A stretch of DNA of 48,293 bases from a virus (IMGVR_UViG_3300034965_000025:1-48293), one strand, 5' to 3'. Positions 1 through 48,293 are shown, counted from the first letter of the stretch. Notes: generated from the sequence alone by a model not told the origin. A program made the numbers and translations.

Positions 1-178
1 AGTTGGGTATTGATCGATGACAGACGCTCGGCAGCCAGGCCGGAGGCATCGGCAAATGCAGCCTCGGCAGCCTCAGCGGCCAGCGCATAGGCGGCCTTAA
101 TTTCCGACATGCCAGACCGTATCAGCGACGGCCAGCGCCTGCAGGCTGCGGTGTAGGATTTGTAGTATTCGGTGGATG

Positions 179-1561
179 TCATAACCCGGATTGGCCTTCG
201 GCATCAAGTATGTCCAGATACGGGGCATCTTTAAATGCCTTAAACTTGGCCGCATCCTGCCTCAACGCCCGGAACTCATCATAGGCCTCAATCGTGGCAG
301 CCGGATAAAACGCTTTCAACTGCGCATGAATTACCGGCCCCGGAACGCCGGCATCAGTCATCTTCTGGACGGCATCGGCCACCTTTTGGAATATGTCAGC
401 CTTGGTGGTTTCGCTCAAAGCGTCAAGCCTGTTCCATTCAACGCGGATATCGTTGGCCGGTGCCAGGATGTTGGCGCGGGCCTCGATTGCGGCGACCGCC
501 TGGAATACTGTCTGCCACTGGCGGGTATGCTGGCGTTGTTTTTTCCGGCAATAGGACATGAGCCGTTCCATCTGCTCTTCGCTGGATGCATGGTTCCCAG
601 TTGATACCAGCCCCCATGCAATCTCCGGGATACTGGAGCCTTGGACAATGGCATAAAACGCCATGTTCAGGTATTTCTCATATTCGGCCCCGGCACCCTG
701 GGGGAATACAAACGCTGTTTTCTCTTTCCCTGCCAAATTAATAATAAAATCCATGTTGTTTTTATCGACATCGATCAGGCTGGTAAACCCGTTATTCCGG
801 AGCCAATCGTTTACGTTTTCGGTTTCCTGGCTGACGAATGGCTGCATTTTTGCTAGGACCGTGGCCCATTGCAGTTTTACATCATGGTAGGTTTTCAGGT
901 CGGGTATAATTCGCTCAAGATCCGAATGGCCCCGGACCCGGCCAATATCTGGTTCATTGGCAAACGGTACCGGCATGATGCCAAGCGGGTTGCGCGATAC
1001 TGTAGCCACACCGTCGCGCTCATCACGTATCCGGTCGCGCGTCCAGGACCGATTGCGGTTGACGATCTTGGACGTGCCAAAGCTTGCTTGCACGGTTATC
1101 TGCTCGGTGCTGATTACCTCGGTTATCTCGCCAGTAGTGATATCGACAATAACGTCGGAAATCTTGTCATCGATGATCAATTCCAGGTCAGTCAGCCCGG
1201 TTGACAGGTTGAAAAAAGGCCAGACCCAGATAGTACCGTCGCCATGGCTGGATGCGTGGACGGCATCGAACTTAGTAATCGCTGACTCAACAAAATCAGT
1301 GAGGCGTTGCCGGACCTGTTCGCTTTCACAAACAGGAATCGGCACGCCCATGATGGCAATCGGGGTATGTATCGGCGCATAGGCCATGGCACCGGCCAGT
1401 TTGTATCCAGGGTACGTGTTATGGACCAGCCCCCGTGTCAACTCGCCATTGATCTTGATGTTTTCGGTCATATCGACCGCGAAAGGTGTTCGGCGGGTTG
1501 TCAGAACCGGATTTTCGGTATCCTGCGAAGCCTTGGTTTTTTTCCAGTCAAATATGCCCAT
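179..1561 (-). CDS. Portal protein (probable start MGIFDWKK at 1561)
   Basis: ~460 aa between TerL and MuF in gene order. NPLGIMPVPFAN...GHSDLE motif is typical of SPP1/A118-like portals. Confidence 0.8.
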   Translation of the reverse strand: MGIFDWKKTKASQDTENPVLTTRRTPFAVDMTENIKINGELTRGLVHNTYPGYKLAGAMAYAPIHTPIAIMGVPIPVCESEQVRQRLTDFVESAITKFDAVHASSHGDGTIWVWPFFNLSTGLTDLELIIDDKISDVIVDITTGEITEVISTEQITVQASFGTSKIVNRNRSWTRDRIRDERDGVATVSRNPLGIMPVPFANEPDIGRVRGHSDLERIIPDLKTYHDVKLQWATVLAKMQPFVSQETENVNDWLRNNGFTSLIDVDKNNMDFIINLAGKEKTAFVFPQGAGAEYEKYLNMAFYAIVQGSSIPEIAWGLVSTGNHASSEEQMERLMSYCRKKQRQHTRQWQTVFQAVAAIEARANILAPANDIRVEWNRLDALSETTKADIFQKVADAVQKMTDAGVPGPVIHAQLKAFYPAATIEAYDEFRALRQDAAKFKAFKDAPYLDILDAEGQSGL

Positions 1562-1569
1562 GGGCAAGG

Positions 1570-1598
1570 ATTATATCATTGCGGGGTTTAGGTGTAAA
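1570..1598 (-). promoter_or_regulatory. Sigma70-type promoter for the portal (near-leaderless)
   Basis: TTTACA-17-TATAAT, 8 nt upstream of ATG 1561, with no SD. Confidence 0.7.
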
Positions 1599-1611
1599 CC
1601 ATAGCCTGATG

Positions 1612-1640
1612 TTGACATATTACGCATTATGTGATAATAT
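1612..1640 (+). promoter_or_regulatory. Plus-strand promoter, TTGACR-N5-CGCA class
   Basis: TTGACA tatta CGCA ttatgtga TAATAT. Confidence 0.7.
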
Positions 1641-1657
1641 TGTGGCAAGGAAAATCT

Positions 1658-1978
1658 ATGAACAGTTTGAACAGTGTCTTGCTTGAAGGAAATCTGGTGG
1701 CAAATCCCGAGGAAATCAGAAACGGTGTTTGCGGTTTTACCTTTGAATCTTTCCGGTACAACAAGGTTGACGGTGATCGCGTATATGAAAAAGAAGTTTC
1801 GCGCTTCGACGTTGAGGTTTCCGGCGATCTTGGCAAGCGCTGCTATGATGAACTCGTCAAAGGTCGTGGAGTCCGGGTAGTTGGACGGTTGAAGCAAACC
1901 AGCGAAGGCGTCAGGATCATCGCTGAACACGTGGAATTCAAGCCGGTATTTGATACTGGTATAAAATCGGAGGAATAA
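1658..1978 (+). CDS. ssb: Short single-stranded DNA-binding protein (spirochaete-type SSB paralogue)
   Basis: OB-fold motifs LNSVLLEGNL..P and KGRGVRVVGRLKQ...IAEHVEF. No acidic DDIPF tail. Confidence 0.85.
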   Translation: MNSLNSVLLEGNLVANPEEIRNGVCGFTFESFRYNKVDGDRVYEKEVSRFDVEVSGDLGKRCYDELVKGRGVRVVGRLKQTSEGVRIIAEHVEFKPVFDTGIKSEE

Positions 1979-2316
1979 TGAACATCAACGAATTGACCAT
2001 CGGAGAATTCAAGCAGCTTACAGCCATGATTGGCGGCAATGTCACCAGCGAAAACCCGTTTGTCGAGTATCTTGGGAAAAACGTGTTTATCCGGTCGGTA
2101 ACCCACCACTATACCGGACGTGTTGCCAAATTGGTTGGCAATGTGTCTTGCATCTTGGATGATGCGGCATGGATAGCTGACGATGGCCGGTTTTCTGACA
2201 ACCTGAAATCATGCCAGTTTGATGAGGTTGAGCCGTATGAAAACCCGGTGCAAATCAACTACGGGGCCGTCATAGATATGACTGAAATAAAAACCCTGCC
2301 AAGGTCTCAAAAATGA
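1978..2316 (+). CDS. Conserved phage hypothetical protein (small beta-barrel-like; IRSVTHHYTGR...DAAWIADDGRF)
   Basis: SD GGAGG, coupled to ssb. Motif pattern recalled from phage proteins that precede low-complexity repeat peptides. Confidence 0.7.
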   Translation: MNINELTIGEFKQLTAMIGGNVTSENPFVEYLGKNVFIRSVTHHYTGRVAKLVGNVSCILDDAAWIADDGRFSDNLKSCQFDEVEPYENPVQINYGAVIDMTEIKTLPRSQK

Positions 2317-2423
2317 TTGCGGCAATTTTACGTACTGGTTTTGAGTTTAGCAGGAGCTGGAGCAGGAGCAGGGGCTGGAGCAGGAGCGGGAGCAGGAGCT
2401 GGAGCAGGAGCTGGAGCGGGTAA
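2313..2423 (+). CDS. 36-aa Ser/Arg/Trp repeat micropeptide MIAAILRTGFEFSRSWSRSRGWSRSGSRSWSRSWSG
   Basis: ATGA overlap with the upstream stop. AGC-NGG hexamer repeat, ending at TAA 2421-2423. Too short for the ORF track. Confidence 0.7.
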   Translation: MIAAILRTGFEFSRSWSRSRGWSRSGSRSWSRSWSG

Positions 2424-2427
2424 CTGC

Positions 2428-3981
2428 TCACCGCCTCCGTGAAGCCATCGCCGCCCGTTGCTCGTCTGTCATGATTGAGGATGAGCCTCCCATGAGGTAA
2501 ATATACCCGGCGCTCATGTTGTCCACCTGGTCATCATGAGCGTTTCCCAATCCATCAAAAACCATTAGCTCAGAAATCCAGTCATTGTTCCAGTCGGCAC
2601 GCCGGACATGCACATGGCCGTAGGCCGCAAATATTGGTTCCAATGGAGTGGCCCTGGTTCCCTTGTCGCCTTTGCCAGCAAGGTTAATTGCATTCCAGCT
2701 GATATCAGGCATCGACTTGCGCAAGTATTCGCAAGCGTCTTTTGAGTCCTGGCTTACTTCGACACCTTGCCTAACATAGGCGCTGTCTGCCATGGCAATG
2801 GCTTTGATTTTTTCGTCTCGAACCGCTGCCCCGTCCCTTGCCCTAAATACATTGTCAATCCAGAGGTGCGGAACCGGATCTCCTGGCAGCACTTCTATTG
2901 CCAGCTTCGTCCCGCTTGTCCAGTCCGGATCATCACCGGCCCTGGCCTTGGCAGTGTGGGCCAAGTCCCATACCCTGATCCAGTTTTTATCAGCTTTGTG
3001 ATCATAGTAATCAATGCCGTCCAGCTTAAACCGTCCGCCAGTCCGTAACATCGGGTTACAGTCAAAAAGCGATGATGCCGAATATGGCCCCAGTGTTGCA
3101 TATTGCGTTCGATACCATGATTCGGGATAGCGCTCTGTAAAAAGATACTCGCCGGTATATTCGCCTTCCCCGGTATAATCGGCGGCACGCGCCGGGAAAC
3201 TCATAACTTCAAATTGCGGAAAATTTTCATTGATCGCTGATTCTTTTTTAATCCGCCCGTTTATGTCGTCAATATGCCACTGGGTAGCCAATACCACGAC
3301 GATGGCAACAGGAGCCGCGCGGGTCATGAAATCATTGGCGAATGCATCCCAAGCGTTATCACGCTGGATCTTGCTTTCAGCTTCGGCCCGCCCCGCGAAA
3401 TAATCGTCCAGAATTCCCAGGTGGAATCCGTTGCCAGTTAGTCCTGACTGTAGCCCGGCGGCATAGAGCTTGCCACCGGTCGGATTATCTTTTTTATCGG
3501 CAATTGTCCAGTTGGCTTTCTGGTTTGTTTCGCTTGATAGTTCAACATCCGGATAAAGATCACGGAATTTTTTTGATCTGACAACATTACGGCCAAATGA
3601 CGAAAAGCTGGCAGCAAGAGTTGCCTGGTAGGTGACCTGCATGACTTCTTTGTCGGGGAACTCGCCAAGAAAGTGTGGCCCAAGGTATCGGCTAACAATT
3701 TCACTTTTTCCGGCCCTTGGGTGAACTGAAATCAGCAAGTAAGTAGAAATCCCTTTCCTGAAATCTTCCATTGCCCTATCAATTCTTAAGCATATTTTCT
3801 TGGTGTGGAATCCAACGATTAAAGGATCTTTGTCGCCCTTTATCCATGCATATTGCATAAACTCAAGATGACTTTTTCTTGCCAAGCGCTGTTTTTTGAT
3901 TTCCATCAAGGCGTCTGCTTCAATCAGTACCTCGATGGCCTTCCTATCTTTTTTTGTCAATTTCGTCTCTAAGCTCAGCAA
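2428..3981 (-). CDS. terL: Terminase large subunit
   Basis: Walker A HPRAGKS, Walker B GILDD, ATQWH coupling motif, RNase H-like WDLA and HDDQVD. Confidence 0.95.
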   Translation of the reverse strand: MLSLETKLTKKDRKAIEVLIEADALMEIKKQRLARKSHLEFMQYAWIKGDKDPLIVGFHTKKICLRIDRAMEDFRKGISTYLLISVHPRAGKSEIVSRYLGPHFLGEFPDKEVMQVTYQATLAASFSSFGRNVVRSKKFRDLYPDVELSSETNQKANWTIADKKDNPTGGKLYAAGLQSGLTGNGFHLGILDDYFAGRAEAESKIQRDNAWDAFANDFMTRAAPVAIVVVLATQWHIDDINGRIKKESAINENFPQFEVMSFPARAADYTGEGEYTGEYLFTERYPESWYRTQYATLGPYSASSLFDCNPMLRTGGRFKLDGIDYYDHKADKNWIRVWDLAHTAKARAGDDPDWTSGTKLAIEVLPGDPVPHLWIDNVFRARDGAAVRDEKIKAIAMADSAYVRQGVEVSQDSKDACEYLRKSMPDISWNAINLAGKGDKGTRATPLEPIFAAYGHVHVRRADWNNDWISELMVFDGLGNAHDDQVDNMSAGYIYLMGGSSSIMTDEQRAAMASRRR

Positions 3982-4420
3982 GGCGCTTGTCTATTTCTTC
4001 GTCGGTCATCACGGAATATTTGTTTGTTATTTCAACCACTGGGCATTGTTCTGTAAATACTCCAGCATACTTGCCAAGCATTTCCAGCGCCTTCAATCGG
4101 TCACGGTCTGCGGACTTGTAGTCGGTGATTGATTCACCTTTTTCGTCAACGGTTTCTTTTGTCTTTTCGGCTATTTCTTTTGTCAGTGAAAGCACCTGTT
4201 TTTTAAGGCGGTTCCGGCTTGTCCCAAGGGATTCATCAATTAGCCGGTCAATCTCGGCGTTTATCTTAGCAATTATAAGCAAGCGCGAAGCTGACACAGC
4301 AGCGCCTTTTTCAGCGTACCCGGCGGCAATAGCTGCGCGAGTACCGTTGAAATCAATTGCATACTCCCGACAAAATGCGGCCTGGAGTCCAGTTAGCTTG
4401 TCGGAATTTCTTTCACCCAT
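3944..4420 (-). CDS. terS: Terminase small subunit
   Basis: LT..Q..FC.EY..DFNGTRAAIAAGY...ASRLL HTH and KALEMLGKY motif, directly upstream of terL. Confidence 0.93.
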   Translation of the reverse strand: MGERNSDKLTGLQAAFCREYAIDFNGTRAAIAAGYAEKGAAVSASRLLIIAKINAEIDRLIDESLGTSRNRLKKQVLSLTKEIAEKTKETVDEKGESITDYKSADRDRLKALEMLGKYAGVFTEQCPVVEITNKYSVMTDEEIDKRLAELRDEIDKKR

Positions 4421-4426
4421 TCCAAA

Positions 4427-4455
4427 ACTCTGCCATAGAATGCGTCAATTGTCAA
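4427..4455 (-). promoter_or_regulatory. Leaderless promoter for terS (CGCA class, weak -10)
   Basis: TTGACA attga CGCA ttctatgg CAGAGT, then 6 nt to the ATG. Confidence 0.55.
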
Positions 4456-4459
4456 CTGA

Positions 4460-4830
4460 TAGCCTGTTATGTATATTTATACAGAATTATTGTATTATTA
4501 TGTAGAAACTTACCGTAATTACCGTTTATTACTTTTTAATTACCAATATCACTACATTTAACTCTTTGATATATAAAGAATAAGCTATTTTTATACACTA
4601 TAGTATACTCTTTTCTTTCTACTTTATAGAGTATAAATAGGTAACACATGAATAGATATATAACACACGATATAACATATATACACACACGCTATAGGAG
4701 GTTGGGCATTAAAAAAATTACTTGTTTTAGTTACTATGTATAACGTTGTTAACGTAAATATATAGACCGTAAAGAATTAATAGTAACAGACGTTAGACAA
4801 AAAACGGTAAAAATAGGTTAAACAAGTAAT
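4460..4830. other. AT-rich non-coding region, candidate replication origin and/or pac region
   Basis: Very AT-rich, with repeated GTAA(C)/TTAC words and ATATAACA(C) repeats. Lies between divergent terS and primase. Confidence 0.5.
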
Positions 4831-4832
4831 GT

Positions 4833-4861
4833 TTGACATCGTTTTGCACCTATGCTACACT
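4833..4861 (+). promoter_or_regulatory. Promoter for the primase operon
   Basis: TTGACA-17-TACACT with TG extension. Confidence 0.7.
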
Positions 4862-4867
4862 GTTTTT

Positions 4868-4966
4868 GTTGAGGTCTAACTCCCCTCGGCACCTTAGAAA
4901 AATTATTTTGGCTGGTTGATTGTGATGGAGTTACCCGCAAGGGGTCGCAATTGGCCGGCCATTTTT
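4868..4966 (+). ncRNA. Structured 5' leader (two hairpins with loop-loop complementarity, followed by a U-tract)
   Basis: GTTGAGG/CCTCGGC stem with loop TAACTCC. Long GU-rich stem 4909-4961 carries GGAGTTA and is followed by TTTTT. Confidence 0.5.
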
Positions 4967-4978
4967 ATTGGCGGTCAA

Positions 4979-5122
4979 ATGAGCAGAAGCAAGAAAAAGT
5001 GGGAGAGGCGATACAAGTCAGACTATAAAAAGCTTGAATTGTACTTGTCACCAGAAAAAATTGAAAAGCTAAAACTGAAAGAAGCTCACCTATTGGACAG
5101 GCCAGATGAAAATATCAAGTAA
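4979..5122 (+). CDS. Small basic protein (47 aa), possibly DNA-binding
   Basis: MSRSKKKWERRYK..., overlapping the primase start. Confidence 0.45.
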   Translation: MSRSKKKWERRYKSDYKKLELYLSPEKIEKLKLKEAHLLDRPDENIK

Positions 5123-7466
5123 CGGACAGTACCAGCGGGCTAACATTGCCCATGGGTTCGACGATAGAGAATTTTCAACAGTTGAAGATCTGAAATTTAT
5201 TGCGTGTTATGACTGGTCGCCATCGCTTTTTTTGCCTTTGACAGAGGAATCTACCACTTGGATTGATAATGAGGCCAAGAAGGGTACCGACAGCTACAAG
5301 AACCTTGCGCCAGCGCTTGGAAGTCGGTACCGTAATTCCACTCATTGGAAATGTTCGGAGTTCCTTTTTGGCGATATAGACAACGCTGACAAGGACAGCA
5401 AATGTACGCTTGAGCAGTTCCGGGAAATATTCGACAAGTACGAATACTGGATAATTACCAGCCGCAGCCATCAGAAACAAAAAAAGAAGGAAGGACCAAG
5501 AGACCGATACCATGTAATATTTCCACAAGGTGAGATTTGCAAGGATCGTGAAAAACTCAATTACGACATGGCGTGTTTGGTTGAGGAATTCCCGTTCATA
5601 GACAATAACGCAAAGAATGCAGAGCGGTTTTTCTTTGGCTGCGCGGACCCGATAGTTGAGCACCATGAAGGCGAATTCTTGCGGCCAAAACCAAAAGTTG
5701 AGCCGATCAGGATCGAGAAAAAAATAGTTCTGGCTCACGATCATTACCAAGGAAACGACAAAAAAACACTGATAATGTCGGCGCTGACAAAAGCATATAG
5801 CCAGGGTGTTTTTGATGAATATGCGGAATGGGTTCGCGTTGGCATGGCTTTGAAGGCCGGTGGTTATTCCCTGGGTGATTGGCTGAATGTAACCCATGCG
5901 CACACACCACGGCACCTATCAGACAGCAAGTGGCAATCATTCGACCCGAAACGAATCACGGAGGCAACGCTACTGCATTTTGCCCGCATTGTTGAGCCTG
6001 ATTTGTTTGTTCGCCGCCAGGCGATAGCCGGACCGGTAGCAGCTGCCAAGGAAATAATTATCCCGGTCAAGGGAGCCACCAACCTGGACGAAACCCCTTC
6101 TCAGGAAATGATAGAGGCAATCAAGGAAATTATTTTCCGTGATACAGGCGAACTCGATAAAGACGGTAACCCAAAACCACTTGCACTGGTATCCGACTGG
6201 TATTACCGGATAATCGAACTGGATCCGGTAATCAAGAACTGCATTAAATGGGATTATACCACCGGTGGAGTTGTCACCAATTACCCAAATAGCGACATGC
6301 TCTGCGACGCGATAATTAAGCGCCTGCAAAACTATATTCTGGTTCCATCGATTACCGACCTGGCAGTTCAACGAATAAAAAACCGGGTTAGCAGTGAGAA
6401 CCGGACATACAACAATGTTTTGACTTATATCGATACGATAATAGCAGAGCATGGCGACGCCGGGCCAAGCGTGCTTGATCAGGTGCTGGCTATGATGGAT
6501 TTCGACGTACCAGACTGGGACAGCGTACCATTGCAGCACGTCAAAGACCAATACCGGGAAATACTGGACAAGTTTTTCTTGCGGATGCATTGCCACCTGG
6601 AGGGAACAAGGCTACGGGATGACGGTTTGTCATATTGCCACTTGATGGAAAACGATATTGTGCCGGTCCTCCAAGGTGGGCAGAACAAAGGGAAGACTAC
6701 GCTATGCCGGTGGCTGGCAGGAAGCCCGGATTTTTATGTAGAGCTTGGGTCTGGTTCGGCTAACAAGTTTGGTACAGCCGACACGGTTCGGAAGGTTCGC
6801 GGAATGATTCTGGCAGAATTGGGCGAAATGAAGATCATGAAGACCGACGAAGACGTAGAAACAATCAAGAGCTTCATCAGCCAAAAAGTCTACGCACACG
6901 AACAGAAATACCAGGAATTTAGCAAACCAATACCGGCAACGGTATCGTATATCGGCACATCAAACATGAAGGAATTCCTTTCTGACACTACGGGTAACCG
7001 GCGTTTTTATCCGATTGCCATTAAAGACATAAACTTGAACGCGATATTGAGTAACAAGAAATTGCCAGAAAAGCTACACGCTCATTATGCGCTGCGAGCC
7101 AGGGGGATACCAACTGACGAAAGGTTTCAGGCGTGCATGATGGACAGCCTTGTCGGTGGGTTTATGGAAAAAGAGCGGGAAACATCGATGATCAGGCACA
7201 GCGATTATGGCGCGATTGTTGAAATAGTGGCAGCTGATTTTGAAAGTAAAAAGGGAGAGGCCAACGCCAGAAACCGCTACCATACGGTAACGCCACACTG
7301 GATTGATAGGCAATTGAAAGTCGGAGACTACAGCACGCGGCCAGCGAACAAAAACAGCGTCGCGCAAGCTATGCAGTACATGGGATACACCAAGGGTCTG
7401 GTCAGTATCAACGCGCAAAAGGTGCCCGGATGGAAGAAGTTATACGATGATAATAGCAAAGAATAA
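5106..7466 (+). CDS. Primase-helicase: primase-like N-terminus, PriCT-2 and VirE/VapE-type P-loop helicase
   Basis: DID..., TSRSH and RYHVIFP primase motifs; YAEWVRVGMALK...KWQSF (PriCT-2); GGQNKGKTT Walker A; GTSN..EFLSDTTGNRRF (VirE). Confidence 0.9.
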   Translation: MKISSNGQYQRANIAHGFDDREFSTVEDLKFIACYDWSPSLFLPLTEESTTWIDNEAKKGTDSYKNLAPALGSRYRNSTHWKCSEFLFGDIDNADKDSKCTLEQFREIFDKYEYWIITSRSHQKQKKKEGPRDRYHVIFPQGEICKDREKLNYDMACLVEEFPFIDNNAKNAERFFFGCADPIVEHHEGEFLRPKPKVEPIRIEKKIVLAHDHYQGNDKKTLIMSALTKAYSQGVFDEYAEWVRVGMALKAGGYSLGDWLNVTHAHTPRHLSDSKWQSFDPKRITEATLLHFARIVEPDLFVRRQAIAGPVAAAKEIIIPVKGATNLDETPSQEMIEAIKEIIFRDTGELDKDGNPKPLALVSDWYYRIIELDPVIKNCIKWDYTTGGVVTNYPNSDMLCDAIIKRLQNYILVPSITDLAVQRIKNRVSSENRTYNNVLTYIDTIIAEHGDAGPSVLDQVLAMMDFDVPDWDSVPLQHVKDQYREILDKFFLRMHCHLEGTRLRDDGLSYCHLMENDIVPVLQGGQNKGKTTLCRWLAGSPDFYVELGSGSANKFGTADTVRKVRGMILAELGEMKIMKTDEDVETIKSFISQKVYAHEQKYQEFSKPIPATVSYIGTSNMKEFLSDTTGNRRFYPIAIKDINLNAILSNKKLPEKLHAHYALRARGIPTDERFQACMMDSLVGGFMEKERETSMIRHSDYGAIVEIVAADFESKKGEANARNRYHTVTPHWIDRQLKVGDYSTRPANKNSVAQAMQYMGYTKGLVSINAQKVPGWKKLYDDNSKE

Positions 7467-8124
7467 TATTATCGCATGGAATGCGTTAAAGTCTGATGGA
7501 CCGTTTTACTGCCCGGAATGCAATGAGGTGGTGATACTCAAGGCTGGGGAAAAGAAAATACACCATTTTGCGCATAAGGCAGAATCAGAATGTCAGTATC
7601 GAACTAATGAATCGATAGAACACTTGACAGCAAAGAAGGCTATTTACGAATATTTAATCAGACAGCCTAACTGTACTAAGTGCGAAATGGAAAGACCGTT
7701 AGGAAGCGTTAGGCCTGATATTAGCCTATATATCGACGGTAAACCGGTAGTTATAGAAATACAAAACAGCGATATATCAATAGAAACAATTGACAAGCGC
7801 ATGAAAGAATACAGTAAAAGAAAAATACACGTAATATGGGTATTAACAAAATATTTAAAAGAAGATGAACAGGGAATAATAAGAGTACCAACATGGATTC
7901 AGCATATAAATAATATTTACAGGAAACTATATTTTTGTGACGGACACAATATAATGGTTGGATTTTTGTATGATGTCCAGTTGTATAAAGAAGAATTTGA
8001 TGGCCATGGCGGCTATTATTACACGGCTAAGCAGCTAAAAGAAATTTCATGGATGGAAGAGTATTTGTATCTCGACAAAGACTTCAAGCCGTATAAATGG
8101 AATGGGTTATATATTTATTTATGA
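7447..8124 (+). CDS. CoiA-like PD-(D/E)XK nuclease
   Basis: CPEC...HFAH...ES.EH..AK and RPDI...IEIQ motifs. Lower GC than its neighbours. Confidence 0.8.
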   Translation: MIIAKNNIIAWNALKSDGPFYCPECNEVVILKAGEKKIHHFAHKAESECQYRTNESIEHLTAKKAIYEYLIRQPNCTKCEMERPLGSVRPDISLYIDGKPVVIEIQNSDISIETIDKRMKEYSKRKIHVIWVLTKYLKEDEQGIIRVPTWIQHINNIYRKLYFCDGHNIMVGFLYDVQLYKEEFDGHGGYYYTAKQLKEISWMEEYLYLDKDFKPYKWNGLYIYL

Positions 8125-8408
8125 TGGTGAAAACGAATATAAAGACGCCCTGCCGTTCTGAGGAAATTATAGCCATCACCAGCCGCTGGTTAAAAGTATG
8201 CGAACGCCGGGAGCAGGTTATTACGCCACTGTGGCACCTGTATTGGATGGCCTGCGGGTTCTGGCCTACGGATGAGCAGCGGGTGGCGATTACCGAATGG
8301 GCGGGAAAGCTGGATATGGGGAAGCCGGAGGCGGTGGCGGTTTGTGAGTATATTCTCTTGACATTATCCGCACAATCTGGTATTGTCAATGAAGTAGATA
8401 TTTTTTAA
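8121..8408 (+). CDS. Hypothetical protein
   Basis: ORF coupled to the CoiA-like stop (ATGA). Confidence 0.45.
   Translation: MMVKTNIKTPCRSEEIIAITSRWLKVCERREQVITPLWHLYWMACGFWPTDEQRVAITEWAGKLDMGKPEAVAVCEYILLTLSAQSGIVNEVDIF
8358..8386 (+). promoter_or_regulatory. Plus-strand promoter, CGCA class
   Basis: TTGACA ttatc CGCA caatctgg TATTGT. Confidence 0.65.
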
Positions 8409-8419
8409 TAGGATAAAAC

Positions 8420-8806
8420 ATGGGCAAGCAAATTTATCACCATTACTCAAAATGGGAGGATTATAACGCTGGAATGTGGCGTAAGGTTAGCAAAAAACAG
8501 TCAATGGGATTTCTTGATGATGCCATTCGGTTTACTGGTGATCATGTTCTCTATGGCGAGTGGATGCTTAAGGTTATTGATCAATGGCCTAACGCGTGTG
8601 AACAAAATCTATCAGATATCGACCAAAACAGAAAAGCCTGGATCGGGCATGCGGCATGTTGCCTGCATCTTGGCTGCCCGGAATCGGTAACGAGAATGGC
8701 ATGGGCATATTTGACAAAACAGCAGCAAGATGATGCAAATAAATCGGCCGAAATCGCCATAAAAAAATGGGAAGAAAAAACAAAGTTCAGGGAAACAAAT
8801 GCCTAA
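8420..8806 (+). CDS. Hypothetical protein associated with the IbrA/IbrB-like pair
   Basis: YHHY..WE...GMW...WP..CE.NL...NR.AW.GHAACC. First gene of the operon. Confidence 0.65.
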   Translation: MGKQIYHHYSKWEDYNAGMWRKVSKKQSMGFLDDAIRFTGDHVLYGEWMLKVIDQWPNACEQNLSDIDQNRKAWIGHAACCLHLGCPESVTRMAWAYLTKQQQDDANKSAEIAIKKWEEKTKFRETNA

Positions 8807-10031
8807 AAAATACCTAACCACAAATGTACTTGAGGCTGCGCAAGAGCGGATTTCATGGACATTTGACAATTACGAAAAAATCTATTGCTCATTTTCTGGC
8901 GGAAAGGATTCGACATGCATGACTCACCTTGTTATGGAAGAAGCAATCAAACGCAATCGAAAGGTTGCATTGTTTTTCCTTGACTGGGAGGTGCAGATGA
9001 CACTTACCATTGAGCATGTCAGGCACATGTTTGAACTGTACGCCGATCATATCGAGCCTTATTGGTGTGCTATACCTATCCGCACATGGAATGGATGCAG
9101 CCAGTTTGAACCAGAGTGGACTTGCTGGGATAAAGACAAGAAAGATATTTGGGTAAGGCATCCGGATAAAATGAGTATCACCGATACAAGGAAATTCCCG
9201 TTTTATTATGACGGAATTACCTTTGAGGAGTTTGTTCCATTGTTTGGTCAATGGTACTCACAAGGTGAAAGGTGCGCGTGTTTTGTTGGCATTAGAACCC
9301 AGGAAAGTCTGAACAGATACCGGGCATTGTCAAAGAAAAAAGACACGTATCTGTCAAAAATGTACACCACTTGCATTGAAAAAAACCTTTGGAATGTGTA
9401 CCCGATTTACGACTGGAATACTGAAGATGACTGGCGATACCTGAGTAAGTTTGACAAGTGCTATAATAAGCTTTACGACCGTTTCTATCAGGCTGGCTTG
9501 ACGATAAACCAGATGCGGATTGACGAGCCGTTTGGCGATACTCAGGCCCGTGGCCTATGGCTTTATCAAATTATCGAACCGGCTTTATGGTCAAAAATGG
9601 TTCTGCGTGTATCAGGTGCTAATACATCAAACTTGTATAGCAATGAGACTGGCAACGTTTTGGGTTATCGCAATATAACTTTGCCACCAAACCACACTTG
9701 GCAGTCATTCGCTATGATGCTTTTGAATACGATGCCAAAAACTACTTCAGAGCATTACAAGGGCAAGATAGCGGTATACATCAAGTGGTTTTCGACTCGC
9801 GGTTATCCTGACGGCATCCCTGATGAATCACCCTGGGAACTTGAGTCTATCAATAAAGCTCCGGCTTGGCGGCGTGTTGTCCGTAGCTTATTGCGAAACG
9901 ATTACTGGTGCCGTGGCATGGGCTTCAGCCCGACAAAAAATAGCGCCTACGCAAAATACATGAATTTAATGAAAAAGCGCCGCAAGGAATGGAATATTTT
10001 TAACGATATGGAGAATGAAAAAGATGAATGA
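8799..10031 (+). CDS. ibrA: PAPS-reductase-like/DUF3440 protein (IbrA/YbdN family)
   Basis: PP-loop SFSGGKDS, GIRTQESLNRY, YPIYDW..ED.W, QMRI.EP and ND.WC..MGF motifs. Confidence 0.88.
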   Translation: MPKKYLTTNVLEAAQERISWTFDNYEKIYCSFSGGKDSTCMTHLVMEEAIKRNRKVALFFLDWEVQMTLTIEHVRHMFELYADHIEPYWCAIPIRTWNGCSQFEPEWTCWDKDKKDIWVRHPDKMSITDTRKFPFYYDGITFEEFVPLFGQWYSQGERCACFVGIRTQESLNRYRALSKKKDTYLSKMYTTCIEKNLWNVYPIYDWNTEDDWRYLSKFDKCYNKLYDRFYQAGLTINQMRIDEPFGDTQARGLWLYQIIEPALWSKMVLRVSGANTSNLYSNETGNVLGYRNITLPPNHTWQSFAMMLLNTMPKTTSEHYKGKIAVYIKWFSTRGYPDGIPDESPWELESINKAPAWRRVVRSLLRNDYWCRGMGFSPTKNSAYAKYMNLMKKRRKEWNIFNDMENEKDE

Positions 10032-10677
10032 TATTGCCAAATATGTTGTCAATGAAATTAAAAAATTAAATGATGACGAAAAGATATCCATGATAAATAA
10101 AATAAAGATCGCCATGCACAATGCAGGACCATTAAAAAATGAGCCAGTAGATTGCGTGATATGGGTTAAAAATGATCTTGTGTTTTCAAACGATTACAAT
10201 CCCAATGCCGTTGCCCCCCCAGAAATGGAATTGCTTCATACCTCAATATCAGAAGATGGCTATACCCAACCAATTGTCACTATGGCGATTGACGGTAAGC
10301 ATGAAGTTGTAGATGGATTCCATCGAAATAGAGTTGGAAAAGAATGCAAGGATATTGAGTCAAGGGTTCACGGATACCTGCCAATCGTCTGCATAAATCA
10401 TGGGCGGGAAGATAAGGCCGACCGAATGGCCGCAACAATTCGCCACAATCGGGCAAGAGGCAAGCATAAAGTTTCCAGCATGTCCGAAATTGTTCTGGAG
10501 CTCAAAAAACGTAATTGGAGTGATGACAAAATATCTAAACAGCTTGGCATGGATTCCGATGAGGTATTGCGACTTGCCCAAATTACCGGCTTGGCTGAAA
10601 TGTTCAAGGATCAAGATTTTTCACAAGCATGGGAAGCCGAAGTTTTTGATGAAGAGCAAATTGATCAACCTCTTTGA
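10015..10677 (+). CDS. ibrB: ParB/Srx-domain protein (IbrB/YbdM family)
   Basis: NDYNPNAVAPPEMELL..SI.EDGYTQPIV, VDGFHR and ATIRHNRARGKH motifs, plus a C-terminal HTH. Confidence 0.9.
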   Translation: MKKMNDIAKYVVNEIKKLNDDEKISMINKIKIAMHNAGPLKNEPVDCVIWVKNDLVFSNDYNPNAVAPPEMELLHTSISEDGYTQPIVTMAIDGKHEVVDGFHRNRVGKECKDIESRVHGYLPIVCINHGREDKADRMAATIRHNRARGKHKVSSMSEIVLELKKRNWSDDKISKQLGMDSDEVLRLAQITGLAEMFKDQDFSQAWEAEVFDEEQIDQPL

Positions 10678-12070
10678 CTTCCAAGAAACCTTAGTAACCG
10701 GGGCAACTGACTTTTTTACCCACGGTGGCCGGTCGCTGATATTGCAGGCTCCGACAGGTTGCGGAAAATCGGTAATCGCTAAAGCCTTTGTCGACCGAAT
10801 GATAAACACCAGTGGCCGCCCGGTATATTTCCTAACCCACAGCAAGATGCTAATGCGCCAATTCAGCGAACACCTGACAGCCATAGGCCTAAAGCACGGA
10901 ATAATTGCGCCTGGATATCCGGTATTGCGGTACAAAGTCCAGGTCATCAGCGTGCAATCGCTGGCCACCCGGTATCACTTGCTTGATGAACCGGAATATC
11001 TGATTTTCGAGGAATGCCACCATGCAGCCGCGCCAATGTTTAAGAAGGTGATGGAATACTGGCCCCATGCGAAGTTGCTCGGAGTTTCGGCCACACCCGC
11101 GCGCCCGGATCTTCAGCCTCTTTCCATGTTCGAACACATGCTGGTCTCCCCCCAGGTAAAATGGTTCATCGAGCAAGGATACCTGGCGAATTTTGATTAT
11201 TTTATCCCCCAAGACCTGGACACCAGCGGAATGCATCACAAGATGGGTGACTTTGACAAAGCGGATCTTAAGAAACTGAGAATATCAAGTTTCGTCGAGG
11301 TCTACCGAAAACACGGCTGCGGTAAATCCGGTATAGCATTCGGAATTGACATCGAGGACAGCGAACGGATTGCGGCAATGTTTACCGAATCCGGGCATAC
11401 CATGCAGGCGCTTCATAGCAAAATGGAGGCCGATATTGCGGATATTTTACGAAAAGCGGCTTTATTTTCCGGTACGTTGCTATCATCGTGTGACATCGTA
11501 GGTGAAGGCGTCGATATCAAGGGCCTATCAGTAGAGATTGACGGACGCCCAACGGAATCGCTTGTGGTGAAGCGCCAGCACTCAGGTCGGGTACTCCGGG
11601 CAGATTGGGCACCTGGACACGACCTGACCACCAAGGAAGGCCGCCTGGCAGCCATTGCCGAGTCAGGCAAGCGCGGCATTATTCTGGATTTCGTCTCAAA
11701 TTATACCCGGCATGGCCTGCCGGATGATGATTACGAATGGACATTGGACGTGCCCAAGCGTAAAGAAAAGGAAGAATCCCTATACAAGCGCTGCCCCGAC
11801 TGCCAGAGACCGGTAATAAAATTCGACATGACATGCCCACATTGCGGCTATATTTTTGAAAAGCGGGTTGTCATTCGGAAGCCAATAGAAGAACAGGAGG
11901 GAGAGCTGGTAAACATCAAGGAAACCAATCGGGCGGATATGAACCGGCTGGTGCTGGCGATAGCTAGGGGGGCGCGGAAGCTGGAGAAGGCTTATGCCAT
12001 TGGGCAGGCGATGGGAGCGGATCGAGCGCTTGTCGATACCGTTTGGCGGAAGTATTTGAGGAATGCGTGA
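10649..12070 (+). CDS. SF2 (DEAD/DEAH-like) helicase with C-terminal Zn ribbon
   Basis: APTGCGKS, EECHH, SATP, EGVDI, Q..GRVLR and CPDC/CPHC motifs. Probable start is MKSKLINL, not 10400. Confidence 0.9.
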   Translation: MKSKLINLFDFQETLVTGATDFFTHGGRSLILQAPTGCGKSVIAKAFVDRMINTSGRPVYFLTHSKMLMRQFSEHLTAIGLKHGIIAPGYPVLRYKVQVISVQSLATRYHLLDEPEYLIFEECHHAAAPMFKKVMEYWPHAKLLGVSATPARPDLQPLSMFEHMLVSPQVKWFIEQGYLANFDYFIPQDLDTSGMHHKMGDFDKADLKKLRISSFVEVYRKHGCGKSGIAFGIDIEDSERIAAMFTESGHTMQALHSKMEADIADILRKAALFSGTLLSSCDIVGEGVDIKGLSVEIDGRPTESLVVKRQHSGRVLRADWAPGHDLTTKEGRLAAIAESGKRGIILDFVSNYTRHGLPDDDYEWTLDVPKRKEKEESLYKRCPDCQRPVIKFDMTCPHCGYIFEKRVVIRKPIEEQEGELVNIKETNRADMNRLVLAIARGARKLEKAYAIGQAMGADRALVDTVWRKYLRNA

Positions 12071-12084
12071 GGAGTTATAAGGCG

Positions 12085-12549
12085 ATGAAAACAAAGTATA
12101 GGGCATGGGATGATAAATCCGGTCAATATATTCATGTTGGATGGATAGATTTTGTTAATGGCGAGATTGAAGGATTGCCATTTGAAATTCAAGAATGCCA
12201 GGATTCAATAACCATAAAAGACATAAAAAAATTGGAGCAATTTACCGGCCTACTGACAGCCGACGATAGAAAAGAAATCTATGAAGGCGATATTGTCAGG
12301 ATGCATCAATTTCTTTTTGATGGCAACGAATGCGAAGCTGAAACTATTGGATCAATTGAATACGATGATGAGATAGCGGCATTTGGTCTAAAGATAATTA
12401 AATTCGATCAAAGATTTTCCGGCAATATGGGCATCGGAGATTGGTTGCCATTGTATCATTTTTACGGGCTACATGAAGAATCATGGGAAATCATCGGCAA
12501 CATCCACGACTTGACGCCACCCGCCCAACATGATAATATAAACCCATGA
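12085..12549 (+). CDS. YopX-family protein
   Basis: KYRAWD...QFTGL...KEIYEGDIV...EIIGNIHD. Confidence 0.9.
   Translation: MKTKYRAWDDKSGQYIHVGWIDFVNGEIEGLPFEIQECQDSITIKDIKKLEQFTGLLTADDRKEIYEGDIVRMHQFLFDGNECEAETIGSIEYDDEIAAFGLKIIKFDQRFSGNMGIGDWLPLYHFYGLHEESWEIIGNIHDLTPPAQHDNINP
12511..12539 (+). promoter_or_regulatory. Leaderless promoter for the HTH regulator
   Basis: TTGACG ccacc CGCC caacatga TAATAT, then 6 nt to ATG 12546. Confidence 0.65.
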
Positions 12550-12905
12550 CAGAACTAAAACAAATAATGATTACCAAGAACCTCCGGGTCCAGGACGTGG
12601 CCGAAATCACCGGATACGGTCGGCGCATGGTTGAAAAGTTCATCGCTGGCGAAAAGAACCCGCCAAAGATTTTCCTGGATGCCGTTGGACTGGAACCGGA
12701 TCGTCCCTGCACTGGAATGATGCGCCGGGCTTTTATTGCCTTGCTTGATGAGCTTGGCATGACCTGGCAGCAGGCTGCGACCGCGTTGGCAAAGCACGCG
12801 GAACGCCTGGAAAAGATGGCAAACCCGAACATGAATATGGATCGGCGCGTGGCTATTTCGGCAGATGATGTGAGGGTGTTGCGTGAGTATTCAGCGCGTC
12901 GATGA
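12546..12905 (+). CDS. XRE-like HTH transcriptional regulator (possibly two HTH units)
   Basis: LRVQDVAEITGYGRRMVEKFIAGEKNP and LGMTWQQAA motifs. Confidence 0.7.
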   Translation: MTELKQIMITKNLRVQDVAEITGYGRRMVEKFIAGEKNPPKIFLDAVGLEPDRPCTGMMRRAFIALLDELGMTWQQAATALAKHAERLEKMANPNMNMDRRVAISADDVRVLREYSARR

Positions 12906-13263
12906 TGCAGCCTGGGAAGCAAACCCTTGCACCTGGCGGAACAACCGAGGATCGTACAGACCGCCGCATGGTGGATATATCACCTACGGATTACCGCCAC
13001 CACCGCATGGGCGAAAGGAAACTGACGAAGACATGGCAGGCGGGGACAGGTGCGGCTGGCGCAGTGTGGTTATCACACCCGACATGGTCGGGAGCACACT
13101 GGCGGTATTCCTAAACATCGAAGAAAAAACCGTGAATGACCGGCTGAAGCCAGGACAGCGCAAATGGCATAATTTTGTTCTGGAATCTGGCGGGTTGTCT
13201 GAGATTTGGCAGGAGAAGAAAGATGGTAAGATCGAAATAAACGATAAGCCTATCTTGACATAA
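12883..13263 (+). CDS. VRR-NUC-like nuclease / Holliday junction resolvase
   Basis: WRNNRG...YGL...D..G...ITPDMVG..LAVF..IE.K....L.PGQ..W...V..SGG. Confidence 0.75.
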   Translation: MSIQRVDDAAWEANPCTWRNNRGSYRPPHGGYITYGLPPPPHGRKETDEDMAGGDRCGWRSVVITPDMVGSTLAVFLNIEEKTVNDRLKPGQRKWHNFVLESGGLSEIWQEKKDGKIEINDKPILT

Positions 13264-13283
13264 TCCGCACACCATGCAATAAT
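13255..13283 (+). promoter_or_regulatory. Plus-strand promoter, CGCA class
   Basis: TTGACA taatc CGCA caccatgc AATAAT. Confidence 0.7.
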
Positions 13284-13286
13284 AAG

Positions 13287-13312
13287 GCCACCATAGCGGT
13301 GGCTATTTTTTT
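13287..13312 (+). terminator. Intrinsic terminator overlapping the predicted TSS of the 13255 promoter
   Basis: GCCACC-ATAGC-GGTGGC-TATTTTTTT. Confidence 0.6.
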
Positions 13313-13323
13313 AGGAGAATACG

Positions 13324-13728
13324 ATGGAACATACGAAAGAGCCTTGGGAATTGCGAACGACTTTGCATGGGTATTTTAATGAAAAATGCCTATCGATCAC
13401 CCAGATTGGGATTGGCCAACTTGAACTGGCTGAATGTATTGCTATCATTGATCCGATTCACCTTGTCGGTGATTTACAAAAAGCCAATGCTCGCCGCATC
13501 GTCGCTTGTGTGAATGCGTGCGCTGGAATATCCAACGAAGTCCTGGCCGGTGCCTTGCATCATGGTGTTGATCCATTGCAAAAACGAATCGCAAAAATAA
13601 CGGCAGACGTTTTGCATGCAATAGAAGCCTTTGAATCATGCAACTATTCGGCATCAACCGATTGCCACAACGCCAAGCGAGTACGCGAAGCACTGGCAAC
13701 GCTTCTTGAAATCAAGGCGGGTCAATAA
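13324..13728 (+). CDS. Conserved phage hypothetical protein (HT.EPW...ANARRIVACVNAC family)
   Basis: Recurrent phage motif; SD AGGAG. Confidence 0.7.
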   Translation: MEHTKEPWELRTTLHGYFNEKCLSITQIGIGQLELAECIAIIDPIHLVGDLQKANARRIVACVNACAGISNEVLAGALHHGVDPLQKRIAKITADVLHAIEAFESCNYSASTDCHNAKRVREALATLLEIKAGQ

Positions 13729-14735
13729 TGGAACCAAACCGCCTACACAAGATCCTGCACAACGCCGACGGCATCGGCGACGTTTCTCTGATCGCTTTTA
13801 CGCTGATCGATATGGTCCTGGCTATCGTGTTTTTCGCATCCCTTGCCGTCGATACTCTGACCACAATCGCCCTCTGCTTTTTCGGATTCATGGCCTCGCT
13901 TGGTAAAATCTGGGCCCGGATCGAATGCGAAAAACTAAAACAGCGCGTCTATCAAGTCGTCTGGGCAGGATTTACGATCATCACATTTTTTGGCGGCGTC
14001 TGCTTTATGATGACCACGGTCCAAATCGGATCGGACGAACCACCGAAACCGGCCTACGTAATTACGGCAAACGATGAATACTCAGCAGCGGTATCCCGGC
14101 TACACGCCCTGGAAGCAGAGCAAAAGGTATTTCTGGACAAAAACCAACGGACCAACGCGGCCACCTATGACCAGCGGATAATCGACCAGAATACCCTGAT
14201 CACCGTCAAGAATGAAGCCATGACCGTGGCTGGGAAACGTTGGGAAACCGAATGGCGCGGCAGCAATGATAAAATCAAGGCGCTGTCGGTATTCAACCGA
14301 TTACCGTTGATCCTGAGCCAGCCATCGGCAGCGCTGATTATCGCCCTGCTGTTTTTCTCGATTGCGTTTGCTACCCTGGAAACGGTCATCTATATCATGG
14401 CCGGTAAGATCGGTGCGGAATTTGTCCCGGAACAGCGCGTAGGCCGCCCCCGTGGATCCAGGAACCGCAAGGAAGCGGAGCCAGTAGCGCATGAATCAGT
14501 CAAGAAATTCGTTGACGCCAACTGGATCGGGCTGCGCACGAATAAAACACGGAAGATCCTGAGCCAGCAAAGCTTCATGGAATTCTATTCCACGCGTGGT
14601 GGCTTCCAGGTCGATGAATACAAGCGCATCAAGCAGTTGGCAATCGACCGGGAGGTTATCACGCCAGGGGATGAGATATTGGTTGAGTCGGAAGGTTTGG
14701 CGATTATGCGGTTGATGGGCACCAGCAGGACTTGA
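13728..14735 (+). CDS. Multi-pass membrane protein with coiled coil and AT-hook-like motif
   Basis: Three N-terminal hydrophobic helices, a coiled coil, a fourth TM, then GRPRGSRNRK. Confidence 0.65.
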   Translation: MEPNRLHKILHNADGIGDVSLIAFTLIDMVLAIVFFASLAVDTLTTIALCFFGFMASLGKIWARIECEKLKQRVYQVVWAGFTIITFFGGVCFMMTTVQIGSDEPPKPAYVITANDEYSAAVSRLHALEAEQKVFLDKNQRTNAATYDQRIIDQNTLITVKNEAMTVAGKRWETEWRGSNDKIKALSVFNRLPLILSQPSAALIIALLFFSIAFATLETVIYIMAGKIGAEFVPEQRVGRPRGSRNRKEAEPVAHESVKKFVDANWIGLRTNKTRKILSQQSFMEFYSTRGGFQVDEYKRIKQLAIDREVITPGDEILVESEGLAIMRLMGTSRT

Positions 14736-14760
14736 CACAATCCGCATAAAGCCCTATTAT
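14732..14760 (+). promoter_or_regulatory. Plus-strand promoter, CGCA class
   Basis: TTGACA caatc CGCA taaagccc TATTAT. Confidence 0.75.
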
Positions 14761-14780
14761 CAAGCAAGGAGAATAACCAA

Positions 14781-14969
14781 ATGGAAAACACTGTAGGACG
14801 GACCAGAATCAATTTTGCACAGGATGCCAAGGGATTTGTAAAACTTGACATTACCGCCGAATACGAAACCCCGGAACTGTCGGCCAGCATGATGGCTAAG
14901 GCCATTGATTTGGCCAGGGAGACGGCTGCGGCTAAAGGGCTGCGGATGCTGGAGGCCATCGAAAAATGA
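14781..14969 (+). CDS. Small hypothetical protein
   Basis: SD AAGGAG; first gene after the promoter. Confidence 0.6.
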   Translation: MENTVGRTRINFAQDAKGFVKLDITAEYETPELSASMMAKAIDLARETAAAKGLRMLEAIEK

Positions 14970-16057
14970 TCAAAGGAAACGCCGAAACAATCCAGCGGTG
15001 CAGGAAGGCCACCCCGGAAGACAAATGGAACCACGTCAATTTTGACGCCATCGACAAGTTGCCCGAGGAATACGAGGCAATCATCACGGAAGTTAAATTC
15101 ACCATGAACGATTTTGCCAACGTCGGGTCAAAAGAAAAACCAATGTACATGCCGAATCCCGACCTCATGTACGCCATTGCCGAGGCCTGCGGCATATCAG
15201 GTGGCGATCGTTCGATCAATGAACCCTTGGTAGAGGAGGTCGATATTAACCGGGTCCGCGCCGATCTGAATTCCCCGCCAAGCATCACCAAGATGGTGGT
15301 AGGCCGGGTTGTCAAGAAATATTCCACCGTCATCCAGGAAGACGGCACGGAGCGCAAGTCCAGCGTATGCGCGGTGGCGTACAATGCTTTTGAGCGGTGC
15401 TGTGAGGCTTGGAGCAAAGAAGAAATGTATACCCAAGGTTACAAGGTCGCCGGGAAATACGACAACAAATATCAAACCCGCTGGCAGCGCCAGGCACACC
15501 TTGACGGTGAGATGAAATTTGCCGGCCAAAAGGCAGAAACCAAAGCGCACCTGAAGACCATCCGGGAACTTGCCGGTCTGATGACGGGATATCGGGCTGA
15601 AGACCTGGCGCAAGGCGTGCTGGTATTTGCCCGCATTCGCCGGTCAAGCGCCGTGCTCAAGATGGAAACCGCCGCCAGGCTTACAGCGCTGGCCCGTGGT
15701 GAATCGCCAGGATCAGCTGCGATGTTGTTTGGTGAGCGGAAGATGCTTGACGTTACCAAGCCAATCGAAGACCAGATCAGCGACGACGAAAACCAGCCAG
15801 GTTTTACCGTTACGCCACCACCGCCACCCGTACCAGTATCCAAAAAACAAGCCATCATCGCCACCATTTCCGCCTACATCGCCAACGGAGTCGTGCATCC
15901 CGACGACCTTCCAGAGTGCAAGCGGATTTCCGACTGGGCCAGCAAGGCCCCGGAGCCAATCGAGTCCAGCCAGTATTGGCCAAGCGTGATCGCGGCATTC
16001 AAGACCATCGAGTCCAAGATACCGGCAGAAGGAATCATCCACCATGGTCTTGCTTGA
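14966..16057 (+). CDS. Hypothetical protein of the recombination module (possible ssDNA-annealing protein)
   Basis: 363 aa with AETKA..K.IR motif and Pro-rich linker. Function inferred only from its position near Mre11-Rad50 and SSB. Confidence 0.45.
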   Translation: MIKGNAETIQRCRKATPEDKWNHVNFDAIDKLPEEYEAIITEVKFTMNDFANVGSKEKPMYMPNPDLMYAIAEACGISGGDRSINEPLVEEVDINRVRADLNSPPSITKMVVGRVVKKYSTVIQEDGTERKSSVCAVAYNAFERCCEAWSKEEMYTQGYKVAGKYDNKYQTRWQRQAHLDGEMKFAGQKAETKAHLKTIRELAGLMTGYRAEDLAQGVLVFARIRRSSAVLKMETAARLTALARGESPGSAAMLFGERKMLDVTKPIEDQISDDENQPGFTVTPPPPPVPVSKKQAIIATISAYIANGVVHPDDLPECKRISDWASKAPEPIESSQYWPSVIAAFKTIESKIPAEGIIHHGLA

Positions 16058-16313
16058 CCGAAAAATCCAAAAGAAGATCCTGGACCACATCCGGGACCAT
16101 GGGGAAATCAGGAAGTTTGACGCCCTGCGCATGTGTGACAACACTGCGCAGTTGTTGCGAATAATCAAAGAATGCCGGGATGTAGTCGAGCGCGATGGAT
16201 TTCTTACCACCAATGAGGAAATCAGCGACACGTTCAGGTGTTCGGTGCCCGGCCCGCTGTTGCGCGGACATTGTGTTAATGGGATTGGTGGGAGCTGGAT
16301 GGTGAAGACGTGA
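16044..16313 (+). CDS. Small hypothetical protein (possible winged helix)
   Basis: Q..ILDHIRDHGEI pattern; overlaps the upstream stop. Confidence 0.4.
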   Translation: MVLLDRKIQKKILDHIRDHGEIRKFDALRMCDNTAQLLRIIKECRDVVERDGFLTTNEEISDTFRCSVPGPLLRGHCVNGIGGSWMVKT

Positions 16314-16606
16314 GCGGATATTGCAAAAAATGCGGCCAGTATTTTTGGCTAACCGATGAATGCAAGTGCAAGCCATTTCAAGTTTATGACCTTGAAAACT
16401 GGGGAGAAGAAAAAAAGACAATTTACGGAAAAAGCTTTGAAGAAATTGTTGAAAAATGGGCCATAAAATTAAATGACAATAACCCGCCATTTGAACAAGA
16501 GCTTTTTGAAACTCCAATTGAAGTAACGGATGAATCCGGAGAAACGAAACGGTTCAATTGCACCGCATCGTTGTCAATCAATTATTCGGTCAAGGAAATA
16601 TCTTGA
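16310..16606 (+). CDS. Hypothetical Cys-rich protein
   Basis: CKKC...C.C motif; GTGA coupling. Confidence 0.55.
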   Translation: MSGYCKKCGQYFWLTDECKCKPFQVYDLENWGEEKKTIYGKSFEEIVEKWAIKLNDNNPPFEQELFETPIEVTDESGETKRFNCTASLSINYSVKEIS

Positions 16607-16631
16607 CACAATCCGCATATAAGCGCATAAT
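16603..16631 (+). promoter_or_regulatory. Plus-strand promoter, CGCA class
   Basis: TTGACA caatc CGCA tataagcg CATAAT. Shares CTTGACACAATCCGCATA with the 14732 promoter. Confidence 0.75.
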
Positions 16632-16648
16632 AGCGGTAAGGAGCACCC

Positions 16649-19600
16649 ATGATCAAGTTTATTGAATGCCCTGATTTTCATCTATCGCCAAGTTGGCTCG
16701 AAACCTCCAAGCAATGCGCGGCAGCGGTCCGGAAAGCCGCCATTGACAACCAAGTCGACTTCATCGCCTTTCCTGGAGACTTCTGGGACCGGCCGGTACT
16801 TGCCAGTGACCAAGGCGGCATCAACGCCGCCCGCGATATCATCAAGTCACTGGTTGCCGTCTGCCCGGTGGTAGCCATTGAGGGAACGCCAAGCCATGAC
16901 GCGCCAGGAGCATACGGTCCGCTGACTGACTGCGGACTGCAATTGCTGTACCCGGGCAAAGCATACACCAACCTGCCTGGCGTGGTGCTGTTCGGAATTC
17001 CGGAGCTCAACAAAGACGGGATCCACGCGGCGCTGTCTGCCAGTTCGGAACAGGCCAACCTTGAGGCCGAAGGCATGTTGGCAAATTACGTTGCCGAATT
17101 CATCGCCCCACACCGGGAGCTACACGCCAACCGGGTGGCCGTCTGTCTGATCCATGGGAACGTCACCGATGCCCGCCGCGAAAACATGCAAGACATGGTT
17201 CTGAAGGCTTCCGATATCCTGATCAGGACGGAAATTTTGGAACCGGCAAACGTTGACCGGTTTCCGGTAGGCCATATCCACATCCCCTGGGAGTCCACCA
17301 TTGTCAGCGCCGGGTATGCCGGTTTTACAGGAATCGACGGCAACCCATTCGGCAAGACCGGATTCAAACCAGCCATGAACCTTGTCGCCATTGAAGCCCC
17401 TGGATGCAAGCCGGTAATCACCAGGATACCCTACGGTACGCCAGAGCGCCGCAAGATCACCAAGCCGCTGGCCGTCTACGATCCCGATATCGCCTACTGG
17501 CTGGACACCGACGACCAAGCGGCAGAATGCCCCACCGGACACGCCTGGAGTCGGGTAACCCACCGGCCAATCGAGCGTGAATCGGCGCTGGTCGAAGTCC
17601 ATCAAGAAATGTCACTGCCCGAAATTTTCCGGGCTTGGGACAAAAACGTCACCGCCTCGGTAATCGAAAAAGTCAAGGATATCAGCCGGACGGTAACCCC
17701 GCAGGCGCTTGAGCCACTTGATATCCAGGTGGCATCGGTGGAAATTGACGGGTGCATTTTCTGGAAAGACGGCTACATCAAGTTTGACATTGCCGAGTCA
17801 CCAGCCGGAGTTTCCCGCATGGCCGGCCGCATGGGCGACGGGAAATCCAGCCTGCTTGGTTTCTGCACCCCGTACCCGGTAATCGTCGGCAAGGATACCG
17901 AATCTGGCCGGACTTCTGCCATCAAGGAATTCTTTAATGGCGAAAATTCCCGCATTGAAAAGATCATTTACCGAAACGGGATCCAGCACCGGCACCTGAT
18001 CACCATCAAGGCAGCTCATACCAAATCAGCCAAGACCGAATGCTATCTATACATCGGGTCGGAAAACCAGCTTGATACCACCAGTTTTGATGAAATGATG
18101 GAAAAATGCGAGGCGCTGTACGGACCGTATAGTGATTACTTGCTGACTACGTTTTATGTCCAGCCGTTGCAATCCAGCCAGGGTCCCGGGTTGATGGCAG
18201 CCAAGAAGGTTGACGCGCGTAATGTTGTCCAGGCTATTGCCGGGGTAAACCGGGAATCCGAGTCCCGGTATTCGCTGGACCAGAAGAGCGCGACCGGAAA
18301 GGCCAGGGATGAAAAGGCAGCATGGATCGCTGGTGCGGAACAGTTTGTTGAATCAAGCGAAAGCGTACAGCTTGCAATTGATACCATGTCTGAGATAGGA
18401 CGCGATGCCAGCAACAAGATGCAGCTCCTTGCCGAAACCGGGAAAACAGCTAAGCAGGAAGTAGACCAACTGCAATCGCTGGCCAATGCATCACGTGCAG
18501 AATCCGACCGGAAGGCTGGAAACGAATACCGCAAAACAGAACTGACTACCAAGAAGGCAGGATTGCAGTTTTCCGCTAACATGCTTGAGTCGAATAAAGC
18601 CATGCTGGTCGATATTCTGGCAGCAAAACAGATTGAACAAAAAAACACCGATCTGAAAAATGCCTATGATACCGCTGTCCTGGACTGGAACCGGCGATTG
18701 ATGGAAGCCAAACAAGTGGTAGCATTGGCCAACCAAACGGAAAGCAGCAAGTATCAGGCAGCGCTGCGAGAATACAACGCGGCATATCAGGCTACCGTTG
18801 ACAAGATCGACACCGAAAACACCACCAAGCGGAACCAGTACAACCAGGCAATGGCTGAATATTCTGCCAGGAAATCAGCGCTTGAGGCTGATCAGACCAG
18901 AATGGAGGCCATTACCGTAACCGCATGCATCAAGTGCGGATATATCGAAGAAACTGCCAGCGCTAAATACCAGGAAGCGCAGCAGCGCATCAATGATATC
19001 AGGATCCTGCTTGCTGCCATGGTCGAACCAACGGCCCCGCAGTACGCCACCAGGCCGACGCCGGAACCGCCAGTTGAGCCAAACTACCAAACTGAGCCAG
19101 AAACCCTTTCAGAACCCCTTCCAGAGCCTCCGGCATACCTCCAGGCTGAAACCCCGCCATTCAGCGAAGAGTCAATTCGCGCAAAAATCAGCGAAGGCGA
19201 GATTGCTGGATCCAAGATTGCCGAAATCGACAGGGAATTGGTCGCGCTTGCTGCAATGACCTACCAGATTGACGAAACCGTTGACGCCCGCCTCCAGGAA
19301 GCCAACGCCAAAACCGAATCACTCCGCCAGCAGTATGCCGATGAACGATCCCGGAAGGAAAAGGCAGAGCATGAAATAACGGCGCTGACTACCAAGTTGG
19401 AATCAATCGCCGGCCAGCTGGCGAAAATTCAGGAGGCCCGCCTGGCACTGGAGACCATTGAGGCCAACCTGACCGACTGGACCTACATAGCCAAGGCATT
19501 CCAACCGGCAAACATACCGGCGCTGGAACTGGAAATGTCGATCCAGGCAATTGACTTTGAGGCAACGCGTATCCTGAAGCCCTTCAGCGAAGGCCAGTAT

Positions 19601-19954
19601 ACCATTCGGACGGAAGCCGCCGACGGGTTTGACATTCTGGTTTACGACGGGGAAACCGCCAAGGAAACCAGTTTTTTCAAGCGAAACCCTGGGCACAAGG
19701 CATTTTTTTCGGACACCTACACCAAGGCGCTAATCAGGCAGCGGAACGAACGGCAGCACCGCAAATACAGCCCGATCATCATGGATGAGGCCGACGCGCC
19801 AATAGAAGTGGAATCGATCCAATCTTATTATCAGATGCAAGATGCGTATTTTGATAAACTGGATTCGCGGGTGTTCGTGGTTTCCCACAAGGGAACCGGA
19901 CATATCGTCAATACGATTGATGTAAAGGAGTTACAAAAGCATGGGAATTCGTAG
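16649..19954 (+). CDS. Fused Mre11/SbcD metallophosphoesterase - Rad50/SbcC ATPase
   Basis: DFH, GDFWD, GTPSHD, HG and GHIH nuclease motifs. Then GRMGDGKSS Walker A, Q-loop, coiled coil with CIKC Zn hook, IIMDEAD Walker B and VVSH. Confidence 0.9.
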   Translation: MIKFIECPDFHLSPSWLETSKQCAAAVRKAAIDNQVDFIAFPGDFWDRPVLASDQGGINAARDIIKSLVAVCPVVAIEGTPSHDAPGAYGPLTDCGLQLLYPGKAYTNLPGVVLFGIPELNKDGIHAALSASSEQANLEAEGMLANYVAEFIAPHRELHANRVAVCLIHGNVTDARRENMQDMVLKASDILIRTEILEPANVDRFPVGHIHIPWESTIVSAGYAGFTGIDGNPFGKTGFKPAMNLVAIEAPGCKPVITRIPYGTPERRKITKPLAVYDPDIAYWLDTDDQAAECPTGHAWSRVTHRPIERESALVEVHQEMSLPEIFRAWDKNVTASVIEKVKDISRTVTPQALEPLDIQVASVEIDGCIFWKDGYIKFDIAESPAGVSRMAGRMGDGKSSLLGFCTPYPVIVGKDTESGRTSAIKEFFNGENSRIEKIIYRNGIQHRHLITIKAAHTKSAKTECYLYIGSENQLDTTSFDEMMEKCEALYGPYSDYLLTTFYVQPLQSSQGPGLMAAKKVDARNVVQAIAGVNRESESRYSLDQKSATGKARDEKAAWIAGAEQFVESSESVQLAIDTMSEIGRDASNKMQLLAETGKTAKQEVDQLQSLANASRAESDRKAGNEYRKTELTTKKAGLQFSANMLESNKAMLVDILAAKQIEQKNTDLKNAYDTAVLDWNRRLMEAKQVVALANQTESSKYQAALREYNAAYQATVDKIDTENTTKRNQYNQAMAEYSARKSALEADQTRMEAITVTACIKCGYIEETASAKYQEAQQRINDIRILLAAMVEPTAPQYATRPTPEPPVEPNYQTEPETLSEPLPEPPAYLQAETPPFSEESIRAKISEGEIAGSKIAEIDRELVALAAMTYQIDETVDARLQEANAKTESLRQQYADERSRKEKAEHEITALTTKLESIAGQLAKIQEARLALETIEANLTDWTYIAKAFQPANIPALELEMSIQAIDFEATRILKPFSEGQYTIRTEAADGFDILVYDGETAKETSFFKRNPGHKAFFSDTYTKALIRQRNERQHRKYSPIIMDEADAPIEVESIQSYYQMQDAYFDKLDSRVFVVSHKGTGHIVNTIDVKELQKHGNS

Positions 19955-20345
19955 CGCATTTTTAGAAGGAAACCTGACCAGAGACCCGGAAGCCCGTCCG
20001 GTAGGCGAATGGACGGTGGTCAATTTCAGTATTGCCTGCAATGAGTCGATGAAGCAGCAGGACGGCACCTACAAGGACAAGCCGCATTTTTTCGACATGG
20101 AATACTGGACCAAGAAGCCCCAGTATTGGCTGACCAACATGGCCAAGGGGAAAGGCGTGGTTTGCGAGTGCGAACCGATCCAGGACCGATGGGAACAGGA
20201 TGGGCAGGCCAGGAGCAAGGTCAAGTTCAAACTGACCAAGCCGCCGGTACTGCGGTCATCGGCACAGAATGCGATGGACAAGCAGGCTGAACCGGCGCAG
20301 GCCCCGCAAGGCGGAAGAATCGACGACGACGAGATTCCTTTCTGA
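19941..20345 (+). CDS. ssb: Single-stranded DNA-binding protein
   Basis: EGNLTRDPE, FSIA.N and KG..V motifs; C-terminal DDDEIPF. Confidence 0.93.
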   Translation: MGIRSAFLEGNLTRDPEARPVGEWTVVNFSIACNESMKQQDGTYKDKPHFFDMEYWTKKPQYWLTNMAKGKGVVCECEPIQDRWEQDGQARSKVKFKLTKPPVLRSSAQNAMDKQAEPAQAPQGGRIDDDEIPF

Positions 20346-20354
20346 TAACAACAA

Positions 20355-20374
20355 AGGCGGCCAATTGGCCGCCT
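20355..20374. terminator. Palindromic hairpin between convergent ssb and lysis genes
   Basis: AGGCGGCCAATTGGCCGCCT flanked by A/T-rich sequence. Confidence 0.65.
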
Positions 20375-20873
20375 ATTTATTTATTGAAGCCCCGGCCCAA
20401 AGCCCAAGAGCAAAACCTCCCAGCAGCCCGCCGCCACCAGACAGAAGACCGACTTCAATGCGGCTTCGGATCTGGCTTTTCAGTAACTCATTTTCAATTC
20501 GATAAGCAGCAATCTCTGCATCTTTGGCATCAAGGACTTTTTGGTGCGCCTTCTCTCGCTCGTCTGATGAGATCAATATCGCTTTCACGGTGTTTATTAC
20601 TGTCTGATGATAGGTCTCGTCCTGTATCGACCAAGTCCCCCAACTTTCCAAGCTGTCTGCCATGCTCGTCAATAGCGGCTTGCTCGGATCGCTCGGCGGC
20701 TGTTGATGCATCGGAGGCTTTAGCCACTCGGGCAGCTGCCACGCTTCGCTGACCGGCTTCTGTGAGCCCCCAGATGATTGCGCCGATAATGACAATCCCG
20801 ACAGGCACAAACAGAAGAACACGAACCCAAACAGGGCGAGCCTTGAACCATTCCCAAATTTTTTGTATTGCAT
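20373..20873 (-). CDS. Spanin-like protein (N-terminal Cys-containing signal, coiled coil, C-terminal TM)
   Basis: LALFGFVFFCLCLS signal and GLLGGFALGLWAG TM; last gene of the lysis cassette. Confidence 0.5.
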   Translation of the reverse strand: MQYKKFGNGSRLALFGFVFFCLCLSGLSLSAQSSGGSQKPVSEAWQLPEWLKPPMHQQPPSDPSKPLLTSMADSLESWGTWSIQDETYHQTVINTVKAILISSDEREKAHQKVLDAKDAEIAAYRIENELLKSQIRSRIEVGLLSGGGGLLGGFALGLWAGASINK

Positions 20874-20877
20874 TCAT
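20530..20877 (-). CDS. Rz/i-spanin-like protein (N-terminal TM plus coiled coil)
   Basis: VLLFVPVGIVIIGAIIWG TM followed by an Ala/Glu/Arg helical region; overlaps 20373..20873 in another frame. Confidence 0.5.
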   Translation of the reverse strand: MNAIQKIWEWFKARPVWVRVLLFVPVGIVIIGAIIWGLTEAGQRSVAAARVAKASDASTAAERSEQAAIDEHGRQLGKLGDLVDTGRDLSSDSNKHRESDIDLIRRAREGAPKSP

Positions 20878-21098
20878 TTTTCCTTACCTTTTTCTTTGAT
20901 GACATCCAGTGTCTTGGATGCCGCAAAGGCCCCTGCTCCCGCCCCGAAAGCCATGGGATCAAACCCCTGGGAGGCAGCGAACCGGACCACCGATACTATC
21001 ATGAGAAAAGCCCCGGCCATTTTCATGAAATCGCCTTCATTTTCATTGTCGGTGAAGTAACCATAGATGTGCTGCAATGCGGCCTTCATCTTTTCCAT
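20874..21098 (-). CDS. Putative holin (2 TM, basic C-tail)
   Basis: 74 aa with two hydrophobic segments and a KEKGKEK tail; adjacent to the endolysin. Confidence 0.55.
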   Translation of the reverse strand: MEKMKAALQHIYGYFTDNENEGDFMKMAGAFLMIVSVVRFAASQGFDPMAFGAGAGAFAASKTLDVIKEKGKEK

Positions 21099-21099
21099 T

Positions 21100-21717
21100 T
21101 TATACCTTCTTTGGTACGAGTACGCACCGCTTTGAATTTATCTTCTGCTCTTTCAAAAGATAAAGCAGATCAGCATGAGCCATGGTAATATTATCACCGT
21201 ATTTGACCTCGTAACCAGTCCGGTAATCACCATAGCTATCGTCCATTATCCAGCTGTTTACCACCATGGTTGCCGGATCATAATCAATCCCAACCAATGC
21301 GGTAATATGGTCAATGTCTTTATCGGTGGTTTTATAATGCCCTGATACCACGCAAGATCCACCAGCAATAATGCAATCGCGCATTTCTTCCCATTTGGCC
21401 ATTCGGAACGACGCTGAATCATGTTTCCCAAGCCATTTAGCTAATCCAAGCGCCAATGGTGCCATCCATTGATTGATCGGTATTTTTCCGTCAGGGTCGT
21501 ATGATTTCCACAATCGGTTGCAATCCTGGTCGAGCCGTATGAACATAAACAGATCGTCAGCCGGTCTTGGTGAAAGGCTCCGGCGTAGTGCCATCACGTC
21601 CCACCCGGCAGCCTGAGCTGCGTTGATACATGCCGTCACATTGCAGGTAGCTAACGGTTCGTTGACATTTTTAAGCTGCGTCCAATTGTCTTTTCCTACT
21701 GAATTATTTACTATCAT
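21100..21717 (-). CDS. Putative endolysin, C39-like (papain-fold) cysteine peptidase
   Basis: Q.....TCNVTA (Cys), HITALVG (His) and DDSYG (Asp) motifs; lysis-cassette position. Confidence 0.7.
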   Translation of the reverse strand: MIVNNSVGKDNWTQLKNVNEPLATCNVTACINAAQAAGWDVMALRRSLSPRPADDLFMFIRLDQDCNRLWKSYDPDGKIPINQWMAPLALGLAKWLGKHDSASFRMAKWEEMRDCIIAGGSCVVSGHYKTTDKDIDHITALVGIDYDPATMVVNSWIMDDSYGDYRTGYEVKYGDNITMAHADLLYLLKEQKINSKRCVLVPKKV

Positions 21718-22022
21718 CAGCTACCCCCAAAAAGCTTGAAACCAAGAAACCCCAACAACGCCAGTATTGACGGAACCCATAGGGCAAGTCTATCGCCGGC
21801 AGCCAGTCGGTTTTTACCCTTGGTTTTAATCTCTTCAACAGAACCGGCAACGGCCGATATGGCATTAATTACATTATTATGCCTGGTTATTTCTTCCATT
21901 TTGTGTGCAGTTATCCATTCGTTTGCTTTACTTTGATCGTCTTTCATCATGCCAACATCCTCGGCAAGACGGCGAAATTTCTCTTCAAGTAATGCAAGCC
22001 GTGTATTTTCATCGTTTGCCAT
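21717..22022 (-). CDS. Coiled-coil protein with C-terminal TM (XhlA/holin-accessory-like)
   Basis: RLALLEE coiled coil and C-terminal hydrophobic helix. Confidence 0.55.
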   Translation of the reverse strand: MANDENTRLALLEEKFRRLAEDVGMMKDDQSKANEWITAHKMEEITRHNNVINAISAVAGSVEEIKTKGKNRLAAGDRLALWVPSILALLGFLGFKLFGGS

Positions 22023-22638
22023 TTTTCAATTCCTTGACCATTTCCAAGAGTTCAAGCCCAGACGTAACCGCATCTTTTAATTGATTTTGGGTTTTATATA
22101 ATTCAGCAGTCATCTGGTCTATCTTGTGGTTCAACTGCATTTCTTTTGATGCATCAAATTTTCTGGCTTTGTCAACGGTTGCCCTAAATACAATCCAGAT
22201 AGATGTTATATGGACTACAACAAATATAATCCAGTTAAATCCATAGACAAATGTTTCACCCTCGCGTACCGATGTTGCAAGATACATGGCGTAAATCAAC
22301 AAAACAGATACTGCCATTTTTATTTTAGGGTATTTATTATAAGCACCATATGAGTAAAGTATAAAAAAAATATTAGTAAACAAAGCAAGGCTAAGATAAT
22401 AATTCCCCTGCATAATAATACCAACGCAAACAAGTAAAATCATTATTACCTGTAGCGTTTTAAGTAACTTAGATTCAATAAAAATAGAAAGAAAAAAAAC
22501 AATAATGCAAGCGATTGTTATAAAATCAAGATCAGAAAATAGCTGAATACCAGTAACATACCTGGAAATCATGGTGGAAATAAAAACCAAAGAGGCAAAA
22601 GCAGTATACAGGATGCCAATGCCCCTTTGAGTGGTCAT
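22009..22638 (-). CDS. Polytopic membrane protein with C-terminal coiled coil
   Basis: About 5-6 hydrophobic helices; AT-rich coding sequence. Confidence 0.65.
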   Translation of the reverse strand: MTTQRGIGILYTAFASLVFISTMISRYVTGIQLFSDLDFITIACIIVFFLSIFIESKLLKTLQVIMILLVCVGIIMQGNYYLSLALFTNIFFILYSYGAYNKYPKIKMAVSVLLIYAMYLATSVREGETFVYGFNWIIFVVVHITSIWIVFRATVDKARKFDASKEMQLNHKIDQMTAELYKTQNQLKDAVTSGLELLEMVKELKNGKR

Positions 22639-23019
22639 TTACACGCCCCACCAGCCGGAGTAGGCTTGTTCAACCGTGAGGATCTTGGCAACCGCGGGGA
22701 AGTTTTTTTCCTCAGATTCAAGCAATGGCTTCAGTTCATCAGCCTCAGCCCTGGCATCGGTGTCACCATGTTCTTTGGCGTAATGCGCCAGGACATTCAG
22801 GTTGCCAAGCTGAAGGCAATATTCCCGCATGTCTTCATTGTCGCATGGCCAGTCAAACATAAACGCGATCCGGTCAATGGCAGATTCGCCATTTATGCGA
22901 CCAAAAGCCTTGTTTTCCATTTCATGGTCCCAAACGATTTGGGCCACCGTTGACCGCTTGTCAGCGTAATGCGCCCCGCACAAATGCGGTGCCTGGATGA
23001 ATAAATCACGAACGCTCAT
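22639..23019 (-). CDS. Hypothetical protein
   Basis: SD AGAGG; downstream of the tail fibre gene. Confidence 0.55.
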   Translation of the reverse strand: MSVRDLFIQAPHLCGAHYADKRSTVAQIVWDHEMENKAFGRINGESAIDRIAFMFDWPCDNEDMREYCLQLGNLNVLAHYAKEHGDTDARAEADELKPLLESEEKNFPAVAKILTVEQAYSGWWGV

Positions 23020-23030
23020 TTTTTACCTCT

Positions 23031-24092
23031 TTACCATTGGTTTATATAAACCGAAAATTTAAAACATATAACATCGCCAACACCAGCAAATACAGACCCA
23101 TTTTGCGGTGAAGACGGATTTATGGCAGGAACATAATCATCAAGAGAAAAATTAATGTAATTCGCCGAAGCAAACGACATTATATTACCTCTTTTATTTG
23201 TATTCGCTGATCCGTTTGACCGTATCCAATTACCAATTGCAAAATTGGACGAAACAACTCTTGGCGTCCAAGCTGCAACTGGCAAATTTATCCTTGCCTC
23301 TGACGCGGTAGGAGTACCAGCGGCAAATCGCCCCTCAACATCGAGGCGCGGACCATTTTGGAAAAATACCACTTCGACACTTGTTATTGTCCCAAACCCT
23401 TGAGATCCAGGAGTATACGGCACTGGTATGTTTGGGATAGTTTTAAGATTTCCAGCAAACACGACTGATGGACCAGTCGCCCAGGTTCCGGCCGTCGCCT
23501 CGGTCAGCAGCAAGTACCCGATCAATCGTATCGCAACGTTTGATCTTGCGGTGGTAGAATATAAGATTCCCAAACCATCAGCAGCGCCGGCACCGCCCTC
23601 TGCGGTTGTGCTTTGAAGCTTTGACTCATTGAAATACGCACCTGACGACCAGGCAAGCTCGATTGCACCAGCATTGTTTATGGCATAGACATAAATAATG
23701 CCCTCAGACGCTGACTTAAAACCGGCAGTTGAACCGGACGAAATAACAGTATTTGTGGCAGCCACAGCATCAACAGATGTACTCGCGCCATCAGTAACCG
23801 TCGATGACCGAAACCCAATTCGCACACGGCCTTTATCGGATGCCGGATCGGTGGTTCCATTCTTTTGCTTCAACGCAATTGTTAAGGCATTACCTGAAAC
23901 CGAAGCAGCCAAACCAACGTTCCACAAGGCAGCGGGATCATAAGCAGCCGCATCAAGCCCAAGCTTAAACGCATTTTTTGACTTAGAAACGTACGTCCCG
24001 CCATTATATTCCGAAACGATCAGTAAATCACCGTCGCCAAAATCGGTGGTCTTTACCGGTAATTCACTGACTTTTATAAGTTCGGTTGCCAT
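23031..24092 (-). CDS. Tail fibre / receptor-binding protein
   Basis: N-terminal KVSELP motif, Gly/Ala/Ser/Thr-rich; last tail gene. Confidence 0.6.
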   Translation of the reverse strand: MATELIKVSELPVKTTDFGDGDLLIVSEYNGGTYVSKSKNAFKLGLDAAAYDPAALWNVGLAASVSGNALTIALKQKNGTTDPASDKGRVRIGFRSSTVTDGASTSVDAVAATNTVISSGSTAGFKSASEGIIYVYAINNAGAIELAWSSGAYFNESKLQSTTAEGGAGAADGLGILYSTTARSNVAIRLIGYLLLTEATAGTWATGPSVVFAGNLKTIPNIPVPYTPGSQGFGTITSVEVVFFQNGPRLDVEGRFAAGTPTASEARINLPVAAWTPRVVSSNFAIGNWIRSNGSANTNKRGNIMSFASANYINFSLDDYVPAINPSSPQNGSVFAGVGDVICFKFSVYINQW

Positions 24093-26015
24093 TTAGTCAC
24101 CTGCCAAAATATTGCCATTCTCTGTGCCGAGGATGAGCACGTCATCCAGGATTATATCACACGCGATGGTATTCAGTCCATCTTCGGTCTCGACGTAATA
24201 CGTATCGTCCTCTGTTCCAAGCCCAACCTCACCACCTGAGTCCATCCGGAACAACAAAGTCCTTTGCTCAAAGGGCACACGGTCAAGGATTCGCAAGGTT
24301 ACCGTTACGGTTTTTTTATCGTAATTAGGTTTATACCGAAGCACCTGACCAACTATCACGCCAAAAAATTCACGGCCAGTAAAATCACCGGAATAATATT
24401 CGGCCCGGCCAAGCGCAGTATCAGCTTGCATTATGTCGTAAATCTCAACTCCAAAATATTTGTCGCCAAATAGATCGAGTTCAATAGTTCTGATAGGGTA
24501 CCGATATTCAACCGACTTAGCTACTGCCATGTTATTTGCCAGCGTTGCATCGTTCAGCAATGACGGTATAGTGTTTGTATTCGACCATTGATAATTTTCT
24601 TTTATTTCATTGACATAGGTGTTTACTGTTTTTGGCCTATATGTTCCATCGGTATAATCTTTGTCGTACTGTACCGTTACTTCACCGAATAGATATTCGG
24701 ATGATTCTACAACAGTAAGCTTGTCATTATTTATAATATCAAGATTTCCGACAAACCAGTCAATACCTCGTGTTTTATCGTCAATACGAATTGTTTTTAA
24801 TCCATCATAAGTTATGTCAAATCTAAACGATGGATAAATTCCGTTTTGTATAATCGGTATGATATCAAGAATATCTTTTTGTTCGTTTATAATAAGTCCG
24901 CAAGTTGGTAATGTTACCTTGTTTGCGTTCCACTCGGTCAAATTATAAAACTGATCAGTAAATGCCTGGCCAAGATACCGTGAATATAAATCAACTATTA
25001 TGTCGCTTGCATATACCACCGGTATTCCTGTCACGTCAGCCTGGCAAGCGTATGGATCTTTTCCGGCAGCACTGCGCCCACCGGAAATGGTGAACGTCCC
25101 GTTGGCAAGATCGGTGCCGGTCACCGTAGCGGCAGTCCAGGTATCGCCTATTTTAACACGAACGGCATGGATGGTAGTCAAAAATTCAGCGCACCGAAAT
25201 GTTGCGTCTGTCGTGCCGGTTTGATTTGCGGTAACTGGAAAACACTTGGCAGCCCGAACGCGACCGTAAATCAGCGGAACGAATGCCCCATCGTCGGAGT
25301 CGTTTAGGTAAGGGTAGGTAGTGGCGTCAAAAACCCTTGTCGGAACCTGCTTGTTGAGTTTCCGAATATCCTGCAATGCCAGCGAAACCGATTGCTGGCC
25401 GTGCTCGACTTTTTCCACGTAGTAAAATGCCTGGGGGACGGCATCACCAGCCGACACGAATCCGTCTACTATTTTTTCGTTCTGAATGTATGACAGCATG
25501 GCCGAATTGCCGATGATATTTTCATCCTGAAGTGAATCCAGGACACCAAACATGTTTGTCAGCTTGATATCAGTGGCCAGCAGCTTCAGCCGGCCGTATT
25601 CTTTTATGTCTTCCGACCGTTCGATGGACGGGGTATCGGTAACCAGTGGCAAGTATTGGGTCGAACCAATATAAACCACCGACGAATCGGAATATCCAAC
25701 GCCCTTGCCGTATTGGATGACCACACCATCAGGAACCAGCAAATGGTCCATATGTATCCAGAGCGTTGTCCCGTCAAAATACCAGCTCGATTCGGTAGCC
25801 AGGCAGGTGGCGTATGAGTCGGCGATATAGTACTGGATATAATTTATAAGAACGTCCAATATTATTGGCGATTCTGAAACCGTAACCGCTGGAGCCCCTA
25901 AAACGCTGGACCAATAGCTTGCCGTTGTATAGCTAAAACGCATGCCGACCACAAAAGCGTCGGTGTACCATAGATGAGTAGCGCGAACAGTGTTGGCAAG
26001 AGTTAAAACGATCAA
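24093..26015 (-). CDS. Tail tip/hub protein
   Basis: 640 aa, beta-rich, VPLIYG motif; downstream of the tape measure. Confidence 0.6.
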   Translation of the reverse strand: MIVLTLANTVRATHLWYTDAFVVGMRFSYTTASYWSSVLGAPAVTVSESPIILDVLINYIQYYIADSYATCLATESSWYFDGTTLWIHMDHLLVPDGVVIQYGKGVGYSDSSVVYIGSTQYLPLVTDTPSIERSEDIKEYGRLKLLATDIKLTNMFGVLDSLQDENIIGNSAMLSYIQNEKIVDGFVSAGDAVPQAFYYVEKVEHGQQSVSLALQDIRKLNKQVPTRVFDATTYPYLNDSDDGAFVPLIYGRVRAAKCFPVTANQTGTTDATFRCAEFLTTIHAVRVKIGDTWTAATVTGTDLANGTFTISGGRSAAGKDPYACQADVTGIPVVYASDIIVDLYSRYLGQAFTDQFYNLTEWNANKVTLPTCGLIINEQKDILDIIPIIQNGIYPSFRFDITYDGLKTIRIDDKTRGIDWFVGNLDIINNDKLTVVESSEYLFGEVTVQYDKDYTDGTYRPKTVNTYVNEIKENYQWSNTNTIPSLLNDATLANNMAVAKSVEYRYPIRTIELDLFGDKYFGVEIYDIMQADTALGRAEYYSGDFTGREFFGVIVGQVLRYKPNYDKKTVTVTLRILDRVPFEQRTLLFRMDSGGEVGLGTEDDTYYVETEDGLNTIACDIILDDVLILGTENGNILAGD

Positions 26016-26876
26016 TTAAGTGACTCTCCAAACCATTGCTCTTGTCTGTTTTGAAGGAACTGCTGCCATAATTGTGCCACCTCCTGCGGTTACTCCGACA
26101 GCAGTTAAAAAGGCATTTTCATCAAAAGCAACATAAGCCCAAGTGCCAGATGCTGGGACTAATAAAACTGCGCCAACACCGGAAACAATAAATTGCCATG
26201 ATCCCAAACCGGATCCCGCAGTCGCCGGTATTGGTGGAACATTTTTACCATTTGCCGATACATTACCAGAAGCAGCTACCGAAGCACTTGAAACAGCGCC
26301 TGATGTTGAAACACTGGTGGCCCCAGTTAATGCTCCACTCATAGATAAAGAAGTAACACCGGATAATGCCCCAGCCATGCCAAGCGACGTCACCCCACTT
26401 AACGCCCCGCCCATAGCCAAGCTGGTAACACCGGTCAAAGCCCCATTAATATCAAGCCCGCCCTTCATGAAAGCAATTTGCCCCTGCATGGTGTACGCAG
26501 TCGAAATATCCCCGTCATTAACGGCCCTGGCCTCATCAAACAAGTACAAGTTTCCCGAACCGTCATAATACCCACCATAGGCATGGTTCCAGGCCACTCC
26601 GGACAATGAGGCAACGAAAGCAGCGGCGGCAGTTGTGCCGGATGGTGTGATCTTAACGAATTTTGACGGCGTTCCTGTGATGGTCGTGTCGGTGGTACTC
26701 TTGTATAAAACCCCGCCGATCATCATCACAGATCCCGCATGGATCGTCGCAACGTCCACAATATTCCGGCCAGTGAACGCCTGATTGAGCGCCGTTATCT
26801 GATCCAGCTGCGCCTGGTAATCAGTCAGTGAAACGGGTGCTGTTGGGGTTGGAATTGCTACGCGGGATATCGCCAT
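26016..26876 (-). CDS. Minor tail/fibre protein with 11-aa repeats
   Basis: Four GAL(T/S)G(V/A)TS repeats. Confidence 0.6.
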   Translation of the reverse strand: MAISRVAIPTPTAPVSLTDYQAQLDQITALNQAFTGRNIVDVATIHAGSVMMIGGVLYKSTTDTTITGTPSKFVKITPSGTTAAAAFVASLSGVAWNHAYGGYYDGSGNLYLFDEARAVNDGDISTAYTMQGQIAFMKGGLDINGALTGVTSLAMGGALSGVTSLGMAGALSGVTSLSMSGALTGATSVSTSGAVSSASVAASGNVSANGKNVPPIPATAGSGLGSWQFIVSGVGAVLLVPASGTWAYVAFDENAFLTAVGVTAGGGTIMAAVPSKQTRAMVWRVT

Positions 26877-26877
26877 T

Positions 26878-27591
26878 TTATCTGCACTCCATTATCGGTA
26901 TCGTAATGCTATAATTCTGGCCATTTTTTCCGTACCGCCAGACCTCTGGTATCTCGCCATAAATAGGCTGTTCAAAATCAGTGGTGTTTTCAGCCATGTC
27001 AAAATAGGTAGGGTAATGTAGTCCAAAACCTTCGAGCAGCAACATCAGCGCGTTATAGGCCACCCGGTCCAGGTTGGGAATTGTTGCCTGGTATTTCCGA
27101 AAACTGTTGGTCTTATTCCGCAAAACCTGCCCGGTACTCGACCGGGTGAACACCGTGTTATTATCAATCGCTGGTTCAAATGCCGACAAAATATAATCAG
27201 TTTGGTACGAAACCCCGCAGCCGAAACCCTTGATTTTTACGTAGTCAGCGCCGCCAGTTACGTCAACCGTGATTTTAACAAACCGGCAGGTCACCGGATC
27301 AATATACAGCGTCTCGATTTCCCTGGTGATTGCCCAGGGGCCAGAATACAGCACAGTACCGGTATGGCTGGTGATCTCGATATCCACAGAACTGGCATTA
27401 CACCCGGCAATAAACAACGAGTCAACCGGCTTGTCAGTCAACAGGTCAATGGTAATGGTATCAGTAGGCAGCGCCGACAGGTAAATGGTATCCAGAAACA
27501 CGTCAGCGATATTGGATGCGGGGTATGCCGTAACTTCATAAAGCGAAGTGATTGTGGCGGTCCGGCAGTAATCGTCAAACAGTATTTTCAT
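26878..27591 (-). CDS. Distal-tail-like minor tail protein
   Basis: Immediately downstream of the tape measure; beta-rich, 237 aa. Confidence 0.55.
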   Translation of the reverse strand: MKILFDDYCRTATITSLYEVTAYPASNIADVFLDTIYLSALPTDTITIDLLTDKPVDSLFIAGCNASSVDIEITSHTGTVLYSGPWAITREIETLYIDPVTCRFVKITVDVTGGADYVKIKGFGCGVSYQTDYILSAFEPAIDNNTVFTRSSTGQVLRNKTNSFRKYQATIPNLDRVAYNALMLLLEGFGLHYPTYFDMAENTTDFEQPIYGEIPEVWRYGKNGQNYSITIPIMECR

Positions 27592-30500
27592 TATGCCAGC
27601 CCCTTGACCCGCACGGTCCCATTGTCAAAATTCCGCGCTACCGCCTTCGATATTATCACGGAATCCAGCTCGGTGACAATTGTGGCCGTGATACCGCCAT
27701 TGTTCTGGCCGATCCTGGCGGCCACCGCGTCGGCAAATTTATTCAGGAATGCCTCGCCGGATTTCCCGCCGTTCAGCATCATTTCCGGGCTGCCATTTTC
27801 GGCCACCAAGACCTCGGCACCGCCGCCTGACGCGGACGGAATAGCGATACCACCTGAAGCAAGGGCTGGTGGCTTTGGCTTGTTTGCGTTGATGGTTCCA
27901 AGCTGCACTCCCATGGTAATGCCAGCAAGGGCCATCATGGCGATACCGGCAATAATACCAGGCCATCCACCAATCTGGAGACCAGCACTGAGGCCACTGA
28001 TGATTGACTGGGCACCGGCAACAGTGGCGTTCAGGAGTTGATTTTCCCATTGGGCCTTGGCTGCTTTATATTCCATCTGAGCTTTTTCTTTTTGGTATGC
28101 CTTGTCGGCCGCCAGTTGGGCGGCGGCAGCGTCATCCATTATTTTTCGCTTGGCAGCCTCTGACTCGGCAAGGATGGTTTGTTTTTCCAGTTCTTTTTGA
28201 GCGGCGTCGATGGCTTCAGCATCTCCGGCAGCTACGGCGGCATCAAGTTTTTCCTGAGCAGATTCAACGGCGGTTTTATCTTGGATACCGGCGGCCACAA
28301 GTCTGGCCTGGGTTTCGGTATCAATCGAGTCAAGTAGATCCTGGGTAGTAGTATCCAACAAGCTTTTTTCATGTTCATATTTGGCGTCCAGCGCTTCCAT
28401 TTCCGCATCGGCCTGGGCTTGTTGGAGCTGACCGATGGCAGAAAATAGGCTGGCAAACATGCCAAGAACCTGGCTGGCATATCCGCCGACTTGCTGTACG
28501 CGTTTAGTTAACGAATCCATATCGATTTTTTCGATCTGCGCGGCCTGGTATTTGGCAATGTTTACCGACTGGTCGGCATAGGTTTTATCGGAAGCCAGCC
28601 TTAAGGCATTGGCTGCCATCAGGTCGGAAACTTCTTTATCAAGCGCCGTTTTTTTCTTGGCTGTTTCGGCGTCAATAGCATCCATTTCACCATCTGCCAT
28701 TGACTGGCGGAAATTGTCGGTCAGGACCATTGCGGCTTTTTTCTGGTCTTCGGATGTCTCAAGATCCTTGACGCCTTTGTCTTGGATTGCCTTGATTTTC
28801 TTGGCCAGCAGATCGCGCCGGGCGGTCTGGGCTTCGGTCATGTTCCCGCTTGCCTCAAGTGCAGCAATTTCAATCTGCATCGATTCTACGGTTCCATCAA
28901 GCGCCGATTGCAATTGATTTTCGGTAGCTATGGCCGCTTGCTTGGCGTCAGTTATAACCTTGAGCTTTCCGGCAGCCTGGTCCCTGATTGCCATTTCTGC
29001 GGTAATGGCGGCTTGTTTTTCTTTTGACAACTGACCATCTTTTACTGCCTCATTTTGTATCTGAGTTATTCGACCATTGGACAGTTCGACAATTTTCGAT
29101 AGGTATTCCTCTTCGTCCATCAGCTTGGCGTCAAGCATGGCCTTAAAAACAGCTTTTGATCGGTCGTATTCGGTGAGTAGGTCTTTTCGTGCCTGGATTT
29201 CCCGTTCTATTGCTTGCTTGGCAGCCTCGGTGGCGGCTTTTTTATCGGCAGCGGCCTGGGCGGCTGCGGCCTGGGCGGCACGTTCTGCGTCGGCGGTTCC
29301 GTCCAGTTCCTTGATTTGCTGGCGAAGTTTCTTGTTCTGCTCTTCGATCTTGGCGTTTTGCTGATTCGTCCATGCGATGCTTTCCTGGCGGGATTTGTTT
29401 CCGTCGTCCTCGCCTGACTTAAGCGTGGCAAGCTCTTGCACTGCCTTCCTGTATAGCTCCGTCTGGCGTTCCGTTGGAGCCTTCAAGGCAAGGTAGCTGG
29501 CAATGGTTTTTTCCCGGCTCTTTATCGACATGTCAGTCAATGAGCCGGTGGCCTTCTGGTTATCAGCAAGGCGCTTGGTATTGGCCGCCATCGCATCATT
29601 GTTTACCTTGATCTCGGCATTAATGGCCGATAGCGCGTCCTTGTTTCGCTCGGCGTTGAGTTTCTTTTGAGCCTCAGTTACCTGGCCTATGGTGGCCTTG
29701 TTTAAATCCATGGTCCTGGTCAGTTCAGGATACAGTTTTTTGAGCTGGTCTATCTGGTCAGCGGAAAGCTTTTGTGCTCTGGTGGCATCATTGGTTGGTC
29801 CAACAATCTTGGTAAATTCATCATTGCTTTTTTTAGTGGCAGCTACCAGGTCGTTGCTGTTTCGAATTAACCGGTCTGTCGAGTTTTCAAAAGCGCCAGC
29901 AGATACGGCAGCGGTAGTCAATCCAACTGCCAGGATCCCGATAGCCGATGCAATAAGCCCAACAGGGCCAAGCGAGGTAGCCACAGCCAGGCCGATACCC
30001 TTGATTACGCCAATCACAGCCGGACCAGCGGCAGCAAACGCAATTAGGCCGCCAGCCAGGCCGGCAATGGTTATAATCGCTGTCTTGACCGGGCCAGGCA
30101 GCGCCGATATGGCATTAAGCACCGTGGTAGCTACCTGCGCCATTCCACGCATGGCCGGCGTGGCGGCATCCCCCAGGCTGGCGGCGACATTCTTCGTTGA
30201 CGCATCAAGTTTCTTTAGGTCTCCGTCAAGCGAGTCCATCTTGATACGCGCGGTTTCGGCGGCAAAACCCTGATCATTGACCTTTCCAATCCAGTCGTCA
30301 ATGCCTTTCCCGCCCTGCTCCATTAGCACGATGGCGGCGCGTTTGCCGTCATTTCCAAACAGGGTTTGCAGATATTCGGATTTCTCGGCTTCGGTCAGTC
30401 CGCCAAGTTTAGTTTTTAGCTGTTCGGCAACATCGGATATGCCGACAAAATTACCCTGGGCATCATAGGCCGCAAACCCGAGTTTTTTCATCAGCGCGCC

Positions 30501-31526
30501 AGCCTCGGCGCTGACCGGAGTCAGCGCAGCCAGCATGGTCTTCAGCGACGTACCAGCATCAGATCCCAGTAGGCTATTGGAGGCAAAGGCTGCAAGTGTA
30601 CCAGTGGTATCCTCTATCGATAGCCCGGTTTTTGAAGCCACCAGGCCCACCTGCTTGAACGCCATGGTGAAATCTGATACTTCCCCTTGGGCGTTCCCAG
30701 CGGCAGCGGCCAGCAGGTCGGCAATATGGGTTACATCAGCTCCGGTCTTGCCGAATTGAGTCATGAGCCCAGCAGCAGCCTCGGCAGCTGCCCCCACATC
30801 CATTTCACCAGCAGCAGCCAGCGCCATGGCACCATCAAGGCCACCACCAAGAATATCGGCGGTCGAGACCCCTGCTTTAGCCAGGGCCTCGATACCCTGG
30901 AGAGCCTCGGCGTTGGTCTTGCCATACTGTTTGGCGGCAAGGTCGGCAGCCATGGCAAACTGGTCCATTTCCTCAGTGCTTCCCCGCGTGGCAGCGCGTA
31001 CGCCAGCCAGGGCTGCAGAATAGTCGCTTGTTGCCGTAACCAGGGAGCGAAAGGCTAAAGCCACCACGGCGGCGGCGGCGACTGATGCGGCGGAAAAGCT
31101 GGTTGCGCTGGTACCGGCTTTGTTTTCGGCGGTGTCCAGGGTTTTATATTGAGTTTCGAGTTTGGATAGTTCCGCGCGCACGGTTTTCGAGTCGCTGATT
31201 TCCTGGGCGGTGTATCCGCCTTTTTTGGCGGCAGTAGCCGCAATATATGACAATTCTTGCTTGCGGGCGGCTATGGACTCGGCAATGGCCTGTTGCTGGG
31301 TCATTGCCCCGGATTTTACGGCACCGTCCAGGCTTGCCAAGTATGTTTTGACATTCTGTATTGATTTTGAATAGTTGTTGCTGAACAGGTTTGACGTAGT
31401 GTTTGACATGTCGACGACGGTTCCGCCGAATCTGTCAATGCTGGATACGGCCTGGGTTATATCCGATTGGAGTTTATCCAGCCGAATCCTGACCTCACTA
31501 TAAATACTTCCGGCGTCTTCGCTCAT
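27591..31526 (-). CDS. Tail tape measure protein (TP901-type core)
   Basis: 1311 aa, Ala-rich helical; LAKAG...LAAAG, GSDAGTSLKTML and LGF..YDAQGNF motifs. Confidence 0.95.
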   Translation of the reverse strand: MSEDAGSIYSEVRIRLDKLQSDITQAVSSIDRFGGTVVDMSNTTSNLFSNNYSKSIQNVKTYLASLDGAVKSGAMTQQQAIAESIAARKQELSYIAATAAKKGGYTAQEISDSKTVRAELSKLETQYKTLDTAENKAGTSATSFSAASVAAAAVVALAFRSLVTATSDYSAALAGVRAATRGSTEEMDQFAMAADLAAKQYGKTNAEALQGIEALAKAGVSTADILGGGLDGAMALAAAGEMDVGAAAEAAAGLMTQFGKTGADVTHIADLLAAAAGNAQGEVSDFTMAFKQVGLVASKTGLSIEDTTGTLAAFASNSLLGSDAGTSLKTMLAALTPVSAEAGALMKKLGFAAYDAQGNFVGISDVAEQLKTKLGGLTEAEKSEYLQTLFGNDGKRAAIVLMEQGGKGIDDWIGKVNDQGFAAETARIKMDSLDGDLKKLDASTKNVAASLGDAATPAMRGMAQVATTVLNAISALPGPVKTAIITIAGLAGGLIAFAAAGPAVIGVIKGIGLAVATSLGPVGLIASAIGILAVGLTTAAVSAGAFENSTDRLIRNSNDLVAATKKSNDEFTKIVGPTNDATRAQKLSADQIDQLKKLYPELTRTMDLNKATIGQVTEAQKKLNAERNKDALSAINAEIKVNNDAMAANTKRLADNQKATGSLTDMSIKSREKTIASYLALKAPTERQTELYRKAVQELATLKSGEDDGNKSRQESIAWTNQQNAKIEEQNKKLRQQIKELDGTADAERAAQAAAAQAAADKKAATEAAKQAIEREIQARKDLLTEYDRSKAVFKAMLDAKLMDEEEYLSKIVELSNGRITQIQNEAVKDGQLSKEKQAAITAEMAIRDQAAGKLKVITDAKQAAIATENQLQSALDGTVESMQIEIAALEASGNMTEAQTARRDLLAKKIKAIQDKGVKDLETSEDQKKAAMVLTDNFRQSMADGEMDAIDAETAKKKTALDKEVSDLMAANALRLASDKTYADQSVNIAKYQAAQIEKIDMDSLTKRVQQVGGYASQVLGMFASLFSAIGQLQQAQADAEMEALDAKYEHEKSLLDTTTQDLLDSIDTETQARLVAAGIQDKTAVESAQEKLDAAVAAGDAEAIDAAQKELEKQTILAESEAAKRKIMDDAAAAQLAADKAYQKEKAQMEYKAAKAQWENQLLNATVAGAQSIISGLSAGLQIGGWPGIIAGIAMMALAGITMGVQLGTINANKPKPPALASGGIAIPSASGGGAEVLVAENGSPEMMLNGGKSGEAFLNKFADAVAARIGQNNGGITATIVTELDSVIISKAVARNFDNGTVRVKGLA

Positions 31527-31532
31527 GACGCC

Positions 31533-31561
31533 ATTATATCTTGGTTTGGCATGGGTGTAAA
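31533..31561 (-). promoter_or_regulatory. Leaderless promoter for the tape measure/tail-tip/lysis module
   Basis: TTTACA-17-TATAAT, then 6 nt to ATG 31526. Confidence 0.75.
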
Positions 31562-31567
31562 TCTTGG

Positions 31568-32287
31568 CTACATTTGGCGGTTATCAAATTCCTTTTTATG
31601 CTGGAGATACCACCAAGCCCTATTGTCAATATCCGTCTTCAAAAGCTTGTCCCCAGGAAACCGCTCAAAATTCCCGCCAATATGATCCGATGGATTATCG
31701 CCACCAAGGGTAGCCAGCGTGGCCGACTTGATCAGCAATTCATAGGTCACCGCGTCAATATCTGACCGGCTGACACCTGTAATCCATGCCACCAGCGGCG
31801 CGGTAAACACGGGGGGCAGAATAAACTTGCAAGCCAGCTCCAGACCATCATAGACTTTTTTCAGCTTCACCTTTTCCGGACCGTGTGGTAATTCCTTCCA
31901 CTGTGCCTTGATTCCAGCCAGTTCAGTAGCCACCTTTTCATGGCTCATATACGTCCCACACATATTTAGTAAATCATCATATGTCGGGTTTGCCATCGAG
32001 ATCCGCAATAGCGAATCATGCCGCTCGGCATACGCCGACATTTCCTCAACCGACGGTTCCCGCTGGCTGGCTATTTTGTCCCAAAACGTCTTGATCATGG
32101 TGATATCGCCGATTGCGTAAATCTGCGCCTCGCTCAATTCCCGCATTATCACCACGACCTGGCCAATATTCGGCCAATTGGTGGCGACCGGTCGGAATAG
32201 ACCTTGCTGCATTTTCTCGATTGTTGACAGTTCTACTGGTTTTGGTGGCTGGCGCAACAGGCGCTGAATCCAATTTCGTTCGTACAT
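31568..32287 (-). CDS. Probable tail assembly chaperone
   Basis: Position directly upstream of the tape measure. Confidence 0.5.
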   Translation of the reverse strand: MYERNWIQRLLRQPPKPVELSTIEKMQQGLFRPVATNWPNIGQVVVIMRELSEAQIYAIGDITMIKTFWDKIASQREPSVEEMSAYAERHDSLLRISMANPTYDDLLNMCGTYMSHEKVATELAGIKAQWKELPHGPEKVKLKKVYDGLELACKFILPPVFTAPLVAWITGVSRSDIDAVTYELLIKSATLATLGGDNPSDHIGGNFERFPGDKLLKTDIDNRAWWYLQHKKEFDNRQM

Positions 32288-32293
32288 TCAACA

Positions 32294-32322
32294 ATAATGC
32301 CATACCATGCGCCAGTTGTCAA
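32294..32322 (-). promoter_or_regulatory. Leaderless promoter (CGCA class)
   Basis: TTGACA actgg CGCA tggtatgg CATTAT, then 6 nt to ATG 32287. Confidence 0.7.
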
Positions 32323-32329
32323 ATATTGC

Positions 32330-32358
32330 TTGACGTAGTCCGCACCATGCGCTATATT
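32330..32358 (+). promoter_or_regulatory. Plus-strand island promoter, CGCA class
   Basis: TTGACG tagtc CGCA ccatgcgc TATATT. Confidence 0.7.
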
Positions 32359-32384
32359 TATAGTATCAAAAGCGAGGTGAAAAA

Positions 32385-32588
32385 ATGAAGAAACCAACCA
32401 AGCCAGAATACACCTACGAACAGTTGATTGACAAGGCCAATGCCTGTATCAAGGCGGCCGTCAACTGCTGGAATGCCCAGCTGGAGTCCAAGCCCATCGG
32501 CGGGATTTACATGGGCGACGTCTGGTACGAGAAAGCCAAGCAGATCCGGGCCAGCGCCCGGATGTTACCTTGCGGTGGTCGGGTATGA
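32385..32588 (+). CDS. Hypothetical protein
   Basis: SD GAGGTG. Confidence 0.6.
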   Translation: MKKPTKPEYTYEQLIDKANACIKAAVNCWNAQLESKPIGGIYMGDVWYEKAKQIRASARMLPCGGRV

Positions 32589-32732
32589 GCCTTCATTGCG
32601 ACCTGATCACCTGTACAAAGGCACTGCCGCCAGACATCAGGTACATGCTTATGTATGAGCATATCCGCGAGAACCAGATGGCCAAGATCCTGTATGCCGA
32701 GCAGGACCAGCGAAAATACAGGAGGACAAGTC

Positions 32733-32954
32733 ATGCAAAAGACCATGACGATTACCGTACCAGAAAGCTGGACGGACGTGATCACGGAAGCAGCATTTAG
32801 GCAGCAATTGCAGTCTTTTTTTGAGCGAAATCAGCCCTGCTCGGTCTGTTCAGGGGAAGGGCACTATCAGCCGGGCAATCATCTGTCGGATCAGGAAGAA
32901 ATCTACTGCGAGAAATGCGGTGGGAAGGGATGGGAGAATCCCCTGTTGGGGTAA
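32733..32954 (+). CDS. Small protein with DnaJ-type Zn finger (CxxCxGxG x2)
   Basis: CSVCSGEG...CEKCGGKG; SD AGGAGG. Confidence 0.65.
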   Translation: MQKTMTITVPESWTDVITEAAFRQQLQSFFERNQPCSVCSGEGHYQPGNHLSDQEEIYCEKCGGKGWENPLLG

Positions 32955-32964
32955 AGGAGATCCA

Positions 32965-33519
32965 ATGAGTGATATTTTGGTGCAATTGGGGATTACCAGA
33001 GAATCCGTAGTAGAAAGCATTGTCAGCACAGCCCTTGGTATGGCGGCAGACTACAAGCAAACCGGTGAGGAAGCCTGGGAAAATATCCCGCTATCAGACG
33101 TGGTAGACAAAAAAATCACCGCGGCTATCGGCAATCTGGTGGAAGGTATGAACCCGTTCATTCAGGCCAGGATTGAAAACATCATGGACGAAAAAATCCG
33201 GGAGGTGTTTACCAGTTCCTTCCAGCAAGTTGATCGTTGGGGGAAGCCCACTGGGGAGCCGACCACCGTCCAAGATTTGATCGCTGACGAAGCCAAAAAG
33301 TACTGGGTGGAAACCGTGGGGAACGACGGAAAAAAACCCGACGGCTATAGCATGTCAACTCAGACACGGGCCCAATGGTACGCTAAGCAGGTCATGACGG
33401 ATGTCTACAACAAAGAACTCCAGGAAACCGTCCGGACCATGGCCAAGGAATTGAAAGCAAAGATCCCCCAGACCATTGGGGAGGAAATCAGCAAGGCCGT
33501 AATAGGGTACCTGAAATAA
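32965..33519 (+). CDS. Hypothetical helical protein
   Basis: SD AAGGAG; probable start MSDILVQLG. Confidence 0.65.
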   Translation: MSDILVQLGITRESVVESIVSTALGMAADYKQTGEEAWENIPLSDVVDKKITAAIGNLVEGMNPFIQARIENIMDEKIREVFTSSFQQVDRWGKPTGEPTTVQDLIADEAKKYWVETVGNDGKKPDGYSMSTQTRAQWYAKQVMTDVYNKELQETVRTMAKELKAKIPQTIGEEISKAVIGYLK

Positions 33520-33586
33520 AATAGCCTTGCCCCTGGTGGCTGGCTTATTAAAACAAGGAGGAAAGACAAGCCGCTTACATTGGCGA

Positions 33587-33870
33587 CTTACCGATTCTGA
33601 CTTTGACAGTAAATCGTAAATGCCGCTATCCAGCGTTGCTGGCTCTGGCGGTACCCCGGGCTGGTATAGCGCAACTACGGCGCAACGGTAAGGTAGCCGG
33701 AGTCCTGAGAGTGGCCATATGAAAGGCTGGCATAAATCCGAATGGGTCCGAATCCCATCCAGTCCAAACCTCCCCGTATGGGGAAGGTATCATGAATCCA
33801 AAGGAGATGTCTCCTTTCTAACCGTCCGCCTGGCTGGTCAGCTCATCCGAAAACGGATTCCAGCCAGGCA
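33587..33870 (+). ncRNA. Highly structured intergenic RNA containing a tRNA-like domain (33658-33766)
   Basis: Acceptor-like stem GGGCTGG/CCAGTCC and T-arm ATGGG-TCCGAAT-CCCAT, plus at least five flanking hairpins. Confidence 0.55.
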
Positions 33871-33888
33871 CCTTTGGAGACAAAAATC

Positions 33889-34041
33889 ATGGAAGCACTT
33901 ATACTTTTGGGCATGATTGCCTTGGTTGTTTTGATCGCGTTTCTGGCCGGGTGGTTTGCGTTCCGGAAGCCAGTCCAGGCGGTCCTCAAGAATGAGGAAG
34001 CCAAAGACGAAATGCGGGATATTGGAGCATCAAATGACTGA
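33889..34041 (+). CDS. 50-aa single-pass membrane peptide (not in the ORF track)
   Basis: MEALILLGMIALVVLIAFLAGWFAFRKP...; SD GGAG. Confidence 0.6.
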   Translation: MEALILLGMIALVVLIAFLAGWFAFRKPVQAVLKNEEAKDEMRDIGASND

Positions 34042-34204
34042 CAAAGACCGCTCCCAACTGTTGCGAATGGCCGGTAATATTGCTTGCGGAATTACCGGGT
34101 CACGATTTGATCTCCCCACTGATCGAATTGCGGAGTATTCAGCAGAAATTGCCTTGGCCACCATGAAAGCCGTGGACAAGCTGATTCAGGATGCAAGGGA
34201 ATGA
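34034..34204 (+). CDS. Small hypothetical protein
   Basis: Start MTDKDRSQLL; SD GGAG; coupled to the next gene. Confidence 0.55.
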   Translation: MTDKDRSQLLRMAGNIACGITGSRFDLPTDRIAEYSAEIALATMKAVDKLIQDARE

Positions 34205-34458
34205 AAGAGCAGCCAATTAATTACATCCTAAACGATTTGATGACTATGGGGAAATCAAATAGAGAAATTTCCGCAGCCATTGCCGCCGCATCCCAGGCAG
34301 AGCTTGCCGAAAAAGACAGGCAGATCAAGGAACTGGTGGATATGCTTTGCAAGAAGCGAACAGAGCTTGAGCAGTATGAGATTGAAGCGACTTGTGAAAG
34401 CTACAATGACCCTGAATTAAATGATCTTATCGCCACGTACAAGGTGGCGCAGGGATGA
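34201..34458 (+). CDS. Hypothetical coiled-coil protein
   Basis: ATGA coupling on both sides. Confidence 0.55.
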   Translation: MKEQPINYILNDLMTMGKSNREISAAIAAASQAELAEKDRQIKELVDMLCKKRTELEQYEIEATCESYNDPELNDLIATYKVAQG

Positions 34459-34961
34459 AACCAACGAAGGAACAGATTGAAAGTGTGATTATTAAACTTC
34501 ATGGATATGATGTAATCATCGATAAATCTTCTTTTGACTTTGTTTCTAAATATAAATGGTTCTTTAGTATTTCTACTAAGGGCACATCTAACATTTATTT
34601 TAGGCGCAGTGTGAAACTTGGTAATGGGAAATGGGGGAAGGTTGCACTTCATCGGGAGCTACTTGGCGTCACCGATGGATCATTGTGTGTAGATCATATC
34701 AATGGGAACACCCTGGACAATCGTATTTCAAATTTACGGATTGCCACCAAAAGCCAAAATGGAATGAACTCCAAGGTCAAGAAGAATTCTCCGACAGGAA
34801 TTACTGGTGTAGTCCCACACAGAAATACAGGAAGATTTATTGCCCAAATATCAGTAAACAGAAAGAATATCTATCTTGGGATGTTTGATGATATCAATTC
34901 AGCTATTGAGTGCAGGAAGAAATATGAGGAGGAATATTTTGGAGAATATGCAAGAAAGTAA
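34455..34961 (+). CDS. Free-standing HNH endonuclease with AP2 DNA-binding domain
   Basis: LHR...VDHINGNTLDNRISNLR...QN..N, then TGITGV...F.AQI......YLGMF...A. AT-rich. Confidence 0.92.
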   Translation: MKPTKEQIESVIIKLHGYDVIIDKSSFDFVSKYKWFFSISTKGTSNIYFRRSVKLGNGKWGKVALHRELLGVTDGSLCVDHINGNTLDNRISNLRIATKSQNGMNSKVKKNSPTGITGVVPHRNTGRFIAQISVNRKNIYLGMFDDINSAIECRKKYEEEYFGEYARK

Positions 34962-35157
34962 ACCGCAATGCACCTGGAAAGAAACCGATCCAAACGGCAG
35001 CGAATCAGATAGTTGGTATGGGACTTGCGAAATAATGTGGTATATACCGGATCGGTTCAGTCATACACTTGAACAAATGGGTATGAACTACTGCCCCAAG
35101 TGCGGCGGCAAGATTGTCGAAGTGCCGTATCCAGTGGAGGCTGAAGAAGATGAGTGA
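34948..35157 (+). CDS. Small Zn-ribbon protein
   Basis: C.W...C...NYCPKCGGKI. Confidence 0.65.
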   Translation: MQESKPQCTWKETDPNGSESDSWYGTCEIMWYIPDRFSHTLEQMGMNYCPKCGGKIVEVPYPVEAEEDE

Positions 35158-35899
35158 AGAATTGCGAAAACAGTTTGAGCTTGAAACCGAATGCCATTGG
35201 GAAAACTATCAAGGTGAGCCCGATATTGAGTATGTTCAATGGCTTGAATCCAAATTGAACACCCGCCCCGAAACCAAGCCGCTGATCAAATGCCCGAAAT
35301 GCGGCAAAGAAAACGAGCCTGATACTGCGCATACGTGTAATCAGGGGAATCAGCTGACGGTGGAGCAGATATATGATTTGACTGATAAATGGATAGATCA
35401 AAATTGGCAAACTCAGCCATCAAAAAATAACCTAATGAAGTTATGCAAAATTATCCACGCCTTCCTACTATCGGAATTTGAATTGGTAAAATCCGCGTAC
35501 TGCGGGGCGATGGTAACCAAGAACCTAAGACGGGAATACGACGGCGATATTGCGTGCGTATCATGTTGGGTTGACAGCCTGCGTGAAACCAAAGAAATTC
35601 AGGATGCGCGGATCAAGGAACTGGAAGCCGATTATGAAAAACAGATAGCCGCATTTGCTGAATTAACCTACATCGCCATGGATCAGAAAAAATCACTTGC
35701 CACACTGGCAGCCGAAAACAAGGAACTGTTGGCCAATATGCGCACAATAAACGAATCAATTGGGAAATGGATGTCTGCTGCAATGGACGACAAGACCGTG
35801 TGCAAGGAAATGAAAGCAGACATACAGGTGTTTTTTGACGCTCTCCCTGGCAGTATTTTTTCGGATGGCGTGTCAGAAAACCAGGCGCCAAAACCATGA
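35150..35899 (+). CDS. Hypothetical mosaic protein (Zn ribbon plus coiled coil)
   Basis: EYVQWLE and CPKCG motifs, coiled coil. Confidence 0.6.
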   Translation: MSEELRKQFELETECHWENYQGEPDIEYVQWLESKLNTRPETKPLIKCPKCGKENEPDTAHTCNQGNQLTVEQIYDLTDKWIDQNWQTQPSKNNLMKLCKIIHAFLLSEFELVKSAYCGAMVTKNLRREYDGDIACVSCWVDSLRETKEIQDARIKELEADYEKQIAAFAELTYIAMDQKKSLATLAAENKELLANMRTINESIGKWMSAAMDDKTVCKEMKADIQVFFDALPGSIFSDGVSENQAPKP

Positions 35900-36114
35900 C
35901 CAAAACCAAGCTGGCCCTACTGGTCCTAATCCCATTCATCCTGGGCTTTGTCATAGTCTCCATGGCGCTGATGGCCGGCAGCAATGACGCATGGCTAAAA
36001 GGTCTGGAATCCAGGCCGCACACCCGCGTAATCTTGGTTGATCCTACTCAAGATGAAACTGTCACCATCTTTGACTTCTACGGCAACGAGGTTAGACTAA
36101 CCAATGAGCCATGA
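35896..36114 (+). CDS. Small membrane protein
   Basis: N-terminal TM; ATGA coupling. Confidence 0.55.
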   Translation: MTKTKLALLVLIPFILGFVIVSMALMAGSNDAWLKGLESRPHTRVILVDPTQDETVTIFDFYGNEVRLTNEP

Positions 36115-36118
36115 CCAA

Positions 36119-36146
36119 TAAAAAAGCCCCCGAATCCGGGGGCTTA
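36119..36146. terminator. Terminator between the convergent island and the major tail gene
   Basis: AAGCCCCCG-AATC-CGGGGGCTT with a U-tract on the minus strand. Confidence 0.8.
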
Positions 36147-36156
36147 ATCATTACGA

Positions 36157-37095
36157 TCAGACGGTCAGCACATTCAGCGCGTCGAACTCCGAAACCGTCA
36201 GAAACTGGGTCACAGTATCCTTTTCGTCGCTTGCGCTGGAAAGCGGATCTTTATACGGGGTGACGGCCAGGGTGTAAACACCAGTCTGGATGTTCCGGTC
36301 GCCGGCAGTACCACCAACGGTGGTCAGCATGGCGCTCTTGCACTTGCGCCACAGGTAGCCTACGCGGTTAGCTTCCTGGCTATCGTCCTTGCCGTAGACG
36401 CCGGAGAACCATTCCACTTCCAGGTTCGGGCGAACGCTGGATGCATCGGGGGAAACGTAGGCGTCATCGGTATATCCGTCATCCCGGAACGTGCCACCCT
36501 CGACCCGGGCCCGGAGGTTGATGTCCATGGCGGTATCGGTCAAGGTGATGGTCGAACCGGTACGATAGCCACGGGTGATGATAGCGGTCTTCAGACCGTT
36601 GGTATCGATGACTTCCAGGCGTTCAGAATCGGTGTTGGTCGGTTCCTGTGCCACGGACTGGGCGGTTTCGAGCTTGATAAACTCGGTGCCGTATCCGTAG
36701 CCAAAACCGGCCAACTTAGCGATTTCCCCGCCGATCTGGAGGTACTTGGCAGTACCGGGAGTGGTCAAGGTAAGTTTAAGCCGACCGGTTCCAGCCTCGG
36801 CGCTGGCGGTGATGTTGGTCACAGCGGCGGTATTGATATGGGTAACCAATTCCGCAACGGTGACAGCACCGATGGCAGCCACGGCCGAAAGGTCAACGGT
36901 ATCGGAAACCACCGCGCCGTTATCAGTTTTTACCGTGATGGTAACGGCCGCTGGCACCAGGGCACCGGAGAAATTGAACGGGCCTACTTTCGACACCTGG
37001 CGGGTGACAAAAGGATAGCCGGCATCGGGGTTGGTAGTGCGTAAGCGCGCCATAACTACCGGGCCCTCATATCGGGCATTGGTATCTCGTAACAT
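36157..37095 (-). CDS. Major tail (tube) protein
   Basis: 312 aa, Thr/Gly-rich; strong SD; follows the head-tail genes and ends at a terminator. Confidence 0.65.
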   Translation of the reverse strand: MLRDTNARYEGPVVMARLRTTNPDAGYPFVTRQVSKVGPFNFSGALVPAAVTITVKTDNGAVVSDTVDLSAVAAIGAVTVAELVTHINTAAVTNITASAEAGTGRLKLTLTTPGTAKYLQIGGEIAKLAGFGYGYGTEFIKLETAQSVAQEPTNTDSERLEVIDTNGLKTAIITRGYRTGSTITLTDTAMDINLRARVEGGTFRDDGYTDDAYVSPDASSVRPNLEVEWFSGVYGKDDSQEANRVGYLWRKCKSAMLTTVGGTAGDRNIQTGVYTLAVTPYKDPLSSASDEKDTVTQFLTVSEFDALNVLTV

Positions 37096-37112
37096 TTTAC
37101 TCCCTCCTGTAA

Positions 37113-37472
37113 TTATGGAGCATTGAATTGCTGGAAATTAGATTCCAAAGATATTGTACCATCGTCTGATACGACTGACAAGGTGCCGTTGGTTTCGTTG
37201 GGCATGGCTTCAAGTTTCATGTAGCGGGCGTCCGGGCTGGTCCCGGCTATGGCCACTTTGTCAAGCAAGCCAAGTACAGTCTTGCGCATGTAGGTCCGCA
37301 GGATCATCAGTTGCGCCGGTTGCGCATGCCCGATTATCCGCCAGCGGACATAACCAAGTGGCGTTGGCTCTTCCTTGACGACAAGGTAAGGGCTGGCCGG
37401 TATTGGGAATCCAAACGGGATAACATTTTTCCATGTTCCGGTTTTTAGCTTGGCGACTACAAGGTCGATCAT
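37113..37472 (-). CDS. Tail terminator/completion protein
   Basis: P.SPYLVV motif; size and position. Confidence 0.55.
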   Translation of the reverse strand: MIDLVVAKLKTGTWKNVIPFGFPIPASPYLVVKEEPTPLGYVRWRIIGHAQPAQLMILRTYMRKTVLGLLDKVAIAGTSPDARYMKLEAMPNETNGTLSVVSDDGTISLESNFQQFNAP

Positions 37473-37843
37473 GGTTTCAATACCTCTTCAACCGCCATTA
37501 TATACTGATTCCCATATATTTCAATGAGCGGACGAAGCGCTTCGTTTTGGCGGTTGTTTGCCAGCTCCAGATAGATGCCGTATTCAACACCGTGAGCCAG
37601 AAAAAACCCGACTGCTTTTTCGGTTGCAAATGCTTCACCAAAAACACGGTTGGCCGCATCGCTGGTTTGGTTTGTCCAGAAGCGGCCAGTGCGCCCCTGT
37701 TGCGATGGCTGGACCTTGTGGAAATGATCAAGGGCAGCGGCAAGATGGGCCTGGGCCAGCCCCAGAAGCGCTACGCGGAACTGTTCGCCATAGTGGCCGC
37801 GGATCTTCTGGCTTACTGATCGGGCATCGGTAGCGGCGCTCAT
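37469..37843 (-). CDS. Tail completion protein (HK97 gp10-like)
   Basis: WTNQT..A...LAHGVEYGIYLELAN....LRP.I. Confidence 0.7.
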   Translation of the reverse strand: MSAATDARSVSQKIRGHYGEQFRVALLGLAQAHLAAALDHFHKVQPSQQGRTGRFWTNQTSDAANRVFGEAFATEKAVGFFLAHGVEYGIYLELANNRQNEALRPLIEIYGNQYIMAVEEVLKP

Positions 37844-38211
37844 GCCGGATACAGCGCCCCTTCAAGCGCCTGCACTCCACCAAACTTTGTCAGCGGCGTA
37901 ACCCGGCCAACGCGCCATCCGGGGAACTGGTCGCCTTCGATAAGACCGGAATCCCATGGTGCCAGGAAATACATGCTGGCGGCCGTATCAAGTCCGGCAG
38001 ACATGGCCTGCACGGCCTGGACCATGCGCGACTCCTTGGCCATGCGCCCAGTGATATTGACGGTAGTGGTAGCGCCTGCCGGATCTTCTGCCCATCCGCC
38101 AAATCCATCGTCAATCAATGCGCGCCTGGTGATAACGGCAATGTATGGTGACTGCGTAATATGCAGCGCCATTGCCTGGCGGGATTGGGCAAGCAGACTG
38201 CGGTTATTCAC
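37840..38211 (-). CDS. Head closure / head-tail adaptor
   Basis: DDGFGG motif; size and position. Confidence 0.6.
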   Translation of the reverse strand: MNNRSLLAQSRQAMALHITQSPYIAVITRRALIDDGFGGWAEDPAGATTTVNITGRMAKESRMVQAVQAMSAGLDTAASMYFLAPWDSGLIEGDQFPGWRVGRVTPLTKFGGVQALEGALYPA

Positions 38212-38684
38212 ACGTAGCCGCCAGCTATTTCAGGGGCTTTAAGTTTTCCCCAGCGCCCGGTTTCCATTTGGACCTCGCTGGACGCGATCTTGGTATAGTC
38301 GGCAAGAACCGACCGGTAATAGGCAAGCATTTTGTCAATGCCGGTGTATTCGGTGGACTCGGCACCGTCGGAATTCTTGACCATTTGCAACTGCTGACCA
38401 AGGCGTTGGATGATCGTGTTGTATCCTCGGACAACTGCGCCGTATTCGCCGAAAGCGTCAAGCCATTCGCCGATGCGCCCGTCTGATACCTGCATGTCAG
38501 TCAGCGAAACGTAGGCCGTGCCGTTGTGCATTTTGTATGTTGCGATATCGACAACAAAGTAGGCAGTCTGGGGAACCGGGCTGACTGGCAGCGCTGCGGT
38601 ATTGGCTACTGACACGATATCGATAAAGCCCGATGGATCATTGAGAATCAGCCGGATGGATTTTATTTGTGCGAAGGTTGCCAT
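38208..38684 (-). CDS. Head-tail connector/adaptor (probable start MATFAQIKS)
   Basis: IRL.L.DP motif; first gene of the connector module. Confidence 0.6.
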   Translation of the reverse strand: MATFAQIKSIRLILNDPSGFIDIVSVANTAALPVSPVPQTAYFVVDIATYKMHNGTAYVSLTDMQVSDGRIGEWLDAFGEYGAVVRGYNTIIQRLGQQLQMVKNSDGAESTEYTGIDKMLAYYRSVLADYTKIASSEVQMETGRWGKLKAPEIAGGYV

Positions 38685-38690
38685 GGGGAT

Positions 38691-38719
38691 AGTATAGCAC
38701 TGGTTTATATTGGTGTAAA
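38691..38719 (-). promoter_or_regulatory. Leaderless promoter for the connector/tail module
   Basis: TTTACA-17-TATACT, then 6 nt to ATG 38684. Confidence 0.75.
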
Positions 38720-38725
38720 TATCGC

Positions 38726-38754
38726 TTGACATGGTGCGCACTAAGTAGTATAGT
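38726..38754 (+). promoter_or_regulatory. Plus-strand island promoter, CGCA class
   Basis: TTGACA tggtg CGCA ctaagtag TATAGT. Confidence 0.75.
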
Positions 38755-38788
38755 TATATCAAGGTTAGGATGCCAAAGGATGGACAGG

Positions 38789-38974
38789 ATGACTGAAATA
38801 AGAAAAACTATTCCTTTAATTGTTGAAGGAACTCTTTACGAAAGTATCGATGGCCTGCCGCGTTTGCCAGACGCTGGAACTACGCCAAAAGCCGAATGGT
38901 CATGTGATTTTGGCATATGGCGGTATTCCGTCACAATTGATGGTGTTACAATACACACATCAAAATACAAATAA
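38789..38974 (+). CDS. Small hypothetical protein
   Basis: ORF after the promoter; start uncertain. Confidence 0.45.
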   Translation: MTEIRKTIPLIVEGTLYESIDGLPRLPDAGTTPKAEWSCDFGIWRYSVTIDGVTIHTSKYK

Positions 38975-38999
38975 AATGCGGCCCCAAACGGGGCCGCAT
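38972..38999 (-). terminator. Intrinsic terminator hairpin
   Basis: ATGCGGCCCC-AAAC-GGGGCCGCAT; A-run on its left is a U-tract on the minus strand. Confidence 0.7.
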
Positions 39000-39026
39000 G
39001 ATTGAATTGATAGAAGGAGTAATCAC

Positions 39027-39320
39027 ATGGAAGATTGGAGATTGAGTTTCCCAAAAATTGATCAGCCGGCATTGGTTTTTGGCGGATATCCAAGAGACTG
39101 GTTCGCTGATGTTTTGGCTAAACCAGAAGACAAAAATTGGTCAAGAAAGGCCAGTGAGTTGTTTTTTAGTGGCGGTAATATAGGGGTAAACAAGGTTTTG
39201 CCAGAAGCCTATTTGACTGACGGAATTCGTATCCTCAAATGTGTTCTTGGATCATTTGAACCAAAACATGAGCACAAGGAACACGTGGCCGGTCTTATTT
39301 TAAAAAGTTTGTGTTCATAA
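39027..39320 (+). CDS. Conserved phage hypothetical protein
   Basis: FFSGG...SFEPKHEHKE motif; SD AAGGAG. Confidence 0.7.
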   Translation: MEDWRLSFPKIDQPALVFGGYPRDWFADVLAKPEDKNWSRKASELFFSGGNIGVNKVLPEAYLTDGIRILKCVLGSFEPKHEHKEHVAGLILKSLCS

Positions 39321-39342
39321 AAAAGCCTCCCTTTCGGGAGGC
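39319..39342 (-). terminator. Intrinsic terminator hairpin
   Basis: Minus strand GCCTCCC-GAAA-GGGAGGC-TTTTTT. Confidence 0.75.
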
Positions 39343-39363
39343 CATGATTGAATAAGGTGAAGC

Positions 39364-39795
39364 ATGGAAAACAACGAAGAAGTAAAAGTAGCTTTTAACG
39401 GTAAAGAAAAAACCATCGTTTGCAAAGACTCTAAAAAAGTCACCATAGATGAGCTTAGGAAATCTGGGCTATCCGTTAGCCTGTCTTGTGAACTCCCAAA
39501 TGAAAAATACAGCGAAGAAGATTTCGGAAAATGCGTTAGTACGGCGGTTAATTCAACCGATAATAACGAAACGACAGACGATGACAAGATTTTTGAGACA
39601 CTGCAATCAGCCATGGAAAAGCTAATGGCATTAATCGGAACTGAATGTGGCATGCCGGAACCGATTATTATCATGAACAATTTAGACACTGACCGTATAA
39701 AAAAATCACTCAAGAAACGTGGTTACAAAATCACAAGAAACGGAAGAATCAAGCGCATTATCAAAAGCAAGATTTTAGACTGGTTGGGCAAATAA
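39364..39795 (+). CDS. Hypothetical protein
   Basis: 143-aa ORF with SD AAGGTG and a basic C-terminus. Confidence 0.55.
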   Translation: MENNEEVKVAFNGKEKTIVCKDSKKVTIDELRKSGLSVSLSCELPNEKYSEEDFGKCVSTAVNSTDNNETTDDDKIFETLQSAMEKLMALIGTECGMPEPIIIMNNLDTDRIKKSLKKRGYKITRNGRIKRIIKSKILDWLGK

Positions 39796-39816
39796 AAGCC
39801 GCCATTGCTGGCGGCT
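39791..39816 (-). terminator. Terminator of the capsid operon
   Basis: AGCCGCCA-GCAA-TGGCGGCT-TTTATTT just downstream of the capsid stop. Confidence 0.75.
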
Positions 39817-39836
39817 AATGAAGCATTGGAGATTTT

Positions 39837-41006
39837 TTACGCTGGGAGCGTAATCTCTACGATTGAGCCATAGCCCGCGCCAATCGAAGTGCCGGGAAAT
39901 GACGACCCCAAAAACGCCTTGGAATAGACCCCCTGCACCCGATACCATGCCCTTTCCTCAGTGCTCAATTCCAGCACGGAGCCGCGACCGGTTTCCATGG
40001 TCAACGGGCGCTTGGTGGCCACCAGCAGCACACCAGGAATGAACAGGTAGCACTTGCCAGCGGTCACGCCGGGGAAACTGGCGGTGACCTTACCGATCAC
40101 AAACCCGTTGTTGATGCCCTGGTCGTATTCCACGAGGTTGGCAATTGGCAGCGCCGGGCGGTTGTTGGTCCGGGCGGTCGAACCGTTGCCGTTCAACTGG
40201 CCGCGCAGGACGTTTTCCAGCTGGAAGGTATCCGCGCTGTTGCACAGGATGGACAGAGACGGGACCGCGTTCAGGCGGCTGGTCTGGATGTCCTTCAGGG
40301 CACGAATCTTCTTGACGGCGGCAAGCAGGGTTTCCCAGGTTTTCTCGTCCAGGGTCAGGCCGGAGGTGGTGACAGCGGCCTGCTGGTTGCTGGCCACATA
40401 GGTAGCGCCAACGATCAGGCCAGCGGTGGCAGCGTTGCGGGCGTCGATATCGGCATCGACGGCGGCCTGGACCACCTTGTCCATCGTGAAGAACTTGTTG
40501 TACAACATGTTCTTGAAGCTGTCTTTCCAGCCCAAGGCCTTGAGCGACATGGTCACGGTGTCAACGTTCCCGTTGTTCTGCTCGATCAGTGGAACGGCAT
40601 CGCCGGTGCCCTGGATGGTACCCATAATGCCCCGGAATTTCTCCAGGTCGCGCAGTGACACGATTTCGGGAAACTCGAAATTGGTCTGCTCGGAAGCAAT
40701 CAGGCTGGTCAGGTCCGGAGCCTCGATGGCCCGGCGGGTAACGTCGATGAAAAACTTTCCGAAAAAAGCTTCCAGGTCGGCGGCGCTGGGTGGCTGGGCG
40801 GCGTTGGTGACCAGCATCTTGTGCCGGAGCTGTTCCATTTCCAGGCGCAGATCTTCCCGGCTTTTCCCGGATGCGAACACATGGGCAGGGCCATTCTGGC
40901 CGCTGGCGTTGCTCTTGCCGTCGCCTTCGAAAACGAACGCATTGACGGTCTTGGCCTTTTCTTTCCGCTCGGCCACAAGGGCTTCGGGGGTATAAACTTT
41001 CAGCAT
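39837..41006 (-). CDS. Major capsid protein
   Basis: 389 aa; strong SD; follows the protease and decoration genes and ends at a terminator. Confidence 0.75.
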   Translation of the reverse strand: MLKVYTPEALVAERKEKAKTVNAFVFEGDGKSNASGQNGPAHVFASGKSREDLRLEMEQLRHKMLVTNAAQPPSAADLEAFFGKFFIDVTRRAIEAPDLTSLIASEQTNFEFPEIVSLRDLEKFRGIMGTIQGTGDAVPLIEQNNGNVDTVTMSLKALGWKDSFKNMLYNKFFTMDKVVQAAVDADIDARNAATAGLIVGATYVASNQQAAVTTSGLTLDEKTWETLLAAVKKIRALKDIQTSRLNAVPSLSILCNSADTFQLENVLRGQLNGNGSTARTNNRPALPIANLVEYDQGINNGFVIGKVTASFPGVTAGKCYLFIPGVLLVATKRPLTMETGRGSVLELSTEERAWYRVQGVYSKAFLGSSFPGTSIGAGYGSIVEITLPA

Positions 41007-41022
41007 TTTCAGTGCCCTCCTA

Positions 41023-41781
41023 TTACTTGATGGTGCCCATCACGGTCACGTAGAGATTCGACCCAGCGTCGAAATCCGAATCGGCCAGCACAACCAGGCC
41101 CTTGTCAGCGGTCAGGCCAACGCCGGTAATGATCGGGGTAGCCAGGGTGACGCCGGTGGAATGCTTGCCCAATATTGCGGCATTGGTCAGCTGCGCTTTG
41201 GCGATGCTGGCGGCAACCACGGGGGTGTCAGCAGTGTCCTGGATCTTGACCACAGTACCGGTGGTATCGGTCCAGGCAGTAGCACCACCAACATTGACCA
41301 GCAGGTCGGTCACGTAGACCTTTTCGGTAGCGCCAACATCGGAGGCCGGCACGATGGTTACGGCAGTTGCGGCGGCGGCGGCGGTCAGGGTGACGGTCTT
41401 CACGAAAGCGCGACCGGCAACCTGCAACAGCGGTTCGGTGGCGACGATCTTGGTCACGGTCCCGGACTTGATTTCTTTGACAAAACCAACCAGGTGATAA
41501 CCAACGGTCAGGGTGTCGCTGAACTTTCCATCGGCGGGGTTCCAGTACACGGGAGCGTTGACGGTGGCGAACGTGCCTTCGCTGGTCACGTAGTCCGCGA
41601 TCTGCAGGACCATGCCGTCAACGTCGGTCAGGCCACCAACGGCACCAGCCGCGATTGCTTCATCAGCTACCAGCGACATACCGCCGATAACGGTAAACTG
41701 GTACTGGACCAAGGCAGCTCCAGTGCTGTTGGTCAACTGCAGGCTGGAAGCCTCGTCTTTTTCGATATATACGGTGCTCAT
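41023..41781 (-). CDS. Capsid decoration/cement protein (DUF2190-like N-terminus plus extra domain)
   Basis: A...IAAGA.G....G and VYW....K.....G..LVG patterns; between protease and capsid genes. Confidence 0.6.
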   Translation of the reverse strand: MSTVYIEKDEASSLQLTNSTGAALVQYQFTVIGGMSLVADEAIAAGAVGGLTDVDGMVLQIADYVTSEGTFATVNAPVYWNPADGKFSDTLTVGYHLVGFVKEIKSGTVTKIVATEPLLQVAGRAFVKTVTLTAAAAATAVTIVPASDVGATEKVYVTDLLVNVGGATAWTDTTGTVVKIQDTADTPVVAASIAKAQLTNAAILGKHSTGVTLATPIITGVGLTADKGLVVLADSDFDAGSNLYVTVMGTIK

Positions 41782-41782
41782 C

Positions 41783-42922
41783 TTAGACCTCCTTGACGGT
41801 CAGGCCGCCCATGACAATGGGGGCAACGGGGGCAGCGCCAGAATCCAGGCGATTGGTTACGCTGCCAACGGTGGCAGACTGGACGGCCAGCGCCTTGGCG
41901 ATTGGGTCAGCCTTGATGGCGGCAATGCCTTCGGGAGTGATGGCCTTCATGCCGACAAGCATCTTGCCAGCGTAGGCGCGGACTGGGTTGGTATCCGACT
42001 CTGCGCCAAATTCTTTGTCCAGGGCCATGCGCACCCGGTCGGCCTCGACCTTGTCGAGTTCAGCCTTCATGGTTTTGTTTTCGATCTTGACGGACTCATC
42101 CGCCAGCTGGTCTTCAAGACCCATGGCAGCGGCAATTTCCTTCAGGGTAATGCCGTTGTTCTCTTTCATGGTCTTCACGGCGGCCAAAACTTCGTTTTTG
42201 TCCACTTTGTTTACCTCTCTATTTTCGACAGACCCTGCCCGGAATCCCACCGATGCAATCGCTGTTGCCTGGGATTTGGAGTAGCCTACATCGCGTAGGT
42301 GTTGCTCAAAATCCCGGACGGTTTCTGGCTTTTGTACAGCCTTGTTCATAATTTTGTTCTGATGTTTCTTAAACATCGATATGGCCTGGGCTTTGTTTGA
42401 TACCATGCCGTCAATGGCCGCGTCTTCCATTTCATTGGCAAACCCAGCATCGACAATTTCCTGGCCATACATCCAGGTTTCCTCGTCCATCATTTTTTTT
42501 ATTTCTTCCACGGTCTTGCCGGTGATGGCCGCATATTCGTTGGCGATGATGTTGGAAAACGCTTCCAGTTGGTCGGCAGTCTTGCGCAGGTCGTTCTGGT
42601 CGCCCCAGTTCCCGGACTGCGCATTGTGGATCATAAACGCCGAGGTCTTCCGGGCAATCCGTTTATCAAAACCAAGGGCAACGGCAGTCCCCGCGCTGGC
42701 GACGATTGCGCCGTACTTGACAGTTTTCTGGCCTCGATAGCCTTTCAGCATCGTCATGATCTGGATGCCGACAAAGTAGTCGCCGCCCATGGTGTCAAGC
42801 TCGACTGTGATATCGTCGCCGCCACATTGGGCGAGTTCTGCCTCGCAGAATGCCATATCAATGCCTTGCATCCGCTCATGATCGCGATAGCCAATGTCTC
42901 CAGACCAACGTAGGTTTTTCAT
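41783..42922 (-). CDS. ClpP-type prohead protease fused to a scaffold domain (probable start MKNLRWSG)
   Basis: GGD, IVASAGT (Ser), FMIHN (His) and ETWM...GFA motifs; RDFE..LRDVGYSKSQA linker and helical C-terminus. Confidence 0.88.
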   Translation of the reverse strand: MKNLRWSGDIGYRDHERMQGIDMAFCEAELAQCGGDDITVELDTMGGDYFVGIQIMTMLKGYRGQKTVKYGAIVASAGTAVALGFDKRIARKTSAFMIHNAQSGNWGDQNDLRKTADQLEAFSNIIANEYAAITGKTVEEIKKMMDEETWMYGQEIVDAGFANEMEDAAIDGMVSNKAQAISMFKKHQNKIMNKAVQKPETVRDFEQHLRDVGYSKSQATAIASVGFRAGSVENREVNKVDKNEVLAAVKTMKENNGITLKEIAAAMGLEDQLADESVKIENKTMKAELDKVEADRVRMALDKEFGAESDTNPVRAYAGKMLVGMKAITPEGIAAIKADPIAKALAVQSATVGSVTNRLDSGAAPVAPIVMGGLTVKEV

Positions 42923-42928
42923 GCCATT

Positions 42929-42957
42929 ATTATGCATCATGAGGAATTAATCGTCAA
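42929..42957 (-). promoter_or_regulatory. Leaderless promoter for the protease-capsid module
   Basis: TTGACG-17-CATAAT, then 6 nt to ATG 42922. Confidence 0.75.
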
Positions 42958-42972
42958 GTTGCGTGTTTAAGC

Positions 42973-43001
42973 TTGACACGTACCGCATTATAGACGATAA
43001 T
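42973..43001 (+). promoter_or_regulatory. Plus-strand island promoter, CGCA class
   Basis: TTGACA cgtac CGCA ttatagac GATAAT. Confidence 0.7.
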
Positions 43002-43018
43002 CATGGCAGGAGATTTTT

Positions 43019-43171
43019 ATGTCTAAGAAAAATTTAACATCTGTTATTCTTGCCTATAGCTTGTGGGCAAACAGTCTTTACGACATTGCGAATTCCAGGG
43101 ATAGGCATTCTGTCATATTCATCCCAAAGCGCAAAAAGAAAAAAGCCCACCAAAAGAAAGGCAGGAAATAA
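43019..43171 (+). CDS. 50-aa Lys-rich peptide (not in the ORF track)
   Basis: SD AGGAG; MSKKNLTSV...PKRKKKKAHQKKGRK. Confidence 0.55.
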   Translation: MSKKNLTSVILAYSLWANSLYDIANSRDRHSVIFIPKRKKKKAHQKKGRK

Positions 43172-43174
43172 ATC

Positions 43175-43471
43175 ATGGAAAAGTTTTTCATCATGAAGGA
43201 TACCGGCAAACAGGAAGTCGAAGGCAAGCGCTTGACGCTCACAGTCAACGGCACCACCGTCTGCCAAGCATTTGTCACGAACTATGGTCAAGACAGAACC
43301 GGTAGCCCGTGCGTGGTCACTGAAATGTCCAGTGGCCTCCAGGTTGGCCAAGGTCAGTCTGAAAAGGCCGCAAAGAAGCACGCCGAAGACCGAATTGCTT
43401 TTGTCGGCATTGAACGGTTTGGCAAGATGGTTGCTGATGCTGTTGCCAAATATGGGGTGGCGAACAAATGA
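43175..43471 (+). CDS. Hypothetical protein
   Basis: ORF with SD; coupled to the next gene. Confidence 0.6.
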   Translation: MEKFFIMKDTGKQEVEGKRLTLTVNGTTVCQAFVTNYGQDRTGSPCVVTEMSSGLQVGQGQSEKAAKKHAEDRIAFVGIERFGKMVADAVAKYGVANK

Positions 43472-43725
43472 AAACGATAGAAATTGTTTTTGACCAAAAA
43501 GGCGATTTTGAGGCAATAAACGCCGCCCGCCAGTGGTGCACTGACCACAATGTATCAGTAGGCAGCATGCAACGCGATGACCCAATGGGTTTATTGTATG
43601 GCGATTACGATATACAAAAGTGGCGCAATTTGTCCAAGCAAGAAATCAAAGAACTTGACGGAACCATAACCGGTGACAAAAGAAACGGGCCTGTTAAAAT
43701 ACAAATAAAGGATCTGGCTAAATGA
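43468..43725 (+). CDS. Conserved phage hypothetical protein
   Basis: GDF.A..AA..W...S.GSMQR..P...KWRNL...LDG..TGD.R.GPV. Confidence 0.7.
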   Translation: MKTIEIVFDQKGDFEAINAARQWCTDHNVSVGSMQRDDPMGLLYGDYDIQKWRNLSKQEIKELDGTITGDKRNGPVKIQIKDLAK

Positions 43726-44018
43726 AAACAATCTACATCAGCGGCCCGATTACCGGCCTCCCACTGGGAAACAAACAAGCATTCGACGCCATGCACGCTC
43801 GAATAATCGCCGCTGGGCATATTCCGGTCAATCCGCACGTCATATGCGCGAACCTGCCGGCAGGATCCAGCCATCAAGAATACATGCGAGTTTGCATTGC
43901 TCACCTGGCTGTAACCGACGCCATCATCATGTTACCCGGATGGGAAAACAGCAGGGGGGCGCGGGCCGAATACATGACAGCCACCTGGTGTGGGGTGGAA
44001 ATACTGGAGGAGATATGA
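43722..44018 (+). CDS. DUF4406 / nucleoside deoxyribosyltransferase-like protein
   Basis: IYISGPITG...NP...YMR.C...DAI.MLPGWE.S.GA.AE. Confidence 0.85.
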   Translation: MKTIYISGPITGLPLGNKQAFDAMHARIIAAGHIPVNPHVICANLPAGSSHQEYMRVCIAHLAVTDAIIMLPGWENSRGARAEYMTATWCGVEILEEI

Positions 44019-44200
44019 GGGTGAATCCAGAAGGAATGGATTTTGATTTTCACCTTTATATAAACAAAAAGCAAAAATCAGTCCACATACAAACCACCGA
44101 CGAACCTTTTCCAAATTCTTCTGGATGGGAATTCTTTTATTCTGGTAAATATGAAGATTGCCTATCACGATCAATAATGGTTCTCGATACATTCGATTGA
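44015..44200 (+). CDS. Small hypothetical protein
   Basis: ATGA coupling; SD GGAGG. Confidence 0.45.
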   Translation: MRVNPEGMDFDFHLYINKKQKSVHIQTTDEPFPNSSGWEFFYSGKYEDCLSRSIMVLDTFD

Positions 44201-44214
44201 TTATTGGAGAATAT

Positions 44215-44379
44215 ATGAGCAAGACCTGGCGCAGAGAAAACCGAATCAGACACAAGCGACTGCGGGAACGCAAGCATAACGGTGGGAAAGTCTTTTCCCA
44301 GCTTGATGCGCTTGGAATACCGGCCAAAGTGTTTGAGAACGAAATCGCGGCAATTAGGGAGTATGGCAATGAACGATAA
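44215..44379 (+). CDS. Small Arg-rich protein
   Basis: MSKTWRRENRIRHKRLRERKH; SD GGAG. Confidence 0.5.
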   Translation: MSKTWRRENRIRHKRLRERKHNGGKVFSQLDALGIPAKVFENEIAAIREYGNER

Positions 44380-44542
44380 AATCCAAAAGACAGTCCTGCT
44401 TACCTGCTATGCGGTCCTGGCCGCGTTATTTATTGGCGGAGGTGTCCAAGCATTCGACTGCCAGTGTTATATCGCGGCAATCGCTTGCACGTTTGGGTTT
44501 TTCTTTATGGCTGGGGCTTTTTATCAGGAGGCGAAGGCTTGA
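44369..44542 (+). CDS. Small two-TM membrane protein
   Basis: Two hydrophobic segments; SD GGAG. Confidence 0.55.
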   Translation: MNDKIQKTVLLTCYAVLAALFIGGGVQAFDCQCYIAAIACTFGFFFMAGAFYQEAKA

Positions 44543-44544
44543 AC

Positions 44545-44862
44545 ATGTGGATAATGAGCGGGCACGCGCGTGCCCGCCTTGGTGAGAGGTTTGCTATTGT
44601 TGGAACAGGTAACCTTAACTTAGTAATGGAATTGCTTACGTCATCAAAGGAAATAAACCCACAAAAAAGTGGTAAAGAAAAAGTATTGTTTACTTTCAAT
44701 GGTTTGAAAATAATCGCAGTCATCGATAGACAAGATAAAGTAGTATTAACGTTTTCACCAACCAGGGCAACCGATATTGCTTTTAAGATGGCTGGATTGA
44801 CACTTGAAACAAAAGTCGAAAAAGCAAACAGCTTTTACTATTATCAGGACGTTGCTGAATAA
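44545..44862 (+). CDS. Hypothetical protein with RelE/DUF4258-like pattern
   Basis: S.HA..R..ERF N-terminal helix and C-terminal VV.T strand. Confidence 0.4.
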   Translation: MWIMSGHARARLGERFAIVGTGNLNLVMELLTSSKEINPQKSGKEKVLFTFNGLKIIAVIDRQDKVVLTFSPTRATDIAFKMAGLTLETKVEKANSFYYYQDVAE

Positions 44863-46697
44863 TTCCGCCCATACCATTCGTCCAAATACGGAACCGATTC
44901 ACCAGCAGACCACCGCTTAATATCAGCGGTGGTTTCTTTTAGGTCGCGTAGGCGGGGGCGAATTTGACAGGCGCAATTGTGGGACGCGAATCCGTTGGCG
45001 ATAAAAGTGTGAGTATTGGCAACCGTTAAATTGTAGACATACCCCTTGTAATGTTCTGACTTTGCAGATACAATAGCGCTACTATGAGTGGTAAAATCAA
45101 TATTGATCGGTTGGTGCTGGTTGACTTGTTTTGTGACAAGAACCTCCCAGTTAACCAAATCGCCAAGATCCTTGGAGTATCCAGGGGTTGCGTTGGGAGG
45201 AACCTTATTGATAATGGTTTCTCCGTTCCTGGAATTTCCGAGGGGCATCACAGGAGTTACGCCAACGGGAGAATTGCCAATACTGGGCCTGCTCATGATG
45301 CCGTTAGGGGTGTCAGCCATACTGACGAACATCGATCCTCCATAGCTCAGTTTTACTCCGGAACAATCAGGAGCCAATACGAGCGCATTATGTATGATGC
45401 CTTGGTCAGTCTTGGAGAAAAGCCTTTCCCTAATTTGGCAGTCGGGAGATTCAATATCGATCTGGCTATCGAAGACGTAAAACTTGCCATCGAAGTTGAT
45501 GGCGGTTGTTGGCATACTACCGCTAAGAAAAGACTCAAAGATATTAAAAAAATTGAATTCATTGAGCCGCTTGGGTGGACAACTGTCAGATACAAATTTG
45601 ACAAGCGGGATGGATTCGACGTCAATGCCTATGCTCGTGATGTTGTCGCCAGGCTTAATATCATGCGCCAAAACCCAATCATCGCCGATTAAAAACGGAT
45701 GTCCAGGAGTTGCTTGGATTTTTCTACCATCAGAAATTAATTCAAGCAACTCACCATCGTGTTTTGTTTTCCAGCAGTGTGTTATAGCCTGGACTGTTCC
45801 ATCGTGACTGATGACAAAATCCCCTGGCACAAGTGATTCAATGGGAACCTCTCCACTTGGAGTCAGCACCATAGTTCCAGCCGGGTGGCAATTCGGATGC
45901 GGCTGGCTTGGAACATCGGCGGCTTTATATGGTGATCCGGCAGCAAGATCAGGGCACAAACAGGAATGCTGGGCTGTATTAATCCTCAACCAATCATACT
46001 CCCCAGTACACCCCGGATTCTGTTCACCTTGCATTACCGCCCCGATTTTCATCGACGCGCCCAACTCCGTCCTGACCAGCCGGAGCGCTCGCCAGTCAAC
46101 GTTTTTGACTACGACGTCGCCGTATTTTGCCGATGTGTAGGCTTTGTCCAGGCTACCGATCCCGCCTTTGGTATAGTCCCCAATTGACCGCGCAATGTCA
46201 GCTGTGCTCTTTCCCTGGGCAATCCCGGAGTTAATTAACCGCGTGATCTGAGTCTGGTAATCCCCACCAATCTCCCAACACTTGCTGGACAGCGTGTAGC
46301 CATCCTGGTACATGCGGTTTACCGTATCGGCAATCAGTCGCTGGTTTATTCGGACAATCATGTTTTCAATTCCGGTTCTGGTTACAGCTTCCGAACCGGC
46401 GAACAGGTCGCCAAGCAGTTCGGCATCGATGGCCCCATATAGTGACTGGCCAGCTGATACCACGGCCGGCACCTCAGCCAGCAGCGATTCAGCAATGGTG
46501 GCAGTAGCCTGGGCCAGTTGGGTATTGATCGATGACAGACGCTCGGCAGCCAGGCCGGAGGCATCGGCAAATGCAGCCTCGACAGCCTCAGCGGCCAGCG
46601 CATAGGCGGCCTTAATTTCCGACATGCCAGACCGTATCAGCGACGGCCAGCGCCTGCAGGCTGCGGTGTAGGATTTGTAGTATTCGGTGGATGTCAT
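44844..46697 (-). CDS. MuF/SPP1 gp7-like head morphogenesis protein interrupted by an intein
   Basis: RA.RLVRTE and C.DLA...PHPN|C.C signature, split by the intein; directly downstream of the portal. Confidence 0.9.
   Translation of the reverse strand: MTSTEYYKSYTAACRRWPSLIRSGMSEIKAAYALAAEAVEAAFADASGLAAERLSSINTQLAQATATIAESLLAEVPAVVSAGQSLYGAIDAELLGDLFAGSEAVTRTGIENMIVRINQRLIADTVNRMYQDGYTLSSKCWEIGGDYQTQITRLINSGIAQGKSTADIARSIGDYTKGGIGSLDKAYTSAKYGDVVVKNVDWRALRLVRTELGASMKIGAVMQGEQNPGCTGEYDWLRINTAQHSCLCPDLAAGSPYKAADVPSQPHPNCHPAGTMVLTPSGEVPIESLVPGDFVISHDGTVQAITHCWKTKHDGELLELISDGRKIQATPGHPFLIGDDWVLAHDIKPGDNITSIGIDVESIPLVKFVSDSCPPKRLNEFNFFNIFESFLSGSMPTTAINFDGKFYVFDSQIDIESPDCQIRERLFSKTDQGIIHNALVLAPDCSGVKLSYGGSMFVSMADTPNGIMSRPSIGNSPVGVTPVMPLGNSRNGETIINKVPPNATPGYSKDLGDLVNWEVLVTKQVNQHQPINIDFTTHSSAIVSAKSEHYKGYVYNLTVANTHTFIANGFASHNCACQIRPRLRDLKETTADIKRWSAGESVPYLDEWYGRNYSATS
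45046..45074 (+). promoter_or_regulatory. Predicted antisense promoter inside the intein coding sequence
   Basis: TTGTAA-17-TACAAT, 9 nt upstream of ATG 45084. Confidence 0.55.
45084..45692 (+). CDS. DUF559/Vsr-like endonuclease with N-terminal HTH and NUMOD3-like motif, antisense within the intein
   Basis: NQIAKILGVSRGCV (HTH), G.SHTDEHRSSIA (NUMOD3-like), S.YE...IDLAI...KLAIEVDG.CWH...D.KK......GW..VR (DUF559/Vsr). Confidence 0.9.
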   Translation: MSGKINIDRLVLVDLFCDKNLPVNQIAKILGVSRGCVGRNLIDNGFSVPGISEGHHRSYANGRIANTGPAHDAVRGVSHTDEHRSSIAQFYSGTIRSQYERIMYDALVSLGEKPFPNLAVGRFNIDLAIEDVKLAIEVDGGCWHTTAKKRLKDIKKIEFIEPLGWTTVRYKFDKRDGFDVNAYARDVVARLNIMRQNPIIAD

Positions 46698-48293
46698 AAC
46701 CCGGATTGGCCTTCGGCATCAAGTATGTCCAGATACGGGGCATCTTTAAATGCCTTAAACTTGGCCGCATCCTGCCTCAACGCCCGGAACTCATCATAGG
46801 CCTCAATCGTGGCAGCCGGATAAAACGCTTTCAACTGCGCATGAATTACCGGCCCCGGAACGCCGGCATCAGTCATCTTCTGGACGGCATCGGCCACCTT
46901 TTGGAATATGTCAGCCTTGGTGGTTTCGCTCAAAGCGTCAAGCCTGTTCCATTCAACGCGGATATCGTTGGCCGGTGCCAGGATGTTGGCGCGGGCCTCG
47001 ATTGCGGCGACCGCCTGGAATACTGTCTGCCACTGGCGGGTATGCTGGCGTTGTTTTTTCCGGCAATAGGACATGAGCCGTTCCATCTGCTCTTCGCTGG
47101 ATGCATGGTTCCCAGTTGATACCAGCCCCCATGCAATCTCCGGGATACTGGAGCCTTGGACAATGGCATAAAACGCCATGTTCAGGTATTTCTCATATTC
47201 GGCCCCGGCACCCTGGGGGAATACAAACGCTGTTTTCTCTTTCCCTGCCAAATTAATAATAAAATCCATGTTGTTTTTATCGACATCGATCAGGCTGGTA
47301 AACCCGTTATTCCGGAGCCAATCGTTTACGTTTTCGGTTTCCTGGCTGACGAATGGCTGCATTTTTGCTAGGACCGTGGCCCATTGCAGTTTTACATCAT
47401 GGTAGGTTTTCAGGTCGGGTATAATTCGCTCAAGATCCGAATGGCCCCGGACCCGGCCAATATCTGGTTCATTGGCAAACGGTACCGGCATGATGCCAAG
47501 CGGGTTGCGCGATACTGTAGCCACACCGTCGCGCTCATCACGTATCCGGTCGCGCGTCCAGGACCGATTGCGGTTGACGATCTTGGACGTGCCAAAGCTT
47601 GCTTGCACGGTTATCTGCTCGGTGCTGATTACCTCGGTTATCTCGCCAGTAGTGATATCGACAATAACGTCGGAAATCTTGTCATCGATGATCAATTCCA
47701 GGTCAGTCAGCCCGGTTGACAGGTTGAAAAAAGGCCAGACCCAGATAGTACCGTCGCCATGGCTGGATGCGTGGACGGCATCGAACTTAGTAATCGCTGA
47801 CTCAACAAAATCAGTGAGGCGTTGCCGGACCTGTTCGCTTTCACAAACAGGAATCGGCACGCCCATGATGGCAATCGGGGTATGTATCGGCGCATAGGCC
47901 ATGGCACCGGCCAGTTTGTATCCAGGGTACGTGTTATGGACCAGCCCCCGTGTCAACTCGCCATTGATCTTGATGTTTTCGGTCATATCGACCGCGAAAG
48001 GTGTTCGGCGGGTTGTCAGAACCGGATTTTCGGTATCCTGCGAAGCCTTGGTTTTTTTCCAGTCAAATATGCCCATGGGCAAGGATTATATCATTGCGGG
48101 GTTTAGGTGTAAACCATAGCCTGATGTTGACATATTACGCATTATGTGATAATATTGTGGCAAGGAGAATCTATGAACAGTTTGAACAGTGTCTTGCTTG
48201 AAGGAAATCTGGTGGCAAATCCCGAGGAAATCAGAAACGGTGTTTGCGGTTTTACCTTTGAATCTTTCCGGTACAACAAGGTTGACGGTGATC
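46516..48293. repeat. Terminal direct repeat, right copy
   Basis: Re-reads positions 1-1778, including the whole portal gene and the start of ssb. Confidence 0.97.
46694..48076 (-). CDS. Portal protein (second copy, in the terminal repeat)
   Basis: Same translation as 179..1561. Its stop overlaps the MuF start (ATGA). Confidence 0.8.
   Translation of the reverse strand: MGIFDWKKTKASQDTENPVLTTRRTPFAVDMTENIKINGELTRGLVHNTYPGYKLAGAMAYAPIHTPIAIMGVPIPVCESEQVRQRLTDFVESAITKFDAVHASSHGDGTIWVWPFFNLSTGLTDLELIIDDKISDVIVDITTGEITEVISTEQITVQASFGTSKIVNRNRSWTRDRIRDERDGVATVSRNPLGIMPVPFANEPDIGRVRGHSDLERIIPDLKTYHDVKLQWATVLAKMQPFVSQETENVNDWLRNNGFTSLIDVDKNNMDFIINLAGKEKTAFVFPQGAGAEYEKYLNMAFYAIVQGSSIPEIAWGLVSTGNHASSEEQMERLMSYCRKKQRQHTRQWQTVFQAVAAIEARANILAPANDIRVEWNRLDALSETTKADIFQKVADAVQKMTDAGVPGPVIHAQLKAFYPAATIEAYDEFRALRQDAAKFKAFKDAPYLDILDAEGQSGL

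What the first reader, a model, noticed from the sequence alone, without database searches (positions are those of the whole stretch)
44976..45890. Intein whose homing endonuclease is a separate gene on the opposite strand (both frames open)
Seen: MuF carries a 305-aa intein with all splicing motifs (C1, TxxH, block F, HN|C+1) inserted in the conserved PHPN|CxC motif. The central ~190 aa, where an in-frame LAGLIDADG/HNH domain normally sits, look like nothing in the intein frame. The reverse strand of that segment (45084-45692) encodes a clean 202-aa HTH + NUMOD3-like + DUF559/Vsr endonuclease. The two frames are in exact codon register, so the nuclease avoids TTA/CTA/TCA at all of its ~25 Leu/Ser codons. 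Its stop codon and last residues are antisense to the Hint segment PFLIGDDWVLAHDIKPGD. Established: inteins normally carry their endonuclease in-frame within the precursor. Inference: an endonuclease gene invaded a mini-intein in inverted orientation, and protein splicing removes the antisense-encoded junk polypeptide from MuF. The nuclease sits on the early-gene strand, so it could be expressed during replication, when homing is effective, rather than with late head genes. I know of no characterised example, but I cannot check the literature.
Basis: partly seen in the sequence, partly recalled or inferred. Interest (0 to 1): 0.95.

Follow-up and report, generated by a model that had tools for sequence, protein, structure and literature searches.

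The report
Intein hiding a backwards homing nuclease
A phage head-assembly gene carries an insert that likely splices itself out of the protein (an intein), and the opposite DNA strand of that insert encodes a conserved protein predicted to be the DNA-cutting enzyme that spreads it, with a predicted promoter written into the intein's own codons; the two-strand layout is real but a 2025 preprint already described it, so this is a new example rather than a new kind of element.

Summary
The MuF-like head gene (44844-46697, -) holds a 305-aa class 1 intein. A 202-aa ORF (45084-45692, +) lies antisense to it in exact codon register and encodes an HTH plus a Vsr-like nuclease. Residues matching all five I-Bth0305I (EDxHD) active-site positions are present.

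In 10 close relatives the central stretch is under purifying selection in the antisense frame (pN/pS 0.44) and not in the intein frame (1.07); the Hint ends show the reverse. The intein frame of the insert has no confident predicted fold. Intein-bearing, mini-intein and empty alleles are scattered over the MuF tree, as homing predicts.

The layout is known: Gosselin, Arsenault and Gogarten (bioRxiv 2025) describe full inteins with antisense VSR-like nucleases. This scan also holds 9 earlier notes of it on other DNA.

Added here: a sigma70-like promoter 9 nt before the start codon, at the same place in all 10 close relatives and fixed at synonymous sites; free-standing and apparently split-intein relatives; and spread into Jerseyviruses. 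Splicing, expression and cleavage are untested. Verdict: new member of a known kind.

The parts
44844..46697 (-). MuF-like head morphogenesis gene, 617-aa precursor (269-aa N-extein, 305-aa intein, 43-aa C-extein; 312 aa if spliced)
   Evidence: PHROG 1657 E 3e-30 for the N-extein; lies after the portal gene 46694-48082
44976..45890 (-). class 1 intein, C1 ... T61xxH64 ... H304-N305 | C+1, inserted in PHPN|CxC
   Evidence: empty alleles read PHxN|CxC without insert
45621..45890 (-). N-terminal Hint (splicing) segment, intein residues 1-90
   Evidence: pLDDT 74-92; Foldseek 26 matches at E<=1e-3, the listed ones inteins or Hint domains; pN<pS in 45 of 45 pairs for residues 1-66
45099..45620 (-). 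intein-frame insert, residues 91-264: stop-free, no confident fold, the shadow of the antisense gene
   Evidence: pLDDT <50 over 91-264; intein-frame pN/pS 1.07
44976..45098 (-). C-terminal Hint segment (blocks F and G); its codons also spell the antisense promoter and start codon
45084..45692 (+). antisense 202-aa ORF: N-terminal HTH, helical linker, Vsr/DUF559-like nuclease (E100, D126, D139, H144, D153)
   Evidence: antisense pN/pS 0.44, pN<pS in 45 of 45 pairs
45046..45074 (+). predicted sigma70-type promoter TTGTAA-17-TACAAT, ending 9 nt before the ATG; no Shine-Dalgarno visible, so a near-leaderless mRNA is inferred
   Evidence: 9 of 12 match, weak alone; same position in 10 of 10 close relatives; synonymous test; upstream sequence
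44907..44940 (+). terminator-like hairpin (11 bp) with T run, antisense to the C-extein; would stop + strand read-through from the small genes at 43175-44862 before the nuclease ORF
   Evidence: consensus match only, conservation not tested

Best explanation
This is a MuF intein whose central 606 bases also encode, on the opposite strand and codon against codon, a conserved HTH plus Vsr-like protein that is predicted to be a homing endonuclease, is likely transcribed from its own promoter inside the intein, and likely spreads the intein by cutting empty MuF alleles, while protein splicing likely removes the antisense 'shadow' peptide from MuF. Steps: (1) The late - strand mRNA gives a 617-aa precursor (ORF shown). 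(2) The Hint halves fold around a 174-aa unstructured loop and excise it, leaving 312-aa MuF (motifs, predicted fold and selection shown; splicing inferred). (3) Host RNA polymerase starts at TTGTAA-17-TACAAT and makes a near-leaderless + strand mRNA (conservation shown; activity inferred). (4) The 202-aa protein binds and cuts or nicks at or near the PHxN|CxC coding site of an intein-free allele in a co-infecting or resident phage, and recombination copies the intein in (fold and active-site residues shown; target and cleavage inferred from I-Bth0305I and from the allele distribution). The intein frame only has to stay free of stops over the insert; its amino acids there follow from selection on the nuclease.
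For: Selection switches frame with the anatomy: in 10 close inteins the insert has pN/pS 0.44 antisense against 1.07 in the intein frame, and the Hint-only ends 0.56 and 0.46 in the intein frame against 1.00 and 1.14 antisense (45 pairs); window vs L068 dN/dS 0.16 antisense in the insert. Of 50 rows examined, 36 (32 distinct) have a Hint match and a stop-free antisense frame, all in the same codon register. Natural control: in-register stops are 0 against 4.5-9 expected in 7 of 8 embedded loci tested (the eighth, GC-rich L113, expects only 1.7), but 2-10, as expected, in the 4 free-standing and 2 split loci. Fold: best PDB matches are 3hrl Z 10.3, I-Bth0305I 3r3p Z 10.1 (rmsd 3.0, 96 aligned) and Vsr 1cw0 Z 9.6; 3r3p tops Foldseek at E 2e-3; profile E 1.4e-5. 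I-Bth0305I E170/D196/N208/H213/D222 (PMC3239194) align to E100/D126/D139/H144/D153, invariant in 15 of 15. Distribution: empty, mini-intein (P0008) and full alleles exist at one site; on an N-extein tree 15 intein rows need 12 changes, well-supported branches force 9, and 108 of 500 shuffles are as low; 4 of 15 intein alleles have an empty neighbour at 91-93% N-extein identity; 70 of 500 phage records matching the Jerseyvirus gene carry the full insert. Promoter: summed match 95 against 76.5 +/- 2.6 in synonymous resampling, 0 of 20000 as high; the two -10 codons are the most synonymously fixed of 32 comparable Hint columns (ATT 9 of 10, GTA 9 of 9; others 0.33-0.80).
Against: No expression, splicing or cleavage data. 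The 10 relatives are not independent, so the promoter P value is too small; singly, 6 of 10 reach P<0.05 and 4 do not. The window's promoter scores only 9 of 12, and 10 such sites were found in 4 kb against 5.1 expected. More distant relatives do not keep it at the same spacing. The motif EVDGG[NC]W was a search pattern, so E137-W143 are conserved partly by construction. Foldseek found no match at E<=0.001. Patchy distribution also follows from repeated loss; the tree is the quick one and the one-clade test did not finish; 7 of its 15 intein rows are protein-only, so their antisense ORF was not read. No clear palindrome at the empty site (best mean self-complementarity 0.44), unlike the pseudo-palindromic target of dimeric I-Bth0305I. 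Gordonia and Jerseyvirus relatives lack the EVDGG..WH motif, so the family is not uniform.
Confidence: 0.8

Rival explanations
1. The nuclease gene is real but no longer drives homing here. It is a recently silenced passenger, or it has another job for the phage (DNA processing, competition with co-infecting phages), and the patchy distribution comes from loss and ordinary recombination.
For: No cleavage data; no target symmetry found; a mini-intein allele shows that the nuclease can be lost (P0008); 3hrl, a cellular DUF559-like protein, matches as well as I-Bth0305I.
Against: The ORF is intact in 10 of 10 close relatives, with pN<pS in 45 of 45 pairs. It sits at one conserved site over phages as distant as Gordonia and Salmonella phages, and intein presence is no more clustered than shuffled labels.
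Confidence: 0.13
2. The insert is removed or bypassed without cis protein splicing (single-site cleavage as in bacterial intein-like domains, or an RNA-level event), and the Hint domain only cleaves MuF.
For: Weak Pfam matches to Hint_2 and PT-HINT; a bacterial intein-like domain ties for the best Foldseek match (2lwy).
Against: All class 1 splicing residues are kept (C1, T61, H64, H304, N305 invariant in 11 of 11; C+1 in all 10 close loci). Exact excision restores the empty-allele sequence PHxN|CxC. The insert frame is kept free of stops only where the intein is contiguous.
Confidence: 0.05
3. The antisense ORF is a chance shadow of the intein's codon bias, or an assembly artefact.
For: Long antisense ORFs occur by chance in register with real genes (general knowledge).
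Against: Pfam matches above cut-off; confident predicted fold, mean pLDDT 82.8; selection in that frame; the same layout in 32 distinct loci, including isolated phages.
Confidence: 0.01

Closest known systems
Full inteins with anti-sense VSR-like homing endonucleases in actinobacteriophages (Gosselin, Arsenault, Gogarten; bioRxiv 10.1101/2025.01.02.630785; seen: abstract, Results part 1 of 3, sections 12 and 15, passages; figures and supplements not seen)
   Same: Contiguous intein, nuclease as a separate antisense ORF, Vsr/EDxHD-like fold with 3R3P as match, unstructured intein-frame insert, proposed origin by invasion of a free-standing nuclease. Minor capsid (MuF, IPR006528) is one of their four hosts of non-canonical nucleases, and a PhagesDB-type phage (Gordonia phage Angelicage) has a related antisense ORF in its MuF gene.
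   Different: Here an uncultured 46.5-kb phage outside their data set, about 30% identical to the Gordonia protein, with a different active-site motif. Their text does not contain the word 'promoter'. Which host proteins carry their VSR-like type is in a figure and supplement that I could not see; the minor capsid inteins that their text details have antisense LAGLIDADG.
I-Bth0305I, EDxHD homing endonuclease (Taylor et al. 2011, PMC3239194; seen: passages and section 17)
   Same: N-terminal DNA-binding region plus C-terminal Vsr-like domain; five active-site positions align.
   Different: Encoded in a group I intron of phage recA, 266 aa, two NUMOD repeats, shown to be a dimer cutting a pseudo-palindrome. 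The protein here is shorter, has an HTH, no NUMOD match, D at the N208 position, and no tested activity.
Fractured genes: split inteins flanking a free-standing Vsr-like or GIY-YIG endonuclease gene (Dassa et al. 2009, PMC2677866; seen: passages)
   Same: Vsr-like nuclease gene placed between the N and C halves of an intein, at the usual endonuclease position.
   Different: There the host gene is broken in two and needs trans-splicing; here the intein frame stays open across the nuclease. Two relatives (L103, L105) look split.
Antisense LAGLIDADG inteins (Synechocystis dnaX, Chloroflexus SpoVR-like; cited from the Gosselin preprint, originals not seen)
   Same: Homing nuclease on the strand opposite to a full intein.
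   Different: Other nuclease family and hosts.

Membership tests
Class 1 intein | C/S1, block B TxxH, terminal HN and C/S/T+1 | tested here: met
Class 1 intein | Hint fold formed by N- and C-terminal segments | tested here: met
   predicted model and Foldseek matches to solved inteins; Pfam PF14890 above cut-off
Class 1 intein | In-frame insertion at a conserved site, with empty alleles in homologues | tested here: met
Class 1 intein | Self-excision with extein ligation | not testable with these tools
   needs a splicing assay
EDxHD / Vsr-like homing endonuclease | Vsr-like catalytic fold | tested here: met
   3r3p Z 10.1, 1cw0 Z 9.6; Pfam MTES_1575 and DUF559 in 15 of 15
EDxHD / Vsr-like homing endonuclease | E, D, x, H, D active-site residues | tested here: met
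   E100, D126, D139, H144, D153 by alignment to 3r3p, invariant in 15 of 15; D139 lies inside the search pattern
EDxHD / Vsr-like homing endonuclease | N-terminal DNA-binding region with NUMOD repeats | tested here: inconclusive
   HTH matches in 12 of 15; no NUMOD family among those listed
EDxHD / Vsr-like homing endonuclease | Site-specific cleavage of the element-free allele; homodimer; pseudo-palindromic target | not testable with these tools
   only an indirect look: no clear symmetry in 36 empty sites
Anti-sense VSR-like HEN intein (Gosselin et al. 2025) | Contiguous intein ORF | tested here: met
Anti-sense VSR-like HEN intein (Gosselin et al. 2025) | VSR-like ORF on the antisense strand inside the intein | tested here: met
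Anti-sense VSR-like HEN intein (Gosselin et al. 2025) | Intein-frame insert without recognisable structure | tested here: met
   pLDDT <50 over residues 91-264 with an 11-sequence alignment; low confidence does not prove disorder
Fractured gene / split intein (Dassa et al. 2009) | Host gene and intein broken into two ORFs | tested here: not met
   single ORF in the window; met in appearance by relative L105
Canonical intein with in-frame LAGLIDADG or HNH | Nuclease domain in the intein frame | tested here: not met
   no such Pfam match at E<=0.1; selection acts on the other frame

The most novel reading that the evidence does not exclude
The same bases carry three messages: the splicing domain on one strand, and the nuclease gene with its promoter and near-leaderless start on the other (the conserved His codon CAT/CAC reads ATG/GTG backwards, and I-V codons spell the -10 box). 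This lets the nuclease be made independently of the late head operon. One nuclease family is caught at MuF in all states (free-standing and antisense just 3' of the gene, embedded in a contiguous intein, between split intein halves, and lost from a mini-intein), which would be a natural series for how inteins gain and lose homing nucleases.
Probability: 0.4. Interest if true: 0.55.

Novelty: new member of a known kind. Interest (0 to 1): 0.3.

Why it matters
It is a clean natural case of about 200 codons of two-strand coding that gene callers miss: 3 of the 4 isolated-phage records opened annotate only the head gene, and the fourth a truncated antisense ORF. Nobody appears to have tested such an element at the bench (the preprint is computational; my 7 searches found no test). 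Cultured phages with and without the insert exist, so homing by an antisense nuclease, and the idea that inteins gained nucleases from free-standing genes, can be tested directly. The layout itself is not new.

Tried and rejected
Single-sequence search with the intein in viral contigs found nothing; alignments were needed. phmmer of the nuclease against PDB was not significant (3r3p E 0.55). No RNA holder was listed; the one DNA run held only short pieces of relatives and no joint across the intein, which says nothing on expression. The terminator-like site at 45701-45719 after the nuclease stop overlaps block B codons and has no common hairpin plus T run across the 10 relatives: rejected as a conserved part. 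A palindromic target at the empty site was not found. NUMOD3 was not found. The careful extein tree and its one-clade test did not finish; the quick tree is used. Six of the 50 rows (L081, L106, L107, L108, L109, L112) match only the nuclease core and were left out of all later counts; duplicates L084, L085, L095, L099, L101 and L110 and truncated L093 and L097 were left out of the nuclease tree. Literature searches found the Gosselin preprint but no experimental study of an antisense intein nuclease and no report of the embedded promoter; subscription journals are mostly outside the library. A Jerseyvirus paper (PMC8425127, passages) notes an intein in the capsid morphogenesis protein, and those passages do not mention an antisense ORF. 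No earlier notes on this genome.

Full report
Observation. The window is a circular-looking phage contig of about 46.5 kb: its first and last 1,778 bases differ at 2 positions. Terminase, portal, protease and tail genes lie on the - strand, primase and helicase genes on the + strand. The ORF 44844-46697 (-) encodes 617 aa; its N-extein matches PHROG head morphogenesis families (best E 3e-30). Residues 270-574 (44976-45890) are a 305-aa intein: C1, T61xxH64, H304-N305, C+1, inserted in PHPN|CxC, Pfam Intein_splicing E 7.5e-16. On the + strand, 45084-45692 encodes 202 aa with Pfam MTES_1575 (E 1.1e-11) and DUF559 (E 4e-5) above cut-off and weak HTH matches. The frames are in exact codon register and none of 25 Leu/Ser codons is TTA, CTA or TCA; 6.8 such stops are expected and 0 of 1000 resamplings gave none.

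What each frame encodes. An AlphaFold2 model of the intein (11-sequence alignment) is confident at both ends and below pLDDT 50 over residues 91-264; Foldseek gives 26 matches at E<=0.001, led by solved inteins. The antisense protein gives a confident model (mean pLDDT 82.8). Its C-terminal half aligns to 3hrl (Z 10.3), I-Bth0305I 3r3p (Z 10.1, rmsd 3.0, 96 residues) and Vsr 1cw0 (Z 9.6); Foldseek ranks 3r3p first but only at E 2e-3. The active-site residues named for I-Bth0305I, E170, D196, N208, H213 and D222 (PMC3239194 section 17), align to E100, D126, D139, H144 and D153 (my mapping from the alignments), all invariant in 15 of 15 relatives. The stretch E137-W143 was a search pattern, so its conservation is partly by construction; E100, D126, H144 and D153 lie outside that pattern.

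Relatives. Searches with the nuclease alignment gave 14, 28 and 3 loci in viral, metagenome and genome contigs; with 4 isolated-phage regions and the window this makes 50 rows. Of these, 36 (32 distinct) have a Hint match and a stop-free antisense frame, always in the same register; 6 (4 distinct) are free-standing; 2 have stops in the intein frame; 6 match only the nuclease core and were dropped. Where the insertion site is on the contig and was located (not for L093, L094 or L113) it is an HP/H..|C motif of the MuF type; Pfam Phage_Mu_F hit 2 of the 4 embedded hosts scanned (L113, L114; not L074, L092). tblastn finds the nuclease in 66 of 50,697 phage records at E<=1e-5, 52 of them Salmonella and 8 Gordonia phages, mostly under genes annotated as head morphogenesis.

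Selection. In 10 close inteins (45 pairs) the insert has pN/pS 0.44 in the antisense frame (pN<pS in 45 of 45) and 1.07 in the intein frame (11 of 45). The Hint-only ends show the reverse: 0.56 and 0.46 in the intein frame (45 of 45 each), 1.00 and 1.14 antisense. These are uncorrected ratios near saturation, and the two frames are not independent, but the switch follows the anatomy. The 6 antisense stops counted in the overlap are the terminal stops of slightly shorter ORFs (translations). In-register stops are absent in all 8 embedded loci tested (4.5-9 expected in 7, 1.7 in GC-rich L113) and present at the expected level in the 4 free-standing and 2 split loci. So the nuclease sequence is selected for protein function, and the intein frame is selected to stay open where, and only where, the intein is contiguous.

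Expression signals. TTGTAA-17-TACAAT at 45046-45074 ends 9 nt before the ATG; no Shine-Dalgarno is visible. Alone this is a weak match. The same position carries a -35/-10 pair in 10 of 10 close relatives (for example TTGACA-17-TATTAT in L073), each 9 nt before an ATG or GTG that is the reverse of the His codon CAT (8) or CAC (2). The summed match is 95 against 76.5 +/- 2.6 when the intein protein is kept and codons are resampled; singly 6 of 10 reach P<0.05. The two codons that spell the -10 box are the most synonymously fixed of 32 comparable Hint columns. Relatedness inflates these numbers, although synonymous sites elsewhere in the Hint segments are largely saturated (pS 0.63-0.71). More distant members do not keep this spacing; the three Guernseyvirinae loci instead show TGCTATAAT (an extended -10 match, label from my own knowledge) opposite the last intein codons and GAGG before the ATG. 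A + strand hairpin with a T run at 44907-44935 would stop read-through from the small + strand genes upstream. I infer an independent, near-leaderless transcript; there is no RNA evidence either way.

Mobility. The family has empty alleles, one mini-intein allele (P0008) and full alleles at one site. On a quick tree of 57 N-exteins, 15 intein rows need 12 changes, well-supported branches force 9, and 108 of 500 label shuffles are as low. Four of the 15 have an empty neighbour at 91-93% identity, and for two of them the nearest intein-bearing extein is only 43-46% identical. Among 500 phage records matching the gene of Salmonella phage LP31, 70 have a match over at least 80% of it; listed empty alleles reach 94% identity in the flanks while listed intein-bearing ones go down to 72%. 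This is what homing predicts; repeated loss is not excluded, and 7 of the 15 rows are protein-only.

Mechanism. Most likely (0.8): late transcription gives the MuF precursor, which splices out the intein with its 174-aa loop; a promoter in the intein's C-terminal codons drives the antisense nuclease, which cuts empty MuF alleles and spreads the whole intein. Shown: ORFs, motifs, predicted folds, selection, distribution. Inferred: splicing, transcription, timing, target and cleavage. Rivals: a real nuclease that no longer homes or has another role (0.13); cleavage without splicing (0.05); chance or artefact (0.01).

Other states of the same nuclease. In L080, L098, L100 and L102 the gene is free-standing, on the opposite strand, directly 3' of an intein-free head gene ending in an EHP[NQ]GT motif; that these hosts are MuF-like rests on the motif and position, and Pfam gave only a portal match for the fused protein of L080. 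In L105 the MuF N-part plus N-intein ends at a stop, and a separate 68-aa ORF holds the C-intein and C-extein; L103 shows the same C-half. Free-standing and split nucleases each form one supported group in a quick tree of 36 proteins, but the tree has no root, so the order of events is open.

Comparison with what is known. Gosselin, Arsenault and Gogarten (bioRxiv 10.1101/2025.01.02.630785; I recalled the paper, then read the abstract, Results part 1 of 3, sections 12 and 15 and passages) report full inteins with anti-sense VSR-like nucleases, match them to 3R3P, find the intein-frame insert unstructured, list minor capsid among the hosts of non-canonical nucleases, and propose invasion by a free-standing gene. 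They cite earlier antisense LAGLIDADG inteins. Their figures and supplements were not available, and these may list the MuF-Vsr pairing explicitly. Dassa et al. 2009 (PMC2677866, passages) described Vsr-like genes between split intein halves. PMC11855218 (abstract only) describes an out-of-frame HNH in a phage methylase insert. The element here meets every testable feature of the Gosselin class. This scan holds 9 earlier notes of the same layout on other DNA, 8 of them shown; I looked them up after my own tests and they add no evidence.

Verdict. Real, well supported and ordinary for its recently described class: new member of a known kind, interest 0.3. The conserved embedded promoter and the series of free-standing, embedded, split and mini states are the parts not found in the preprint's text or in my searches.

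Noticed in passing
L105 869-2481 (-), L103 about 1780-1930 (-): Apparently naturally split MuF intein: the N-half ends at a stop, the C-half restarts at its own Met (68-aa ORF ending HN|CRC...), and the same nuclease lies antisense between them. Looks like a fractured gene with the nuclease on the opposite strand.
   Followed up: partly
L080 1923-2576, L098 1926-2519, L100, L102 (+): Free-standing relatives of the nuclease, antisense and directly 3' of an intein-free head gene. In all 4 a different antisense frame is open (214-311 codons; P 0.015-0.15 each); in L098 that ORF runs from the head gene's stop to the protease start, which may keep translation coupled across the insert.
   Followed up: partly
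L114-L116 (Salmonella phages LP31 and vB_StyS-sam, Pantoea phage AH01), L113 (Gordonia phage Angelicage): Cultured phages carry the antisense ORF in the MuF intein, unannotated or truncated in their records, with variant active-site motifs (EVFGGGWAC, EVHRSPQH). The Guernseyvirinae loci show an extended -10 match opposite the intein's last codons and a GAGG ribosome site.
   Followed up: partly
window 42973-44935 (+): A block of small + strand ORFs between the MuF gene and the Clp-type protease, with a strong promoter match (TTGACA-17-GATAAT, 11 of 12) and a terminator-like hairpin; one ORF (43722-44018) matches a nucleoside 2-deoxyribosyltransferase PHROG. The block is absent in L001, where MuF and protease overlap.
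   Followed up: partly
window 1-1778 and 46516-48293: Terminal duplication of 1,778 bases with 2 mismatches: probably the overlap of a circular assembly.
   Followed up: yes
window 8799-10031 (+): PAPS-reductase-domain plus DUF3440 protein (E 4e-14, 2e-36) among the early genes, possibly part of a DNA-modification or anti-restriction module.
   Followed up: no
window 16649-19954 (+): 1101-aa ORF with no Pfam or PHROG match.
   Followed up: no
L074 3-3563 (-): MuF with the antisense-nuclease intein followed by InPase and DUF5661 domains; many hosts are long MuF fusion proteins.
   Followed up: no
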